Below are positions 1-64,000 of a stretch of DNA of 64,000 bases, one piece after another. Below the pieces are notes generated by a model, which did no database searches, was not told where the DNA came from, and worked only from the letters and a program-made list of their open reading frames with translations. Origin of the DNA: an uncultured Desulfarculaceae bacterium (lineage in GTDB: Bacteria; Desulfobacterota; Desulfocorpusculales; Desulfocorpusculum). The stretch covers positions 1,889 to 65,888 of the forward strand of contig CAZEPJ010000014.1 of NCBI GenBank assembly GCA_964514105.1, given 5' to 3'. Position numbers and translations under genes: made by a program. How positions within the stretch are numbered: position 1 is the first letter of the stretch; each line of letters begins with the position of its first letter.

Positions 1-363
1 GCCCAGGACATGGACACGGCCCGGGCCATGGGGGTCAACATCCGCCACGTGGTCAACCTCAACTTCCTCATCGCCTCGGCCATCGCGGCCGTGGCCGGGG
101 TCCTCACGGCCATCAACTACAACTCGGTCCTCCCCACCATGGGATCGGTCCCCGCGTACAAGACCTTCGCCATCGTGGTCCTGGGCGGCATGGGTTCGAT
201 CCCCGGGACCATCGCCGCAGGCCTCATCGTGGGGCTGGTCGAGACGGTCATGTCAGCGTACTTCGGCTTCATCATGCCCCGCGACGCCATCGCCTTCACG
301 GCCATGATCCTGATCCTGGCCTTCCGTCCCCAGGGCCTCTTCGGGGGAGCCAGGGCCGCATGA
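1..363 (+). CDS. livH: Branched-chain amino acid ABC transporter permease LivH, C-terminal part; the 5' end lies outside the window
   Basis: The ORF runs from the window edge. Its C-terminal sequence (…VLGGMGSIPGTIAAGLIVGLVETVMSAYFG…) matches the LivH permease family. Its stop overlaps the start of the next permease gene. Confidence 0.8.
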   Translation, partial: AQDMDTARAMGVNIRHVVNLNFLIASAIAAVAGVLTAINYNSVLPTMGSVPAYKTFAIVVLGGMGSIPGTIAAGLIVGLVETVMSAYFGFIMPRDAIAFTAMILILAFRPQGLFGGARAA

Positions 364-1253
364 GCTGGGGCTACCTCATCACCATCGGGGACATCGTCGG
401 GATCTATATCATCCTGACCCTCTCCCTGAACATCATCTCCGGATATGCGGGCCAGCCCTCCCTGGGCCAGGCGGCCTTCTTCGGCATCGGGGCCTATGCC
501 TCGGCCATGCTGACCACCAAGGCCGGCATGAGCTTCTGGCTGGCCCTGCCCCTGGCCGTGGGGGCGGCCGGGGTCGTGGGGGCCCTGGTGGGGATCATCT
601 CCCTGCGCATCAAGGGGGACTTCCTGGCGGTCACCACCATCGGGGTGAACTTCGTCATCGTCTCGATCTTCGAGTACTGGGACTTCTTCGGCGGGGCGTA
701 CGGCATCTCAGGAATCCAGTATCCGTCGCTCTTTGGGCTCACCCTGTCCCGGGGCTACTACCTGGCGCTCATCCTCTTCTTCGTGCTCGTCACGGCCCTG
801 TTCTGCCTGCTCGTCACCCGCTCCTGGCTGGGGCTGGCCCTGGAGGCCATCCGGGAGGACGAGGACGCGGCCGAGGCCTCGGGCATCAACTGCAAGAAGT
901 TCAAGATCGTGGCGTTCTCCCTGGGGTGCGGCGCGGCGGGACTGGCCGGGGTCCTGTACGCCCACTTCATGCGCTTCGTGGTCCCCGTGGACTTCTCCTT
1001 CCCCATCTCCATCACCATCGTCTCCATGATGGTGGTGGGGGGGACGGGAAGCATCCGGGGGGCAGTCCTGGGGGCGGTGCTCATGGCGGCCCTCCCCGAG
1101 ATCCTCCGGCCCCTGGCCAATTTCCGCCTGCTCTTCTACGGAGGGCTCATGGTCCTCATCACGCGCTTTCAGCCCCAAGGGCTTTTCGGCACCCAGGCCT
1201 TCCTGGTCCGGCGCCTGTTCGGGCGGTGGGTCGGGGCCGGGCCGGGGCCGTGA
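360..1253 (+). CDS. livM: Branched-chain amino acid ABC transporter permease LivM
   Basis: 297-aa multi-transmembrane protein with the LivM-like opening (MSWGYLITIGDIVGIYIILTLSLNIISGYAGQPSLGQAAFFGIGAY). It overlaps livH by 4 nt and is followed by two ABC ATPase genes. Confidence 0.85.
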   Translation: MSWGYLITIGDIVGIYIILTLSLNIISGYAGQPSLGQAAFFGIGAYASAMLTTKAGMSFWLALPLAVGAAGVVGALVGIISLRIKGDFLAVTTIGVNFVIVSIFEYWDFFGGAYGISGIQYPSLFGLTLSRGYYLALILFFVLVTALFCLLVTRSWLGLALEAIREDEDAAEASGINCKKFKIVAFSLGCGAAGLAGVLYAHFMRFVVPVDFSFPISITIVSMMVVGGTGSIRGAVLGAVLMAALPEILRPLANFRLLFYGGLMVLITRFQPQGLFGTQAFLVRRLFGRWVGAGPGP

Positions 1254-1265
1254 GGGACGGGGACT

Positions 1266-2009
1266 ATGGGGCCCGTGCTGCGACTGGACAAGGTGAGAAA
1301 GGCCTTCGGCGGACTCCAGGCTGTCCGGGACGTGGACCTGGAGGTCAACGCCAACGAGATCCTGGGCCTCATCGGCCCCAACGGAGCGGGCAAGACCACC
1401 CTGTTCAATACCATCTGCGGGGTGTATCGGCCGGACGGGGGGCGCATATTCCTGGACGACCGGGAGATCACGGGTCTGCCCACCCACCGCATTGCCCGCA
1501 TGGGGATCGGTCGGACATTTCAGATCGTCAAACCGTTCCGGAACATCACGGTGGAGCGAAATGTCCTGGCGGCGTTGGGACATGAGGCCATGGCGGGGCT
1601 CCGGGCCGGCCTCCTGGGCACCGGGCTGGGGCGCCACCGGGAACGGGTCAGAGGGCTGCTGGGGCTGGTGGGCCTGGCGGGGGTCATGAACGAGACCCCG
1701 GGCACCCTCACCCTGGGACACCAGAAGCGGTTGGAGATCGCCAGGGCTCTGGCCCTCGAGCCCAGAGTGCTCATGCTGGACGAGCCCTTTGCGGGGCTCA
1801 GCCAGGAGGAGATCGGCCCCCTGGCTCGGGTCATACGGGACCTCCGGCACCAGGGGCTCACCATCCTGCTCATCGAGCACAACATGCCGTATGTGATGGA
1901 GCTGTGCGACCGCCTGGCGGTCCTGCACTTCGGGGAGAAGATCCGCGAGGGGTGCTGCGAGGAGGTTCGCTCGGACCCGCGGGTGATCGAGGCGTATCTG
2001 GGAAGGTGA
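1266..2009 (+). CDS. livG: Branched-chain amino acid ABC transporter ATP-binding protein LivG
   Basis: Walker A GPNGAGKTT, ABC signature, and the LivG-specific C-terminal extension (…EEVRSDPRVIEAYLG). Confidence 0.9.
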   Translation: MGPVLRLDKVRKAFGGLQAVRDVDLEVNANEILGLIGPNGAGKTTLFNTICGVYRPDGGRIFLDDREITGLPTHRIARMGIGRTFQIVKPFRNITVERNVLAALGHEAMAGLRAGLLGTGLGRHRERVRGLLGLVGLAGVMNETPGTLTLGHQKRLEIARALALEPRVLMLDEPFAGLSQEEIGPLARVIRDLRHQGLTILLIEHNMPYVMELCDRLAVLHFGEKIREGCCEEVRSDPRVIEAYLGR

Positions 2010-2068
2010 CAGGGCCGGGGGGCGCTCCCTGCTGGGAACGCCCCCCGGCCAAGGATCGGGGACGGGGC

Positions 2069-2773
2069 ATGCTCGAGGCCAGGGATCTGTCCGTGTACTA
2101 CGGCCGGTACTGCGCCGTGAGGAACGCTTCATTCGAGGTGGCCAGGGGGGAACTGGTCACGTTCATCGGGGCCAACGGCGCAGGCAAGACCTCCACCATC
2201 CGGGCCATCCTGGGCCTGGCCGACCGGACGGAAGGCCGCATCCTGTTCGAGGGCCGGGACATCACCGACCTGCCGTCGCACCAGCGCGTCCGCCTGGGCA
2301 TGGCGATGGTGCCCGAAGGAAGGAAGATCTTCCCGGATCTCACCGTTTCGCAGAACCTCTCCATGGGGGCCTTCCCCGTGGCGGACCCCGCAGCAGTGGA
2401 CAGGCGGCTCTCCTGGGTCCTGGGGCAGTTCCCCATTCTGGCCGAGCGCCGCAGGCAGCTGGGAAGGCACCTTTCGGGCGGCGAGCAGCAGATCCTGGCC
2501 ATCGCCCGGGCCCTCATGAGCGGGCCCAAACTGCTCCTCATCGACGAGGTCTCCATGGGCCTCATGCCCATCGCCGTGGACCGGGTCTTTGAACTCATCC
2601 GGCAGCTCAACGCAGAGGGGACGACCATCCTGCTGGTGGAGCAGAACGCCCGAAAGGCCCTGGCCGTGGCCCAACGGGGGTACGTGCTGGAGTCAGGGGT
2701 CGTCACCCTGCACGACACGGCCCGCAACCTCATCCACAACCCCAGGATCGTGGCGGCGTACCTGGGGGGATAG
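2069..2773 (+). CDS. livF: Branched-chain amino acid ABC transporter ATP-binding protein LivF
   Basis: Starts MLEARDLSVYYG, has GANGAGKTS Walker A and LSGGEQQ signature, and ends PRIVAAYLGG. The ATG at 2069 is chosen inside the longer ORF 1904-2773. Confidence 0.9.
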   Translation: MLEARDLSVYYGRYCAVRNASFEVARGELVTFIGANGAGKTSTIRAILGLADRTEGRILFEGRDITDLPSHQRVRLGMAMVPEGRKIFPDLTVSQNLSMGAFPVADPAAVDRRLSWVLGQFPILAERRRQLGRHLSGGEQQILAIARALMSGPKLLLIDEVSMGLMPIAVDRVFELIRQLNAEGTTILLVEQNARKALAVAQRGYVLESGVVTLHDTARNLIHNPRIVAAYLGG

Positions 2774-2879
2774 GACCCCTGGGCCCTGGGCTATTGACAA
2801 TCCCGGGGGGGTGGGTGAGCATGGTTGGGTATCCGCGCGCTGCCGGCGGGACCTCCGCGGATCTCCCGACGAAAGGAGC

Positions 2880-3869
2880 ATGACGCAGATGACGAGATGG
2901 ATCCTGGTTTGTCTGGTCTCCACCTTGGCCATAACCATGCCGGGCGCCGCCTGGGCCCAGCAAGGGCCCACCGTGCTCAAACTGGCGCATCTGACGGTCA
3001 AGGGGGGATTCCTGGACCAGAGGGCCCAGAAGTTGGCCGAACTGGTTTCCCAGAAGACCGGGGGGAGCGTGAAGATCGAGGTCTTCCCGGAGCAACAGTT
3101 GGGAAGCATCGATCAGATCCTCCAGGGCGTGTCCAAGGGGACCATCGACATGGCCCAGGAGCTGGAGTCCTTCATGGATGTCTACGAGAAGGACTTCACC
3201 ATCTACTGGGCCCCCTTCATGTTCAGTCGCGAGGAGATCCGGTTCAGCGCGTATCTGGAGGAGCTCCGGGAGCGGGTGCGCAAGAAGGTGGGCATCCGCA
3301 CCCTGCCCGGACTGGCCTTTCGGCCCCCGTTTCACCTCTGGACCCGCAACGAGCAGGTGACCAGCCCCAAGGAGCTCAGGGGGATCAAGCTGCGCGTGTG
3401 GGAGTCCAAGACGCTCTTTGACACCTGGAAAGGCCTGGGGGCCGCGCCCGTCACCATGCCGTGGGGCGACGTGCCCCAAGCGCTGTCCACAGGGACGGTG
3501 GACGGCCTGTTCCACAACATGGTGCAGGTGCGGGACGAGAAGCTCCACGCGAACCTCAAGTATTGCACCCTGTTGAACTTCGTGAAGCTCTATGACGTGA
3601 CCTGGATCAACGACAAGCGCTTCAGCGCCCTGCCGCCCAACGTGCAGAAGGCCCTCAGCGAGGCCGCTCAGGAGGCGGCGGACTGGTTCTCGGCGGAGGC
3701 GCACGCCCTGGACGAGCAGGCCATGAAGGACTGCGCGGCGGCCGGGGTGGTGTTCCTGGACGTGGAGCGGGAGCCCTGGGTGCGCGCGGCCGCCCTGGCG
3801 CACAACGACCTGGAGCGTTCCGGAATCTGGTCCAAAGGGTTGCTCATGAAGCTGGGCAAGGCCTATTGA
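2880..3869 (+). CDS. TRAP transporter substrate-binding protein, DctP family
   Basis: RBS AAAGGAG 5 nt before the ATG at 2880. Signal peptide MTQMTRWILVCLVSTLAITMPGAAWA. DctP-family body (…KLAHLTVKGGFLDQRAQ…FMFSREE…). No dctQM genes are adjacent. Confidence 0.8.
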   Translation: MTQMTRWILVCLVSTLAITMPGAAWAQQGPTVLKLAHLTVKGGFLDQRAQKLAELVSQKTGGSVKIEVFPEQQLGSIDQILQGVSKGTIDMAQELESFMDVYEKDFTIYWAPFMFSREEIRFSAYLEELRERVRKKVGIRTLPGLAFRPPFHLWTRNEQVTSPKELRGIKLRVWESKTLFDTWKGLGAAPVTMPWGDVPQALSTGTVDGLFHNMVQVRDEKLHANLKYCTLLNFVKLYDVTWINDKRFSALPPNVQKALSEAAQEAADWFSAEAHALDEQAMKDCAAAGVVFLDVEREPWVRAAALAHNDLERSGIWSKGLLMKLGKAY

Positions 3870-4004
3870 CCCAGGAGATCCTGCGGATCCCGCGGGGGGC
3901 GCATTGAAGGCCCACGGGCTCATGTCTCGACGGTTGTAGGGACCGCCGGGAGGGCAACGGAGGCACCCCCCCCGCGATCTCGAAACCCGTGAAAGAGGAG
4001 GGGA

Positions 4005-4706
4005 GTGATGAGAGGGAAGCTGATTCCGTTGTTGTTCCTGTTGGCAGCCTTGGCAGGGGCGTGCGCCCCTCAGGCGCACATGGGCGTCCAGGACCGGGCG
4101 TTGATGGCGCCCCCGGAGTTCGCCCAGACCGAGGCGGCCATCGCCCAGGCCGAGAGGTCGCCGGGGGCCAAGCAGTGCCCCGACAAGATCGCCAAGGCCA
4201 AGGAGCTGGCCAAGCAGGGCATCGAGACCTACTGGGCGTGCCGGACCGAGGACGCCCTGAAGATGCTGGCCGAGGCCCGAAGGCTGGCCAAGGAGGCGGA
4301 GGGCTGCCAGCCGCCGCCGGCCCCGGCTCCCAAACCCACGCCGCCTCCTCCGCCGGCGCCGCCCAAAAAGGAGATCAGCTTCAAGTGGGTGTACTTCGAC
4401 TTCGATAAGTTCGTGCTCACGCCGCAGGCCCGGGGCATCCTGGACGAGACCGCCCGGATCCTCCAGGCCAACCCCGAGGTCAAGCTGGAGCTGGCCGGCC
4501 ACACGGACGGCCGGGGCACCGACGGGTACAACCGGCGGCTGTCGGAGAAGCGCAGCAAGGCGGTGTACGACTACCTCATCACCAGGGGCATTGCCCCGGG
4601 TCGCCTCAAGCCCACGGCCTTTGGCGAGGCCAATCCCGTGGCCTCCAACGAGACCGAGGAGGGGCGGGCCAAGAACCGGCGGGTGGAGCTCAAGATCCTC
4701 AGGTAG
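4005..4706 (+). CDS. OmpA-family lipoprotein with a Pro-rich linker and an OmpA C-terminal peptidoglycan-binding domain
   Basis: Lipobox LAGC, then PPPAPAPKPTPPPPPAPP linker, then an OmpA_C domain (…FDFDKFVLTPQARGILDE…LAGHTDGRGTDGYNRRLSEKRSKAV…NRRVEL). RBS GAGGAGGGG upstream. Confidence 0.85.
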   Translation: MMRGKLIPLLFLLAALAGACAPQAHMGVQDRALMAPPEFAQTEAAIAQAERSPGAKQCPDKIAKAKELAKQGIETYWACRTEDALKMLAEARRLAKEAEGCQPPPAPAPKPTPPPPPAPPKKEISFKWVYFDFDKFVLTPQARGILDETARILQANPEVKLELAGHTDGRGTDGYNRRLSEKRSKAVYDYLITRGIAPGRLKPTAFGEANPVASNETEEGRAKNRRVELKILR

Positions 4707-4740
4707 GGGATCTCGCGCAGCGGCCGCGTGCGTCTCGAGG

Positions 4741-4775
4741 GGAGCGGACCCCTGGGTCCGCTCCTGCTTTTTTCT
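4741..4775 (+). terminator. Rho-independent terminator after the ompA-family gene
   Basis: GC hairpin GGAGCGGACCC-CTG-GGGTCCGCTCC followed by TGCTTTTTTCTG. Confidence 0.6.
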
Positions 4776-4873
4776 GCCGGGCCGGCGCGTTCACCCATGG
4801 ACAATCCCCTGCCCCGCCCCCTGATCCGGGGCGGAGGCCCGGGGGGCCGGCAAACAGGGGGGTACGCAAAGAC

Positions 4874-5860
4874 ATGGTCAGGTTCGGGTTCGTGCTTTGC
4901 TCGCTTCTGTGCATCCTGGGCGTGGACCCTGCGGGAGGGGCCCAGGGCCAGAAGGCCAAGGACTTCAAGGTCTGGCTGGGGGAGTTCCGGAAGGAGGCCC
5001 TTGCCGCTGGGGTCTCATCCAAGACCCTGGATCTGGCCCTCAAGGACGTCACTCCCCTGGCGCGGGTCATCGAGCTGGATCGCAAGCAACCCGAGTTCAC
5101 CCTGTCTCTCGAGGAGTACATGAGCCGGGTGGTGAGCGAGGCCAGGGTGGCGCGAGGCCGCGAGGCGTGGGTCAGGCACCGGGAGCTGGTGGAGGCCATC
5201 GCCGAGCAGTACGGGGTTCCGCCCCAGTATCTCATGGCCCTCTGGGGGATGGAATCGAGCTACGGCTCGTCGCCGGGGGATTTCCCGGTCATAGGATCTT
5301 TGGTGACCTTGGCCTACGACGGCCGGCGGGGGGCCTATTTTCGAAAGGAGCTGGTCCTGGCCCTGCGAATACTGGACAAGGGTCACGTTTCCCTGCAGCG
5401 GATGACGGGCTCCTGGGCGGGGGCCATGGGGAACTTCCAGTTCATGCCCTCTTCCTTCTGGAGCTATGCCACGGATTACAATGGCGATGGGCGCATGGAC
5501 ATATGGGGGGATCTGGGGGATTCCATTGCCTCGGCCGCCAACTACCTCTCCAAGCTGGGATGGAAAAGGGAACAGGGCTGGGGGCGGGAGGTGCGGATCC
5601 AGGAGGGTTTCGATCGAAGTCTGGTGGGTTCCCAGGTGCGCAAGAGCCTGGGGGAGTGGCAGGCCCTGGGCGTGATGGGCCCGGACGGGGAGGAATTGAG
5701 GGACCCCCCCTCGTGGACGGCGGCCCTGATCCAGCCCGACGGTGCCCAAGGCAGGGCCTTTCTCACCTACGACAACTACCGCGCCATCATGAGTTGGAAC
5801 CGCTCCCATCTCTTCGCCATCTCCGTGGGCACCCTGGCCGACCGCATCGCCGCCGAGTGA
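4874..5860 (+). CDS. mltB: Lytic murein transglycosylase, MltB family
   Basis: Signal peptide plus MltB-family motifs (…YLMALWGMESSYG…, …GAMGNFQFMPSSFWSYA…DGRMDIW…). Confidence 0.85.
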   Translation: MVRFGFVLCSLLCILGVDPAGGAQGQKAKDFKVWLGEFRKEALAAGVSSKTLDLALKDVTPLARVIELDRKQPEFTLSLEEYMSRVVSEARVARGREAWVRHRELVEAIAEQYGVPPQYLMALWGMESSYGSSPGDFPVIGSLVTLAYDGRRGAYFRKELVLALRILDKGHVSLQRMTGSWAGAMGNFQFMPSSFWSYATDYNGDGRMDIWGDLGDSIASAANYLSKLGWKREQGWGREVRIQEGFDRSLVGSQVRKSLGEWQALGVMGPDGEELRDPPSWTAALIQPDGAQGRAFLTYDNYRAIMSWNRSHLFAISVGTLADRIAAE

Positions 5861-6072
5861 GGGATGGCTCAGGGCCTCGACCTATCCCCTCCCCGCCGCA
5901 CCGGAGATAACGTTCCTGTATGGCCCGGGGCCTTCGGGTTACCATTTGGTATCCTTCCATCGGGGCAGATCTCGGGAAATCAAGGGGTTGGATCTGGCAC
6001 GGGCGTTGCATTACCGTCTGTGCGGGCCTCGATTGCGGGCCATGAACCTCGGGGCAGCGAGGGGAGATGGAC

Positions 6073-6333
6073 ATGCAACGGATGACAACGACGGGCGAAG
6101 TCCTCACCCGGAAGATCTCCCTGACCAAAGTGGACTCGGTGGGGAAGGAGCAACGCGGCGCCGTGGTTGGCTGGGAGCACGGGGTCCCCAAGAAGGGGGA
6201 ACGGTACAGCGTGTTCCTGGGAAAAGGCCGGGTCCTGAGGACGAGCCCCGTGGAGGACGTGCGGACGAGTGCGGACGCGGTCCTGATCAAGACGGCCAAC
6301 TCCATCTACCGCGTCCAATACCTCAAGGGATGA
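6073..6333 (+). CDS. Small hypothetical protein carrying a conserved ~70-aa domain that recurs in two other proteins in this window
   Basis: RBS GGGGAG 6 nt before the ATG at 6073. The C-terminal part aligns with the C-termini of ORFs 36748-37236 and 47559-48113 (RYxV…V.R(T/S)S.(V/I)..V…T.NS.Y). Confidence 0.5.
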   Translation: MQRMTTTGEVLTRKISLTKVDSVGKEQRGAVVGWEHGVPKKGERYSVFLGKGRVLRTSPVEDVRTSADAVLIKTANSIYRVQYLKG

Positions 6334-6462
6334 TGATCTCGCAAGAGGTCAGCAAATGCCCCCTTTCGTCGTCCCCTCGAGGGACGCAATCCCGTGTTTT
6401 CAGCTGGTTCGATGATTCCTGGACCCCGGTTTTCCACGTGCTGACGGCTTCTTGCCACACCA

Positions 6463-7065
6463 TCAAGGGATGACCCCCGCGGGTTTCCCCTCCCGGAGAT
6501 CCCCCCGCTGCCCCGGGGCCGCCGCGGCGCGCCATCCGCATGCCAGGCTCTCCAGGTTGGGCCTCGCCAGGTCGGACCTGGAGAGCCCCCCAACCACGGC
6601 CATCATCTCCTCCCGCGTGAATGGAAGCCAGCCCAACTGCTGGGCTGCGGCCAGCATGATGAGGTTGACCCCCACGGGATAGCGAAGCTCCTGGGCCAGG
6701 AGGGTGGCGGGAACGCCGCGCCACGCGATTCGATGGGCCCGAAGATAAGCCTGGACCAGGGGGCCCTGGAGCTTGCCAGCCCCCTCGTTGACGAGCAGCA
6801 TCCCCTCGGGCCGCAGAAAAGCCAGGTACCGGAGGCCTTCGTTCTCCTCCATGCCCAGGACCAGGTCCGCGGCCCCCTTGCGGATCATGGGGGCCAGGGC
6901 CCCCCGGCCCATCCTCACATGGCTGACCACCGAGCCGCCCCGCTGGGCCATGCCGTGGGTCTCGGCCCCCAGCACGGGCCAGCTCCTCCTCATGGCCAAT
7001 TCGGTCAGGACCCGGCTGACGAACAAGATCCCCTGTCCCCCCACGCCCGAGAGCAGGATGTTCAC
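6463..7065 (-). CDS. iorB: Indolepyruvate:ferredoxin oxidoreductase beta subunit
   Basis: Begins VNILLSGVGGQGILFVSRVL…, the IorB hallmark. The GTG start at 7065 overlaps the iorA TGA stop (GTGA), and GGGAGG sits 7 nt upstream. Confidence 0.8.
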   Translation of the reverse strand: MNILLSGVGGQGILFVSRVLTELAMRRSWPVLGAETHGMAQRGGSVVSHVRMGRGALAPMIRKGAADLVLGMEENEGLRYLAFLRPEGMLLVNEGAGKLQGPLVQAYLRAHRIAWRGVPATLLAQELRYPVGVNLIMLAAAQQLGWLPFTREEMMAVVGGLSRSDLARPNLESLACGWRAAAAPGQRGDLREGKPAGVIP

Positions 7066-8927
7066 GGCGCATCCTCCCGGTCCGCTGTCTTCCCAATGGC
7101 CTTCTTGGGACAGACCGCCACGCAGACCCCGCAGCCCGTGCAGAGCCGAGCGTCCACGTTCACCCTTCCTTGTTCCGGATTCCACAGCAGGGCCGGACAC
7201 TCGAAGGCCTCCACGCAGTGCCGGCATCCTCCGCAGCGATCACTGATCCGGACCGGTGCGCCCCGCCCCTTGGCAGCATCTCGCCGGGCGATGAGGCACG
7301 GGTGGCGGGCGATGACCACAGCCACCCCCCCCTCGGGAGAGCGGACGTGCTGGCCGGCACGCTTGAGCAGCTTCATGAACCCCCGCAGGTCGTACGGGTC
7401 GTGGACCTCCAGGAACTCCACGCCGCAGCCGGCCACCAGGCGCTCGAGGGGGATGGGCCGTCCCGGAGAGCCGTTGACCCGTCTGTCCCATGCGGGCGTG
7501 GGCTGCATGCCCGTCATGGCTGTGACCTCATTGTCCAGCAGGACCAGCACGAAGCGCGCGCCGTTGTGGACGGCATTGATCAGGGCTGTGCTTCCCGAGT
7601 GGTAGAAGGTGGAGTCCCCCATGGTGGCCACGATGGGCTGCTCGCGGCCGTCCTGGTGGAAGGCCTGGAAGATCCCGCTGGCCAGCGTGATGCCCGAGCC
7701 CATGTCCAGGACGGTGTCCACCCCGCCGAGGTTCGCCCCCAGGGTGTAGCAGCCGATGTCGCTGGTGAACACGGCGTCGGGGAATGCCCTCTTGATGGCG
7801 TAAAAGGAGGCGCGATGCGGGCAGCCTGCGCACAGGGTGGGGCGGCGCTGGGGGAGGGCGACCTCCTGGAGCACCCGATGGATGGCGGGGCCGGCAATCC
7901 GCCGGCGCACGGTGCGGCCTTGGAGCCCGGCCGCCACGAGGCATCGATCCAGGATCTCCCACACGGTCTCGGGCCAGAGGTCTCCCTCTCGGGGCACGTG
8001 TCCCGTCATGCGCCCCCAGGCCTTTTCCCGCCCCGGCAGCTGGAGTTCCATGAGGCCGTCGGGCTCCTCTAGGACCAGGACCCACCGGCACCGCGCCATG
8101 AAGCGAGCGACTGACCGCATGGGAAAAGGAAAGGGCATGCCCACTTTGAGCAGCGGCACGTCCCCGACCCGGCGCTCCAGGAGGATCTCGCGCACCACTT
8201 GGAACGGCACCCCGCCTGCGATGATGCCCAGCTTCGCCTCCCGCCCGTCCGCCTCGAAGAACCGGTGCGTATGCCGCTCGGAGACGGCGGCCATGCGGTC
8301 CAGCTTGGCGTTGAGCTTGCGGTGCAGGACATGGCGAAAGCGGGGGGTGGCTGCCCAGCGCGTCACGTCCCGCACGAAGCGGGCCGGGGGAGGTTCAGAC
8401 AGGCGCACCGGCGCCACGGGCAGGTCCTGGCGGGCATGGCTCAGGCGCGTCACCGACCGCAGCATGACGGGGAGTTGGAAGCGCTCCGACAGAACCAGGG
8501 CCCCCCTGGCCATGGATCGGGCCTCGGCCGGCGTGGAGGGGTCCAGGACGGGGATCTTGGCCACCCGCGCCAGGAGGCGGGAGTCCTGCTCGGTCTGGGA
8601 GGAATGGGGCCCGGGGTCGTCGCAGGAGACCACGACCAGGCCCCCCAGCACCCCCACGTACGCCGCACTCATGAGGGAATCGCAGGCCACGTTGAGGCCC
8701 ACCTGCTTCATGCAGCATGCCGCCCGTTTGCCCACCATGGCCGCGGCAAAGGCCTGGTCCAGGGCCACCTTCTCGTTGACCGACCATTCGGCATATACCC
8801 CCAGCTCCCATCTGCGGGAAAAGGCGAGCACGGCCGGAAGGATCTCGGAGCTGGGGGTCCCGGGGTACGAGGCCACCACCCGGCAGCCGCCCTCCACGAG
8901 CCCCAGGGCGATGGCCTCGTTGCCCAT
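7062..8927 (-). CDS. iorA: Indolepyruvate:ferredoxin oxidoreductase alpha subunit
   Basis: Thiamine-pyrophosphate and two 4Fe-4S ferredoxin motifs (CGGCRHCVEAFECPA, CTGCGVCVAVCP), and the IorA-like N-terminus (MGNEAIALGLVEGG…). The ORF extends to 8954; the ATG at 8927 is preferred so that it does not overlap the upstream small gene. Confidence 0.85.
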   Translation of the reverse strand: MGNEAIALGLVEGGCRVVASYPGTPSSEILPAVLAFSRRWELGVYAEWSVNEKVALDQAFAAAMVGKRAACCMKQVGLNVACDSLMSAAYVGVLGGLVVVSCDDPGPHSSQTEQDSRLLARVAKIPVLDPSTPAEARSMARGALVLSERFQLPVMLRSVTRLSHARQDLPVAPVRLSEPPPARFVRDVTRWAATPRFRHVLHRKLNAKLDRMAAVSERHTHRFFEADGREAKLGIIAGGVPFQVVREILLERRVGDVPLLKVGMPFPFPMRSVARFMARCRWVLVLEEPDGLMELQLPGREKAWGRMTGHVPREGDLWPETVWEILDRCLVAAGLQGRTVRRRIAGPAIHRVLQEVALPQRRPTLCAGCPHRASFYAIKRAFPDAVFTSDIGCYTLGANLGGVDTVLDMGSGITLASGIFQAFHQDGREQPIVATMGDSTFYHSGSTALINAVHNGARFVLVLLDNEVTAMTGMQPTPAWDRRVNGSPGRPIPLERLVAGCGVEFLEVHDPYDLRGFMKLLKRAGQHVRSPEGGVAVVIARHPCLIARRDAAKGRGAPVRISDRCGGCRHCVEAFECPALLWNPEQGRVNVDARLCTGCGVCVAVCPKKAIGKTADREDAP

Positions 8928-8937
8928 GAGGACTTCT

Positions 8938-9222
8938 CTACGCCTCGGTGGCATGCTCGCCTCCCCCTTGGGCCTCTCGAATGAGATCCACGAGAGCGAC
9001 CGCCTTGGGCGGCGGCGGGGTCTCGAAGCAATCCGCCCATTGCTCAGGGGGGATGAGCCTGGCGATCACGGCGCGCAGACGCGGGATCACCTCTTCCCAG
9101 CACTGGAACAGGCGGCCGCAGGGCCTTCCCTCGGGCATCTGGTAGCAGTACGCGATGGGGACGGGATGGCCCAGTCTGGGACATCTCATCTCGGGCACGC
9201 GGTGGGTGGGGGCACTCTCCAT
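8938..9222 (-). CDS. Small Cys-containing hypothetical protein upstream of iorA
   Basis: RBS AGGAGGTG ~9 nt before the ATG (MESAPTH…). It has 5 Cys (CPRLGHPVPIAYCYQMPEGRPCGRLFQCW) and no family could be recognised. Its stop lies 11 nt before the iorA start. Confidence 0.4.
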   Translation of the reverse strand: MESAPTHRVPEMRCPRLGHPVPIAYCYQMPEGRPCGRLFQCWEEVIPRLRAVIARLIPPEQWADCFETPPPPKAVALVDLIREAQGGGEHATEA

Positions 9223-9353
9223 GGCTGATGCCACCTCCTGGCTTCCAGGCAACAAGGGCCGGGAGGCACAGACAACGCATCCGCTGCCTTCCGGCCCTTG
9301 GCATCATGTGGCGGGTTGTGACATCCCTTCCCGCCCTGGGCTATGAACGTAAA

Positions 9354-10726
9354 CTACATCTTGGGCTTTGGCAAGGCCGATATGTCCTTGAGGGCCCGCT
9401 CGATCTCGGCTTCGGGCAGGTCGTGGTCGGCCAGCCTGCCGTCCAGGAACGCCGAGTACGCCCCCATGTCCACGAGGCCGTGGCCGCTCCAGTTGAACAG
9501 GATGACCTTCTCCTTGCCCTCTTCCTTGGCCTTGTGGGCCTCGCGGATCACCACTGCGATGGCGTGGTCCGTCTCCGGGGCGCTGATGAACCCCTCCGTC
9601 CGGGCGAAGGTGATCCCGGCCTGGAAGGTCTCCATCTGGGGGACCGCCACGGGGGTCACGAGCCCGTCCATGACCAGCTGGCTCACGATGGGGGCCATGC
9701 CGTGGTATCGGAGCCCTCCCGCGTGGATGGGCTCGGGCACGAAGGTGTGCCCCAGGGTGTGCATGGGGAGCAGGGGGGTCATGCCCACGGTATCGCCGAA
9801 GTCATAGGCGAAGGGTCCCTTGGTCATGGTGGGGCAGGAGGCCGGCTCCACCGCGTAGACCGTGACCTGCTTGCCGCCGATCTTGTCGGCCACGTAAGGC
9901 AGGGCCAGGCCGGCGAAGTTGCTCCCGCCGCCGGCGCACCCGATGACCACGTCGGGGTACGCCCCCAGCTGGGCCATCTGCTTCTTGGCCTCCAGCCCGA
10001 TGATGGTCTGGTGCATGAGCACGTGGTTGAGGACGCTTCCCAGGGAATACTTGGAATTCTCCCCCTTGACGGCGGCCTCCACGGCCTCGCTGATGGCGAT
10101 GCCCAGGCTCCCCGGCGAGTCCGGGTTCTGGGCGAGGATCTTGCGACCCGCCTCGGTCTCGTTGCTGGGGCTGGGCGTGCAATTGGCCCCCCAGGTCTGC
10201 ATCATGACCCGGCGGTACGGCTTCTGCTCGTACGAGATGCGCACCATGAACACCTTGCACTCGAGCCCGAACAGGTTGCAGGCGAAGCTCAGCGCGCTCC
10301 CCCACTGGCCGGCGCCCGTCTCCGTGCACAGCCGCTTGATCCCCGAGACCTTGTTGTAGTACGCCTGAGGCACGGCGGTGTTGGGCTTGTGGCTGCCGGG
10401 CGGACTGACCCCCTCGTTCTTGAAGTAGATCTTGGCCGGGGTCTGAAGGAATCTCTCCAGACTCGTGGCCCGCACCAGGGGCGTGGGACGCCACAGGAGG
10501 TACTTCTCTAGGACGGCCTCGGGGATGTCGATCCACCGCTCGGGGCTCATCTCCTGCTCCAGGAGGGGCATGGGGAAGATGGGCGTCATGTCGTCGGGGC
10601 CCACGGGCTGGCCCGTCCCCGGGTGCAGCGGTGGCTGCATGCCGCGGGGAAGGTCGGGCAGGATGTTGTACCACTGTCTGGGGATCTCGTCTTCCTTGAG
10701 CAGGATCTTCTTGGCGCCGTCCATCG
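9354..10726 (-). CDS. trpB2: Tryptophan synthase beta-chain-like PLP-dependent enzyme, TrpB2 type
   Basis: RBS AAGGAGG before the ATG ([26 protein letters not shown]…). ~457 aa with TrpB2-like length and motifs (…GSHKPNTA…[10 protein letters not shown]…). No trpA is adjacent. Confidence 0.85.
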
Positions 10727-10751
10727 GTTCCACCCTCCTTTGGCTTGAGTT

Positions 10752-10787
10752 GAAAAAAAAAGACCGCGAGCTTGTTTCTCGCGGTCT
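10752..10787 (-). terminator. Rho-independent terminator on the minus strand, downstream of the LOG-family gene and just upstream of trpB2
   Basis: Perfect 10-bp stem AGACCGCGAG/CTCGCGGTCT with a 7-nt loop, followed on the minus strand by T9. Confidence 0.55.
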
Positions 10788-11133
10788 CAAGGGCCAGGCG
10801 AGCCCTGGGAGGCTCGCCATGCAACCGAGTCAGCAAATCAGCGGACCCTCGGTGTGCGCGCCTCACCCGCATGGGGGCCGCGCCACCACCAAAGGGCAGT
10901 CGCGAGGAGCTTCAGCTTCAGATCCATCATCAGCATAAATGACCCAATACCACAGGCGACATGAGGCTGTCAACAGACAAGAACGCCGGGCGGCAGCCCG
11001 ATCCGCCTTCGCTTCCCACCGTCGCGATCACCTCTCGGCCCCTCGCACGCGAAAGATGCCCTCCCTTTGGCGGCGAGCGGGACCACGTGCGCGCCGGCTG
11101 TGGGCACCCCGCCGCGCTGGCGCACGGGCCCGG

Positions 11134-12177
11134 TCAATGGCCGTCAGGCGCCCCATTGATCCGGTCGATGACCTGCCGGAGCCGCCCCGTGCGACGGCGA
11201 TCCAAGGCGAAGACGAGCCGGTGCAGCGAACCCAGCTCCGGATCCTCCTCCTCCCCGGCAATGGGACCCGGGACGAAGACGAACCGGCCCGATTCCAGGA
11301 TGTCCCCGAACTCCGAGTTCAACCGTCGGACAAACTCCGGGCAGATGGGGCGCGAGAGGCGCATCACCGTGCCCCCCTTGGTCTGACGCAGGGAATGGTA
11401 CACGCGGTAAAAGCCGCAGATCTCTTCGCAGGCCCGATCCACGTCGTCGGTGGCCAGGTAGAGATTGAGGTCTTCCTGGGAGATCATCCGCCGGCGGTGC
11501 AGTTGGGTTCGCACGAAACGGTCCCACGCCTTCCAGTAGCTCCCCCCGGGCCGATCCAAAAGGACGATGGGCATGGGGGCGTTCTTTCCCGTCTGCAGGA
11601 GGGTGAGGGCCTCGAAGACCTCGTCCATGGTGCCGAATCCCCCGGGGAAGCAGACCAGGGCGTGGGCCTCCTTGACGAACACCAGCTTGCGCGCGAAGAA
11701 GTAGCGAAAGGTCATCAGCTTGGGATCTCCGTTGATGACCGGGTTGGCCTGCTGTTCGAAAGGGACCCGGATGTTCACCCCGAAGCTCCGGTCCCGCCCT
11801 GCGCCCTCGTGGGCGGCTTCCATGACCCCGCCCCCCGCCCCGGTGATCACCATGAAGCCGCGGGACGCCATTTTCTCGCCGAAGGCCACCGCCTGGCGGT
11901 ACTCCGCCGACCCCTCCGTGGAACGGGCCGACCCGAACACGCTCACCTTCCGCATCCGGCGATACGGGGCGAAGATCTTGAAGGCGTGCCGGAGCTCCTT
12001 GATCGCCTTGTTGAGGACCTTGAGGTCTCCCCGATCCGCCTCGTCCCTGAGCAGGTTGAGGCTGGACTGAATCATCTCGGCCACCAGGTCCCTGTTTTCG
12101 CTTCCCTGGAACGGATCCAGGAGCGACTCCACGATGGGATCCGGCCTTGGACGACGGCGCGTCTCCATGGTCTGCAT
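11134..12177 (-). CDS. LOG-family protein (TIGR00730 Rossmann fold; cytokinin riboside 5'-monophosphate phosphoribohydrolase-like), long form
   Basis: LOG motifs …VFGSARS…GFMVITGAGGGVMEAAHEGA… and PGGFGTMDEVFEALTLLQTGK. Confidence 0.85.
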   Translation of the reverse strand: MQTMETRRRPRPDPIVESLLDPFQGSENRDLVAEMIQSSLNLLRDEADRGDLKVLNKAIKELRHAFKIFAPYRRMRKVSVFGSARSTEGSAEYRQAVAFGEKMASRGFMVITGAGGGVMEAAHEGAGRDRSFGVNIRVPFEQQANPVINGDPKLMTFRYFFARKLVFVKEAHALVCFPGGFGTMDEVFEALTLLQTGKNAPMPIVLLDRPGGSYWKAWDRFVRTQLHRRRMISQEDLNLYLATDDVDRACEEICGFYRVYHSLRQTKGGTVMRLSRPICPEFVRRLNSEFGDILESGRFVFVPGPIAGEEEDPELGSLHRLVFALDRRRTGRLRQVIDRINGAPDGH

Positions 12178-12419
12178 GCCTCCCGGGCCGGGCGAAAGAG
12201 CCCGGGGCCCTCGATCCTCAGGACAATCCTAAGGCCGAGCCGTCCGCAAGTCAAAACCCCCCGGCGGCCTCCGCCGTCACCGGTCGGATGCGGACGGCGT
12301 ATCCCCTCCGGACCTGAAACATGGGCGGTGGGCATCACGTTCCATTTGTCATTTGCGGCGAGCTGGGCTATGGTATGGGGCGTTCTGATCCAGGTCGGCA
12401 GGTCAGGGAGAGGGTGGAG

Positions 12420-13940
12420 ATGCCCAAGAAGATGCTCATCAACGCAGCCACCGAGGATGAGATCCGGGTGGCCATCGTGGAGGACGGCCACCTCCACGAG
12501 ATCGGCGTGGAGGCCTCGGGCCGGGGGCAGATCAGCGGGAACATCTACAAGGCCGTGGTGGTTCGCCTGGAGCCCAGCCTCAACGCGGCCTTCGTGGATT
12601 ACGGCGGGGAGAGGCACGGGTTTCTGCCCGCCGACGACGTCCATCCCAAGCACTACAAGGGGCAGGCCAGGAAGGAGGGCAACGGCCCGCTCCCCATCAA
12701 CAAGGCCTTGGAGAGGAACCAGCATTTGCTGGTCCAGGTCTCGCAGGACCCCCGGGGCCAGAAGGGAGCCCTCCTGACCACGTACATCTCATTCCCGGGT
12801 CGCTACCTGGTGCTCATGCCGTACAAGGCCAAGAACGGCGTGTCCCGGAAGATCCAGGACGAGGAGGAGCGCGAGCGGCTCAAGGCGATCCTGGATGAGA
12901 TCAATCCATCGGACGAGATGGGCTTCATCGCGCGAACGGCCTGCGAGGGCAAGGGAAAGAGCGAGATCCTCAAGGACGTGCGAACCCTGCGCCGGCTGTG
13001 GCAGGACATCGCCCAGAAGTCCAAGAAGGCCACGGCGCCGGCCCTCATCTACCAGGAGAGCAACCTGGCCATACGGACCATCCGGGACTACCTCTCCCCC
13101 GACGTGGACGAGATCCTCGTGGACAGCCCCGACCTCTATGTGCAGGTCCAGGATTTCTTCAAGGCCACCATGCCCAAACAGGCCAAGATGGTCAAGCTCC
13201 ACAAGGAGAAGGGGCCTCTCCTCAACAAGTACCAGATCGAGGAGCAGATCGAGTCCGTTTACGAGCGCAGGGTGCGGCTGAAGTCCGGCGGGACCATCGT
13301 GGTGGATCCCACCGAGGCCCTGGTCTCCATCGACGTGAACACGGGCAAGACGGCCATCCGGGAAGACCCCGAGACCACCGCCTTCAAGACCAATCTGGAG
13401 GCGGCCGAGGAGATCGCGCGCCAGCTTCGCCTGAGGGATCTGGGCGGGCTCATCGTCATCGACTTCATCGATATGGAGAGCCGCAAGCACCGGTCCGATG
13501 TGGAGAAGGCCCTCAAGGACGCATTCAAGAGGGACAAGGCCCGGGTTCGGACGGGGCGCATCTCCCAGTTCGGGCTGCTGGAGATGTCCCGACAGCGCCT
13601 GAAGCCCACCCTGGAGTCCCACGCCTACGACGTCTGCCCGGGCTGCCGCGGAAGCGGAAAGGTCAAATCGGCCGAGGCCCAGGCCCTTCAAATCTTCCGT
13701 CGGATCCAGGGGGCCGCCGTCAAGGGAAACCTGGTCCGGGTGGAGGGGGAGATCCCCCTGGACACGGCGCGCTATCTCCTCAACGACATGCGGGCCGATC
13801 TTGCCGCACTGGAGAAGGACCTGGGCGTCAAGGTCCGGCTGGGCATCCAGCCCACGGCCCTCCCCCAGGACGCCCGCCTCAAACTGGTGCGCAGCAGGAA
13901 GGGTGGTGAGGGGGAGTCCGTGGAAGACGTCTCGCTCTGA
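12420..13940 (+). CDS. rng: Ribonuclease E/G family protein, Rng-like, ~506 aa
   Basis: S1 domain plus the RNase E/G catalytic core (MPKKMLINAATEDEIRVAIVEDGHLHEI…, DSPDLYV…, GGLIVIDFIDM, zinc-link CPGCRGSG). The ATG at 12420 follows GGAGAGGGTGGAG. Confidence 0.85.
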   Translation: MPKKMLINAATEDEIRVAIVEDGHLHEIGVEASGRGQISGNIYKAVVVRLEPSLNAAFVDYGGERHGFLPADDVHPKHYKGQARKEGNGPLPINKALERNQHLLVQVSQDPRGQKGALLTTYISFPGRYLVLMPYKAKNGVSRKIQDEEERERLKAILDEINPSDEMGFIARTACEGKGKSEILKDVRTLRRLWQDIAQKSKKATAPALIYQESNLAIRTIRDYLSPDVDEILVDSPDLYVQVQDFFKATMPKQAKMVKLHKEKGPLLNKYQIEEQIESVYERRVRLKSGGTIVVDPTEALVSIDVNTGKTAIREDPETTAFKTNLEAAEEIARQLRLRDLGGLIVIDFIDMESRKHRSDVEKALKDAFKRDKARVRTGRISQFGLLEMSRQRLKPTLESHAYDVCPGCRGSGKVKSAEAQALQIFRRIQGAAVKGNLVRVEGEIPLDTARYLLNDMRADLAALEKDLGVKVRLGIQPTALPQDARLKLVRSRKGGEGESVEDVSL

Positions 13941-14768
13941 GTGCTCGACCCCATGCCCGTCATCCCCATCCGCATCCCCTTCCATCGCTGGGAGATCGCC
14001 GGCCATCTGCACCGCCCGTCGCCGGCGCCCGAACTCCCCTGCGTGATCCTCTGCCACGGCCTCCTGAGTTCCATGGAAAGCCCCAAGTTCCGCCTCCTGG
14101 CCGAGGCCCTCACCGGCCGGGGCATGGCCGCCCTGAGGTTCGATTTCCTGGGGTGCGGCGCCAGCACGGGCCACCTGCGGGACACCACGGTCTCCCGGAG
14201 ACTGGATGAGCTGCGGGCGGTGTTGGGTTTCCTCCGCCGGGATCTGGGAATCCAAGGCCCCCTGGGGCTTCTGGGAAGCAGCATGGGGGGGTTCATATCC
14301 CTTCTGGCCTTCGCCGGGGGCCGGGACATCGACGCCATCTGCGTGTGGGCCACCCCGTTCGATCCCCAAGGGCTCTCCCGGCTCCGGGCGCACCCCGATC
14401 TGGCCGGCCTGGGGCCAGCGTTCTTCGAGGATCTGGCGACACACCACCTGGCGCGCTTGTCCCCCCGCATCCACCATCTCATGGTGCTCCACGGGGAGAA
14501 GGACGAGATCGTCCCCCAGGACCACGCCCGGCGGCTGTTCGCGTGCGCCTCAGCGCCCAAGTCGCTTGGCATCTTCCCCGGGGGGGACCATCGGTTCACC
14601 GACCCCGGCCATCGCCGGCAAGCCGCCGACTTGAGCCTGCAATGGCTGGCCCGCTTCCTCTTTCATCCGGGGGGCGGGCGGGGCTCACGAGCTCTCCTTG
14701 AGGAAACGCTGGAGAAACTCCCCGTCGCTGGGCGAGAGGTTGAACTTGACGCATGCCTCCTCGATTAG
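13941..14768 (+). CDS. Alpha/beta-fold hydrolase
   Basis: Nucleophile elbow GSSMGG, with Asp in HGEKDEIVP and His in GGDHRF. The GTG at 13941 directly follows the rng stop. The C-terminal ~25 aa overlap a small ORF on the opposite strand. Confidence 0.7.
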   Translation: MLDPMPVIPIRIPFHRWEIAGHLHRPSPAPELPCVILCHGLLSSMESPKFRLLAEALTGRGMAALRFDFLGCGASTGHLRDTTVSRRLDELRAVLGFLRRDLGIQGPLGLLGSSMGGFISLLAFAGGRDIDAICVWATPFDPQGLSRLRAHPDLAGLGPAFFEDLATHHLARLSPRIHHLMVLHGEKDEIVPQDHARRLFACASAPKSLGIFPGGDHRFTDPGHRRQAADLSLQWLARFLFHPGGGRGSRALLEETLEKLPVAGREVELDACLLD

Positions 14769-14870
14769 CTTGAAGCCCGGCGGGCAGCCCGGCTCCTGCC
14801 GCCTCTCGGAGATCCATTTCACGGCCTTGCGGATGGCCTCCCCCTGCGGTTGCAGCTCGCTCACGAGTCA
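14691..14870 (-). CDS. Small hypothetical ORF of 59 aa, not in the supplied ORF track
   Basis: GTG start preceded by GGGAGAGG (5 nt) and an in-frame TGA just upstream. Encodes VSELQPQGEAIRKAVKWISERRQEPGCPPGFKLIEEACVKFNLSPSDGEFLQRFLKESS. It overlaps the hydrolase 3' end in antisense. Confidence 0.3.
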
Positions 14871-15032
14871 CCTCTCCCGTCTGCTTTGACGCCGTGCACA
14901 ACGCACTTGTGTCCACCATAGCACGAAGACCAGGCGTGGGGAACGGCGCCGGCGGCCTTGCCGCAGACATGCTGGCGCCGTATCCTTGCAATGGGGCGAG
15001 GAAGACCGGCTTGCGCGGACGGAGGACGCATC

Positions 15033-15719
15033 GTGACCAAGAAAGAGACGTTGCACATGCTGGCCGTCATGGCCCATCCCGATGACGCAGAGGTCTGGGC
15101 CGGGGGCACCCTGGCCAAGTTCGTCGACCGGGGCCACCGGGCCCATATCGCCGTCATGACCTATGGCCCCCACGATCCCCGCGGCGTGGAGGCGTTGGCC
15201 GGCGCCGCCAGACTGGGGGCCACGGTCGATCTCCTGGGGCTGCGGGACACCGCCGTTCGCGATACGGACGAGGCGGCGGATCGACTGATGGCGGTGCTGG
15301 AACGGGAAATCCCCCGGATTGTCATCGTCCACAACCCCGACGATTCCCATCCGGACCACGAGGCCAGCTTTCTGGTGGCCCGTCGGGCGCTCATCCGCTG
15401 GTATGCGGGACCGCACCGCCCCCCGGCCATCCCCTCGGTGTACGCAGCGGGTACGTACCGGGGCATGGGCCTGCGGGGGCCCGTGGAGCTGGACACCTTC
15501 GTGGACGTCTCCCAGCAGTGGGACCGGAAGGCCCATGCCCTCCTGGCCCACGCGAGCCAGGGGCCCGAGCGATGGCTCCCCAGGCAGAAGGTCGCCCTCC
15601 AGGCCATGGGCGCAAGGGCGGGCTGCGAGCTGGCCGAGGGGTTTCGCCGCCTGGTGCTGTTCAGCGAGCCCGGCAGCCTTCCCCACCTGGACCCTGCCCT
15701 GCTTTGCGGCGAGGGATGA
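15033..15719 (+). CDS. PIG-L / LmbE-family N-acetylglucosaminyl deacetylase
   Basis: Zn-binding motifs AHPDDAE and HPDH. GTG start with GGAGG 7 nt upstream. Confidence 0.75.
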   Translation: MTKKETLHMLAVMAHPDDAEVWAGGTLAKFVDRGHRAHIAVMTYGPHDPRGVEALAGAARLGATVDLLGLRDTAVRDTDEAADRLMAVLEREIPRIVIVHNPDDSHPDHEASFLVARRALIRWYAGPHRPPAIPSVYAAGTYRGMGLRGPVELDTFVDVSQQWDRKAHALLAHASQGPERWLPRQKVALQAMGARAGCELAEGFRRLVLFSEPGSLPHLDPALLCGEG

Positions 15720-15835
15720 CTCGGCCCGGAAGCGCCCGGGGGTCGGGTGCGACCGCCGCCCGGGCGCGCCTTGAGGGGCGGCGGCCGTTGTGCTATAAGT
15801 GGCGCTGCCATCCAGCCAGCAAAGGGGGCGGGTCC

Positions 15836-16294
15836 ATGTCGCTGAGGATCGACAAGGTGAGGCGGGGGGCCGAGATCTTCCTGACCGACGGCAGCCGCCT
15901 GGCGGGGACGTTCTTTCTGTCTCCGAACTCTCCCACCAGACCCGGCGGGGAACGGGTGAGCGAACTCCTCTCGGGGCGGACCCCCTTTCTGCCGTTTCAC
16001 CTCAGGGACGGCGACGTGGTCTTCGTGCAGAAGGAGGCCATGTCCCGGGTCCTGCTGGAACAGCGGGAAGTGGATGAGAATCTGCCCTATCTCCAGAAGG
16101 CCGGCGTCCTCGTCCACCTCCTGTCCGGAGAGACCCTGGAGGGGAGCGTGTACCTGGACCTCCCCCAGGATCGCTCCCGCCTGTCCGATTTCCTCAACCA
16201 GTGCCTCGGGTTCTTCTACCTGGAGGCCGGCGACGCCCAGTATTTGGTCAACCCCAGCTGCGTGAAGATGGTCCGCCCCGCGGGCGGGCGCTGA
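15836..16294 (+). CDS. Hypothetical protein of 152 aa with an internal two-fold repeat
   Basis: ATG after AAAGGGGGCGGG. The two halves share the pattern G(T/S)(F/V)(F/Y)L…FL.F…D…(F/L)V. No family assignment. Confidence 0.5.
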   Translation: MSLRIDKVRRGAEIFLTDGSRLAGTFFLSPNSPTRPGGERVSELLSGRTPFLPFHLRDGDVVFVQKEAMSRVLLEQREVDENLPYLQKAGVLVHLLSGETLEGSVYLDLPQDRSRLSDFLNQCLGFFYLEAGDAQYLVNPSCVKMVRPAGGR

Positions 16295-16330
16295 GGGCAG
16301 CCCGCGGGGCCCGCCCCCCTGCCTCCCGCC

Positions 16331-17407
16331 TCACGCCCAGACCTCCGGCGGCTCCTTGAGGAACTGTGCGAACTTCTCCTTGTCCATGGCCTTGCTGTAC
16401 GCCTCCTCGGCGTCGATCCACTTCTTGTTGAGGAGGCCCAGGATCGTATCGTCCATGGTCTGCATGCCGTACTTCTTCCCGGTCTGGATGACCGAGGTAA
16501 TCTGGTAGGTCTTGGCCTCGCGAATGAGGTTTGCGACCGCCGGCGTCACCACCATCATCTCCAGGGCCGCACATCGGCCCTTGGTGTCCCGCCGTTTGAA
16601 CAGGGTCTGGCAGATCACCGCCTTGAGGGTCTCGGAGAGGGAAACACGAATCTGGGGTTGCTGCTCCGACGGAAACACGTCGATGATGCGGTCCACGGTC
16701 TTGGTGGCGCTCTGGGTGTGAAGGGTGGAGAAGACCAGGTGTCCCGTGGCCGCGGCCTCCAGCGCCAGGGCGATGGTCTCCAGGTCTCGCATCTCCCCCA
16801 CCAGGATGATGTCGGGGTCCTCTCGAAGGGCCGCCCGCAGGGCCGTGGCAAAGGAACGGGTGTGCGCCCCCACCTCCCGGTGGCTGATGTGGCAGCCCTG
16901 ACTCTTGTGCACGAACTCGATGGGGTCCTCCACGGTGATCACGTGGTCCCGGCGGTTCTTGTTGGCATGATCGATGATGGCGGCCAGGGTGGTGGATTTT
17001 CCGCTGCCCGTGGGGCCGGTCACCAGGACCAATCCCTTGTCCAGCATGGCCAGCTTCTTGAGAAGGGGAGGGAGCCCCATGTCGTCAATGGTCTGGATCT
17101 TGCTTGGAATGACCCGGAAGACCGCCCCCACCCCGTGTTTCTGCACATAGTAATTGGCCCGAAACCGGGCCACGCCCGGGATCTCGTACCCGAAATCCAG
17201 GTCCCCCGTCTCCTGGAAGGCCTTGACCTTCTCCTCGGGGGTGATCTCGAAGAGCATGGCCCGCAGCTCCTCGTCATCCAGGGTCTTGTACTTGATCCGT
17301 TCCAACTCCCCGCGGATCCGCAGGATGGGCTGGGCCCCGGTCTCCAGGTGGAGATCCGACGCGCCGTGATCCAGCATGAGCTTGAAGAAGGCGTCGATCT
17401 TGGCCAT
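16331..17407 (-). CDS. pilT: Type IV pilus twitching-motility ATPase PilT
   Basis: Begins MAKIDAFFKLMLDHGASDLHL. Walker A GPTGSGKSTT, and the …VGEMRDLETI… and …TLHT… motifs. Confidence 0.9.
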   Translation of the reverse strand: MAKIDAFFKLMLDHGASDLHLETGAQPILRIRGELERIKYKTLDDEELRAMLFEITPEEKVKAFQETGDLDFGYEIPGVARFRANYYVQKHGVGAVFRVIPSKIQTIDDMGLPPLLKKLAMLDKGLVLVTGPTGSGKSTTLAAIIDHANKNRRDHVITVEDPIEFVHKSQGCHISHREVGAHTRSFATALRAALREDPDIILVGEMRDLETIALALEAAATGHLVFSTLHTQSATKTVDRIIDVFPSEQQPQIRVSLSETLKAVICQTLFKRRDTKGRCAALEMMVVTPAVANLIREAKTYQITSVIQTGKKYGMQTMDDTILGLLNKKWIDAEEAYSKAMDKEKFAQFLKEPPEVWA

Positions 17408-17615
17408 GGTGGGGGCCCTCCAGAAACCCGGTCCGCCGACGGGAAGAGATTGTGCCTCGTGCAGCGGTCGCGGTCAAGGGGTCGCGGGGCGGCGGGCCCC
17501 TTGGCGACCCTCGATTCTACACAAGGGCCCGGCGCCGGGCGATGGACGGGGAGGACCGGAGGGTCGTTGCGCCGCCCCGGGCTCAGGGACTACCATACGG
17601 GGCGGGGGGGTGCAC

Positions 17616-18260
17616 ATGTTCAAGATCGACCTGCACGTTCACACCGCGTTGGGCGGCGACTCCCTACTGGATCCCCGGGAATTGGTCCCTCTGGCGCGCG
17701 CTGCGGGGCTGGACGCCCTGTGCGTCACCGAGCACCATTCGTTCTTCCTCAGCCAACCGCTGGAGGAGATCCACCGGGAGGCCGGCTTCCCCATCTTTCG
17801 CGGCCTGGAGTACCACGCCGCCGAGGGGCACCTGCTGGTCTTCGGCGTGAAGGCGGGGCCCGCCGATCTCCCCCGCAACCTTCCCATGCAGGAGGCGGTC
17901 CACTGGGTGAACGGGCGAGGCGGGGTGGCGGTCCCGGCGCACCCGTATCAGAGGGACCTCCTGGGCGGGGCCCTGGGAGATCGGGTGCTGGGGCTGCGGG
18001 GCTTGACGGCCCTGGAAACCATCAACGGAAGCCTGTCCGTCGAGGATAACCGCAGGGCCATGGACGCGGCCGCCCGACTGGGCGTCGCCGGCATCGGAGG
18101 CTCCGATGCCCACGGCCCGGGGGTCCTGGGCCGGGCCTTCACCGGATTCCCCGAGCCCTTCCGGACCATGGATGGACTGCTGGGAGCCCTGCGCGCGGGA
18201 CGCTTCTTTCCGACGTGGAACGGGCGCTGGGGCCGTGGGGCTGGGCCCCCCCCTCCCTGA
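17616..18260 (+). CDS. PHP (polymerase/histidinol phosphatase) domain-containing protein
   Basis: Begins MFKIDLHVHTALGGDS, with conserved His motifs (CVTEHH, PAHPY, GGSDAHG). Confidence 0.75.
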   Translation: MFKIDLHVHTALGGDSLLDPRELVPLARAAGLDALCVTEHHSFFLSQPLEEIHREAGFPIFRGLEYHAAEGHLLVFGVKAGPADLPRNLPMQEAVHWVNGRGGVAVPAHPYQRDLLGGALGDRVLGLRGLTALETINGSLSVEDNRRAMDAAARLGVAGIGGSDAHGPGVLGRAFTGFPEPFRTMDGLLGALRAGRFFPTWNGRWGRGAGPPPP

Positions 18261-18329
18261 ATGGTCAGGTGGACTGACGCCCTCGGCTGGGGTCATCCGT
18301 CGCCCCTCAGGGCCGCCGCGGGCGGCCCG

Positions 18330-19109
18330 CTACGGACGTCCTTTGCCGCCCGGGCGCCTCCCGGGCCCGCCGTAGCCCGCATAGGCCTGCGCGATCTCCA
18401 GGAAGCGCCTGGCCTCATCCCCGGCCACCTCCAGGGCCGTATCCGTCCAGTGACGCCTTCGGACGGCCACCCGGCAGAAATCCCCTGCCGCCCCGCAGAT
18501 CCGTTGGGTACTGTCCTCGGGCCCCTGGGTCCAGCGCGTCCCCGAGGGGAGGGTGAGCTCCAGCCTGGGCACCTCCGGGGGAAGGGGGATGCCGTTGATC
18601 TGATAGGCCCAGGGCCGAGCCAGAAAGGCCAGCAGCGCCACATGGCGCAGGCGGTCCGTGTCCTCGGGCGCGACCCCCACCGCATCGAAACAGTCCAGGC
18701 CGTGGGCCCAGGTCTCCATGAGGCGGGCCGTGGCGAAGGCCCTGGCTCCCATGGGCATGGCAAACCAGGGGAGCCGCTCCTTGGGGTCTCGCCTGGCGAG
18801 CTCCTCCAGCTCCACGCGGCGCGCATCCCGCCACCAGGACAGGACGCCGGCCGGGTCCATGGCCCGCCCCCGCTCCAGCCCCAGGTCGTTGAACCCCATC
18901 AGCACCTTGCGGGCCACATCGAACGGGGTTTGGTCCCCGCGCATGACCTGAACGGCCACCCCATCGATGTGGGCCAGATGGGAGATGCAATCCCTCACGG
19001 ACCACCCCTCCGCCGGCGTGGGGAGTTCCCACTGGGCATGGCTCAACCCGCTCACCAAGGCATCCAGCGCCTCCTGCTCCGCCTTGAGATCCTCCAGGAT
19101 CTCCCTCAT
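18330..19109 (-). CDS. DinB/YfiT-like protein (mycothiol maleylpyruvate isomerase N-terminal-domain family)
   Basis: RBS AGGAGG 9 nt before the ATG (MREILEDLKAEQEALDALVSGLSHAQWELPTPAEGWSVRDCISHLAHID…). The family assignment is from memory and moderately certain. Confidence 0.55.
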   Translation of the reverse strand: MREILEDLKAEQEALDALVSGLSHAQWELPTPAEGWSVRDCISHLAHIDGVAVQVMRGDQTPFDVARKVLMGFNDLGLERGRAMDPAGVLSWWRDARRVELEELARRDPKERLPWFAMPMGARAFATARLMETWAHGLDCFDAVGVAPEDTDRLRHVALLAFLARPWAYQINGIPLPPEVPRLELTLPSGTRWTQGPEDSTQRICGAAGDFCRVAVRRRHWTDTALEVAGDEARRFLEIAQAYAGYGGPGRRPGGKGRP

Positions 19110-19139
19110 GGCGTCACCCCTCCTGCCCCCCCGCCCAAT

Positions 19140-19265
19140 CGTGATTGGCGGGTCGTGTCGTGGAAGATCGTCGGGCGTTGGGCGTGTGCGCGGTTCATGT
19201 GGACGTCGGACGCCCCGCCCCGTGGAACCCGACGAACCCATGGACCCGGGCAACCCAAGCAACCC
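19140..19265. repeat. Copy A, the most diverged, of a ~130-bp intergenic repeat element
   Basis: Shares the CGTGATTGGCG start, an internal GTTGGGCG, and the AACCCAAGCAACCC end with copies at 49898-50033 and 52712-52830. It lies 31 nt upstream of the minus-strand start at 19109. Confidence 0.4.
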
Positions 19266-19359
19266 AATTAACCCGCCAAGCCCGTGTCACCCCCTTCCCG
19301 GTCCACCCCTTCCCCACTCCCGCTCCGTTGCCGGTTGCCCGTTGCCTGCCGCCTGCCCC

Positions 19360-20505
19360 TCACAGCCCCACCAGCCGGCCGATGATCTCCTTCTGGATCT
19401 CGGATGTGCCCCCGCCGATGGGCTGGATCCGCATGTCCCGCCAGATCCGCTGCACCGGATACTCCATCATGTATCCGTATCCGCCGTGGATCTGGATGCA
19501 CTGGTCCGCAACGTCCACGGCCGTCTCGCAGGCGAAGATCTTGCACATGGCCACCTCCTTGCGGCATTCCCGCCCGTGGACGTGAAGCCAGATGGTGTGA
19601 TACACGAGCTGCCGGGCCGCCTCGATGCGGGTCAGCATGTCCGCGAACTTGTGTCGTGTCACCTGGAATCGGCCGATGGGGCGTCCGAAGGCATGGCGCT
19701 GCTTGGAGTACTCCAGGGTCAGCTCCACGCAGGCCTGGGCCGCTGCCACAGAGCCCACGGCCATGACGAGCCGCTCGGTCTGGAAGCCGTGCATGATCTG
19801 GTAGAATCCCTGACGTTCCTGCCCCACCAGGTTGGACAGAGGGACCCGCACCTCCTCGAAGATCAGCTCCCCCGTGTCAGAGGTACGCCACCCCAGCTTG
19901 TCCAGCTTGCGGCTCACCTGGAATCCGGGCGTTCCCTTGTCCACGATGATCTGGGTGATCCCCTGATGCCCGCGCTCGGGGTCGGTCTTGCACGCCACCA
20001 CGTAAAAATCCGCCCGCACCCCGTTGGTGATGAAGGTCTTGGATCCGTTGATGACCCACTGGTCCCCCTCGCGCCGGGCCCGGGTCAGGAGCCCGCCCAC
20101 GTCCGATCCGGCGTTGGGTTCCGTCACGGCGTAGGCCCCCACCAGCTTGCCCTGGATCCCCGGCACCAGGTACCTTTCCTTGATCTCCCGAGAGCCGAAG
20201 CTGGCCAAAGCGGGCAGGGCTACGAAGGCGTGGAGCCCCAGGCCCGCGCTCACCCCTCCCGACCCGCATCGGGCCAGTGCCTCGGACAGGACCGCGTGAT
20301 AGCGGAAATCCCCCCCCGCCCCCCCGTACTCCTCGGGGAAGCCCCCCGCGAAGAACCCCAGTTCCCCCGCCCTGGCGTACAGCCCCAACGGGAACTCACC
20401 GGCCGCCTCCCAATCGTCGGCGTGGGGTCGAAGCTCCGCCGCAACCCATCGGGAGGCCTGCTCCCTGAAGATCCGATGCTCCTCCTCGAAAAGCCACTCG
20501 CTCAT
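19360..20505 (-). CDS. Acyl-CoA dehydrogenase
   Basis: 381 aa starting MSEWLFEEEHRIFREQA with RBS GGGAGGG. ACAD motifs (…YAVTEPNAGSD…, …GSKTFITNG…, C-terminal …IYEGTSEIQ…-like EIQKEII). Confidence 0.85.
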   Translation of the reverse strand: MSEWLFEEEHRIFREQASRWVAAELRPHADDWEAAGEFPLGLYARAGELGFFAGGFPEEYGGAGGDFRYHAVLSEALARCGSGGVSAGLGLHAFVALPALASFGSREIKERYLVPGIQGKLVGAYAVTEPNAGSDVGGLLTRARREGDQWVINGSKTFITNGVRADFYVVACKTDPERGHQGITQIIVDKGTPGFQVSRKLDKLGWRTSDTGELIFEEVRVPLSNLVGQERQGFYQIMHGFQTERLVMAVGSVAAAQACVELTLEYSKQRHAFGRPIGRFQVTRHKFADMLTRIEAARQLVYHTIWLHVHGRECRKEVAMCKIFACETAVDVADQCIQIHGGYGYMMEYPVQRIWRDMRIQPIGGGTSEIQKEIIGRLVGL

Positions 20506-20594
20506 GCCGCCCTCCCTCTGGAGTGGATCAGGGACGTGATTCGTGCTCATCGACGGCCCGCTTGCGACGCGCGACCTGCGACCCGGGAAGATAC

Positions 20595-21785
20595 TCACAG
20601 TCCGTGGATGGGAAAGACCTCCTTTCGGATGTAGGTGACCACCCGATGGGCCTCGGCCATGGCCCTTTCCTTGAGCTCCCCCTCCGTGCGATACGGGTAG
20701 TCGCGGAGGCTCCCCACCTCCATCTCCGGACCGAACATCATGCCCCCCACGAGGCCAGCGAACTCGTCCCTGGGCTCCACGTCGTTGAGGATGGCCCAGG
20801 CCAGGGTCCAGCACCGGGCGGTCCGGAACAGGTCGTACCCCCCCCCGCCCAGGGCCAGAACCCTGGGGCACAGGGCGGCGATCTCCCGAACGCAGTGCTG
20901 ATACCCGTTGTTGGTGAGCTTCATGTGGGTCAAGGGGTCGGAGATGAGGGTGTCGGCCCCCAGCACGGCCACGATGAGGTCCGGCGAGAACGTCCTGACC
21001 AGGGGGGGGACCACGGCGTCGAAGGCGCAGGCGTACACCTCATCGTCCGTGCCGGGCTCCAGGGGGACGTTGACGTTGAACCCCACGCCCTCCCCCGCTC
21101 CGATCTCCGTCTCCCATCCCCCCCGGGGATAAAGGGTCCGGCCGGTCTCGTGGAGGGATATGACCAGGGCCCGGGGATCCGTGTAGAAACCCTCCTGCAC
21201 GCCGTTTCCGTGGTGGGCGTCGCAGTCGATGTAGGCCACCCGCTTTCCCCTGCCCAGGGCCACCCTCATGGCCACGGCGATGTCGTTGATGTAGCAGAAC
21301 CCCTCGGCATGGCCCGGCATGGCATGATGGAACCCCCCATAGGGGTTGAAGGCCACATCCGCAGTCCCGTCCAGGATCCCGACCATGGCGCCGTGAGTCC
21401 CCCCCGCGCTTCGGAGGGCCCAGTCATACATGCCCAGGATGATGGGGTTGTCCTCGGTGCCCAGGCCGTGCCAGACCACCTCGACCCCCCCCTGCCCCCG
21501 GCTGGCCGCCTTCAGGACGCGCAGGTATTCCGCATCGTGAAACAGGGCGAGGAGCGAAGGATCGATGGGCTCGGGCGAAAGGACGGTCATCCAGGGGTGC
21601 CCCATGAGCCCGTAGCGCCAGCACAGGTCCACGGTCTTGAGGCCCCGCTCGGGTTTGAGGGGATGGCCGTGGCCCAAATCAAACCGCGCCATCTCGTCCG
21701 AGTGGACCAGGATCGACCGGAAGGACGAAGGCCCCGCCCCAGAGGGGGCCTGATCTCTGAGGCCGCGGGAGACCCACTGGCTCAT
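20595..21785 (-). CDS. Histone deacetylase / acetoin-utilisation AcuC-family protein
   Basis: HDAC motifs (…NPYGGFHHAMPGHAEGFCYINDIAVA…, …YIDCDAHHGNGVQ…). Start MSQWVSRG. Confidence 0.85.
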   Translation of the reverse strand: MSQWVSRGLRDQAPSGAGPSSFRSILVHSDEMARFDLGHGHPLKPERGLKTVDLCWRYGLMGHPWMTVLSPEPIDPSLLALFHDAEYLRVLKAASRGQGGVEVVWHGLGTEDNPIILGMYDWALRSAGGTHGAMVGILDGTADVAFNPYGGFHHAMPGHAEGFCYINDIAVAMRVALGRGKRVAYIDCDAHHGNGVQEGFYTDPRALVISLHETGRTLYPRGGWETEIGAGEGVGFNVNVPLEPGTDDEVYACAFDAVVPPLVRTFSPDLIVAVLGADTLISDPLTHMKLTNNGYQHCVREIAALCPRVLALGGGGYDLFRTARCWTLAWAILNDVEPRDEFAGLVGGMMFGPEMEVGSLRDYPYRTEGELKERAMAEAHRVVTYIRKEVFPIHGL

Positions 21786-22070
21786 GTTCGACTCCTGGAT
21801 GACCGGCGCGCCGACGGGGAATCTAGCAGACACCCTGCAAAGGGGTCAACGCAAAAGGTTGTCCCCTTGGCCTTGGGGGGGACCTTTTCTTGTCTTGCAG
21901 GCGGGATCGCCCGAGGCATGCCCCCGGGGCCGACCGAGGCGGGAGGCCACCCCGCCCTTGGCGGGACTGCCAGGCGGCCCGTGCGGACCCGGGAGGCAGA
22001 TCCTCTCATGTGCGCTTCCACGCGACGTCGCGCCGCCCCCCCCAGAAGGCCCACCCCCGGGTCGGCCCGG

Positions 22071-23423
22071 TCAATGCCCCTGGGGGTTGGGGACCGGCGT
22101 TCCTACCAGGCAAGGACCCTCCACCCCCTCCATGCGGAACGGGACGATCCGGTTGCAGAGCCCCTGCCCGCCGGGTCCCATGACCCGCAGGTAGTTGTGG
22201 GTGAGCCCCTGCATCCACGTGCGCCGGCCCTGGGCAGGACCCTCCACCAGCACGGGAAGCGTCCGGCCCACAAAGGCGGCCATGGCCCCCTGACGGCGAG
22301 ACAGGGACAGGTCGCGGAGCCGTTGGGCCCGGGACTTCACAACGGGGGGCGCCACCCGCCCTGCCAGGTCGGCTGCTGGCGTCCCGGGCCGCGGGGAATA
22401 CGGAAAGACGTGGAGGTATGCAAAGGGCATCTCCTCCACGAAGGCCAGGGTCCGGAGGAACCGATCCTCGGACTCGCCGGGAAAGCCCACGATGACGTCG
22501 CATCCCAGGGTGAGATCCGGCACCTGGGACATTGCCTGCCGCACCCGCTCCCGGTACTGGGCCGCTGTGTAAGGCCGGTTCATCCGCGCCAGGATCTCGT
22601 CATCGCCGCTCTGGAGGGGGAGGTGGAGGTGGGGGCAGACCCGACCCGACCTGCCGAGCAGGGTCAGCAAGGGGGTCTCCACCTCCAGCGGCTCAATGGA
22701 ACTCAGGCGGATGCGCGGTATGCCGCAGGAATCGAGCACGCGGTGGAGGAGCTCCGTCAGGTTGCAGGCGGGGATCAGATCGCGCCCGTAGTGGCCCAGA
22801 TGAATTCCGGTGAGGACCACCTCCTGAACGCCGGCGCGCTCCATAAGGCGGATCTCGTCAAGGACCGACTGGACCGGGCGCGAGCGGCCGGGTCCCCGGG
22901 CGCGTGGGACGATGCAATAGGTGCACAAGGCATCGCAGCCGTCCTGGACTTTGAGGAACGCCCGGGTGCGGCCGGGGAGATGGTCCACCCCGGCGCCCCA
23001 CGGCGCCATCCGGACCGCCTCCGTGGGCCGCCTTTGCAGCCGGCGCCCCAAGAGGACCTGCGTGGCCAGCGCGGGCAGGGCGTCCCTGTCCCGGACCCCG
23101 ACCACCCCGTCCACCTCTGGCATGGCCCGAAGGGATGCGGGGTCCACCTCGGCCTGACATCCCGTGACCAGGAGCACGGCGTGGGGGTTCTCCCCGCGGA
23201 GGCGTCGGATGAGCTGGCGGTTCTGCCGGTCTGCGGAGCGGGTCACCGTGCAACTGTGGACCACCACCAGGTCCGCCTCCTGCCCCGCCTGGCACATGGC
23301 CAGTCCCGCATCGGCCAGCGCCTTGGCCAGCACCGCCGCATCGTACTGGTTGACCTTGCAGCCCAGGGTTCGGATGGCAACCCGGGGGGGGCCCCATCCG
23401 GCTGCCCGGTCCGTGCGCCTCAC
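22071..23423 (-). CDS. mtaB: MiaB-like tRNA methylthiotransferase, MtaB type
   Basis: UPF0004 N-domain (VAIRTLGCKVNQYD…), radical-SAM CDALCTYC, and TRAM C-terminus. The GTG at 23423 follows GGAGGCGGAGGG and overlaps the mnmA TGA (GTGA). An alternative ATG is at 23444. Confidence 0.8.
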   Translation of the reverse strand: MRRTDRAAGWGPPRVAIRTLGCKVNQYDAAVLAKALADAGLAMCQAGQEADLVVVHSCTVTRSADRQNRQLIRRLRGENPHAVLLVTGCQAEVDPASLRAMPEVDGVVGVRDRDALPALATQVLLGRRLQRRPTEAVRMAPWGAGVDHLPGRTRAFLKVQDGCDALCTYCIVPRARGPGRSRPVQSVLDEIRLMERAGVQEVVLTGIHLGHYGRDLIPACNLTELLHRVLDSCGIPRIRLSSIEPLEVETPLLTLLGRSGRVCPHLHLPLQSGDDEILARMNRPYTAAQYRERVRQAMSQVPDLTLGCDVIVGFPGESEDRFLRTLAFVEEMPFAYLHVFPYSPRPGTPAADLAGRVAPPVVKSRAQRLRDLSLSRRQGAMAAFVGRTLPVLVEGPAQGRRTWMQGLTHNYLRVMGPGGQGLCNRIVPFRMEGVEGPCLVGTPVPNPQGH

Positions 23424-24568
23424 CCCTCCGCCTCCGCGTCCCATTGCCTCGCAGGCCCCCGCGGGGCGGCGGACCGGGAGATCCAGCCCCCCCCCAGGAC
23501 CTCGTCGCCCTGGTACAGAACCACGGCCTGCCCCGGCGCGATGGCGTGCTGCGGGGTTTGGAACCGGACGCCGATCCGCCCGTGCTCCAGCACGGTCACC
23601 GTTGCCGGGGCCTCGCGGTGCCGATAGCGGATCCGCGCCCGGGCCTCAAACACCCGCGCCGGAGGTTCCCCCAGCACCCAGGAGACCTCCTCGGCTTCCA
23701 GGACGCCCCCGGCCAATTCCCGCCGGGGCCCCACCACCACCCGCCTTTCCTCGGGCAGGAGCCGTAGCACGTACAACGGCTCCTTCCAGGGCACCCGCAG
23801 ACCGCGGCGCTGCCCCACCGTGAAGCCGCAGACCCCGCCGTGCGTCCCCAGGACCGCTCCCGCCGAATCCACGACCTCGCCGCGCCCGCCGGCGTCGTCC
23901 CCCAGGTACGACGCCAGAAACCCCCGGTAGTCATGGTCTGGAATGAAGCATAGCTCCTGGCTCTCGGCTTTCTGCGCCACGCAGAGCCCCCATTGCCGCG
24001 CCAGGGCCCTCACCCGGGCCTTGGACAGCCTTCCCACGGGCCACAGGATCGATGCCATCTGCGCCTGTCCCAGGGGAAACAGGAAGTACGACTGATCCTT
24101 GTCCGGGTCCGCCCCCCGTCGGAGGCGGAAAGGCCCCCCGCCGGGATCCCGTGCCTTGACGGCATAGTGGCCCGTGGCCAAAAAATCGACCCCGGCCTCC
24201 CGCGCCATGTCCAAAAGGAGGCCGAACTTGATCCGCTGGTTGCAGCGAATGCAGGGGTTTGGGGTGAGACCCTCGCGGTACGCGGCCACGAACTGTTCCA
24301 TGACCTCTGTGCGAAAAGCCGCCTGCAGGTCCACCACGCGAAACGGGATGCCCAGGGCGCGGGCCAGCTCCCGCGCGTCCCGCTCATCCCGGGGGGAACA
24401 GCAGCTGCCCCGGCCCCGCCGCTCCAGGAGCCGGCAGTCCCACAGATCCATGAACAGCCCCTCCACGGCGTAACCTTCCCGCACGAGCAGCCCCGCGGCC
24501 ACGGCGCTGTCCACGCCGCCGCTCATGGCTGCCCACACCCGTTTGCCGCGGGAAGCCGCGATGATCAT
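23420..24568 (-). CDS. mnmA: tRNA 2-thiouridine(34) synthase MnmA, the Cys-rich variant presumed to bind Fe-S
   Basis: PP-loop AAMSGGVDSAV, and the NPCIRCN and …DQSYFL… motifs. The extra Cys (SCCSP, PCIRC) are typical of the [4Fe-4S]-dependent MnmA subtype. Confidence 0.85.
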   Translation of the reverse strand: MIIAASRGKRVWAAMSGGVDSAVAAGLLVREGYAVEGLFMDLWDCRLLERRGRGSCCSPRDERDARELARALGIPFRVVDLQAAFRTEVMEQFVAAYREGLTPNPCIRCNQRIKFGLLLDMAREAGVDFLATGHYAVKARDPGGGPFRLRRGADPDKDQSYFLFPLGQAQMASILWPVGRLSKARVRALARQWGLCVAQKAESQELCFIPDHDYRGFLASYLGDDAGGRGEVVDSAGAVLGTHGGVCGFTVGQRRGLRVPWKEPLYVLRLLPEERRVVVGPRRELAGGVLEAEEVSWVLGEPPARVFEARARIRYRHREAPATVTVLEHGRIGVRFQTPQHAIAPGQAVVLYQGDEVLGGGWISRSAAPRGPARQWDAEAEG

Positions 24569-24578
24569 GGGGGCGGAT

Positions 24579-24998
24579 TCAGATGGTGGCCGTCTGCAGG
24601 GCCCGGCTGGGGCAGGTGGGCATGCACAGCCCGCATCCGCTGCATCGCTTGTTCTCGAAGAGGACCTCCATGGTCCCGGGGTCCATGCGCAGGGCATGGG
24701 TGGCGCACACCGCCGTGCACGCGCCGCAGTGGTAGCACAGCGCCTCGTCCCGCTGGACGTCCCGCTCCACAGGCTTGACGGTGATGCCGTTCTCCTTGAG
24801 GTAGCGGAGGCCTTTGCGGTAGTTGCCCAGGCTTCCGCTCAGCTCCATGACCATGTAGCTCTCCTGCCGGGGGAGCACATGGGCCTTGAGGATGTTGAAC
24901 ACCAGGTCGTAGTCCTTGACCAGCCGGTACACGATGGGCTTGTCGTACGTGGCCCTGGAGAAATACAGGACGATCTTCTTGGAGACATCCTGGGTCAT
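24579..24998 (-). CDS. NIL-domain protein fused to a 2x[4Fe-4S] ferredoxin
   Basis: RBS AGGAGG before the ATG (MTQDVSKKIVLYF…). N-terminal NIL-like domain, then two CxxCxxCxxxC motifs (CYHCGACTAVC, CSGCGLCMPTC). Its stop is 10 nt before the mnmA start. Confidence 0.7.
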   Translation of the reverse strand: MTQDVSKKIVLYFSRATYDKPIVYRLVKDYDLVFNILKAHVLPRQESYMVMELSGSLGNYRKGLRYLKENGITVKPVERDVQRDEALCYHCGACTAVCATHALRMDPGTMEVLFENKRCSGCGLCMPTCPSRALQTATI

Positions 24999-25229
24999 GG
25001 AGCCCCTCCTGAGCGCTCTTGTCCATGTATCATACGCCCTTTGGTCCCCTTGGTTCAAGTTCCCGGCCCCCCTGGGAGGGACAGGCCCCGCCCTCGGCCC
25101 ATCCTCGGCCGGGAGCGGCCTTGTCCCCGGCCCTTGTTTGTGGTAAGAAGTAATCAAAGAAGTGCCCTTGAGATCCCCAAGCGTGTGGAAGCGTCGCCCC
25201 CCCGGAGGGGGCTTTGTTTTGGTGAGCCC

Positions 25230-26564
25230 ATGGCGGTCATCGCGCCCTTTCGCGCATGGCGGTACAGCACGGAGAAGATCTCCGACCTCTCCTCGGTCCT
25301 GGCGCCGCCCTACGACGTCATAGAACCCGCCCAGCAGCGCCAACTCCATGAGCGGCATCCGTGGAACGTCATCCGGCTGGAGTCGGGGGAGTCCTTTCCC
25401 GACGACACGCCCCGGGAGAACCGGTACAGCCGTGCGGCCGACTTCCTGAGGGCCTGGCAGCGAGAGGGGGTGCTGCGGCGAGACGAGGTCCCGGCCGTGT
25501 ACGTGTCCCAGCAGGATTTCGAGGGACCCGACGGCAGGCGGCTGGCTCGCAGGGGGTTCGTCTGTCTTCTCCGGCTGGAGCCGCTGGAGGGCGGGACGGT
25601 GTTCCCCCACGAGCAGACCTTTCCCAAACACAAGGCGGACCGGCTGAGTCTGCTGCGTGCCTGCCGCGCCCATTTCAACCCCATCTTCTCCATCTTCCCC
25701 GACGAGGACAGCCGGGTGGAAGCGCTCCTGGGGGTCGGTGACCTCCCCCTGGCCGGGGAGGCCTGGGACGATCGTGGCGTGCGCCATCGCCTCTGGCCTC
25801 TGGAAGATCCCACCCGGATCCGAGCCCTGGTGCAAGCCATGGGGGACAGGCCGGTATTCATCGCCGACGGCCACCACCGGTACGAGACCTGCCTCCGGTA
25901 CGAGCAGGAACGGGCGGCGGCCGAAACCCCGAGCCGGGATCCCGTGCACTGGGCCCTCATGTACCTCACCCCCATGGAGGGCGAGGGCCTGGTCATTTAC
26001 CCCACCCACAAGATGGTTCAGGACGTCCCGGGGCTGGACGCCGCCGGGCTGCTCAAGGCCCTGTCCGTCCACTTCCGTGTGGAGCCCTATGCCGCGGGCC
26101 GTCAGGACCCGGTGGAGGCCTGCCGGGGCTTCCAGCGTTCGCTGCGAGAGGCTGGAGAGGGAGGCTGCGCCCTGGGCCTGGCCGTGGCCGCCGACCCCCC
26201 CCTTTGGATCCTCACTCCCAGGGACCTCCCCGGCCTGACCCGGGACCTCTCCCATCTCCCCCAGTGCATCCGAGGTCTGGACGTGTCCATCCTCCACGCT
26301 GTGGTGCTCAAGGGGGTCCTGGGCATCGACGTGTCGGACCCCGCCGATCGACACCTCAGCTACGTGCGCGAGGCGCAGGAGGCCGTGACGCGGGTCCGGG
26401 GGGGACAGGTCCAGGCGGCCTTCATCATGAACCCGACCCGGGTGGAGGCATTGAAGGCAGTGGCCGCCGCCAGATGCACCATGCCCCAGAAGGCGACCTA
26501 CTTCTACCCCAAGCTCCTCTCGGGCCTGGTGATCCACACCCTGGATGAACCCGTGCAAGGATGA
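25230..26564 (+). CDS. DUF1015 domain-containing protein
   Basis: Begins MAVIAPFRAWRYSTEKISDLSSVLAPPYDVI, the DUF1015 hallmark N-terminus, in a ~445-aa protein. Confidence 0.75.
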   Translation: MAVIAPFRAWRYSTEKISDLSSVLAPPYDVIEPAQQRQLHERHPWNVIRLESGESFPDDTPRENRYSRAADFLRAWQREGVLRRDEVPAVYVSQQDFEGPDGRRLARRGFVCLLRLEPLEGGTVFPHEQTFPKHKADRLSLLRACRAHFNPIFSIFPDEDSRVEALLGVGDLPLAGEAWDDRGVRHRLWPLEDPTRIRALVQAMGDRPVFIADGHHRYETCLRYEQERAAAETPSRDPVHWALMYLTPMEGEGLVIYPTHKMVQDVPGLDAAGLLKALSVHFRVEPYAAGRQDPVEACRGFQRSLREAGEGGCALGLAVAADPPLWILTPRDLPGLTRDLSHLPQCIRGLDVSILHAVVLKGVLGIDVSDPADRHLSYVREAQEAVTRVRGGQVQAAFIMNPTRVEALKAVAAARCTMPQKATYFYPKLLSGLVIHTLDEPVQG

Positions 26565-27292
26565 TCCACCCCGACGAGACCCTGGACGCTCTGTTCGGCG
26601 GGCGCCTGCGAATCCTGCAGAAGCGCCATGGATACCGCTTCGCCATGGATCCCGTGCTGCTGGCCCATTTCGCCTCCCCCCTGCGGGGCAAGGGCGTCAT
26701 CGACCTGGGCACCGGCAGCGGGCTCATCCCCATGATCCTGGCCGTGCGCGGGGCGCAAGGGGAGATCGTGGGCCTGGAGGTCCAGGAGGACATGGTGGAC
26801 ATGGCCCGGCGATCGATCCGCCTGAACGGCCTGGAGGGGCGCATTCGCGTCGTCCTGGGGGATTACCGGCGCGTGGAGCAGCTCTTTGCCCCCCAGTCCT
26901 TCCGACACGTGGTGAGCAACCCCCCGTATCACGTTGCGGCCGCGGGCCGGGCAAGCTCGGTCGCGGGCCGGGCCATGGCCCGGCAGGAGATCTCGGGTAC
27001 CATGGACGATCTGCTGCGAGCGGCGCGCCACCTTCTGGGCACCAAGGGAAGGTTGTGGCTCTCATACCCGCCTGCCCGGCTCCCCCTTCTCCTGGAGGCC
27101 CTGCGGCGAGAGGGGTTCGAGCCCAAGGCCGTCCGCATGGTCCACGGCCGCTCAGACCTGCCCGCCCGGGTGGCCCTGGTGGAGGCCGTTCGCGGGGGGC
27201 GCCCCGGCCTGAGGGTCCCCGCCCCGCTCATCCTGTACCGCAGCGGGCGGGTGTACACCGAGGAACTGACCCGGATCTATGAGATGATCTGA
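26561..27292 (+). CDS. SAM-dependent methyltransferase, tRNA1(Val) adenine-N6 methyltransferase (YfiC/TrmN6)-like
   Basis: Methyltransferase small domain with DLGTGSGL and NPPY (VVSNPPYHV). It overlaps the DUF1015 stop by 4 nt. Confidence 0.65.
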   Translation: MIHPDETLDALFGGRLRILQKRHGYRFAMDPVLLAHFASPLRGKGVIDLGTGSGLIPMILAVRGAQGEIVGLEVQEDMVDMARRSIRLNGLEGRIRVVLGDYRRVEQLFAPQSFRHVVSNPPYHVAAAGRASSVAGRAMARQEISGTMDDLLRAARHLLGTKGRLWLSYPPARLPLLLEALRREGFEPKAVRMVHGRSDLPARVALVEAVRGGRPGLRVPAPLILYRSGRVYTEELTRIYEMI

Positions 27293-27349
27293 GGGGGGGG
27301 AGAAGCCCCCTTGCACTACCCGCCTTGCCGCAGGGTCAAACGGACGGCC

Positions 27350-27778
27350 TTACGCCTCCGTGCCCCTGCGCGGCGAGCGCACGTACTTGTCCAGGACCCG
27401 CGAGACCGCGCGCTGGAGATCGGGGTCGGCCACCTGGGCCGAAACGGCCCGCACCCAGGCTCGCTCCTCCTCGGTCAGGGGAAGGGGCGGCGGGACGCGG
27501 CGGGGCGCGGCGGAGCGCCTCAAGGCCGTGCCTCGGATGGTCCAGCGGACGTCCGTGACCTCCCCCTCGCCTACCAGCGCCCAGATGCGCTGTAGGATCT
27601 GGAATTTCTGCATCTGGAGTTCCTGCATCCACACCGAGTCGCTCACCTGCACCAGCAGGACCCCCTTGCGGATGGAGACGGGCCGGCAGCGGCGGGCCAA
27701 GAGGTCCCCCACCAGTTCGGGCCAACGCTCGAAGAGCGGCCCCTGCCGGGCGCGGTGCTCCAGATCCGGCCGGGTCAT
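27350..27778 (-). CDS. DUF721 (DciA-like) domain protein
   Basis: …FERWPELVGDLLARRCRPVSIRKGVLLVQVSDSVWMQELQMQKFQILQRI… matches DUF721. The ORF extends to 27943, but the ATG at 27778 avoids a long overlap with the upstream gene. The start is uncertain. Confidence 0.5.
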   Translation of the reverse strand: MTRPDLEHRARQGPLFERWPELVGDLLARRCRPVSIRKGVLLVQVSDSVWMQELQMQKFQILQRIWALVGEGEVTDVRWTIRGTALRRSAAPRRVPPPLPLTEEERAWVRAVSAQVADPDLQRAVSRVLDKYVRSPRRGTEA

Positions 27779-27794
27779 CAGGCGGGCCAGGATA

Positions 27795-28619
27795 TCACGC
27801 AGGTTCTCCAACGTCCCCTCCAGCAACGCCCGCCAGGAGCGGCTCAGCCAGGACGCTCGCGGCCGTCCTGGCGGCCAGGACCAGTCGATCCCGGTACGAG
27901 GCGTCATGGAATCCGCGCCTCCAGCGGAGGGTCCCGATCTCATCGCTCACTACCAGGACGCTCACCAGAGGCACGCGACGGAACGACGAGACGGTCATCA
28001 TGGCCGAGGCCTCCATGTCCACGGCCAGGACGCCCTCCCGCTGATACGTCACCACCTTCTCCACGGTCTCCCGAAAGGGGGCGTCCGTGGTCCAGACCCG
28101 CCCCTCCAGCGGCTCGACCCCTGCCCGTTCCAGGGCCCCTCGCGTCCGGGCCAGCAGCCCGGGGTCGGGCGTTGTGCTCACCCATGGAGCCAGGTAGTGG
28201 GGCGAGGTCCCCTCCTCCACCAGGGACCCGGTGGGGAGGATCACGGAGCCGATGGGGGCCCGCGGCTGGAGGGATCCGCAGGACCCCACCGCGGCCACGG
28301 CCCGCGCCCCCAGGGCGATGAGACGCTCCAAAAGCAGTGCGGCCGCCGGCGCCCCCATGGCCGGCCCCGCCAGCCCCACTGCGGTCCACGGCTCCCGGCA
28401 AACCCATAGGGTAGCTGCGTCCAGGGGACGGCCCCCCACCCCCTCCAGGCCGAGGGCCCGCCGCATGGTGGCCAGGTCCCACCGGGTGAAGCCCAGGATC
28501 ACCGCGGGCGGCACCGCCTCCTCGTTTCGGCCCCGCCGCGGCTCGATCACCGCCCGCCCCCCCGGCCCGGCGCCCATGTCTGCGCAAGACAACATGACGG
28601 CGATTCTACCACGTCCCAA
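27795..28619 (-). CDS. Nucleoside phosphorylase family protein (PNP/UDP/MTAP superfamily)
   Basis: Phosphorylase-family motifs (…AVGSCGSL…, …TTDAPFRET…, …LAVDMEASA…). The start codon is not resolved. Confidence 0.6.
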   Translation of the reverse strand: MGRGRIAVMLSCADMGAGPGGRAVIEPRRGRNEEAVPPAVILGFTRWDLATMRRALGLEGVGGRPLDAATLWVCREPWTAVGLAGPAMGAPAAALLLERLIALGARAVAAVGSCGSLQPRAPIGSVILPTGSLVEEGTSPHYLAPWVSTTPDPGLLARTRGALERAGVEPLEGRVWTTDAPFRETVEKVVTYQREGVLAVDMEASAMMTVSSFRRVPLVSVLVVSDEIGTLRWRRGFHDASYRDRLVLAARTAASVLAEPLLAGVAGGDVGEPA

Positions 28620-28669
28620 GGACGCGCGCTCTCCCCGGTCAACGCACCATCGGATTTGTGAGAAATAAT

Positions 28670-28698
28670 TTGACTGTGATTGGGAATATCGCTATGAT
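28670..28698 (+). promoter_or_regulatory. Sigma70-type promoter (TTGACT-17-TATGAT) upstream of cspA, flanked by a perfect 15-bp direct repeat
   Basis: TTGACT at 28670-28675, a 17-nt spacer, and TATGAT at 28693-28698. CCATCGGATTTGTGA occurs at 28647-28661 and again at 28703-28717. Confidence 0.45.
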
Positions 28699-28800
28699 CG
28701 CCCATCGGATTTGTGAATCGGGGGCGGGAAGCGGCGGGGAGCGCCGCCTTGTGGGCCCTCGGACGGCAACCTCGAGACAAGAACAGGAAAGGGGCAGGAG

Positions 28801-28998
28801 ATGGAAGGAAGAGTCAAGTGGTTCAACGAAAAGAAGGGGTTCGGTTTCATCGAGCGGGATGGAGGATCGGACGTCTTTGTCCATTTCAGCGCCATCATGG
28901 CCGAGGGTTTCAAGACCCTCTCGGAGGGCCAGCGGGTCCAGTTCGATGTGGAGGACGGACAGAAAGGACCTCAGGCCAAGAATGTAAGGCCCCTCTGA
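28801..28998 (+). CDS. cspA: Cold-shock protein, CspA family
   Basis: [32 protein letters not shown]… has the RNP1 and RNP2 motifs. RBS GGAGATGG. Confidence 0.92.
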
Positions 28999-29253
28999 CC
29001 GACTTCGCCGGGGCCGGCATCTCGCCTCTTGGGGGAGCCGGCCCTTTCTGTCTCATTGCCCGCCATCCGCCCCGGCCCGGGGCGCACTCCCACCGGAACC
29101 TCCCCCCCCGGCGCACAACGCCCCTGCCGGAGAAGCCAAGGCCCCTGCCCCTTGCGCGCGCTCCCTCACCGGGGAGGGTATTTGAAACGGCGTGCGCCGC
29201 GGCGTAGACTTCAGGTGGCCCGCCCGCAGAAGCGGGCGCGCAGAGGTGACCCG

Positions 29254-30999
29254 GTGAAGCCGACCCTTCACGCCCCGTTTCTTCCCACCACCCGCCGTGA
29301 GATGGACGACCTCGGCTGGGACCGGTGCGATGTGGTGCTGATCAGCGGGGATGCGTACGTGGACCACCCGGCCTTTGGTGCGGCCCTCATCGGACGGTTC
29401 CTGGAAAGCCTGGGGCACCGGGTAGGGGTCATCCCTCAGCCGGACTGGAGCGACTCCCGCGCGTTCCTCGCCCTGGGGCAGCCCCGCCTCTTCGTGGGGA
29501 TCAGTTCGGGCGCCATGGACTCCATGGTCAACCATTACACCGCCATGAAGCGGCTTCGGTCCAACGACGATTACTCCGAGGGCGGGAGACCCGGCCGCCG
29601 GCCCGACCGGGCCCTCCTGGTGTACGCCAACCGGGTGCAGCAGGCCATGCCTGGGGTGCCCGTCGTCCTGGGCGGCGTCGAGGCGAGCCTGCGCAGGGTC
29701 ACCCATTACGATTTCTGGAGCGACCGGCTGCGCAAGTCCGTCCTGTTGGACGCCAAGGCCGCCATCCTGGTCTACGGCATGGGGGAGCGGGCCGTGGGCG
29801 AGATCGCCCGAAGGTTGGACGCCGGCCTGGGGCTGGAGGGGATCCGAGGGACGGCCGTGTTCCGCGACGCCTCGACGTTTGATCCCGCACAATACGCCCC
29901 TGCGGTGCGGCTCCCCTCCCACGAGGAAATCGTTGCCTCGGGCACGGCCCTCCTGGAGGCCACGCGCATCCTCGAGAAGGAGGCCAATCCGTACAACGCC
30001 AGGACCCTCGTGCAGGGGAGCGACCGGCGCGTCGTCATCCTCTTCCCGCCCGCCGCCCCGCTCGCCACGGAGGAGATGGACGCCCTGTACGCCCTCCCCT
30101 TCGCCCGCAGGCCCCATCCGCGGTACCAGGAGGAGATCCCCGCCTTCACCATGATCCGCCACTCCATCACCGCGGTCCGGGGGTGCGCCGGAGGGTGCAG
30201 CTTCTGCGCCCTGTCCCTCCACCAGGGTCGGGCCATCCAGAGCCGCTCCCGGGACTCCATCCTGACCGAGGTCCGCACATGGCAGGCGACGGGGTTCGGC
30301 GGGATCATCTCGGATGTGGGGGGTCCCACCGCCAACCTGTACGGCTTGGGCTGCAGGGACGCAGCGGCCCAGGCCCGCTGCCGCCGCAGCTCATGCCTCC
30401 ATCCGCGCATCTGCCCCAGCTTCCAGACGGACCAGGGCCGCTACGTGCGGCTGCTGCGATCCCTGCGCCACCTCGCCGGGGTGAGGCGCGTCTTCGTCTC
30501 CAGCGGCATCCGATTCGACGTGGCCCTGGAGGACCCGGAGTTCCTGGCCGAGTTGGTGGGCCATCACGTATCCGGCCACCTCAAGGTCGCCCCTGAGCAC
30601 TTCGCTCCGGACGTGCTGCGGCGCATGCGCAAGCCGCCAGCCTCCTTGTACGGAAGGTTCAGGGCGCTGTTCGAGGCTTTTTCGCGCCAAGCGGGCAAGG
30701 CCCAGTATCTGGTCCCCTACCTCATGGCGGGCTTTCCGGGTTGCACCGAGGGGGAGATGGGGGTGGTGGAGCGGGAGCTCCGCCGCCATGGCATCCGACC
30801 CCAGCAGGTGCAGCTCTTCCTGCCCACCCCCATGACTCTGGCCACGGCCATGTTCCACGCGGGGGTGGATCCCCGCACAGGGGAGGAGATCTACGTGGCG
30901 CGAACGCCCGGGGAGCGCCGGAGGCAATTGGCTCGCCTGCTGTACTATCGGGGGGCTGGGGTGCGGCATTGGCGGCCCGGGCGCGGAGCCCCTCCCTGA
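29254..30999 (+). CDS. YgiQ-family (UPF0313) radical SAM protein
   Basis: N-terminal …WDRCDVVLISGDAYVDHPAFGAA…, and the radical-SAM cluster GCAGGCSFCAL. GTG start after AGAGGTGA. Confidence 0.8.
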   Translation: MKPTLHAPFLPTTRREMDDLGWDRCDVVLISGDAYVDHPAFGAALIGRFLESLGHRVGVIPQPDWSDSRAFLALGQPRLFVGISSGAMDSMVNHYTAMKRLRSNDDYSEGGRPGRRPDRALLVYANRVQQAMPGVPVVLGGVEASLRRVTHYDFWSDRLRKSVLLDAKAAILVYGMGERAVGEIARRLDAGLGLEGIRGTAVFRDASTFDPAQYAPAVRLPSHEEIVASGTALLEATRILEKEANPYNARTLVQGSDRRVVILFPPAAPLATEEMDALYALPFARRPHPRYQEEIPAFTMIRHSITAVRGCAGGCSFCALSLHQGRAIQSRSRDSILTEVRTWQATGFGGIISDVGGPTANLYGLGCRDAAAQARCRRSSCLHPRICPSFQTDQGRYVRLLRSLRHLAGVRRVFVSSGIRFDVALEDPEFLAELVGHHVSGHLKVAPEHFAPDVLRRMRKPPASLYGRFRALFEAFSRQAGKAQYLVPYLMAGFPGCTEGEMGVVERELRRHGIRPQQVQLFLPTPMTLATAMFHAGVDPRTGEEIYVARTPGERRRQLARLLYYRGAGVRHWRPGRGAPP

Positions 31000-31071
31000 A
31001 AACCCCGGCAGGGACCGGCGGTCGCCCCGGAAACCGTCCGGGGGCCGCACCGTCCCCTTCCCCAGCGCCCG

Positions 31072-32487
31072 TCACGTTGCGAATCGCCGGTGATACCTCC
31101 ACAGGTGGGCCAGGGCCCTGGCCGCGCGGGGCACCGATGGAAAGGCCGGAATCCCCGCCCGGCAGAAGCTCGCCCTGACCGCGGCGCCCTGGGCGGCCAG
31201 GGCGGGATCCCCGCCGTCGGAGTCCACGGTGAAAACGGTGGGCTTTCTCTCAGGGCAGCCCTTCACCGCCTCGATGGTCCCGGGTGTGGGGTCGGGCATC
31301 TCCGGCATGTGAAACGCCTTTCTGCCGATGAGCCGATCCGCCATGACCATGTGAACGTTGGAGTCGGCGCCTGCCAGGTCCAGCATCTGGCCCATGACGG
31401 CGGGGTCCGCGAAGGTGAGCCAGTGATCCAGGGGGTTGCCCACGATGCTCCCGGCCCGGGGGACGCTGCGCCGCAGGGCCTCCATGCTGGCCCGGGAGAG
31501 GGGGGGGACCTCCAGGCCCTCCCGCACGCAGGCGTCGGCATGGATGACGCTGTGCCCCCCGCCTCCGCCCACCAGGAAGACCCCGGGCCCGGCCGGCGCC
31601 GGGAGAAGGGAAAACGCCAAGATGGCGTCCGCCCATTCGTCCATATCCCGGACCATGACCAACCCGCCTTGTCGGCATGCGGCATCCCACAGGCCGTGGC
31701 CGCCGGCCATGCGGCCCGTGTGGGACGAGGCGGTGGCCGCCCCGGCCGGGCTCTCCCCGCCCTTGAGCAGGATGACGGGTTTCCGGCGGCAAACCTCCCG
31801 GGCCAGGTGGTGGAATCGCCTCGGGTCGCCCGCCCCTTCCACGTACAGTGCCAGGACCCGGATCCCCGGGTCCTCGGCCATGAACGCCAGCCAGTCCGTG
31901 GCATCCAGGACGGTGGCGTTACCGATGCTCGCCGCCTTTCCCACGCCCAGCCCCAGGGAGCCGAGGTGTTCGGTCAGTCGCTGCAGGACGGCCCCGCTCT
32001 GTCCCACCACGCCCACCGGGCCGTCTTCTCCCGGCACGGCCCCCCACAGGGTCAGGCCGGAGCGCGGGCAGTACGCCCCCATGCAGTTGGGCCCGATGAC
32101 GAGCAGGCCCCGCTCCCGGGCGATGGCGGCCACGGATTCCTCCAGCCGCCGGCCCGACACCGTCCCCGTCTCGCCAAACCCGGCGGTCAGGATGTGCACA
32201 TGACGGACCCCCGCGTCCGCGCACTGCCCCAGCACGCCGGGCACATGGGCTGCCGGCACGCTCACGATGGCCAGATCGGGCACCTCGGGCAAGGCCTTCA
32301 GATCCCCGTAGGCCTTCACCCCCTGGATCTCCTCGGCCTGGGGATGAATGGGATAGACGCGGCCGGCGTATCGGCTCTGCCGGATGTAACTGAGAAAACT
32401 CGCACCCCCGAAGCGGACCTCCCCCCTGGAGACCCCGAGGATGGCGATGCTGCGAGGCTCGAAGAATCGGCTCAGATCTTGAGCCAT
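31072..32487 (-). CDS. CoA-binding protein / ADP-forming acetate-CoA ligase family
   Basis: N-terminal CoA-binding domain (…SIAILGVS…) plus succinyl-CoA-synthetase-like flavodoxin and ligase-CoA domains. 471 aa. Confidence 0.7.
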   Translation of the reverse strand: MAQDLSRFFEPRSIAILGVSRGEVRFGGASFLSYIRQSRYAGRVYPIHPQAEEIQGVKAYGDLKALPEVPDLAIVSVPAAHVPGVLGQCADAGVRHVHILTAGFGETGTVSGRRLEESVAAIARERGLLVIGPNCMGAYCPRSGLTLWGAVPGEDGPVGVVGQSGAVLQRLTEHLGSLGLGVGKAASIGNATVLDATDWLAFMAEDPGIRVLALYVEGAGDPRRFHHLAREVCRRKPVILLKGGESPAGAATASSHTGRMAGGHGLWDAACRQGGLVMVRDMDEWADAILAFSLLPAPAGPGVFLVGGGGGHSVIHADACVREGLEVPPLSRASMEALRRSVPRAGSIVGNPLDHWLTFADPAVMGQMLDLAGADSNVHMVMADRLIGRKAFHMPEMPDPTPGTIEAVKGCPERKPTVFTVDSDGGDPALAAQGAAVRASFCRAGIPAFPSVPRAARALAHLWRYHRRFAT

Positions 32488-32621
32488 GGACCCCCTCCCT
32501 TCCCTTGGGCGCTCCAGGGCCGCCCATGGGCGGCCCCTGAGGGGAACACTATAGCCACAGGAAGGCCCTTGGTCAAAGCCGCCGAACGAGGTGAACTTGC
32601 CTCCCTTGGGGGGGATTTGCT

Positions 32622-33203
32622 ATGGTGGACGCCATGACCGACGAGAAGCCGTCTGATCCCCGGCCGGGGCACGATCCCCTGGATCCCGGATACCGGTTCT
32701 GTCCCAAGTGCGGCCGAGGGTTGAATCTGGAGTCGCTCAAGGCCGAAGAGCCCAAGCGCCTGGTGTGCGCAGGATGCCGCTTCGTGTTCTACCTCGACTC
32801 CAAGGTCGCCACAGGGGCCATCTGCACCGTGGACGGGGCCGTGGTGCTCCTCAAGCGGGCCATCGACCCGGGATACGGCAAGTGGGTCTTTCCCGGCGGG
32901 TACGTGGACCGGGGGGAGACGGTGGAGGAGGCCTGCATCCGGGAGACCCGGGAGGAGGTCAACCTCCACGTGAGGATCGAGAGGCTTCTGAACGTTTACT
33001 CCTACGCGGGGCGTCCCATCATCGTCATCGTATACGTCGCCTCCGTGGTAGGCGGAGAGCTCCAGGCCGGGGACGAGACCCTGGAGGTGCGGACCTTTGC
33101 ACCCGAGGAGATCCCCTGGGAGGAGCTGGCCTTCCCCAGCACCCGCGACGCCTTGAGGGATTACGCCAAGGCCTTGGGCGTCGCCCCGGGCTGCCCGGGA
33201 TAG
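32622..33203 (+). CDS. NUDIX hydrolase with an N-terminal zinc ribbon
   Basis: CPKCG…CAGC zinc ribbon, then the Nudix box GGYVDRGETVEEACIRETREEV. Confidence 0.8.
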   Translation: MVDAMTDEKPSDPRPGHDPLDPGYRFCPKCGRGLNLESLKAEEPKRLVCAGCRFVFYLDSKVATGAICTVDGAVVLLKRAIDPGYGKWVFPGGYVDRGETVEEACIRETREEVNLHVRIERLLNVYSYAGRPIIVIVYVASVVGGELQAGDETLEVRTFAPEEIPWEELAFPSTRDALRDYAKALGVAPGCPG

Positions 33204-33225
33204 GGCCCCACGGGCCGGATGCGCC

Positions 33226-33663
33226 ATGAACGAGCGCCAATGGGACTTCTACCAGCGCCTGCGGTCGAGGATGCGGGAATGGCTCCGCAGTCAGGAGGGC
33301 TCATCCCACCAGTGGGTGGAGTACCTCATCTGGGCACCGGACCTGTTCCATCTCCTCTGCAGGCTGTCCCTGGACAAACGGGTGCCCGCCGGCGAGAAGG
33401 TCAAGCTGGCGGGCGCCATCGCGTATTTCGTCTCGCCGCTGGACCTCGTGCCCGAGGTCATCCTGGGGCCGGTGGGCTTCGTGGACGACATCGCCGTGGC
33501 GGCCTATGTCCTCCACTCGGTGGTCAACAGCACCGACGCGGAGGTCCTCAGGGAGCACTGGGCGGGGGACGAGGACGTGCTCCAGGTGATTCGATCCGTT
33601 CTGGCCGTGGCCGATCGAATGATCGGCAGTGGGTTGTGGGACAAGCTGCGGCGGCGATTTTGA
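33226..33663 (+). CDS. YkvA / DUF1232 family protein
   Basis: Core motif …AYFVSPLDLVPEVILGPVGFVDDIAV…. Confidence 0.7.
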   Translation: MNERQWDFYQRLRSRMREWLRSQEGSSHQWVEYLIWAPDLFHLLCRLSLDKRVPAGEKVKLAGAIAYFVSPLDLVPEVILGPVGFVDDIAVAAYVLHSVVNSTDAEVLREHWAGDEDVLQVIRSVLAVADRMIGSGLWDKLRRRF

Positions 33664-33688
33664 TCCCGGGGGCCGTCGCCGAGGGGCA

Positions 33689-33847
33689 ATGGCACGGATG
33701 AGGAATCTGGGCAAGGCAGAGCGCCCGGCCAGGGTGGCAGCCGGGGCCGTGCTGGCGGCGGCTGGCCTGTTCGCGCCCGGCTACTGGAAACCCAAGGTCA
33801 TGGTCGCAGGCGCGGCCACGGCCGCGAGCGGGCTCGTGGGCTTCTGA
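33689..33847 (+). CDS. Small membrane protein, DUF2892 (YgaP-like)-type
   Basis: MARMRNLGKAERPARVAAGAVLAAAGLFAPGYWKPKVMVAGAATAASGLVGF, the typical DUF2892 pattern. The ATG is chosen inside ORF 33629-33847. Confidence 0.5.
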   Translation: MARMRNLGKAERPARVAAGAVLAAAGLFAPGYWKPKVMVAGAATAASGLVGF

Positions 33848-33982
33848 CTCTGAAAGGCCATGCTGCTGAAGGTCTTGGGCAAGGACAAGCGAAGGCGTGG
33901 CACCCCGGGCATTTCCCGGGCAGGCCGGTCCCTCGTGCCCCGAGGCGGGACGGTGTGATGGGATCTCCGGGGCCCCCCCGGC

Positions 33983-34213
33983 CTAGTCGATGATCTCCAG
34001 GACCGCCCGCTTCTTCAGCTTGGAGGCCACGGCGTTCAGGATGGTCCGAATGGCCATGGCGGTGTGCCCCTGCTTCCCGATGACCTTTCCGATGTCCTCC
34101 TTGGCCACCCGCAGCTCTATGACGGATGTCGTCTCCCCGACGATCTCCGTGACATCGACCTTCTCGGGATAGTCGACCAGCGCCATGGCAATGGTCCTGA
34201 TGAGCTCTTTCAC
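33983..34213 (-). CDS. KH-domain RNA-binding protein (UPF0109/YlqC-like)
   Basis: GTG start after GGAGGTGA. …[23 protein letters not shown]…[24 protein letters not shown]…. Confidence 0.7.
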
Positions 34214-34448
34214 GTTCACCTCCACATCCGTTTTCACGTCTCCGCGATCCCTTGTCCGCCCCAAAGCCGCCGATTCCCATGGGAACCGCAGCGCGCACAC
34301 CTCGTGAGCCCGAGCGCCCAGCCTTCCCCCTTCCCCCTCCCGGCCTTGCGCATCCGATGGGCCGATCTGAGGCCTCCTTCGGCCGTATTCCTACGGAATT
34401 AGATGCAAATACCCCAGACCCCGGCCCTTGTCAATACTCCCGACCCCG

Positions 34449-34877
34449 TCACAACCCCCGGTCCTGGGCATCGGCACACAGGCTCTCGATGGTCACGGAG
34501 TCCAGGTACTCTCCGAGGCGCCTTGCGGCCTCGTCCCACACCGGTTTGGTCACGCAATGCGGGGCCCGGTGGCACATCGCCTTCCCTCGCCCCTTCTCCC
34601 GGCACGAGACGAGGTTCCACGGCCCGTCGGTGACTCGCACCACGTCCGCCACGGTGATCTGCGATGGGTGCCGGCCCAGGAAATACCCGCCCCTGGCCCC
34701 CCTTTGGGTCCGGATGATCCCGGCGCGCCGCAGCCGCTGGAGGATCTGCTCCAGGTATCGTACCGGGATCTCCTGCCGGTCGGCGATGCGCCGGATCTGC
34801 TCGGGTTTTCCGTTGCCGTGATAGGCAAGATCGAATACCGCCCTGACGCCGTACCTCCCCCTGGTCGACAGCTTCAT
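34449..34877 (-). CDS. Rrf2-family transcriptional regulator
   Basis: MKLSTRGRYGVRAVFDLAYH… winged HTH and a Cys triad (C…C…HC) suggesting an Fe-S-sensing IscR/NsrR-like protein. RBS GGGAGGG. Confidence 0.85.
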   Translation of the reverse strand: MKLSTRGRYGVRAVFDLAYHGNGKPEQIRRIADRQEIPVRYLEQILQRLRRAGIIRTQRGARGGYFLGRHPSQITVADVVRVTDGPWNLVSCREKGRGKAMCHRAPHCVTKPVWDEAARRLGEYLDSVTIESLCADAQDRGL

Positions 34878-35380
34878 CTGCCCTCCCCCCGTTCCTGCAG
34901 TGGCGACCCCGCGTCCACGGGACCCGCGCCCGTGCGGCCAATCCAGGGGCGCGTGCCCGGCCCCCCTTCTCCGTGCGGCTGGACCGTCGAGCAGGCGGCC
35001 GGTCGTTATCCAAACAAATTGGACCACTCTTGTCAATCTCAACCGCCGTTCCGGTCCAACCCGTCCATTCCAGGTGCCAGCCCGTTGTCCCGGCGTCCTG
35101 CTCCGACGAAGAGGCGAGGAGGCGCCCACGGCAGGCCAGCAGGCCGTGAGGCTCCAAGCGGGATCGAGCGAGGCATCATGGGAGGACGACCAGGAAAGAG
35201 GGCACGGATACCGGGCAGGCGAGCCGCCACAGGGTCATTGCCCGGGCGTCGAGCCCTGGGGCCTGGGGCCCCCCTTACTTGGGCGATGCAGCGGATACCG
35301 GTTTGCCCTCCCGGGCGAGATGGATTAAGATGCTGGGGCCGCCCGCGCGTCGAGACGCCATCGAGGGCATTGGGGATTTC

Positions 35381-36637
35381 ATGGGATACCAGCTGTGGAT
35401 CGGTCTCAAGTACTTGCGTGCCAAGCGAAGGCACGCGACCATCTCGGTCGTCACCTTTTTGTCGGTCCTGGGGGTGGGGGTCGGGGTCACGGCCCTCATC
35501 GTCGTGATTTCCGTGATCAACGGCTTCGAGGAGAACCTCAAGGAGAGAATCCTTGGGCTGACGGCCCATGCCCTCGTGTTTCAGCGGGGGCAGGAGATGA
35601 AGGACTGGGGGGAGGCCCGCCGGCAACTCCTGGAGGTGCCGGGCGTGGCCGGGGCCAGCCCCTTCATCGTCCGCGAGGTGATCCTCCAGGGAGCGACCAA
35701 GAGCGTGCAGGCGGTCATTCGCGCCGTGGACCCCCAGACCGTGGAAACCGTCATCCCGTTGGCCAAGATCCTTCAGGCGGGTCGCCTGTCCGATCTGAAT
35801 CCGCCCGACGGGGGCGACTATCCCGGGATCATCCTGGGCAAGGAACTCCTGAGAGAACTGGGGGCCGCCGTGGGCGACACGGTGGTCCTCGTTTCCCCCG
35901 AGGGCACTCTCACCCCATGGGGAAACCTTCCCAAATGGAAGCGGTTTCAGGTCAAGGGGTTTTTCGATGCGGGCTACTGGGACTTCGACTCCAAGGTGGG
36001 CCATATCTCCATCGCCGTGGCCCAGGATCTCTTTGAGATCCACGACCGGGTCACCGGGATCGAGCTGCGAATGCCCGACATCTACGCCGCTCCGCGGGTA
36101 CGCTTGAAGATTCACCAATCTCCCCTGGGCGCGAACTTCATCGTCCAGGACTGGACCCAGCTCAACCGCAACATCATGATCGCCCTGTCCATGCAGAAAC
36201 GGGTCATCTTCATCATCCTGCTGTGCATCGTGGGCGTGGCGGCGCTGCTCATCATCAGCATCCTGGTCATGATGGTGATGGAGAAGCAGAAGGAGATCGC
36301 CGTGCTCAAGGCCATGGGGGCCCGCTCCATGCACATCCTGTGCATCTTCGTCTGCCAGGGGCTCCTCATCGGGTCCGCGGGCACGGTCCTGGGATGCCTC
36401 GGAGGACTTCTCATCTCCTGGAATCTGGAGTGGATCGTCGGCGCCCTGGAACGAGCCCTGGACGTGCGCTTCCTCCCCGAGGACGTGTACTACGTGGGAC
36501 AGTTGACGTCCCGGGTCAGCCCGGCCGACCTGGGAATCATCGTGGTCGTCACCCTGCTTATCAGCGTGACCGCGAGCCTCTATCCGTCATGGCGCGCCTC
36601 CCGCCTGGACCCCGTGGAGGGGTTGCGGTACGAATGA
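35381..36637 (+). CDS. lolE: Lipoprotein-releasing system permease, LolC/LolE family (FtsX-like)
   Basis: Begins MGYQLWIGLKYLRAKRRHATISVVT. Four TM helices, a large periplasmic MacB-like domain, and the C-terminal FtsX motif. No lolD is adjacent. Confidence 0.8.
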   Translation: MGYQLWIGLKYLRAKRRHATISVVTFLSVLGVGVGVTALIVVISVINGFEENLKERILGLTAHALVFQRGQEMKDWGEARRQLLEVPGVAGASPFIVREVILQGATKSVQAVIRAVDPQTVETVIPLAKILQAGRLSDLNPPDGGDYPGIILGKELLRELGAAVGDTVVLVSPEGTLTPWGNLPKWKRFQVKGFFDAGYWDFDSKVGHISIAVAQDLFEIHDRVTGIELRMPDIYAAPRVRLKIHQSPLGANFIVQDWTQLNRNIMIALSMQKRVIFIILLCIVGVAALLIISILVMMVMEKQKEIAVLKAMGARSMHILCIFVCQGLLIGSAGTVLGCLGGLLISWNLEWIVGALERALDVRFLPEDVYYVGQLTSRVSPADLGIIVVVTLLISVTASLYPSWRASRLDPVEGLRYE

Positions 36638-36747
36638 GCCGGGGTCCCTGCCATCTTGACAACGCCTCAGTCATTTCATAGGCTCTTACCGCGTGCTGCC
36701 CCGACGATTCATTTCGGGCCGAGACTTGGCCGCGCACGGGTGCCCAG

Positions 36748-37236
36748 ATGACTGAGAACCGACGCAAGGAGATTCGCCGGGAGACGGACCGGGTCCTCGA
36801 CAAGCTCCTGGAGACCCTTCAGGTGGTGGAGAAGATCTCCAGGGGTGAGCAGGCCGACTTCACGGAGGCCTATGCCGACCTGGTCGGCCTCAAGAACCAG
36901 CTCGGCAGGCGGGAGGTGGACCGGCGAATCGGAGATGCCCTCTGCGCCACCATCGGCGCCATCGCGTCCAATATCGGCCACCCCGGGGAGACCAAGGAGC
37001 AACCTGCCGAGGAGCGATTGAGGCGCGTCCGCCTCACCAAGGTGAGCGGAGGCAAAGGCCACGCCACCATCGCCGGATGGGAGGAAGCGCCCCCGGAGGT
37101 GGGAAAGAGCTACCGGGTGTTTCAGGAAAACGGCAGCGTGGTGCGCACCTCCCCCATCACCCGTGTCTCGGAAGGGTTCGTTCAGACCCGCAACTCATTG
37201 TACCAACTGGAGATCCTTGGAGAGCAGACGGCGTGA
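36748..37236 (+). CDS. Hypothetical protein, second member of the conserved C-terminal-domain family
   Basis: Charged N-terminal region. The C-terminus (…RRVRLTKVSGGKGHATIAGWEE…SYRVFQENGSVVRTSPITRVSEGFVQTRNSLYQLEIL) aligns with the ORFs at 6073 and 47559. Confidence 0.5.
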   Translation: MTENRRKEIRRETDRVLDKLLETLQVVEKISRGEQADFTEAYADLVGLKNQLGRREVDRRIGDALCATIGAIASNIGHPGETKEQPAEERLRRVRLTKVSGGKGHATIAGWEEAPPEVGKSYRVFQENGSVVRTSPITRVSEGFVQTRNSLYQLEILGEQTA

Positions 37237-37262
37237 CCCCGCCGCGGTGCGGGCGCTCGCCA

Positions 37263-38312
37263 TCAGCCCGCCGCCGGTCGGTCCTTGAGGGACATCAGGG
37301 CCAGGGCGTTCTCCAGGGGCACGGACTTGGGGAAATCGCATCCCACGGTCAGGACGAACCCGCCGGCATCCCCCCACGCGCGGACGCAGTCCCGGGCCTC
37401 GGCCTCCACCTCCTGCGGCGTCCCCGAGAGGAAGGCCCCCGTGGGCGATACGTTGCCCGCCACGCAAACCTTTCCGCCCAGGACCCGGCGCGCCAGCCCC
37501 AGATCCACCTTGGACTCCAGGCTGAAGCAATCGGGGGCCATCTCCAGGACATCCCCCAGGATCCGCCCCGTGTCCCCGCAGATGTGCATGGAGCAGTGCT
37601 TCCCCCTGGCCTTCACCCTGTGGCACAACGCCTGAAGATGGGGTTTGGCCACAGTCCTGAAAGTCTGGGGCGAGATCAGGTCGCCCGAGGCCACGGGGTC
37701 GGAGAAGTTCACCCCCGCGATGTCCGGATGATCCAGGATGGGCTCCACCATGCCCCAGAGAAACTCGGTGCACACGGACAGCAGCCTCCCCAACCCATCG
37801 GGATCCTCCAAGGTCGCCATCATCACCGCGTCCGTGCCGGCGATGCGCGCCGCCGTGGTCAGGGGGCCCCATTGGGTAGGCAGGATCATGGCGTCCCTGC
37901 CGATGGCGTCCGCCACCAGGTGATGGGCCTCCGTGAGGCGTCCCATGAGGGGATGGCCCAGGGCCTGGTCCGGAGCAAGGCGGTCCACCTTTCCGACGGC
38001 CGGGATGGCCGGGCCCAGAAGGCGGGGTGTGTCCGATGATCGGTCCTCGATGGGGCAGCCCAGGAGGTGGGCCGGATAGTTGAGGAAGCCGGCGCCCGTC
38101 CAGATCAGGTCGTGGCCCAGTCGTTCATGGGCCTTCACGAACACCGCTGCCATCTCCCGGGGGTCCCGGACGATCTCGGCAAAGGTCTTTCGGGCTTGAT
38201 GGACGTACCACTCCCCCCCGGCGATGAGGGTCACGGGCACCCTCGGAGGCCGACGGCCGGCAAAGGCTTCGGCAACCACATCCTTCCCGCACATGGTCGA
38301 CGCACTACCCAT
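37263..38312 (-). CDS. Uroporphyrinogen decarboxylase (URO-D) family protein, MtaA/CmuA-like methyltransferase type
   Basis: URO-D family motifs (…FLNYPAH…, …SDPVASGDLISP…, …MHICGD…). Confidence 0.8.
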   Translation of the reverse strand: MGSASTMCGKDVVAEAFAGRRPPRVPVTLIAGGEWYVHQARKTFAEIVRDPREMAAVFVKAHERLGHDLIWTGAGFLNYPAHLLGCPIEDRSSDTPRLLGPAIPAVGKVDRLAPDQALGHPLMGRLTEAHHLVADAIGRDAMILPTQWGPLTTAARIAGTDAVMMATLEDPDGLGRLLSVCTEFLWGMVEPILDHPDIAGVNFSDPVASGDLISPQTFRTVAKPHLQALCHRVKARGKHCSMHICGDTGRILGDVLEMAPDCFSLESKVDLGLARRVLGGKVCVAGNVSPTGAFLSGTPQEVEAEARDCVRAWGDAGGFVLTVGCDFPKSVPLENALALMSLKDRPAAG

Positions 38313-38336
38313 TCAGCTTGTCCCCCCAACGGCCTG

Positions 38337-38376
38337 AAAAAAAAAACAGGGAAACCCATCATGGATTTCCCAGCAC
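38337..38376 (-). terminator. Rho-independent terminator after ssrA on the minus strand
   Basis: On the minus strand GGGAAA-N11-TTTCCC followed by T10 (plus-strand A10 at 38337-38346), directly after the tmRNA 3' CCA. Confidence 0.5.
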
Positions 38377-38387
38377 CGCTTTGAGGT

Positions 38388-38739
38388 TGGTGGAGGCGGC
38401 GGGAGTCGAACCCGCGTCCGGAAACCTTCAGCCAAGGCATCTACATACATAGCTCCTGTTTTGATCTCACCCGCCTCGGCTCCCAGGAGCAGGATCCTCG
38501 GCGGGCCAGCCTACTTGAATCTCGCCGCATCCCCTGCAGGCGTCAGGGATTTGGCCATCCCGCTGTTCGACGTCCTGTCCGGCCCCGCGGGCTGAACCGG
38601 AAGGACGTGGCCTTAAGCGGCCAGGGCGTAGTCGTAGTTGTCGGCGACTAACTTTGAGCCCTATCTGTTTAACGAGGGGATAGGAACCTCGGCATGCAGC
38701 CTTGACCTCAACTGTCCCCGTCGAAACCTTTTCGCCCCC
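38388..38739 (-). ncRNA. ssrA: tmRNA (ssrA, transfer-messenger RNA)
   Basis: The 5' end GGGGGCGAAAAGGTTTCGACGGGG and the 3' end …GGACGCGGGTTCGACTCCCGCCGCCTCCACCA (T-arm, acceptor stem with G3:U, CCA). Internal tag ORF AGUC|GCC GAC AAC TAC GAC TAC GCC CTG GCC GCT TAA, giving tag ADNYDYALAA. Length 352 nt. Confidence 0.85.
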
Positions 38740-38768
38740 CTTGGTTGAAGAAAACCACGCCCGATTTC

Positions 38769-38798
38769 ACTATAGCACTTGCCCCGGCCCGCCGACAA
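38769..38798 (-). promoter_or_regulatory. Candidate sigma70 promoter for ssrA (TTGTCG-18-TATAGT)
   Basis: The -10 TATAGT ends ~30 nt upstream of the mature tmRNA 5' end, consistent with a short RNase-P-processed leader. Confidence 0.35.
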
Positions 38799-39213
38799 GC
38801 CCAACCGCATTTGCGCTCCTGTCCATTTCGTCACGGGCGGCAAACAGGCTGCGGCAGCCCGATCTGCCTTCGTTTCACACCGCGGCGATCACCCTCTTGC
38901 CGCTCCCATGGGGGGGATGCTCGCCCTCCCGCGGCAAGGGAAACTGCCTGCTCGCCGGAAATGCATGTCTCATGGCTCTGCTGGGGAAGCAGGAGTCGGG
39001 GACCAAGGGCTCCCACCCCTTGCTGAAGGGTTGCCTCCGCTCTGGCACGCCTGTGTCTTATTGGTGAGTTGAGGTCAGAAAACGACATCGGCGGACATGC
39101 GACATAAGATGTTGTTATCAAAAGAACAAAAACTGGTCAAACCGTCATCAGCCAGAAGGCCTTCGTTACCATTATGTTATATCAACGACAATATTGGCCA
39201 AAGGAGGAGGCAG

Positions 39214-40074
39214 ATGCTCTCCAGATGGATCCTGCAGGCCGTTCTCCTGGGGCTTCCAGCCGGGGCGTTGGCGTTCCAGGTCCCCCTGTTCTGGGACCGC
39301 AACCCTGAAGCCGATCTGGCGGGGTACGTGCTCTACAACGGGACGCAGTCGGGCCAATATGACCACTCCTTCTGGATCGACAAGGAGGCCTGCACGGGGG
39401 ATGTCTGCCAAGTCACCCTGGAGCTGTCGGAGGGACATTGGTACGCATCGGTCACGGCGGTGAACGACGCCGGCCTGGAGAGCGAACCCAGCGAGGAGAT
39501 CCACATCATCCTCGGGCAGGACCAGCCTGTGGTGCTCTACCCCAACGGGTCCATCCGGTGGATCCGGGGATGTCCATACGAGATCCTATGGGAGAACTTC
39601 GACGCAGGGAACGTCTCGCTTCGGCTCATGAAGGATGGGCGGCTTCACAGGAAGATCGCCAAGAAGACGGCCAACGACGGACAGTTCGTCTGGAATGTTC
39701 ACAAGGCCCAGGCCCCGGGCGATGGGTTTCGGGTCCAGGTGTCGGCCGGTGGACAGTCAGACCTCTCGGATGAAGCGCTGGAGGTGGTGGCCCCCACGGT
39801 CCTGGCGCCCGCTGACGGGGCCTCCCTGGCTCGGGGAGCGGTGCACACCATCCAATGGGACAACGAGACCTTCTGCGGCAGCGATGTCCATGTGTATCTG
39901 TATCGGAAGAAGCGGGCATTTCGAGACATCGCCCTCTCGGCACCCAACACGGGGACCCTGCAATGGCTTGTCCCCGGCGATCTGCCTCCGGCCGGGACGT
40001 ATCGCCTCCGCATTCAGTCGGCGGCCCACGGCACGTGTGCCGCGTATTCCGACGGTCTGTTCGTGGTCAACTGA
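39214..40074 (+). CDS. Secreted protein with an N-terminal fibronectin-III-like domain and two tandem W-rich Ig-like repeats
   Basis: RBS AAGGAGGAGG, then a signal peptide. FN3-like motif FQVPLFWDRNPEADLAGYVLYNGTQSGQYD. Two ~95-aa repeats (…ILWENF…VSLRLMKDG…KTANDGQFVWNV… and …IQWDNETF…VHVYLYRK…APNTGTLQWLVP…). It is a paralog of 41867-42787. Confidence 0.7.
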   Translation: MLSRWILQAVLLGLPAGALAFQVPLFWDRNPEADLAGYVLYNGTQSGQYDHSFWIDKEACTGDVCQVTLELSEGHWYASVTAVNDAGLESEPSEEIHIILGQDQPVVLYPNGSIRWIRGCPYEILWENFDAGNVSLRLMKDGRLHRKIAKKTANDGQFVWNVHKAQAPGDGFRVQVSAGGQSDLSDEALEVVAPTVLAPADGASLARGAVHTIQWDNETFCGSDVHVYLYRKKRAFRDIALSAPNTGTLQWLVPGDLPPAGTYRLRIQSAAHGTCAAYSDGLFVVN

Positions 40075-40112
40075 GGAAGGGCATCCGACGAGCAGACTCA
40101 GCGAGGTTGACG

Positions 40113-40985
40113 ATGAAAGCCCTCACAAGCGCCAGGTATGTCTCCCTTGCCGTTCTCGGCTGGGCCCTCTTGTGCACGGGCTTGGCGGATGCGGCCACCT
40201 TCACCCTGCAGTGGGACCCCAACACCGAGCCCGATCTGGCGGGGTACAAGCTTCATTACGGCACGTCCTCGGGGACATACACCACCCACATCGACGTGGG
40301 GAACGTCACTACCTATGACGTGGCCGGCCTCCAAGACGGGGTGACCTACTATTTCGCCGTCACGGCCCGCGACACCGAAGGGAACGAGAGCGGCTATTCC
40401 AACGAGGTGTCGGGCAGGAAAAACCTGGCTCCCCAAGCCAGTGCCTCTGCCACCCCCACATCGGGGCACGCCCCATTGAGCGTCTCCTTCACCGGCTCCG
40501 GCACCGACCCCGACGGCACCATCGCCTCTTTCTCCTGGACCTTCGGCGACGGCGGCACCTCCTCGGCCCAGAGCCCTTCCCATACCTACTCCGCCCCCGG
40601 CACCTACACGGCCACACTCACCGTGACGGACAACGACGGCGCCACAGGCACCAAGTCCGTCCAGATCACCGTCTCCGCACCCAACCAGCCGCCCATGATC
40701 ACGGCCAGTGCCACACCTGCAAGAGGGGCACCCCCCCTGACCGTCACCTTCACCGGCAGCGCCACGGACAGCGATGGTACAGTCGTCTCCCTGTCGTGGG
40801 ACTTCGGCGACGGCGGCACGTCGCCCGGGCCCGACGCGACCCATTCCTATGATGCGGAAGGCACGTATACAGCTGTCCTCACGGCCACAGACGACGACGG
40901 TGCCACGTCCACCAAGTCCTTCGTCATCACCGTGAATGCAGCACCTAGCAGGCCCAAGGGCCTCAAGATCGGGAAGATCAAATAG
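40113..40985 (+). CDS. Secreted protein with a fibronectin-III-like domain and two PKD domains
   Basis: Signal peptide. FTLQWDPNTEPDLAGYKLHYGTSSGTYT FN3 signature. Two PKD repeats (…SFSWTFGDGGTS…HTYSAPGTYTATLTVTDNDGATGT… and …SLSWDFGDGGTS…HSYDAEGTYTAVLTATDDDGAT…). Confidence 0.75.
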   Translation: MKALTSARYVSLAVLGWALLCTGLADAATFTLQWDPNTEPDLAGYKLHYGTSSGTYTTHIDVGNVTTYDVAGLQDGVTYYFAVTARDTEGNESGYSNEVSGRKNLAPQASASATPTSGHAPLSVSFTGSGTDPDGTIASFSWTFGDGGTSSAQSPSHTYSAPGTYTATLTVTDNDGATGTKSVQITVSAPNQPPMITASATPARGAPPLTVTFTGSATDSDGTVVSLSWDFGDGGTSPGPDATHSYDAEGTYTAVLTATDDDGATSTKSFVITVNAAPSRPKGLKIGKIK

Positions 40986-41491
40986 CCGGGCGAGGTGCCG
41001 GAAACGGCGAGGGCCAGCCGCCGATCCTCTCGGTGGCTGGCCCTTGGCCCCGCCCCTGCGATGCCTGCACAGGTCGGTTCAGATCAAGAAGTGGCCTCTG
41101 AGAGGCACGCCTGGAGCGCTCCGTCTTCGAAGCCGGCACGTCGCTCAGCCTGTCTGCGCTCTCCGTTCCGCCGCTCGCCCCCGCGCCGTTCGCAACCTCG
41201 ACGTCGCACAGCCGCCCCCGACATCAACGCTTCCATGGCGATCCTAAAGGACCGCCGCTCCCCCCTCCTGCGTTCCCCTCTGCGGCGCTCCCCGTGACGC
41301 CTGTCGCCCCCAGCTCGCCTGTCTGTCGCTTGCCACTGCATCCCCCTTCGCCTCCCAACCGTTCCTCGCCCAACAGGCCGTCAGAATTTTACCCGTTCCC
41401 CATCGCCGTCGCAACCCCGGACACGGGTCAGACGCCCCGGCGGGTACGATCTTTGGCTTCGGGACCGACTGCCCCGCAACGAATTTTCTTG

Positions 41492-41521
41492 TTGACTTGC
41501 CGAAGCTTAGTTAGCTATAAG
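41492..41521 (+). promoter_or_regulatory. Candidate sigma70 promoter (TTGACT-18-TATAAG) in an AT-rich core of the ~880-bp non-coding gap
   Basis: TTGACT at 41492-41497 and TATAAG at 41516-41521. It would give a ~340-nt leader for the gene starting at 41867. Confidence 0.3.
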
Positions 41522-41866
41522 TAAGTCTAATTAACTGCTGGAGCCGCCCATTGAGACTCCGGAAGACGGCCCCGTTCATCCCGCGTCAGCCCTGCCCGCA
41601 CGTGTGCGCATCCTGCCCTTTCACCCAGGCGCCGGGTCCGACCCCAGCAAGCGGTTCGCCGGGACCCAGCGCGGCTCCTTGTCCCTGGCAAGGGTCTCCA
41701 CACGGCGGCGATCGAGGCACGACCCTTGCAAGACACAAGATGGAAAGGGGCTCAGGCCGGTGGACCCATCCCTTCCGGAGGGCCGCAAACACAGCACGGA
41801 AAAGGGATCAAGGCTGGCCGCGGCCCCCATGGGGGAGGGTACGTTTTTGACTGGTGCGTCAAGGCC

Positions 41867-42787
41867 ATGCACAATATTGCACATCCCGTAGCCCATGGGG
41901 TGGCCTGGGCACTCCTTGCCCTTCTGCTCTCGGCGGGGCACGCCAGGGCAGACGTGCTGACCCTCGCCTGGGACCACAGCCAGGACCCCGGCATTGCCGG
42001 CTACCGCCTCTATTGGGGCAATCATCCCAGGGGCCACGACGAGGACTCGCCGGACGTCTCTTCTCCGTACCCTTGGGACATGCCGGTGGATCTCCAGCGC
42101 TGCAAGGCGGGGACCTGCTCGACGCCGCCCCTGGAGTTCGACGCGGGCCCGTGGTATTTCGCCGTAACCGCCGTGTCCAGGTCAGGCACACCCAGCAAGT
42201 TCAGCGAGGAGGTCTCCAAAGTCATCCCGGATGAACCCACCCTGTTTTTTCCCCATGACGCACCGGCGATGGCCATGGGGTGTCAATACACCATCCGGTG
42301 GTCCGGCTTCCAGGGCGACAGGGTTTCCATTCACCTCCTCAAAGACGGCGGGGCGGTGAAAACCATCTCCAGGTCCACGGCCAACGACGGGGCGTTCCTC
42401 TGGAGGGTCCCCAAGAAGAAGCTGAGCCCCGCAGAGGGCTTCACGGTCCGGGTCAGTGCCGGGGCCGAAAGGGTTGAATCCGCGGCCCCGTTTGAGATTC
42501 TCTCCCCCGCGGTGACAGCCCCTTCCTCCGGGGAGATCCTCTCCCGGGGCGCCGCCGAGTTGATCCGGTGGGAGCCGGCCGGTTTCTGCCAAGGGCCGGT
42601 GAGCGTGTCTCTTCGAAGCGGGAAGAAGGCTTCCAGCGTCATTGCCCCAAACGCTCCGAACACGGGTGCGTGGACATGGATCGTGCCCCAGGAACAGAAG
42701 CCTGGAAGCAGGTTCCGGATTCAGGTCCAATCGACTTTGAACCCGGCCTGCAGAGGCGTCTCCCCAGGCTATTTCACGGTGCAGTGA
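41867..42787 (+). CDS. Secreted paralog of 39214-40074: FN3-like domain followed by two W-rich Ig-like repeats
   Basis: Signal peptide. LTLAWDHSQDPGIAGYRLYWGN FN3 signature. Repeats …IRWSGFQGDRVSIHLLKDG…STANDGAFLWRVP… and …IRWEPAGF…VSVSLRSGKK…APNTGAWTWIVP…. Confidence 0.7.
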   Translation: MHNIAHPVAHGVAWALLALLLSAGHARADVLTLAWDHSQDPGIAGYRLYWGNHPRGHDEDSPDVSSPYPWDMPVDLQRCKAGTCSTPPLEFDAGPWYFAVTAVSRSGTPSKFSEEVSKVIPDEPTLFFPHDAPAMAMGCQYTIRWSGFQGDRVSIHLLKDGGAVKTISRSTANDGAFLWRVPKKKLSPAEGFTVRVSAGAERVESAAPFEILSPAVTAPSSGEILSRGAAELIRWEPAGFCQGPVSVSLRSGKKASSVIAPNAPNTGAWTWIVPQEQKPGSRFRIQVQSTLNPACRGVSPGYFTVQ

Positions 42788-42918
42788 ACTGAGATGCGTG
42801 ACCTCGCAGACGGCAGGTAGATGGGGTTCCGCGGCAAGGCGGCCCCCCCCGACACCCCACGCACGCAGGGCCACGCGGTCCCCGGGCATTGAGGCCGATG
42901 CCACCGCGCGGGAGGCTG

Positions 42919-43110
42919 ATGATGAAGACACACATCACGACGCTTTTCCCGGATGCGTATTCGCCATCGCCGGCCCAGGAGCCATCGGCGCAGCTCGCTC
43001 TGGAGACGCGGGACAGCATGCTCCCGGGTGTCCGGTTCTTGAGAGGCCTCCTCCTGGCCGCCCTGCTCAGTCTCCCCTTTTGGGCCGCGCTGGCTTGGCT
43101 GATCCTGTAG
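42919..43110 (+). CDS. Small hypothetical protein with a C-terminal transmembrane helix
   Basis: GGGAGG before ATG ATG (MMKTH…). C-terminal LLLAALLSLPFWAALAWLIL. Confidence 0.4.
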   Translation: MMKTHITTLFPDAYSPSPAQEPSAQLALETRDSMLPGVRFLRGLLLAALLSLPFWAALAWLIL

Positions 43111-43234
43111 GCCATCCGCGCCCCCCCCGTCTGCGCCCTTTTCCCGGCCACGTACAAGACCCTCGCGTGCCTCTTTGCCCTGCCGGCTGCTACGACGCCC
43201 CTGGATTTCCGCTGGAGCCGCCGCTGAAAGGGGG

Positions 43235-45697
43235 CTAGGGAAGGGGGGCCGTCGCCACGCCCCCGTTGCTGCTGCGCACGGTGACCCAGGGGGGTTTGAC
43301 CAGCACGTTCTTGAACTTGCGAGAATGACTCCGGGACTTCTTCTTGTACAACAGGTTCCCGAGGCCGTCAGCCCACAGGGTCACGCTTCCAGGGGTTGCG
43401 TTGGACTTGGCCCTGACCGTGAGGACCCTCTTCTTGTACTTGACTTGGGTCACGGTCACGGTGTCCGCCGCGTCCCCCACCCTCAGGGCCACCGACGCCG
43501 CAGATCCCCAAGCGCCGGTATGATCCCGGGCCCGAACCTGGAGGGTGTAGCTTCCGTTGGGCCACCCCGACACATCCACCTGGGTCCCGACGGATTCGAC
43601 CGACCCGCCCAACGCCCCGTCCAGGGGCGCCATGGCCGCCCCCGGCCCCTCCCTGGGATCCACCCACCACTCCACTTCCGCGATGGGCGAGCCGCCCGGG
43701 AGACCGGCCGTGGCGCTCAGGACCACCAGGGTCTGGCCGAGGGTGGGATTGGGCGACGCCGCCACGTCGAAGACGGTGGGCCCCGTGCGAGCGGGCGCCA
43801 CTGCGGGCCAAAGCCCGCCATGGGCCAGGCCGTACGATTCCCATTGCACAGGCACCTGGAATAGAGAGGGCATGCCCGCCGCGGCATCGTCAAAGGCCTC
43901 CAGCCATCCGCCCCCGCCCTTGCCCGGCCCCACCAGCACCTCATCTCGTCCGTCGCCGTCGAGATCTCCGGCGGCTGGATGTGTCTCGCCGGCCAGGCGA
44001 TTGTAGTCCGTCGCGCTCAAGGTGATCCAGGCCAGATGGGTCGGGTAGCCGTATGCGTAGTCCATGACCGCCACCCTCCCGCCGCCCCGTTTCCCCATGC
44101 CCAGAAGGATCTCGGCCCTGCCGTCCCCATCCAGGTCGGCGCAGGCGGGCCAGCTCTCTCCGTTGGCTGAGTTGTATTCCGCCCAGTCAATGGCCCCCCA
44201 GGCCAGGGGAAGGGCATCGCGGGTGACCACGAAGGCGCCGCCGGGCAGCGCGGCATTGCCCGATACCGGGCCCAGACCAAGGACCACCTCCCGCTCGCCG
44301 TCTCCGTCCACGTCCCCCGCAGCCGGCCGCACCTCGCCGCTGGCCGTGTTGTAGTCGTCCCAGTCCAACAAGAGCCACTCTCTGTGGGTGACAGCCCCTG
44401 CGGCATACTGAAAGACCTCGACGCGCCCCCCGCCCCCGGCCCCCAACCCTATGAGGATCTCGTCACGGCCGTCTCCGTCCAGGTCGCCGCAGGCCGGCCA
44501 GGTCTCCCCGTTGGCGGCGTTGTACTCGGGCCAGTTCACCTGTCCCCAGGCCAGATGGTTGTACTGGCTGTCCAGAATCAAGAACATGCCGTTGGGTATG
44601 GGCGGAGGCCCGGCTTCCCCCCGTCCCAGGCCCACCACGATCTCGGATTGCCCATCACCGTCCAGATCTCCCACAGCCACCCGGGCCTCCCCGCTCAGGG
44701 CCTCGTACTCGGGCCAGCCCAGTCGCAGCCAGAACTCATGGAATAGATCCTCACTCAGGAAATCGATGACTCCGCCCGCCGGGGGATACGGACCCAGGCC
44801 GGCGATGACCCGCCCATAGCCCACCGCCGACGACGCCGTCACCGTCACCGCCACCGTGGCGCTCCCCGTCCCCCCCCGGTTGTCCGTCACCGTCAGCCTC
44901 GCCGTATAACTCCCCGCCGAAACATACGTGTGGGACGGGTTCTGAACACTGGATGTGCCCCCGTCCCCAAACGTCCACGCATACGACGCAATGCTCCCGT
45001 CCGGGTCGCTCCCGCTCCCCGTGAACGCCACCGTCAGGGGCGAGGTCCCTGAAATCGGCGTCCCCGAGGCCGTCGCAATGGGCAGCTGGTTGGGCGCCGT
45101 CACCGTCACCGCCACCGTGGCGCTCCCCGTCCCCCCCCGGTTGTCCGTCACCGTCAGCCTCGCCGTATAACTCCCCGCCGAAACATACGTGTGGGACGGG
45201 TTCTGAACACTGGATGTGCCCCCGTCCCCAAACGTCCACGCATACGACGCAATGCTCCCGTCCGGGTCGCTCCCGCTCCCCGTGAACGCCACCGTCAGGG
45301 GCGAGGTCCCTGAAATCGGCGTCCCCGAGGCCGTCGCAATGGGCAGCTGGTTGGGCGCCGATGCTGTCGTATGGGAGATCTCTTCCGAAAACCCGCTTTG
45401 AAGGGCCTCGTAGTAGGCCTTCACTGCGAAGAAATACTGCTGTCCGTCGGCCAGATCCGTGAAGGTATAACTGGTGGTCTTGCCCACATCCAGGCTGAAG
45501 GTGTAGTTGCCGCTGGAGGTCCCGCGAAAGACGATGTATCCCGAGATCGGCTCGGGATTCGGGTCCCAGGCGAGCGTGACCGGGTCAGCCCCCCGGGCCT
45601 CCCAGGGCATGGCCCCGGCCAAAGCCAGGAGCGCCAGGGCTGCTCCCCCGAGCCGGCGGCCCCACAGGTCCCCAACACGGCGAAGAAGAGATCTCAT
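43235..45697 (-). CDS. Large secreted protein of 820 aa: FN3-like domain, two identical PKD domains, FG-GAP/VCBS-type repeats, and a C-terminal beta-rich region
   Basis: Signal peptide with RR. VTLAWDPNPEPISGYIVFRGTSSGNYT FN3 signature. Two 87-aa PKD units identical at both protein and DNA level. Five or more repeats of …GDLDGDG(R/Q)(D/A/S)E(I/V)… (FG-GAP-like). Confidence 0.8.
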   Translation of the reverse strand: MRSLLRRVGDLWGRRLGGAALALLALAGAMPWEARGADPVTLAWDPNPEPISGYIVFRGTSSGNYTFSLDVGKTTSYTFTDLADGQQYFFAVKAYYEALQSGFSEEISHTTASAPNQLPIATASGTPISGTSPLTVAFTGSGSDPDGSIASYAWTFGDGGTSSVQNPSHTYVSAGSYTARLTVTDNRGGTGSATVAVTVTAPNQLPIATASGTPISGTSPLTVAFTGSGSDPDGSIASYAWTFGDGGTSSVQNPSHTYVSAGSYTARLTVTDNRGGTGSATVAVTVTASSAVGYGRVIAGLGPYPPAGGVIDFLSEDLFHEFWLRLGWPEYEALSGEARVAVGDLDGDGQSEIVVGLGRGEAGPPPIPNGMFLILDSQYNHLAWGQVNWPEYNAANGETWPACGDLDGDGRDEILIGLGAGGGGRVEVFQYAAGAVTHREWLLLDWDDYNTASGEVRPAAGDVDGDGEREVVLGLGPVSGNAALPGGAFVVTRDALPLAWGAIDWAEYNSANGESWPACADLDGDGRAEILLGMGKRGGGRVAVMDYAYGYPTHLAWITLSATDYNRLAGETHPAAGDLDGDGRDEVLVGPGKGGGGWLEAFDDAAAGMPSLFQVPVQWESYGLAHGGLWPAVAPARTGPTVFDVAASPNPTLGQTLVVLSATAGLPGGSPIAEVEWWVDPREGPGAAMAPLDGALGGSVESVGTQVDVSGWPNGSYTLQVRARDHTGAWGSAASVALRVGDAADTVTVTQVKYKKRVLTVRAKSNATPGSVTLWADGLGNLLYKKKSRSHSRKFKNVLVKPPWVTVRSSNGGVATAPLP
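44834..45355. repeat. Perfect tandem duplication (2 x 261 bp) inside the large secreted-protein gene, encoding two identical PKD domains
   Basis: Positions 44834-45094 and 45095-45355 are identical base for base (checked at anchors: GCCGTCACCGTCACCGCC at 44835 and 45096, GCTCCCC at 44861 and 45122). The period is a multiple of 3. Confidence 0.85.
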
Positions 45698-45725
45698 TGA
45701 ACGCCCCCCGGCGCCGGAGGCCCTT

Positions 45726-46553
45726 CTATGCGCCGCTCCCCCCCTTCAAGGTGAGGGACAGCCGGTCCAGGTGGGGAAGGGAGCCCAGGATGGGTGCTTG
45801 CAGGTATCGGGCCACCTGACGCTCCGACTTGAACGACGGATCCGTCCACTCGAGGACCCCGAGCCAGATCAGGATGATTGCAGCAGACGAGATCAGGAGC
45901 ATGAGCACGGTGGGGAGACGCCCGGGGCGCCACACGGACCGGAGTTGCTCCATCTGCAGCGGCCCTTTGAGCGCCGCCGCCATCCCATCCTGTCTGGCCC
46001 CAGCGGCGTCCGAAGCCGTTGGGGCATCGAGCCGGGCGGCCGCCGGCTTGGGCTGGCCGGGTCCCTGCTGCTGTTTCCACCGGCTTCGCCGCTGCCCCTC
46101 CTCGGCCTTTCGGACCAGGCGCCCGGCATAATACGCGACCAGCGCCTCTCCCAGCTTCCCGTCGCCCCCCCGGTACGCGATGCGAACGGTGTCGTTGGAA
46201 GGGACCGTCAGGGACATGGTCCGTTCCACGGTCTGGGAAAATGGCCCCATGGCCCGATCCCCGGCGCCCGCATTCAGTTCCAACTGGCCATGGAGCTCAC
46301 GGATGGCAAAACGGTCCAGGAAGAATTCCGCCGGCTTGGCGATCACGTCCCCCATCCTCGTGAAATCCACCGGGCTCGTAGACAGCGCGATGGGGGCGTC
46401 GGGGGCGATGGCCACATCCTGCCGTACCGTGATCTGATCCACGCTGGCGGCCGACACAAGCACATACACAAGGGGAGGCGCGAGCGCGGCCAGGAACCAC
46501 AGGCGGCGCGTCACAAGGCCGTGGCCATAGCGCCTCAGGGCGAAACCGATCAT
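45726..46553 (-). CDS. Wzz / polysaccharide co-polymerase (PCP)-like membrane protein
   Basis: RBS AAGGAGAG before the ATG (MIGFALRRYG…). TM1, a periplasmic region, TM2, and the C-terminal SERQVARYLQAPILGSLP typical of the PCP-to-kinase junction. Confidence 0.6.
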   Translation of the reverse strand: MIGFALRRYGHGLVTRRLWFLAALAPPLVYVLVSAASVDQITVRQDVAIAPDAPIALSTSPVDFTRMGDVIAKPAEFFLDRFAIRELHGQLELNAGAGDRAMGPFSQTVERTMSLTVPSNDTVRIAYRGGDGKLGEALVAYYAGRLVRKAEEGQRRSRWKQQQGPGQPKPAAARLDAPTASDAAGARQDGMAAALKGPLQMEQLRSVWRPGRLPTVLMLLISSAAIILIWLGVLEWTDPSFKSERQVARYLQAPILGSLPHLDRLSLTLKGGSGA

Positions 46554-46597
46554 CGCCAGCTCTCCTTCCCCCAACCCCTGCACGCCGCCGACACCCC

Positions 46598-47323
46598 TCA
46601 GGCCAGGGGGTTTTTCCACTGGTTGACGACCACGCCCAACAGCTTGGCGCCGGCTGCGTCGAGCATCATCCGGGCCCTCTTCACCATGTGTCGCGACGTC
46701 ACGTTGGCCAGGACCACGAGGATCACCCCGTCCACGGCCCTGGCCAGGGCCACGGGATCCATCATCCGGCGGTTGGTCGGGAACACGGACGATGCGTCCA
46801 GCACCACCGTGTCGTACGCCCGCCGGGCCCACTGAACGATGCCCAGACCCAACTCGGTCACGTTTCCCCCGCCCGATCCCGGCGGCACGCCGTCGACGGC
46901 GGACAGGATCTCCAGTCCGTTGAGACCCGAAGGCTGCACCAAACCGCGCAGCACCTCCGCACCCTCCAGAACCACTTCGTCGGGTTTGCCCTCTTTGGGC
47001 GGCGCAGGGGGAGGCCCCGCCGGTCGGGACGGCAGTCTCTCTGCTTCGATGAGGCCCAGACCGAACAGGGTGTGGAGGGCGGGGGCGTACCAGTTCAAGT
47101 CAACGGTCAGGACACGCTGGTGATCCTGAGTGGCGGCCACCGTGGCCAGGCCGGCGGCCACCGTCGTTTTCCCCTCTCCGGGCATGGAGCTTGTGACGAG
47201 CACGCAACGGGAGGCGGCTTTGGGCAAGGTGGCCGAGGCGGCGGCGTGGATGCGCTTCACCTCGGCTATTTGCGAGAGCAATCCCAAGCGCGACGCGGCA
47301 TCTGAGCCCATTGCGAAGACCAC
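46598..47323 (-). CDS. CpsD/CapB-type (BY-kinase-like) P-loop ATPase without a C-terminal Tyr cluster
   Basis: Walker A …VLVTSSMPGEGKTTVAAGLA…, Walker A' and B motifs (…VVLDASSV…). It ends …VNQWKNPLA, so no Y-rich tail. Confidence 0.65.
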   Translation of the reverse strand: MVFAMGSDAASRLGLLSQIAEVKRIHAAASATLPKAASRCVLVTSSMPGEGKTTVAAGLATVAATQDHQRVLTVDLNWYAPALHTLFGLGLIEAERLPSRPAGPPPAPPKEGKPDEVVLEGAEVLRGLVQPSGLNGLEILSAVDGVPPGSGGGNVTELGLGIVQWARRAYDTVVLDASSVFPTNRRMMDPVALARAVDGVILVVLANVTSRHMVKRARMMLDAAGAKLLGVVVNQWKNPLA

Positions 47324-47384
47324 CCAGGCGAATTGTCGACGTCAAGGATGCGCGCTGAAGCGTTTTTTCTTACCTTGTTCGAGT

Positions 47385-47440
47385 GCCCCTGATTTGTCAA
47401 TCCTGATTTCCCTGATTCTGATAAGGATTTTCCTGATCCA
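47385..47440. promoter_or_regulatory. Four direct repeats of CCTGATT spaced ~10-12 bp apart in the divergent intergenic region
   Basis: cCCTGATTtg, tCCTGATTtc, CCTGATTctg and tCCTGATcc between the minus-strand start at 47323 and the plus-strand start at 47559. Confidence 0.3.
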
Positions 47441-47558
47441 GGACCTCGATCCCGCCGCAGGGCGTGGATTGAGGGAACACTTGCCAAACAAATCATGATT
47501 TGATAAGAATCGTGCAATTCTCCCGCCACAACGGGGGCCGGGGGAGCCTGGCCATGGC

Positions 47559-48113
47559 TTGGGGGTCCATATCAAAGCCATGGGCCGCGCGACCCGAGGG
47601 AGGGATGTGGACGGTTACCCGATCATTGCCACGGGGCTGATCTCACTGTGCGTCGGGTTTCTGGCCGGACGGCTCTGGGGCCATCGGTGGAAACGCGAGG
47701 CCGACTACCTGAAGAAACAGCTGGATGAGACCGAGCGGCTGCTGGACGGACTGGCCTGGATCGGAGGCAGCCACCGTCCCGAGCCCCAGGTCACGGCCCA
47801 GGAAAACCCCCCCGGGCCCCAGCCGGCCACCCGCGCGGAACTGGAGAACACGCAGAACGTGGGCGTGACCCAGCCCCCCGAGACCCCGTCTCCTGCCAAG
47901 CGCAGGGTGCGCGTCACGCGGATCCTGGGGAAAAAAGACGGGGTCCAGAGGAACGAATCGTTCGAGGGGCTGGAGGAAGCCCTGCCCATGGTGGGCAAGC
48001 GCTACTGCGTGTCCACGGACCACGACACGGTGATCCGCTCCTCCACGGTCATCCAGGTCGCCTCGGGCTACTTCATGACCCGCAACTCCGTGTACAGGGT
48101 CGACCCGCTCTGA
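47559..48113 (+). CDS. Hypothetical membrane-anchored protein, third member of the conserved C-terminal-domain family
   Basis: N-terminal TM (IIATGLISLCVGFLAGRLW), a Pro-rich linker, and the C-terminus …RRVRVTRILGKKDG…KRYCVSTDHDTVIRSSTVIQVASGYFMTRNSVYRVDPL, which aligns with the ORFs at 6073 and 36748. Confidence 0.5.
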   Translation: MGVHIKAMGRATRGRDVDGYPIIATGLISLCVGFLAGRLWGHRWKREADYLKKQLDETERLLDGLAWIGGSHRPEPQVTAQENPPGPQPATRAELENTQNVGVTQPPETPSPAKRRVRVTRILGKKDGVQRNESFEGLEEALPMVGKRYCVSTDHDTVIRSSTVIQVASGYFMTRNSVYRVDPL

Positions 48114-48146
48114 CCCCTGTTGCCCGGCGCCATGCCGGCCCGGCCC

Positions 48147-48443
48147 TCACCATTTCTCCATGAGCTCGCCCATGGTCTTGCCCGGCCTGAGCTTGCCCTG
48201 GTAGTTGATGAAGGTCTCCACCTTGACGGGCTCGAACTGCTTCTTGGGGACCGAGGTGGCCTCCTGGTGCCAGAGCCACATGTGTCCCTCCACCGTGTCC
48301 AGGATGAGGACGTTGGGCAGCTCCCGGATCGACCCCGGCTGGAGAAGGATCGCCTGGTACCGACCGGGGCTCTGGGCCTCGACGGAAACGGCCATGCAAG
48401 TGCCGCAAAGGACCGCTGCCAGGACCACCACGAGTGCTTTCAT
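48147..48443 (-). CDS. Small secreted hypothetical protein of 98 aa
   Basis: RBS GGGAGG, then signal peptide MKALVVVLAAVLCGTCMAVSVEA. Confidence 0.5.
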   Translation of the reverse strand: MKALVVVLAAVLCGTCMAVSVEAQSPGRYQAILLQPGSIRELPNVLILDTVEGHMWLWHQEATSVPKKQFEPVKVETFINYQGKLRPGKTMGELMEKW

Positions 48444-48944
48444 GCGCGCCTCCCGAATCTCGTCATCTTCCGTCCCTCACGGCCCCGGCCCAGCGCGTTT
48501 CCCGAAGGTGCCGGGAAGCCCGTGCTTCGATCCCAGGGCAATTTAACGCACATGGCATCCGGTCTTGGCCCACTTTCCGACTCAATCCGGCCGCTGGCGC
48601 TCTTTCCCCCAAGACACCAAGGCCGCTCCCTGGAGCGCCCCCACCGCCCGGCCGGAACTCCCCCTCCAATCAATCCCGCCCCAGGGGGCCACCATATCCA
48701 TTCGCCCCTCGTTTCCCCCTCCCCCCCCAACTTGGGCATCACCATCCGTGTGTGCCCAAGCGGTCCGCTTTTCTCGTCGTCCACCCGTTTGCTTTGTCAG
48801 GAAGATGCCCTGCCCGGTTCAAGGATCCCCGCGATCCGCCTCCTTACCCTGATGTTCTTGGCCCTGGGATTCGCATCGCCTTCGGCAAGGGATTCCGACG
48901 GCCCGCCAAGGGACGATCCGACCGCGCGCCGGCTCACGACCCCT

Positions 48945-49829
48945 TCACCGCTTGCCCTTGGCCGGCTTCCCCCCGTACGGTTCGCCCCCGTAGTACGCCT
49001 TGTACGCGTACCCGTAAATGCGGGACGTGAGGTGCTGGGAGTCGTTGAGGATGAGGCCCAGGATCTTGTCTTTGGGCAGGAGGGTCAGGGAGTCCTTGAC
49101 GGCGTTGCGCGGGGTCATATCGTGCCGCACCACGAACACGATCCCCTGAACCAGCTTGGCCAGCACGGCCGGCTCGTTGGTCAGGATCGTCGGGGTCGCG
49201 TCCAGCAGGGTGAGCGGCCCGTCCTCCGTCTCGTTTGCCGCCCGTATGAGGTCGGCCATGCGGGGCGAGGAGATGAGCTCGATGGGGTTCTTCTTGCGCC
49301 CCCCCCCCGGGATGCACTGCAGTCGGGGGATGTCCGTGGGGCGAACCACGGCCGACAGCTCCGCCTCGCCGTTGAGGTACTCCGAGAGCCCAGGCCCCTG
49401 GGGCACGCCGAAGTATTGGTGAAGGGTCGGGTTTCGAACGTCGCAGTCTACCAGAAGCACCGAGTCGTTCAGCCCCTGGGCCACGCTCACGGCCAGGTTG
49501 GCCGCGATGAAGGACTTGCCCTCGCCGGCGATGGCGCTCGTGACCATCACGCTTCGGGGGGGGACGGGCCTGCGGGCGTTGTGAAGGAGGTGGGTGCGGA
49601 TCCGCTTGATCTGCTCCACGATGGGGGAGTCCGGCTGGTTGTGGACGACCAGCATGGGGCTCACGCGCCTCGCCCCGGGCCTCTCGGGCTGGATCATGAG
49701 GGGAAGGACCGGGGCCTCGGCCCGCGCGTTTCCGGCATCGCCCCCCGCTGCGGCCGCGTCCTTGACCTGCGAAGGGGCTTCGCCCCGCTCCCGCTCCGCC
49801 TTCTGCAAAGCCTCAAACACCTTGCTCAT
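48945..49829 (-). CDS. PEP-CTERM-locus exopolysaccharide tyrosine autokinase (TIGR03018-like)
   Basis: Begins MSKVFEALQKAERERGE…, Walker A SAIAGEGKSFIAANLA, and a C-terminal Tyr-rich tail …RIYGYAYKAYYGGEPYGG…. Confidence 0.75.
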   Translation of the reverse strand: MSKVFEALQKAERERGEAPSQVKDAAAAGGDAGNARAEAPVLPLMIQPERPGARRVSPMLVVHNQPDSPIVEQIKRIRTHLLHNARRPVPPRSVMVTSAIAGEGKSFIAANLAVSVAQGLNDSVLLVDCDVRNPTLHQYFGVPQGPGLSEYLNGEAELSAVVRPTDIPRLQCIPGGGRKKNPIELISSPRMADLIRAANETEDGPLTLLDATPTILTNEPAVLAKLVQGIVFVVRHDMTPRNAVKDSLTLLPKDKILGLILNDSQHLTSRIYGYAYKAYYGGEPYGGKPAKGKR

Positions 49830-49897
49830 GGACCCATCCTTCTGTCACCGCCGCAGACCGGGATTCGTGGGCCGTTCTTGTGGTTCGTTTCACAACC

Positions 49898-50033
49898 CGT
49901 GATTGGCGACCGTGATACGTGTCTGTCGTTTGTTTTCGTATGCCATGGTTGGGCGCCTGCGCTGCGTGGTTCGAGTCCGTATCAAGCCCCCCAACCCACC
50001 GAACCCAACCAACTCAAGCAACGCAAGCAACCC
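49898..50033. repeat. Copy B of the ~130-bp intergenic repeat element, with a partial extra copy at 49861-49897
   Basis: ~80% identical to copy C along its whole length (CGTGATTGGCGACCGTGATACGTGTCTGTCGTTTGTTTTCGTATGCCATGGTTGGGCG…CAAGCCCCCCAACCCACCGAACCCAA…). It lies 69 nt upstream of the minus-strand start at 49829. Confidence 0.55.
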
Positions 50034-50050
50034 CTACTCCCTCTCCCGCT

Positions 50051-51091
50051 CTACACCCCCGAGCCCAGACCCCACTTGGAGAGGATCTCCTGGAGCCCCC
50101 GGGCCACGGGCTCGGGCACCTGACGGGGAAAGATCATGGCCAGGGCCACCGCCGCCACCAGGGCCGCGCCCCCGGCCAGACCCAGGCGCACGGACCATCG
50201 CAGCAGATGCGCCCGCGCATGGCCGCGGCCGTCCAAGGCCCCTTCCTCGCGGATCCGTTGCCGCTTCTTCCCGGCCGATACCAGCCTTTCCCCCTCCAGG
50301 TCCGCGATCACGTCCCGGATCACGGCGTCATCGACCTGCCGCTTCTCCTCGGCGTACCCGGTCAGCAGGGCGTTGTCGCACACCACGTTGATGAGCCTGG
50401 GGATGCCCCCCGCGTACTTGTGGATCCTTCCCACGGCCTTTTCGGTGAACAGCGGCGCGCCGTGGCGGCCGGCCACCGCAAGGCGCCGCTCGATGTACTC
50501 CCGGGTCTCCCGCCCGCTCAGTGGATTGAGCACGCAGCGCAGGCTGATGCGCTGTTTGAACGGGGCCGCGCTTCGGTAATTGAGAATCTGGTGCAGTTCG
50601 GGCTGTCCGGCGAGGATCACCTGGAGGAGCTTGTCATGGGCCGTCTCCAGATTCATGAGCATTCGAACCTCCTCCATGAGGGGGAGGCTCAGGTTGTGGG
50701 CCTCGTCCAGAACCAAAAGGGCCCGATCGCCCCTCTCGGCCGTCTCCAGGAGGAAGGCATTGAGTTTGTCCAGAAACTGCCCCTTGCTCCCCGACCTGGC
50801 CTTGAGCCCGAAATCCGCGGCCACCAGGCGGAAGAAGTCCGTGGGGCTCAGTTTGGGGTTGAAGAGGTATGCCGAGCGGGTCCTGGGGTCGAGCACCTGA
50901 AGGAGCGACCTGAGCAGGAGGGTCTTCCCCGTGCCCACCTCTCCGGTCAGCACCATGAGGCCCTTCTTCTCCTTCACGCCGTACAGCAGGGTGGCGAAGG
51001 CCTCCTTGTGCTGGCTGCTGGCGTACAGGAAATGGGGGTCGGGCGTGATCTCGAAGGGCTTCCGCTCAAGGCCGTAGAATTCCTCGTACAT
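50051..51091 (-). CDS. PEP-CTERM-locus AAA ATPase (ExeA-like; TIGR03015-like)
   Basis: Begins MYEEFYGLERKPFEITPDPHFLY…, Walker A LTGEVGTGKTLL, Walker B LLVLDEAH. Confidence 0.75.
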   Translation of the reverse strand: MYEEFYGLERKPFEITPDPHFLYASSQHKEAFATLLYGVKEKKGLMVLTGEVGTGKTLLLRSLLQVLDPRTRSAYLFNPKLSPTDFFRLVAADFGLKARSGSKGQFLDKLNAFLLETAERGDRALLVLDEAHNLSLPLMEEVRMLMNLETAHDKLLQVILAGQPELHQILNYRSAAPFKQRISLRCVLNPLSGRETREYIERRLAVAGRHGAPLFTEKAVGRIHKYAGGIPRLINVVCDNALLTGYAEEKRQVDDAVIRDVIADLEGERLVSAGKKRQRIREEGALDGRGHARAHLLRWSVRLGLAGGAALVAAVALAMIFPRQVPEPVARGLQEILSKWGLGSGV

Positions 51092-51138
51092 GGGATCGGT
51101 TCTTCTCCACCGTGGCGCGCCCCCCGGGGAGACGGGGC

Positions 51139-52683
51139 TCACGCGCTTCGGGCCCTCCTGGTGGCCGCCGAGCTCCGGGTCCTGCCGCCCCCGGCCTTCC
51201 CCACGGTCTCGATCCTGGGGATCACGGCCAGCACCTGCAGCCCGCTGAAGGCCGCCAGGTCCTCGGGGTCCTTGAACGAGCGGTCCAAGTACTCTTGGAG
51301 GAGGGCCAGGCCCAGCCCGGCCCCCAGGCCGCAGGCCAGGGACAGGGCGATGAGCTTTAGGATGTCGGGCTTCCACGGTTTGACGGGGACCTGCGCGGGA
51401 TCGATGACCCGGAACTGCTCTCCTTGCTGGCGCTGCTCCATGGCCTTGGCCTGCTCCGACTCCAGCTTCTTGGCCAGGAGCGACTCGTAAGACTTCTTGG
51501 TGTTCTCGTAGTCCCGGGCCAGGGCGGTCATCTCCTGCTCGCGCCTGGGCGTATTCTCGATGCGCTGCTCGTGCTCGCGGATGCGCGCCCGGATCTTCTC
51601 CTCCTCGCCCCGGAGGTGCCGGATCTCCGAGTCCACGGCGGCGAGCTGAGCCTGGAGGCCGGCGATCATGGTGTCCAGCTGCCCGGTCTGGCCCCGGGCC
51701 GTTCGAATCTGGCGGGCGGGCCGATCCGGCGAAGACGCCCCCGAGGCCCTTGGACCCCCCGCCTGCGCCCCCTCTTCCTCCAGCCGCTTCTTCAGGGCCA
51801 TCACCTCGGGATGTCTGTCCGTGTACTTGGCGCGGAGCCTGGCCAGGGCATCCTGCAGGGTCTCCCTTCCCGACTGGGGCGCCTCCACGATGACGGGCTC
51901 ACCGGTTCCTTCGGTGGAGGCGAACTTCCTCAGCTCGGCCACCTGGTTGATGTACAGGACCTTGCGATCCTCGGCCGACCGGATGCTGTCGCTGATCCGC
52001 TGGTGCTGGAGCTGGAGCTGCTGGAGCACGCCCAGATTGGCCTGCATCTGCTCCGGGAGCTCCCCCATGTGCCTGGTCTTGAACGCAGTGATCTGTTTTT
52101 CCAGCCCCTCGAGCTGGGCCTCCGTCTTCTTCAACTGGTCGGCCAGGAAGGCTGCGGTCCCCTCGGCCTGCTGCTCCCGCAGCTTGAGGTTCTGCTCCAC
52201 GAAGAGGGAGGCGAGCCGGTTGGTCACCATGGCCACTGTCTTGGGCTCGGGTCCCGAGAAATAGACCTCGAAGGCGTCCTTCTTGTCCCGCTTGGCCGCG
52301 CCGGTCCCTCCCTTGACCTGGATGTCGATGTGCTTGCGCATCAGCTCGATGACCTCTTCCTGGGTCAGTTTCTGGGACTCGGCCTTGTACAGGCCGAACT
52401 CGTCGATGACCCGCTGGAGGTTGGTCCGGCTCAGGATCTCCGTGCTGATGCTGTAGATGCGCTCGTCGATGGATTCGGTCACCGTGGCGCGGACATACTC
52501 GGTGGGGACGCGCTGCCGGACCAGGAGGATCAACGTGTTGGCCTGGTACACCTTGGGCAGGTGCATCACGATGCCGATGCCCGCGGCGCTGACCAAGACG
52601 AAGGGGATCAGGATCCACCACTTGCGCCGCCACGCCATGGCGAGGTAGTCCTCGGGCCTCAGAGGCCTCGCAAGGTTCAACAT
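51139..52683 (-). CDS. PEP-CTERM-locus polysaccharide chain-length determinant (GumC/EpsF-like, TIGR03007-like)
   Basis: N-terminal TM (WWILIPFVLVSAAGIGIVM), a long coiled-coil periplasmic region, and a C-terminal TM (LIALSLACGLGAGLGLALL). Confidence 0.75.
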   Translation of the reverse strand: MLNLARPLRPEDYLAMAWRRKWWILIPFVLVSAAGIGIVMHLPKVYQANTLILLVRQRVPTEYVRATVTESIDERIYSISTEILSRTNLQRVIDEFGLYKAESQKLTQEEVIELMRKHIDIQVKGGTGAAKRDKKDAFEVYFSGPEPKTVAMVTNRLASLFVEQNLKLREQQAEGTAAFLADQLKKTEAQLEGLEKQITAFKTRHMGELPEQMQANLGVLQQLQLQHQRISDSIRSAEDRKVLYINQVAELRKFASTEGTGEPVIVEAPQSGRETLQDALARLRAKYTDRHPEVMALKKRLEEEGAQAGGPRASGASSPDRPARQIRTARGQTGQLDTMIAGLQAQLAAVDSEIRHLRGEEEKIRARIREHEQRIENTPRREQEMTALARDYENTKKSYESLLAKKLESEQAKAMEQRQQGEQFRVIDPAQVPVKPWKPDILKLIALSLACGLGAGLGLALLQEYLDRSFKDPEDLAAFSGLQVLAVIPRIETVGKAGGGRTRSSAATRRARSA

Positions 52684-52711
52684 GGGTCATGCCCCTCGTA
52701 CACGGGAAATG

Positions 52712-52830
52712 CGTGATTCGTGACCGTGATTCGCGTCTGTGGTTCGTTTTCGTGTACCATCGTTGGGCGTTCGGCGCGTGAACTGCGTGGTCCGTGTCAA
52801 GCCCCCCAACCCACCGAACCCAAGCAACCC
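52712..52830. repeat. Copy C of the ~130-bp intergenic repeat element
   Basis: CGTGATTCGTGACCGTGATTCGCGTCTGTGGTTCGTTTTCGTGTACCATCGTTGGGCG…CAAGCCCCCCAACCCACCGAACCCAAGCAACCC. It lies 29 nt upstream of the minus-strand start at 52683. Confidence 0.55.
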
Positions 52831-52841
52831 GCGCCCCGCCC

Positions 52842-53426
52842 CTACGGCACCACGATGGTGTCCCCGGACCTGAGGATCACGTTGTCAGCCAGCGTGTCCC
52901 CCGAAACCACGTCCTTGTAATGGATGACCCTTCGGCGCTGCTTGTCGCCGTCCCGGGTGATGAGCACGGTCTTGCTGGATGCCCACTCGTTGAGCCCCCC
53001 GGCCATGGCGATGGCCTGCAGATAGGTCAGCTCCGTGCTCGACTCGTACGTCCCCGGTTTGGTGACGTTCCCCAGGACGTAGACCTTGAACTTCCTGGGC
53101 TCCTTGATGATGACCGAGACCTGGGGCTCTCCCACGAACTCCTTGAGCTTCTCTGCGATGACCTTCTTGAGCTCGGGCGGCGTCAGGCCGGCGGCCCGCA
53201 CATCGTCGATGAGCGGGAGCGAGATCTTGCCGTCTCCCCGGACCAGCACCTCCCGGGTCAGGTCCGTCTCCTTCCAGATGTGGATCTCCAGCTTGTCCTC
53301 GGGCCCGATGACGTAGGTGTCGTCCGCGCCGGATCCCCTGGAAGGGCCCTGCGCCGACGCCGCTGAGACCAGCATGAGCGTCGCGAGGAGAGCAATGACC
53401 CCCAGTCCCTTGCCGACTTTGGCCAT
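52842..53426 (-). CDS. Polysaccharide export protein, Wza-like (PEP-CTERM-locus export protein, TIGR03027-like)
   Basis: Signal peptide MAKVGKGLGVIALLATLMLVSAASA. Poly_export motif …YVIGPEDKLEIHIW…GKISLPLIDDVRAAGLTPPEL…, and a SLBB domain. Confidence 0.75.
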   Translation of the reverse strand: MAKVGKGLGVIALLATLMLVSAASAQGPSRGSGADDTYVIGPEDKLEIHIWKETDLTREVLVRGDGKISLPLIDDVRAAGLTPPELKKVIAEKLKEFVGEPQVSVIIKEPRKFKVYVLGNVTKPGTYESSTELTYLQAIAMAGGLNEWASSKTVLITRDGDKQRRRVIHYKDVVSGDTLADNVILRSGDTIVVP

Positions 53427-53828
53427 GGCGCCTTCCCCTTTTCCATGTCGTGTGTATCCGCCCCAGGCAACCCCAAGCGACGGCCTTTCCCAGGGCCTCC
53501 GCCCTTGGGGAGACATCCCGTGCCCGGCCTTATTTATTTGTTTTTCCTTCATGAATTCGTAATCTCCCAGAATTTTCCCTGGGAGTCAATCAAAACTTAC
53601 CGGATTCCGACCTCAGGAAATCCCTGACTTCCCCGGCCGCCCACCGCGATCCGGGCCATGGTGAGACACAGGGCATGTCCCGTTACCCCCGAGCCGGCAA
53701 GGAGATGCCCTCCAGAATCTTAACAGGTTTCGGAGGAAATGGCGCAGATATGTTGAAAAGACTTGCAAAACATGTCCGAATGCGGTATTGAAGCATGGGG
53801 GCGTCTTGCGCGCCCCAGAGGGGTGCTC

Positions 53829-55130
53829 ATGGGATTGCGGCGCCGGCCGATCAGGAATTGGGCGGGGGGCTTGAGCGGCGTGTGCCTCGCCCTTCCGCTC
53901 CTGTGGGCGGGCCCTGCCCATGCCGACTACCGGGTCGAGTGGCACGCCGACGCCACGCTTCAGGAGCGCTTCGACGACAACCTGAACCTGGCCCCTTCGG
54001 ACCCCGTCTGGGACTTGATCACCACCGTGTCCCCCGGGGGCGATCTCTTGGTCGAATCCAGGACCGGCCGCCTCTTGCTCGAGTATTACCTGGACGCCAA
54101 CTTTTACGCCAGGAACCCCGTGCTCGACTACCTGGGCCACCGGGCCAATCTCGACCTGACCCAGTCCCTGTCGCGCCACGTCAAGTTCCAGCTTCGGGAG
54201 ACCTTCACCAAGTCCGACAGCCCCCGGGAGGCCGCGGTGCCCGCCGAGGCCCCTGCACCCGGAGACGTGAGGCCCACCGAGTTCCTCATCGGGACCCGCC
54301 TGGAAAGGCGCCAGTACATGCGCAATAACATCAACCCCACCCTCACCTGGGAATACGGCTCTGACGACTCCCTGCGCCTCGGATATCGCAACGAGCTGTT
54401 CCGAGAGGACGACACCCCGGCTTCGGACAAACGGGACACGGCCACCATCACCTGGACCCACTGGTTCGGGCCCCAGTACGGGGTCCTCCTCAACGTGGAC
54501 TACCTCAAGACCCATTTCTGGAGCTCTTCCGATTACGACGGCCAGGACGGGCTGGCCACCTTCACCCACAAGTTAAACCCCCACACCGCGGTCTTCGTCC
54601 AGGGCGGGGTCAGCAACCGCACGTACAAGGACGAGACCCCCAACTACCAGGTGTACAAGGGGAGCCTGGGGGTGGAACACGCCTTTAACCAGGCCATCAC
54701 AGGGCGGCTTCGGGCAGGGTATTACTACCAGGTCCCCGAGGAGGGCAAGGCCGATGCCAAGCCCGAGGGGGAGGCCTCGGTCACGGCCAGATGGCGCCGC
54801 CTGACGGGCACCGCCTTTGTCAAGACCGGGTACACGGAAAGCGCCCTGGACTCGGAAAACCTGGGCTTCACCCAATACGCCAGCGCCGGGATGGCCTTCC
54901 GGTACCAGGTCTTCCAGTATGTCGCCCTGTTCTGCGACGGGTCGTACAACCGCTACGACCTGCCCACCACGGGGATCGAGGACCGCTGGCAGGTTCGAAC
55001 CGGGATGGAGGCTCGGCTCTTTCGGTGGCTCACCGGCTCCCTGGACTTCTTCCATCAGGAAAGCCTGACCGAGACCACCTCCAACTACCGAAACAACCAG
55101 ATCACCTTCCGCCTAACGGCCCGATACTGA
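53829..55130 (+). CDS. Outer-membrane beta-barrel protein, probably the PEP-CTERM-system-associated OMP (TIGR03016-like)
   Basis: Signal peptide …LALPLLWAGPAHA. Alternating amphipathic beta-strand pattern throughout, and a C-terminal aromatic residue (…ITFRLTARY), typical of OM beta-barrels. Confidence 0.6.
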   Translation: MGLRRRPIRNWAGGLSGVCLALPLLWAGPAHADYRVEWHADATLQERFDDNLNLAPSDPVWDLITTVSPGGDLLVESRTGRLLLEYYLDANFYARNPVLDYLGHRANLDLTQSLSRHVKFQLRETFTKSDSPREAAVPAEAPAPGDVRPTEFLIGTRLERRQYMRNNINPTLTWEYGSDDSLRLGYRNELFREDDTPASDKRDTATITWTHWFGPQYGVLLNVDYLKTHFWSSSDYDGQDGLATFTHKLNPHTAVFVQGGVSNRTYKDETPNYQVYKGSLGVEHAFNQAITGRLRAGYYYQVPEEGKADAKPEGEASVTARWRRLTGTAFVKTGYTESALDSENLGFTQYASAGMAFRYQVFQYVALFCDGSYNRYDLPTTGIEDRWQVRTGMEARLFRWLTGSLDFFHQESLTETTSNYRNNQITFRLTARY

Positions 55131-55369
55131 GATCCCCTGACACGCGGGGACCGGGCCGAGGGGCGGCGCGCGGGGCGTCCATCGGCATGGCACCGGCCCG
55201 GGCCGTTTCTTCTTTCGCGCGGCCGCAGGGTGATCCCGAGGCGATCCCGGCAAGTCGGAGCGCTGCCTGGCGAGGCCCGGCGCCAAGGGGCCTGTGAATT
55301 TTGACCCGGGCCGCCGGCTTCGCACAGGGAGCGCTGACACGGCCACTGGGGTCGCGGGCAAGGCACGCC

Positions 55370-55398
55370 TTGGGATTTGCGGCCTTTGGCGTTACAAT
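55370..55398 (+). promoter_or_regulatory. Candidate sigma70 promoter (TTGGGA-17-TACAAT) upstream of the exosortase operon
   Basis: TTGGGA at 55370-55375 and TACAAT at 55393-55398, ~95 nt upstream of the exosortase ATG. Confidence 0.3.
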
Positions 55399-55490
55399 CT
55401 CAGGGTCGGCCGACCTGGCCCATCCGGAGCGGCCCGGCCCTTGCCCGGAGGACCCGGCGCCCGCGGGCCCGGTCGCCCAGAAGGATGCCC

Positions 55491-56414
55491 ATGCAGGTCA
55501 CGGCGCACGTTGACAAGAGGGACGTGCTCTTTCTCGCCTTCACGGCCGCCTTCGCCCTCGTCTTTCTGGATCTCTGGCGGGAGTTCTTCTCCTTCCTCCT
55601 GGGCTCGGGTCTGTACAACTACATGGTCCTCATCCCGGGGGTCAGCGCCTATCTCCTGATCTCCGACCGGCGGCGCCTCCGGGCCGCGGCCCGCAGCGCC
55701 GTGCCCCTGGGCGCAGCCCTGGCAGCGGCCGGGGCCCTGGGTCTGGCGGCGGCCCAGGCCCAGGGCGCATGGCCGGCCCCCGACGACCGTTTCTCCCTGG
55801 TGGGGGTCTCTTTGCTCCTGATCTGGGTCGGCGGGTTCGCGGCCATGTACGGGCCCAGGGCCCTGCGCGCGGCCATCTTCCCCCTGCTGTTCCTCCTCTT
55901 CATGGTTCCCGTTCCCGGCGGCGCCCTGGAAGGGGTGATCCGGTTTCTGCAGGTGGGGTCCACCGAGGCGGCCCACGCCCTTTTCGCCCTGAGCGGCGTC
56001 CCGGTCCTCCGGGAGGGGTTCGTGTTTCACCTGCCCGGCCAGAGCATCGAGGTGGCCCCCGAGTGCAGCGGCATCCGCTCGGGGATCTCCCTGGTGGTGA
56101 CCTCCGTCCTGGCCGGCCACCTGTTCCTGCGCACCCTGGGGGGCAAGCTCGCCATGGCCGTGGCCACCCTCCCCGTCACCATGTTCAAGAACGGGGTGCG
56201 GATCGTCTCTCTCTCCCTCCTGGGGGTGTACGTGGATCCGCGCATCCTGCAAAGCGAACTGCACCGGAGCGGGGGCATCCCCTTCTTCGTGGTGGCCCTC
56301 CTCATGATGGTCCCCGTGTGGTGGGGGCTCCGGACCCTGGAGAAGCGACTGGGCGGCAAGGAGCCCGGCGCGCCGGCCGGGGGCACGGCGAAGGGGCCGG
56401 GAGGGGCGGAATGA
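55491..56414 (+). CDS. xrtA: Exosortase, XrtA-like
   Basis: Eight predicted TM helices. Catalytic-region motifs …APECSGIRSG… (conserved Cys) and …NGVRIVSL… (conserved Arg). Its TGA overlaps the prsK ATG (ATGA). Confidence 0.8.
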   Translation: MQVTAHVDKRDVLFLAFTAAFALVFLDLWREFFSFLLGSGLYNYMVLIPGVSAYLLISDRRRLRAAARSAVPLGAALAAAGALGLAAAQAQGAWPAPDDRFSLVGVSLLLIWVGGFAAMYGPRALRAAIFPLLFLLFMVPVPGGALEGVIRFLQVGSTEAAHALFALSGVPVLREGFVFHLPGQSIEVAPECSGIRSGISLVVTSVLAGHLFLRTLGGKLAMAVATLPVTMFKNGVRIVSLSLLGVYVDPRILQSELHRSGGIPFFVVALLMMVPVWWGLRTLEKRLGGKEPGAPAGGTAKGPGGAE

Positions 56415-58537
56415 GCCTGAATGCCGCCCTCTCCCTGGTGGGGGCCTCCCTGGGGGCTTCCGCGGCCCTCTTGGCCCTGTGGCGCCACCCCCGGGGCTTC
56501 GTGCACCGGGTCTTCGCCCTTGGGATGGGGGCCCTGGGGGCCGAGGCGGTCCTCCTGGCCCTGGCCCACGAGGCCCCGTCGCCCGGCGGCGTTCTGGACC
56601 TGGAGCGGTGGCGGGCCCTGGTGGCGGCCCTCTTGCCGGGGATCTGGCTCCTGTTCAGCCTGAGCTTCGCCCGGGATCAGCACCGGGAGTTCCTCCGCCA
56701 ATGGCGATGGGTCATCGCGGGGGCCTTTGCGGCCCCCCTGGCCCTGGCCGCGGCGGGGCGGCCCTGGCTCCTGGGCCCCGAGGCCGTCAGGGACCCCGAG
56801 ACGGGCTGGGTGGTGTTCCTGGGGTGGGCGGGGTCGGCCCTGGCCGTCGTCGCCGTGCTGCTCACGGTGCTGGTGCTCATGAACCTGGAGCGGACCCTCC
56901 GGGCGGCCACGGGCCACGGCCGCTGGCAGCTCAAGTTCATGGTCCTGGCCGTGGGCGGGCTCCTGGCCCTCCGCGTGTACACGGGCAGCCAGGCCCTCCT
57001 GTTTCACAGCGTCAGCATCCCGCTTCTGCTGGTGCACGGCCTTGCGCTGATCCCGGCGGCGGCGTTGATTTTCCTCGGCTTCCAGAGGGCCCGGGTCATG
57101 GCCCTGAGCCTGCGGGTGTCCCACAGCGTGCTGCAGGGATCCGTGACCCTGATCATCGTGGGCGCCTACTTCCTGGGGGTGGGCCTCCTGGCCAAGCTGC
57201 TCTTGTGGCTCGACGCGGCCCAGGACCTCTCCTCCCGGGTCCTGTTCATCTTCCTGGCGCTGTGCGGGCTCATGCTGCTTTTGCTGTCCGACCGGGTACG
57301 CTACCGCACGAGGCGCTTCGTCGCCCGGCACTTCCACAGGAGTCGACACGACTATCGCCGCATCTGGAGCGACTTCTCCCGGCGCACCGCAGCCCTGGTG
57401 GACCCGGACGAGGTGTGCCGGGAGGTGGCGGGGATCCTCTCCGAGGCCTTCGAGGCCCTGGCTGTCCATCTGTGGATGGCCGAGGGCGACGGGGCGCGGC
57501 TGCGCCTGGCCGCCTCCACGGCGCAGGGAGCAGGGCTCCTTCGGGACCTCGAGGGCATCCGGGCGGCGGTCCAGGACGCGGCCGGGGCCCTGGACGACCG
57601 GGATGGGCCCGCGGACCTGGCCGACCCCCGTGCCCAGTGGGCCCTGGAGCTCATGGCGCGCCGCGGGGAGGCGTTGGACGCGGCCGGGATCCGCTACTGC
57701 GTGCGGCTCGCCGCGGGCGATGAGCGGGTGGGCCTGATCAGCCTGGGCAAGCGGGTCAGCGACGCGCCCATGGACGCCGAGGACATGGACCTCCTCAAGA
57801 CCCTGGCCGACCAGACGGCGGCCACCCTCCTGAACCGGAGACTGGCCGAACGGCTCAGGCAGGCCAGGGAGATGGAGGCCTTCCAGTCCATGTCGGCCTT
57901 CATGCTCCACGACCTCAAGAACCTGGGCAACAAGCTGTCGCTCACCGCCCAGAACTTCCCCGTCCACTTCGAGAACCCCGATTTCCGCAGGGATGCGGCC
58001 CGGGTGATGGAGCAAAGCGTGGAGAAGATCAAGGGGCTGTGCGGCCAGCTCGCCCTCCTGCGGCAGACCCTGGAGCTCCACCGATCCAGGACGGACCTCA
58101 ACGCACTGGTCCGGCAGGCCGTTGGCGAGCTGGACGGGCTGCTCGGTGCCCGCGTGGAGCTGGATTTGGGGGAGCTTCCCCCCCTCGACCTCGACCGTGG
58201 GCAGCTCCAAAAGGCCCTGGTCAACCTCATCGCCAACGCCAACGACGCCGTGGGGAAGGCCGGGGAGATCCGGGTCAGCACCCGCCTCGAGGATGGGGCC
58301 GCGCTCCTCTCGGTGTGCGATAATGGGTGCGGCATCCCCCGGGCGTTCCTGGAGAAGTCCCTGTTCCGTGCCTTCCGGACCACCAAGAAGCAGGGAATGG
58401 GGATCGGCCTGTTCCATGCCAAGGCCATCGTGGAGGCCCACGACGGAAGGATCGAGGTGGAAAGCGAGGAGGGCAAGGGAAGCCGTTTCAGGATCGTCCT
58501 GCCGCTGGAAAGCAAGCGCCAGGCCGGTGAGAGGTGA
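56411..58537 (+). CDS. prsK: PEP-CTERM-system sensor histidine kinase PrsK
   Basis: Multi-TM N-terminal region, GAF-like middle, H-box …FMLHDLKNLGNKL…, and an HATPase_c domain (…NLIANANDAV…DNGCGIP…GMGIGLF…). Confidence 0.8.
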   Translation: MSLNAALSLVGASLGASAALLALWRHPRGFVHRVFALGMGALGAEAVLLALAHEAPSPGGVLDLERWRALVAALLPGIWLLFSLSFARDQHREFLRQWRWVIAGAFAAPLALAAAGRPWLLGPEAVRDPETGWVVFLGWAGSALAVVAVLLTVLVLMNLERTLRAATGHGRWQLKFMVLAVGGLLALRVYTGSQALLFHSVSIPLLLVHGLALIPAAALIFLGFQRARVMALSLRVSHSVLQGSVTLIIVGAYFLGVGLLAKLLLWLDAAQDLSSRVLFIFLALCGLMLLLLSDRVRYRTRRFVARHFHRSRHDYRRIWSDFSRRTAALVDPDEVCREVAGILSEAFEALAVHLWMAEGDGARLRLAASTAQGAGLLRDLEGIRAAVQDAAGALDDRDGPADLADPRAQWALELMARRGEALDAAGIRYCVRLAAGDERVGLISLGKRVSDAPMDAEDMDLLKTLADQTAATLLNRRLAERLRQAREMEAFQSMSAFMLHDLKNLGNKLSLTAQNFPVHFENPDFRRDAARVMEQSVEKIKGLCGQLALLRQTLELHRSRTDLNALVRQAVGELDGLLGARVELDLGELPPLDLDRGQLQKALVNLIANANDAVGKAGEIRVSTRLEDGAALLSVCDNGCGIPRAFLEKSLFRAFRTTKKQGMGIGLFHAKAIVEAHDGRIEVESEEGKGSRFRIVLPLESKRQAGER

Positions 58538-60054
58538 TGGACATGGCTCGCGAATCCGCATCCCCGCCCCCTTCCCCCCCGGACAGACCCAAGCTGCTGG
58601 TGGTGGAGGACGACGAGGAGCTGCGCTCCCAGATGAAGTGGGCCCTGGGCCGGGAGTACCACGTCTTGACGGCCGAGGACCGGGTCGGCGCCCTGGAGAT
58701 CCTGAGGGCCGAGGAGCCCGCCCTGGTGACCCTGGACCTGGGGCTGCCGCCCGACCCGGCGGGCGCCGAGGAGGGCTTTCGGACCCTGACCGACCTCCTG
58801 GCCCTGACCCCCCACGCCAAGGTGGTGGTCATCACCGGCCGGGCGGAGCGGGAGAACGCCCTGAGGGCCGTCGCCCAGGGGGCATACGACTACTTCTCCA
58901 AGCCCATCGAGATCCAGGACCTCCGGGTGGTCCTGGGGCGGGCCCTGTACCTGCACGGCGTGGAGGCGGAGAACCGGCGGCTCAGGGCCGCCTCCTCCCA
59001 GGACGCCTTCGAGGGGATGCTGGGCGCCAGCCAGCCCATGCAGGAGGTGTTCGCCAAGATCCGCAAGGTCGCCACCACCGAGGCCCCCGTGCTCCTGGTG
59101 GGCGAGAGCGGCACGGGCAAGGAGCTGGCCGCCAGGGCCATCCACCGGCTGGGTCCCCGGGGCCGGGGGCCGTTCGTGGCCATCAACTGCGGGGCCATCC
59201 CCGAGACGCTCCTGGAAAGCGAGTTGTTCGGCCACGAGAAGGGCTCTTTCACGGGCGCCCACGTGCAGAGAAAGGGGCGGGTGGAGATGGCCCAGGGCGG
59301 GACGCTCTTTTTGGACGAGGTGGGCGAGCTGTCCCCCATGCTCCAGGTCAAGCTCCTGCGGTTCCTCCAGGAACAGCGAATCGAGCGGGTGGGCGGGAGG
59401 GAGGAGATCGCCATCGACGCGCGGGTCATGGCGGCCACCAACGCGGACCTCCAGAAGGCCATGGAGGAGGGGCGCTTCCGCCAGGACCTGTACTACCGGC
59501 TGGGCGTGGTGGTCATCGCCCTCCCCCCCCTGCGGGAGCGCCCCGGGGACGTGGAGCTCCTGGCCAGGGCCCTGGTGGAGAAGTTCTCGGTCGAGGGCCG
59601 CAAGCGCATAACGGGATTCACCGCCGCGGCGCTCAAGGCCATGGTCCAGCACAGGTGGACGGGCAACGTGCGGGAGCTGGAAAACCGCCTCAGGAGAGCG
59701 GTGATCATGGCGGAGGGGACCCGGCTCACCCCCGAGGACCTGGAGCTGGCCTCCAAGTACGCCAGGTACGAGGGGCTGGGGCTCAGGGAGGCCAGGGAGG
59801 GCCTGGAGCGGGAGTTGATCCTCCAGGCCGTGGCCCACAACCAGGGCAATCTCACCCAGGCCGCCGCAGACCTGGGCATCAGCCGGCCGACCCTCTACGA
59901 TCTCATGGACATGCGGGGGATGGGGAATGGCGGGGGGTTGGGGGGGGGGGGGGGGGGGGGGGCGGTGGGGGAAGAGAAGGTCAGGGGGACCCGGGGCGAC
60001 GGACACCCATCGGGGGAGAGACCATGTCGAATGCGGAAAGCAAGGCGGCGGTGA
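58534..60054 (+). CDS. prsR: PEP-CTERM-box sigma54-dependent response regulator PrsR (Fis-type HTH)
   Basis: Receiver domain (LLVVEDDEELR…LDLGLPP), sigma54 AAA+ domain (GESGTGKE…GSFTGA…), and a C-terminal HTH (…LTQAAADLGISRPTLYDLMDM). The ORF then runs through a 23-G homopolymer, which adds a Gly-rich tail up to the stop at 60052-60054. Confidence 0.85.
   Translation: MMDMARESASPPPSPPDRPKLLVVEDDEELRSQMKWALGREYHVLTAEDRVGALEILRAEEPALVTLDLGLPPDPAGAEEGFRTLTDLLALTPHAKVVVITGRAERENALRAVAQGAYDYFSKPIEIQDLRVVLGRALYLHGVEAENRRLRAASSQDAFEGMLGASQPMQEVFAKIRKVATTEAPVLLVGESGTGKELAARAIHRLGPRGRGPFVAINCGAIPETLLESELFGHEKGSFTGAHVQRKGRVEMAQGGTLFLDEVGELSPMLQVKLLRFLQEQRIERVGGREEIAIDARVMAATNADLQKAMEEGRFRQDLYYRLGVVVIALPPLRERPGDVELLARALVEKFSVEGRKRITGFTAAALKAMVQHRWTGNVRELENRLRRAVIMAEGTRLTPEDLELASKYARYEGLGLREAREGLERELILQAVAHNQGNLTQAAADLGISRPTLYDLMDMRGMGNGGGLGGGGGGGAVGEEKVRGTRGDGHPSGERPCRMRKARRR
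59940..59962. repeat. Homopolymeric poly-G tract (23 consecutive G) at the 3' end of prsR, 61 nt upstream of the prsT start
   Basis: Read directly: …ggcggggggttg + g23 + cggtggggg…. Reading the 23 G in the prsR frame gives L+7xGly+A. Confidence 0.9.
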
Positions 60055-62387
60055 GGGGCCATGACGCCTCCGGGCGGCTCGTGACCGGCGGTCCGCGGCG
60101 TCCCGGGGACAAGGGACGCGGGCTTCGGTTCATCCTCGTGGCCAGCGCCGCTTTGGTCCTGGCGCTGGCCGGGTGCGGCGACGCCCGGTCCAAGAAGGCC
60201 AGGCACCTGGAGCGGGGGGACGCTTATTTCAAGGAGGGCAAGGTCAACGAGGCGGTCATCGAGTTTCGAAACGCGGTCAAGATGGACCCCAAGGACCCCC
60301 GGGCCCACCATTGGCTGGGCCTGTCCTATCTGCGGAGCGGCAATTTGCGGGACGCCTTCTCGTCCCTGACCGAGGCCGTCCGTCTCGACGAGAACCTGCT
60401 CGACGCCCAGGCCCAGCTGGGCCGCATGCTCCTTCTCGCGCGGGACCTCCCCAAGGCGCGGGAGAAGGCCGATCTCATCCTGGGAAAGGACCCCCGGCAC
60501 GTGGAGGCCCGTCTCCTCATGGGGGACATCCACCTGGCGGAGGGCAAGCCGGACCAGGCCCTGGGGGAGCTGCTGGCGGCCGTGGACCTCGACCCCAAGC
60601 GGGCGGAGCTGGAGATAAAGCTGGCGGGCGTCTACACCCTCAAGGGCGATTTCCCCAAGGCCGAGGAGGCCCTCAAGGAGGCCTTGAACAAGGACGAGAA
60701 ATCCATCCAGGCCCGCCTGGCCCTGGCCAACTTCTACCTGGGGCGGAACCGGCCGCAGGACGCGGAGCGGGAGTTCGGCAGGGCCCTGGAGCTGGAGCCC
60801 AGGAACCTGGCCGTGGCGGCGAGCCTCGCCAACCTGCACCTGCGTGCCAACCGGCCCGAGGAGGGCGAGCGGGTCCTTCTGGCCGCGGCCGATCGGTCGC
60901 CCAAGGAGGCCGGCCCCCAGCTGGCTCTGGGGGACTACTACACCGCCTGGCACAAGCCCGACAAGGCCGAGGCGGCTTACAGGCGAGCCATCGAGGTGGA
61001 TCCCCGCAACACCCCGGGCCGGCAGAAGCTGGCGGCCCTTCATCTGAACCGAGGGGAGCGGGAGGCGGCGGAGAAGTACGTGGACGAGCTCCTCAAGATC
61101 AACCCCCAGGACCTGGACGGCCTGATCCTCCGCGGCCGGCTGCTCCTGAGCCGCAGGCAGCACGAGGAGGCCGTGGCCCAGTTCCAGAGGGTGGTCAAGG
61201 AGGCCCCCCAGAACCCCATGGCCCACTACTTCCTCGGCCTGGCCTTGGTGGGCAAGGGGGATGTCCAGCAGGCCAAGGGCGCCCTTTTGAAATCCGTGGA
61301 GCTCAATCCCAGGCTGGGGGAGGCGCGGATGCTGCTGGTGGACCTGCACCTGCGGGCCGGGGCCGCCGACGAGGCGCTGGCCGAGGCGCGCAGGATGGCG
61401 GAGACCGACGGCCGCAGCTGGCGCGCCCAAGCCACCCTGGGGCGGGTGCACCTGGCCCGGCGGGACGGCGACAGCGCCAAGAAGGCGTTCGAGGAAGTGA
61501 CCCGCCTGGCCCCCCAAAACCCCCTGGGCTATCACTACCTGGGGCGGCTGGAACTGGCGGAAAAGCGGTACCCGGAGGCGTCCGCCATGTTCGAGAAGGC
61601 CCTGGCCCTGAACCCCGGCGACGCGGGCTCCATGCGCATGCTCGCGTACGCCCATGTGCTGCAGGACGACCGGGAGGGGGCCCTCCGGCGGGTCGATCAG
61701 CAGCTGGGCAAGGCCCCGGACAACCCGGCCTTCCACCAGATCAAGGGGAACCTGCTTTTCGACCAGGGAAGGCGCAAGGAGGGGGAGCAGAGCCTCAAGC
61801 GGGCCATCGAGCTGGCCCCCGGCGACCCGGTCTACTACGAGAACCTGGCCTCCATCTACGCCATGCAGAACCGCCTGGACGAGGCCGTGGCCGAGTTCAA
61901 GGCGGCGGTGGAGAAGGATCCCAGGTCGGTGCGGGCCTGGATGTCCCTGGGCGTGCTGCACCAGCAGAGGAAGGCCCTGGACGCTGCCAGGGAGGCGTAC
62001 AGGAAGGTCCTGGGCCTGGAGCCCAACTTCGTTGCTGCAGCCAACAATCTGGCCTGGCTCGAGGTGGAGCACGGGGGCAACGTGGACGTGGCGCTGGGCC
62101 ATGCCCAGCGGGCCAAGGAGGCGGCCCCCGACCACCCGTCCGTGGCCGACACCCTGGGGTGGATCTACTACCACAAGAAGGTCTACGCCACGGCCCTGGG
62201 GCACCTGAGCGAGGCGGCGGAGAAGATGCCGGACAACCCCACCGTCCGCTTCCACCTGGGCATGACCCACGCCAAGATGGGAAAGAAGGAGGACGCCCGC
62301 CGGGAGCTGGAGCGGGCCCTGGAGATCAACGGTGCCTTCCCCGAGGCCCAGCGCGCCCGGGATGCCCTGAAGGAGCTGGGGAACTGA
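60024..62387 (+). CDS. prsT: PEP-CTERM-system TPR-repeat lipoprotein PrsT
   Basis: RBS GGGGGAGAG before the ATG (MSNAESK…). Lipobox LALAGCGD. About 18 TPR-like repeats along 788 aa. Confidence 0.8.
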   Translation: MSNAESKAAVRGHDASGRLVTGGPRRPGDKGRGLRFILVASAALVLALAGCGDARSKKARHLERGDAYFKEGKVNEAVIEFRNAVKMDPKDPRAHHWLGLSYLRSGNLRDAFSSLTEAVRLDENLLDAQAQLGRMLLLARDLPKAREKADLILGKDPRHVEARLLMGDIHLAEGKPDQALGELLAAVDLDPKRAELEIKLAGVYTLKGDFPKAEEALKEALNKDEKSIQARLALANFYLGRNRPQDAEREFGRALELEPRNLAVAASLANLHLRANRPEEGERVLLAAADRSPKEAGPQLALGDYYTAWHKPDKAEAAYRRAIEVDPRNTPGRQKLAALHLNRGEREAAEKYVDELLKINPQDLDGLILRGRLLLSRRQHEEAVAQFQRVVKEAPQNPMAHYFLGLALVGKGDVQQAKGALLKSVELNPRLGEARMLLVDLHLRAGAADEALAEARRMAETDGRSWRAQATLGRVHLARRDGDSAKKAFEEVTRLAPQNPLGYHYLGRLELAEKRYPEASAMFEKALALNPGDAGSMRMLAYAHVLQDDREGALRRVDQQLGKAPDNPAFHQIKGNLLFDQGRRKEGEQSLKRAIELAPGDPVYYENLASIYAMQNRLDEAVAEFKAAVEKDPRSVRAWMSLGVLHQQRKALDAAREAYRKVLGLEPNFVAAANNLAWLEVEHGGNVDVALGHAQRAKEAAPDHPSVADTLGWIYYHKKVYATALGHLSEAAEKMPDNPTVRFHLGMTHAKMGKKEDARRELERALEINGAFPEAQRARDALKELGN

Positions 62388-62563
62388 GGCCTCGCCGCGC
62401 GCCCCGCAGGCGGCCCGCGCCCCCTTACGGACCTTCCCAACCCAAGGGACCCGACAGACCCAACCACCAAAAAGATCGTTCGTCGTCAAACAAAAAGTGC
62501 GTGTCTTCTTGGATGTACCGCCCCCTTGTCCGCTCCCTCGCCACGGTCGTCCCCAAGATCCAC

Positions 62564-62604
62564 AAAAAAAGGTGGGCCCGAGGCTTCATGCTCATGACCC
62601 ACCT
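62564..62604 (-). terminator. Rho-independent terminator after the PEP-CTERM protein gene, on the minus strand
   Basis: On the minus strand GGTGGGTC…(loop)…GGGCCCACC followed by T7 (plus-strand A7 at 62564-62570). Confidence 0.45.
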
Positions 62605-62640
62605 TCCCCATACCTTCGATGAAAAGACGGTTGGTCTGGT

Positions 62641-63333
62641 TCACCTCTTGCGGTGCCGCATCCTGTTCCCTGCAACCCCCACTGCGAGCAACCCCAGCCC
62701 CAAGAGCATGAGGGTCCCTGGCTCAGGGACATACACCAAGCAGAGCTGGGATTGAGCATACGTCCATTTGCTTCCATCCGGCCACATCAGGTTCATGACC
62801 CTCACGGCATATCCATTCTCGCCAGTCCAGCTGCCGTGGTAAAGTGCATCATTATAGAGAGCCAAAGCAAGCCCGGATAAGCTTGAAGGAGCATACTCCC
62901 CCTCCAGGGCCCAGATGGCGATCTGGACCGCATTGGCGAGGTCATTCGAATACTGGTACCCCAGATCCCCGCGGATGTAGTGATAATAGAGCCAGGCTGC
63001 CGCCCCTGAAAGAGGATCAGGATTTCCCCCACCCTGCCCACCCTCCACCGCACTGTCGGAGATGCTCTCGATGGTGAACGACGACGAGTAGTCTATGTAT
63101 TCATTCTTCTCTATGCAGAAGGATATGAAATCGGAAAACAACGCGCTTTGCGACTTGATCCAGAACTCCCCTCCGTTCGTCGTCCCGTAGGTCCCGTCTG
63201 ACAGCTGGACCTTTGTGCCCACCGCACCCTCTGGGACCGGGATCAAAGGATACGACCCCGCATCGGCGACCCACAGGCTCGCGGCCAGCAGACCAACCAG
63301 CAGCGTATATACCGTCTTTCGCCCCATCGTCAT
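62641..63333 (-). CDS. PEP-CTERM sorting-domain protein, a secreted exosortase substrate of unknown function
   Basis: RBS GGGAGGG, signal peptide, and the C-terminal sorting signal VPEPGTLMLLGLGLLAVGVAGNRMRHRKR (PEP motif, TM helix, basic tail). The gene sits in a visibly AT-richer segment than its surroundings. Confidence 0.8.
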   Translation of the reverse strand: MTMGRKTVYTLLVGLLAASLWVADAGSYPLIPVPEGAVGTKVQLSDGTYGTTNGGEFWIKSQSALFSDFISFCIEKNEYIDYSSSFTIESISDSAVEGGQGGGNPDPLSGAAAWLYYHYIRGDLGYQYSNDLANAVQIAIWALEGEYAPSSLSGLALALYNDALYHGSWTGENGYAVRVMNLMWPDGSKWTYAQSQLCLVYVPEPGTLMLLGLGLLAVGVAGNRMRHRKR

Positions 63334-63840
63334 CACACCCTCCCACATGTCGTCGCTGGAATCGATCCTTCAGCACGTCGTTGTTTTCTTAGCCAGAACC
63401 GTACCGCTTCACGCCACACTGACAACCACACCCCCCGGCTCGCAATTAACCAATTGTTTTTATTAAGCTTGGATGGCAAGCACGGGCTGGAAGCAGATCT
63501 CAGGCTGGCGCCCATCGCTCCGAGAAAGGATCGAGCTCTGGTCAAGTCCTCCGACGTCCAAAAGGCCCAAGGACCGCACGCGTCGCCATTATGAAAAATA
63601 ATAACAATAGGATAGCATCCGCCGAATCGCCCGAAGACCTCGTAAACTTTTCCGACATCCGCGATCTTGAGGGGGGCGGCTCAGCCTGGCCGGCGTCCCC
63701 CTCACACCCCTGCCCCCACCCCCTCGCCAAAGCCGGGCACCCGCGCCTCGTCCGTTCCCCATCATCAAGACCAAGCCCCATGGGTCCTTTTGTGGTCCGG
63801 CCGGGATCACTTGATCCCTCAGCGCCGCCGGCCCCCGGTG

Positions 63841-64000
63841 TCACACCCCCAGACGCCGGCGCACCTCTTCCACGACCCTGGCGTCGGCCGGCTCACGCAA
63901 GCGGCGCAACGCCTCAGCGCGCTCCACGATCCCTTCCCTCACCAGTTCGGCCATCTCCATGGCATAGGGATGGAAGCCGTATCTGCGCAGGTGCGCCTGG
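63841..64000 (-). CDS. 3' end of an unidentified minus-strand gene; its 5' part lies beyond the window
   Basis: The open frame ends …YGFHPYAMEMAELVREGIVERAEALRRLREPADARVVEEVRRRLGV*. No family is assigned. Confidence 0.35.
   Translation of the reverse strand, partial: QAHLRRYGFHPYAMEMAELVREGIVERAEALRRLREPADARVVEEVRRRLGV

Follow-up and report, generated by a model that had tools for sequence, protein, structure and literature searches.

The 3' end of prsR, in an operon for PEP-CTERM regulation, carries an uninterrupted run of 23 G residues bounded by TT on its 5' side and C on its 3' side. We tentatively interpret this run (probability roughly 0.42) as a genuine, hypermutable G:C mononucleotide microsatellite that occupies the former prsR stop codon and spacer, where it would scramble the reading frame at the prsR-prsT boundary. 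Among the sequences compared, the tract is unique to this locus; its precise length is uncertain and probably variable. A biological switch at prsR-prsT is possible, although we think it somewhat likelier that the tract is a by-product that is tolerated than a switch that has evolved.

The G tract and its operon

The window (the whole 64-kb stretch of DNA analyzed) is 67.2% GC, with G contributing 32.6%, and a homopolymer census shows that its runs of 8–10 nt occur about as often as this composition predicts. The runners-up to the G tract are C10 at 49299, A10 at 38337, and three 9-mers, in agreement with the first-pass annotation, which had reported a 23-nt poly-G in a window whose other homopolymers reach about 10 nt. 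Arithmetic from the same census gives an i.i.d. expectation of ~3e-7 for a G run of at least 23 nt in 64 kb. The tract also exceeds the slippage threshold for mononucleotide repeats (about 7–8 or more G/C). With the tract excised, its flanks are 49.5% G, whereas 100-nt segments of the window average 32.6% (sd 5.9). The pattern of the block, G6-TT-G23-C-GG-T-G5, makes these flanks look like an interrupted older tract.

Gene identities were assigned with NCBIfam equivalog HMMs, whose scores were compared with the curated cut-offs (Table 1). PrsK, PrsR, and PrsT all score above their cut-offs, and an exosortase and a PEP-CTERM protein are encoded nearby, identifying the PrsK/PrsR/PrsT PEP-CTERM regulatory module. 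As in the module described by Haft et al. 2006 (PMC1569441), the genes stand in canonical order beside an exosortase, EPS export genes, and a PEP-CTERM protein. Wza-like, Wzz-like, exosortase, and PEP-CTERM genes adjoin the regulator that carries the tract, and the expected prsK-prsR-prsT order around it is the same in the related locus L002. Neighboring genes in the operon overlap at ATGA (56411-14) between the exosortase gene and prsK, which suggests the prsK start, and at GTGATG (58534-39) between prsK and prsR. Alternative prsR starts exist at GTG 58534 and ATG 58543, and an in-frame alternative prsT start at GTG 60051. The PrsT N-terminus can be aligned to homologue lipoboxes, followed by RSPEAKKARHLERG.

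Table 1 Features at and around the prsR-prsT junction (window coordinates; HMM scores in bits against the curated cut-off).
Feature	Position	Strand	Evidence or remark
Exosortase (XrtA/XrtC-like), first operon gene	55377–56414	+	TIGR02602, 120 vs 105.6
prsK, histidine kinase	56411–58537	+	TIGR02916, 362 vs 300
prsR, 505 aa from ATG 58537	58537–60054	+	TIGR02915, 611 vs 503
Degenerate G-rich block	59932–59971	+	36/40 bases G; predicted multi-layer G-quadruplex
TTG (Leu) codon directly 5' of the tract	59938–59940	+	Within 1–2 codons of the homologue stop position
G23 homopolymer (C23 on the minus strand)	59940–59962	+	Read directly; exceeds the next window homopolymer by 13 nt
Probable former spacer, now prsR read-through	59963–60023	+	61 nt; GC by codon phase
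prsT, TPR lipoprotein, lipobox LALAGC	60024–62387	+	TIGR02917, 427 vs 312
GTGA, prsR stop TGA (60052-54) over prsT-frame GTG	60051–60054	+	G23 frame only
PEP-CTERM protein	62641–63348	-	Near the prsK/prsR/prsT module

The PrsR C-terminus and reading frames across the junction

The conserved part of PrsR lies wholly upstream of the tract. Positions 1–444 of the 445 in the TIGR02915 profile match PrsR residues 20–462, and the REC-AAA+-HTH domains end at ~59922 (residue 462). In each of the 119 PrsR homologues examined, little sequence follows the HTH; the protein usually ends 3–10 residues past 'LGI', typically in 'LGIGKEK*' or similar. A G tract is absent from the C-terminus of every one (119/119), and neither a homopolymer nor a long C-terminal tail is described or found in the database for PrsR among these homologues. 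Unlike other PrsR proteins of the module, the one encoded here has both: a 45-aa tail that consists of seven Gly from the tract, as first proposed for the residues after the HTH, and then AVGEEKV...RRR. A 503-aa protein (P0001) is identical to this PrsR and is the sole member of its 90% cluster.

The prsR gene is in frame 1 and prsT in frame 0, and the ORF spanning 58122-62387 is open across the tract, confirming that the prsT frame continues upstream through it. The first-pass annotation placed the tract between the two genes. It does lie near their junction, with the claimed 61 nt separating its end from the prsT ATG, but it falls inside the prsR ORF as assembled, which overlaps prsT by 31 nt. 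When the junction was re-translated with tract lengths of 8–31, the proposed frame arithmetic was reproduced throughout. The assembled length of 23 (n = 2 mod 3) gives the 45-aa tail, with a stop that overlaps the prsT-frame GTG. Gain of 1 nt or loss of 2 (n = 0 mod 3) produces an in-frame PrsR-PrsT fusion, and loss of 1 or gain of 2 (n = 1 mod 3) produces a different tail of ~48 aa with its stop 10 nt further on. Both non-fusion frames lengthen PrsR by 45–50 residues. A change in length therefore affects PrsR only in its tail or by joining it to PrsT, and every domain is kept. The further suggestion that PrsR could be truncated does not hold, as the protein stays complete at every tract length between 8 and 31; because all PrsR domains are encoded upstream, the tract cannot switch PrsR off.

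No normal prsR stop is hidden in another frame, the earliest in any frame being at 60052, and prsR still has no stop when the tract is deleted in silico. The open prsT frame 5' of the ATG was rejected as a sign of design, since by arithmetic ~64% of 20-codon stretches are stop-free at 67% GC.

The sequence between the tract and prsT has a GC content by codon phase of 0.80/0.75/0.62, compared with GC3 of 0.97 and GC2 of 0.43 in the body of prsR and 0.93 and 0.41, respectively, in that of prsT. Over these 61 nt, the codon periodicity seen in prsR and prsT is missing, and the PrsR tail is therefore read as translation of a former spacer. In two orthologous loci (L007 and L008), the prsR-prsT spacer measures 33–57 nt. 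The stretch also contains a Shine-Dalgarno-like GGGGGAGAG of prsT at 60012-60020; with this good site and an ATG of its own, prsT may be translated largely independently of prsR. The GTGA at the end of the assembled prsR fits the 4-nt stop/start overlap style of the operon, which is weak evidence given that chance alone would produce it roughly one time in three.

Origin of the tract and competing explanations

Most likely, the tract has grown from a purine-/G-rich prsR 3' end by G-extending substitutions (GnT to Gn+1), a documented mutational hotspot (PMC12344412), together with replication slippage. The normal prsR stop would have been lost during this growth, leaving PrsR to read through the tract and the old spacer. 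The longer a poly-G run, the more mutable it is: the increase is steep, and in C. jejuni the rate at G11 is already 4e-3 per division (PMC3401435). We infer that a run of 23 would randomize the reading frame leaving prsR among three outcomes set by n mod 3. At n = 0 mod 3, ribosomes would pass from prsR directly into prsT and make the fusion. The main effect would be stochastic variation in prsT translation, which could be coupled, occluded, or fused, and the fraction of PrsR bearing a membrane-targeting appendage would vary as well. In the only system with measurements, mutation of long G tracts favors deletions (PMC3401435); a G23 that persists would thus be surprising, except where it arose recently or is maintained.

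The comparison of orthologous prsR-prsT junctions that the first-pass annotation had suggested reveals no shared tract. None is present at the junctions of loci L001-L012, of which L003-L012 came from a PrsR-alignment scan of genome contigs whose listed matches are mostly other NtrC-family genes. Nor is a G tract found in 82 related loci (660 kb), where the longest G/C run is 11 nt. Scanning JGI metagenome contigs for a SRPTLY-type HTH followed within 20–50 nt by G12 or longer yielded no related locus; the six matches to this degenerate pattern are unrelated, mostly eukaryote-like low-complexity DNA. The exact flanks, with the tract varied by +/-15 nt, gave 0 matches in the same contigs. Look-ups by exact product (PrsT from ATG 60024 or GTG 60051, PrsR from its three starts, and P0001) returned no second assembly of the junction. 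Apart from the identical P0001, PrsR matches in the protein database reach at most 71% identity, and PrsT matches at most 37%.

These comparisons bear on whether the tract is an adaptive contingency locus, which we consider unlikely. Under this explanation, selection keeps the tract, and slipped-strand mispairing reversibly toggles the PEP-CTERM/EPS module as bet-hedging between flocculating and free-living states. The tract lies far above the slippage threshold, sits in a regulator of surface/EPS functions, and has a distinct outcome for each of the three frames. It resembles the poly-G/C contingency loci of Campylobacter, Neisseria, and Helicobacter (including cj0031/cj0032 and cj1139 of C. 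jejuni) in being a mononucleotide G:C tract in or at the end of an ORF, where a length change of +/-1 shifts the translation frame. Poly-G tracts that split or join ORFs are also known: in cj0031/cj0032, as here, one frame merges two annotated ORFs into one polypeptide (PMC4889913). Contingency loci, however, have tracts of 8–12 nt at conserved positions, number 11–29 per genome (PMC3401435), and interrupt a functional domain such that one frame is OFF. Here, a single 23-nt tract, found in no homologue, orthologous junction, or other relative examined, lies 3' of all domains, joins two functionally distinct genes, and inactivates PrsR in no frame. Its length, well beyond the 8–12 nt of tuned switches (PMC3401435), would lead to near-constant scrambling instead of heritable states.

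One precedent is FlgR of C. jejuni, an NtrC-family sigma-54 response regulator whose homopolymer phase variation, like that of its kinase FlgS, is known. Like prsR, its gene encodes a REC-AAA+-HTH sigma-54 activator and carries a slippage-prone homopolymer (PMC3930126). In FlgR, short A/T runs lie within the coding body, and frameshifts there produce a truncated, inactive protein with demonstrated ON/OFF phenotypes, whereas the tract in prsR lies past the HTH and cannot inactivate the regulator.

The window contains no second homopolymer longer than 10 nt, let alone the several over-represented tracts of contingency-locus genomes. That this is the only long tract in 64 kb, unlike in those genomes, counts against a contingency locus and also against the hypermutable microsatellite that we favor.

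A sequencing or assembly artefact, in which the organism has no long G run and the tract arose from two-colour Illumina poly-G or a low-complexity k-mer mis-join, appears still less probable. The G23 junction is known from one assembly only, on which the tract length rests. The source is of metagenome type, P0001 is encoded on a single 73,969-bp NCBI contig, and no independent assembly of the junction emerged from the product look-ups or the JGI flank scan. The tract also deprives a highly conserved gene of its normal stop. Whereas PrsR and HemE of the contig are listed in the protein database, its PrsT is not, and the source annotation may treat the prsT region as defective. Against an artefact, the internal tract is enclosed by prsR on one side and prsT on the other, both syntenic and correctly oriented. 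From the chemistry, dark-cycle poly-G is expected only at the 3' ends of reads, and a dark-cycle product of one strand should appear as A-polyG and polyC-B, not as A-polyG-B. Furthermore, the flanks are G-rich in their own right and contain interrupted G runs, and deleting the tract does not restore the prsR stop. The comparable MAG loci (660 kb) hold no G/C run above 11 nt, indicating that internal artefactual runs are uncommon. Over 2125 nt (36289-38413), including a 10-nt homopolymer, the window agrees fully with a Logan contig from SRR12686701 (100% identity); this base-for-base match to an independent assembly, together with flanks in the expected gene order, indicates that the assembly is sound elsewhere. 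Public reads of the source organism are apparently available in SRR12686701. The artefact caveat raised in the first-pass annotation was apt but applies mainly to the exact length of the tract and less to its existence. If the tract is false, the locus becomes a cautionary case of a MAG homopolymer that creates a spurious 45-aa tail and gene overlap in annotation.

If a long, length-variable tract is instead real, it would rank among the rare hypermutable homopolymers documented for bacteria that are uncultured, high in GC, and non-pathogenic, and its site would be the operon that acts as master regulator of PEP-CTERM/exosortase-dependent exopolysaccharide production and flocculation. It would extend contingency-locus biology past host-associated, low-GC pathogens and offer a natural case of two genes that are stochastically fused.

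Possible RNA structure and slippage during expression

The G-quadruplex that had been proposed at the junction is strongly predicted: ViennaRNA folds 59925-59995 at -104 kcal/mol with the G4 option and at -6.5 kcal/mol without it. We regard it as improbable, however, that the tract is primarily a structural element, whose quadruplex would pause RNA polymerase or ribosomes, or shield the transcript, and so set the prsR:prsT ratio whatever the tract length. The predicted multi-layer G4 covers 59932-59971, faces no competing Watson-Crick structure (z = +1.66), and has its G-rich sequence on the coding strand, 61 nt 5' of the prsT start. Yet the tract region, which has the minimum of four short-looped runs of 3 or more G that marks a G4-capable sequence, lies in a window with 49 canonical G4 motifs, where such potential is commonplace. 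A functional G4 needs about 15–20 nt of patterned G runs rather than a perfect homopolymer, and the element is conserved in no relative examined and has no Rfam match. The region does not qualify as a conventional structured RNA either, as its fold is weaker than that of shuffled sequence.

An all-GGG run longer than the RNA-DNA hybrid is slippery in principle for both RNA polymerase and tRNA-Gly, and such slippage could give all three frames from one DNA length. We hold it similarly improbable that a free-living, high-GC bacterium keeps the tract for bet-hedging on this basis. Slippage by DNA, RNA polymerase, and ribosome would then split expression among three outputs: separate PrsR with PrsT translationally coupled, PrsT made without coupling, and a PrsR-PrsT fusion tethered to the membrane. 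Members of a clonal population would differ in EPS and floc formation as a result. In bacteria, known recoding on slippery runs, whether RNA polymerase realigns on a homopolymer or a downstream structure stimulates -1/+1 ribosomal frameshifting, takes place on runs of A or T or on X XXY YYZ heptamers, at sites that are conserved and yield two functional products. The junction has a slippery run, but, unlike these sites, nothing there is conserved in homologues and the downstream frames show no coding periodicity, which argues against programmed recoding.

Several simpler mechanisms were set aside. Promoter spacing is dismissed: the surroundings of the tract contain neither a sigma-70-like nor a sigma-54-like promoter, nor an intrinsic terminator. 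Long-range pairing with the complementary C-rich sequence at 59519-59530 is probably incidental, as that segment encodes a conserved LPPL in a genome with a GC3 of 0.97. Stalling at rare codons was likewise rejected, with GGG accounting for 42% of Gly codons here.

A G23 run at the prsR-prsT boundary

The boundary between prsR and prsT carries 23 successive G residues, with TT before them and C after. The next longest homopolymers in the window are a C10 at 49299, an A10 at 38337, and three 9-mers, and every run outside the tract spans at most 10 nt. Given the window's composition (67.2% GC, 32.6% G), runs of at least 23 G are expected approximately 3 × 10^-7 times in 64 kb by arithmetic from base frequencies, and the observed counts of 8-10 nt runs lie close to the compositional prediction. 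Direct reading and this census, set against the expectation, indicate that G23 is a real and striking oddity of the sequence, far beyond chance, and bear out the first-pass annotation, which had singled out the run and found no other homopolymer above 10 nt. The flanks without the tract are still 49.5% G, nearly 3 standard deviations above the window mean, and their arrangement (G6-TT-G23-C-GG-T-G5) looks like an older tract broken by point changes.

Neighboring genes were identified with NCBIfam equivalog models, each above its curated cut-off. These assignments match the PEP-CTERM/exosortase EPS locus of Haft et al. 2006 (PMC1569441), of which the region is a typical example. Stop and start codons overlap at the exosortase/prsK (ATGA, 56411-14; 4 nt) and prsK/prsR (GTGATG, 58534-39) junctions, which indicates one translationally coupled operon and sets the actual start of prsK at 56411 instead of the first start codon of ORF 55769. 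Beyond the EPS export genes, farther upstream, lies a gene for an 820-aa product bearing fn3, PKD, and FG-GAP repeats, possibly a surface or adhesin protein belonging to this locus.

Features of the locus surrounding the G tract
Feature	Position	Strand	Assignment
820-aa fn3/PKD/FG-GAP protein	43235-45697	-	
Wza-like exporter, Wzz/GNVR protein, ParA/MinD-like ATPase	upstream of exosortase-prs genes		
Exosortase	55377-56414		NCBIfam model
PrsK			TIGR02916, 362 bits
PrsR (as assembled)	58537-60054	+	TIGR02915, 611 bits
Predicted G-quadruplex	59932-59971		
G23 tract	59940-59962	+	
PrsT	60024-62387	+	TIGR02917, 427 bits
PEP-CTERM protein	62641-63348	-	NCBIfam model

The PrsR tail and the frames leaving prsR

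Residues 20-462 span the whole PrsR profile (positions 1-444 of 445), so the receiver, AAA+, and HTH_8 domains have all ended by about nt 59922, leaving 18 nt to the tract. As assembled, prsR runs 45 codons further, through seven GGG codons from the tract and then AVGEEKV...RRR, to a TGA at 60052-54 that lies 31 nt within prsT. Among 5.8 billion proteins searched, one PrsR is identical (P0001, from a single 73,969-bp NCBI contig), and the next match reaches only 71% identity. The 119 other matches terminate in SRPTLYELMEKLGIGKEK and a stop or similar, mostly 3-10 residues past LGI; most are 450-490 aa, a few have longer tails, and neither the tract nor a Gly run occurs in any of their C-termini. 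The TTG codon directly 5' of the tract (59938-40) falls within one or two codons of the homologs' stop position and, if the tract is left out, 60 nt from the prsT ATG. Spacers in relatives with adjacent genes are short (33 nt in locus L007, 57 nt in L008). Codon-phase GC is extreme in prsR (GC3 0.97, GC2 0.43) and prsT (GC3 0.93, GC2 0.41) but flat (0.80/0.75/0.62) over the 61 nt from the tract to the prsT ATG, which thus lack coding periodicity in any frame; an SD-like GGGGGAGAG lies in this stretch, five nt upstream of ATG 60024. The simplest reading of these sequence features is that prsR has lost its normal stop and now extends across the tract into what used to be intergenic DNA.

We re-translated prsR with tract lengths of 8-31 G. 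Lengths of n = 2 mod 3, including 23, yield the present tail, and those of n = 1 mod 3 (-1 or +2) yield another (RWGKRRSGG...EGP) with a stop at 60062-64. Lengths of n = 0 mod 3 (+1 or -2) produce an in-frame PrsR-PrsT fusion of ~1283 aa; the first-pass annotation had given the same +1 and -2 changes for the fusion, but the truncation that it also proposed does not occur, since no length in this range shortens PrsR. The prsT frame is indeed open upstream of its ATG, as had been noted, but chance suffices to explain this: random codons at the window's composition include ~2.2% stops, leaving 20 codons stop-free ~64% of the time (arithmetic). With 23 G, the stop codon of prsR overlaps a GTG in the prsT frame (GTGA, 60051-54), like the two upstream junctions, which is weak evidence for G23 as the "intended" frame because it needs just a G before TGA, a probability of ~1 in 3.

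Probable hypermutability and possible phase variation

The reading that fits best is a real hypermutable microsatellite of uncertain length, one that removed the stop codon of prsR and now scrambles the frame between prsR and prsT. Poly-G mutability in C. jejuni climbs steeply with length, reaching 1e-4 per division for G7 and 4e-3 for G11, and longer tracts shift towards deletions (PMC3401435); from this length dependence, G23 is probably heterogeneous in any population. GnT to Gn+1 is a documented substitution hotspot (PMC12344412), and a purine-rich prsR end may have grown into a long G run by such substitution together with slippage, absorbing the stop. Since all PrsR domains lie upstream, the tract cannot switch PrsR off. 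The variable would instead be the frame leaving prsR, with termination at the GTGA overlap, termination 10 nt later, or run-on into prsT as a fusion, and this frame would also govern how accessible the ribosome-binding site of prsT is.

Adaptive phase variation at this junction is unlikely. The tract resembles the poly-G contingency loci of Campylobacter and Neisseria in its way of working, as at cj0031/cj0032, where a poly-G tract joins or splits adjacent ORFs (PMC4889913), and homopolymer control has a precedent in the NtrC-family sigma-54 regulator FlgR (PMC3930126). It also exceeds the slippage threshold. However, contingency tracts span 8-12 nt rather than 23, and its placement after all PrsR domains, between two distinct genes, is atypical. 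It lacks orthologous conservation, being absent from the corresponding junctions of 12 related loci (L001-L012) and from 82 related loci (660 kb; longest G/C run, 11 nt), and has no companion tract within 64 kb. Scanning JGI metagenomes for SRPTLY with at least G12 within the next 20-50 nt gave six matches, all unrelated low-complexity DNA. These comparisons give no support to adaptive phase variation.

In the closest relative (L001; PrsR 71% identical, GCA_040960995.1), small 23S rRNA intervening-sequence protein family genes (PF05635; 300-719 and 2191-2556) flank prsR, one sitting between prsR and prsT. A Rokubacteria MAG (GWA2_70_23, L082) carries a G11 run (5191-5201, encoding AAGGGA) in the gene for a different NtrC-family sigma-54 activator, within the linker immediately 5' of the HTH; a frameshift at this point would remove the DNA-binding domain, a geometry closer to classical phase variation.

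The G-quadruplex that had been suggested is predicted as a multi-layer fold with no competing Watson-Crick structure (z = +1.66) but adds little specificity, as the window holds 49 canonical G4 motifs. Codon rarity was ruled out, GGG being a common Gly codon here. An upstream CCCTCCCCCCCC (59519-59530), coding for the conserved LPPL within the AAA+ domain, complements the tract 410 nt downstream on the same mRNA, probably incidentally to the GC3 of 0.97. No promoter, terminator, or Rfam family was found at the junction. The window's sole zero-mismatch sigma-54 promoter consensus match is TGGCACGGGCGTTGCA at 5995-6010 (+), and total matches at up to 2 mismatches are not above chance.

Authenticity of the tract

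Less probable still is that no long G tract exists and that sequencing or assembly invented the run. Exact-product look-ups and an exact-flank scan yielded no second assembly of the junction, leaving just the one. The protein database lacks this contig's PrsT (best match, 37% identical), yet it includes PrsR and HemE (P0241) encoded on that 73,969-bp contig; prsT may have been left uncalled, or treated as a pseudogene, in the source annotation. Against an artefact, two-color dark-cycle poly-G should be confined to read 3' ends, giving A-polyG and polyC-B on one strand but never A-polyG-B. The genes on either side are those expected, correctly ordered and oriented, both flanks are G-rich in their own right, prsR still has no stop once the tract is removed, and the comparable MAG loci contain no such runs. 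Furthermore, the Logan assembly of SRR12686701 (contig SRR12686701_872870, L089) is 100% identical to window 36289-38413 across all 2125 nt, a 10-nt homopolymer among them. A genuine tract remains the better reading, with its exact length of 23 unreliable.

This public SRA run contains the organism, and an identical partial HemE (P0361) is encoded on a JGI contig, so raw reads suited to testing the tract probably exist. The A10/T10 run reproduced exactly in the independent Logan contig (38337-38346) lies directly 3' of a tmRNA gene (38388-38739, minus strand; Rfam RF00023, 198 bits) with the tag peptide ADNYDYALAA.
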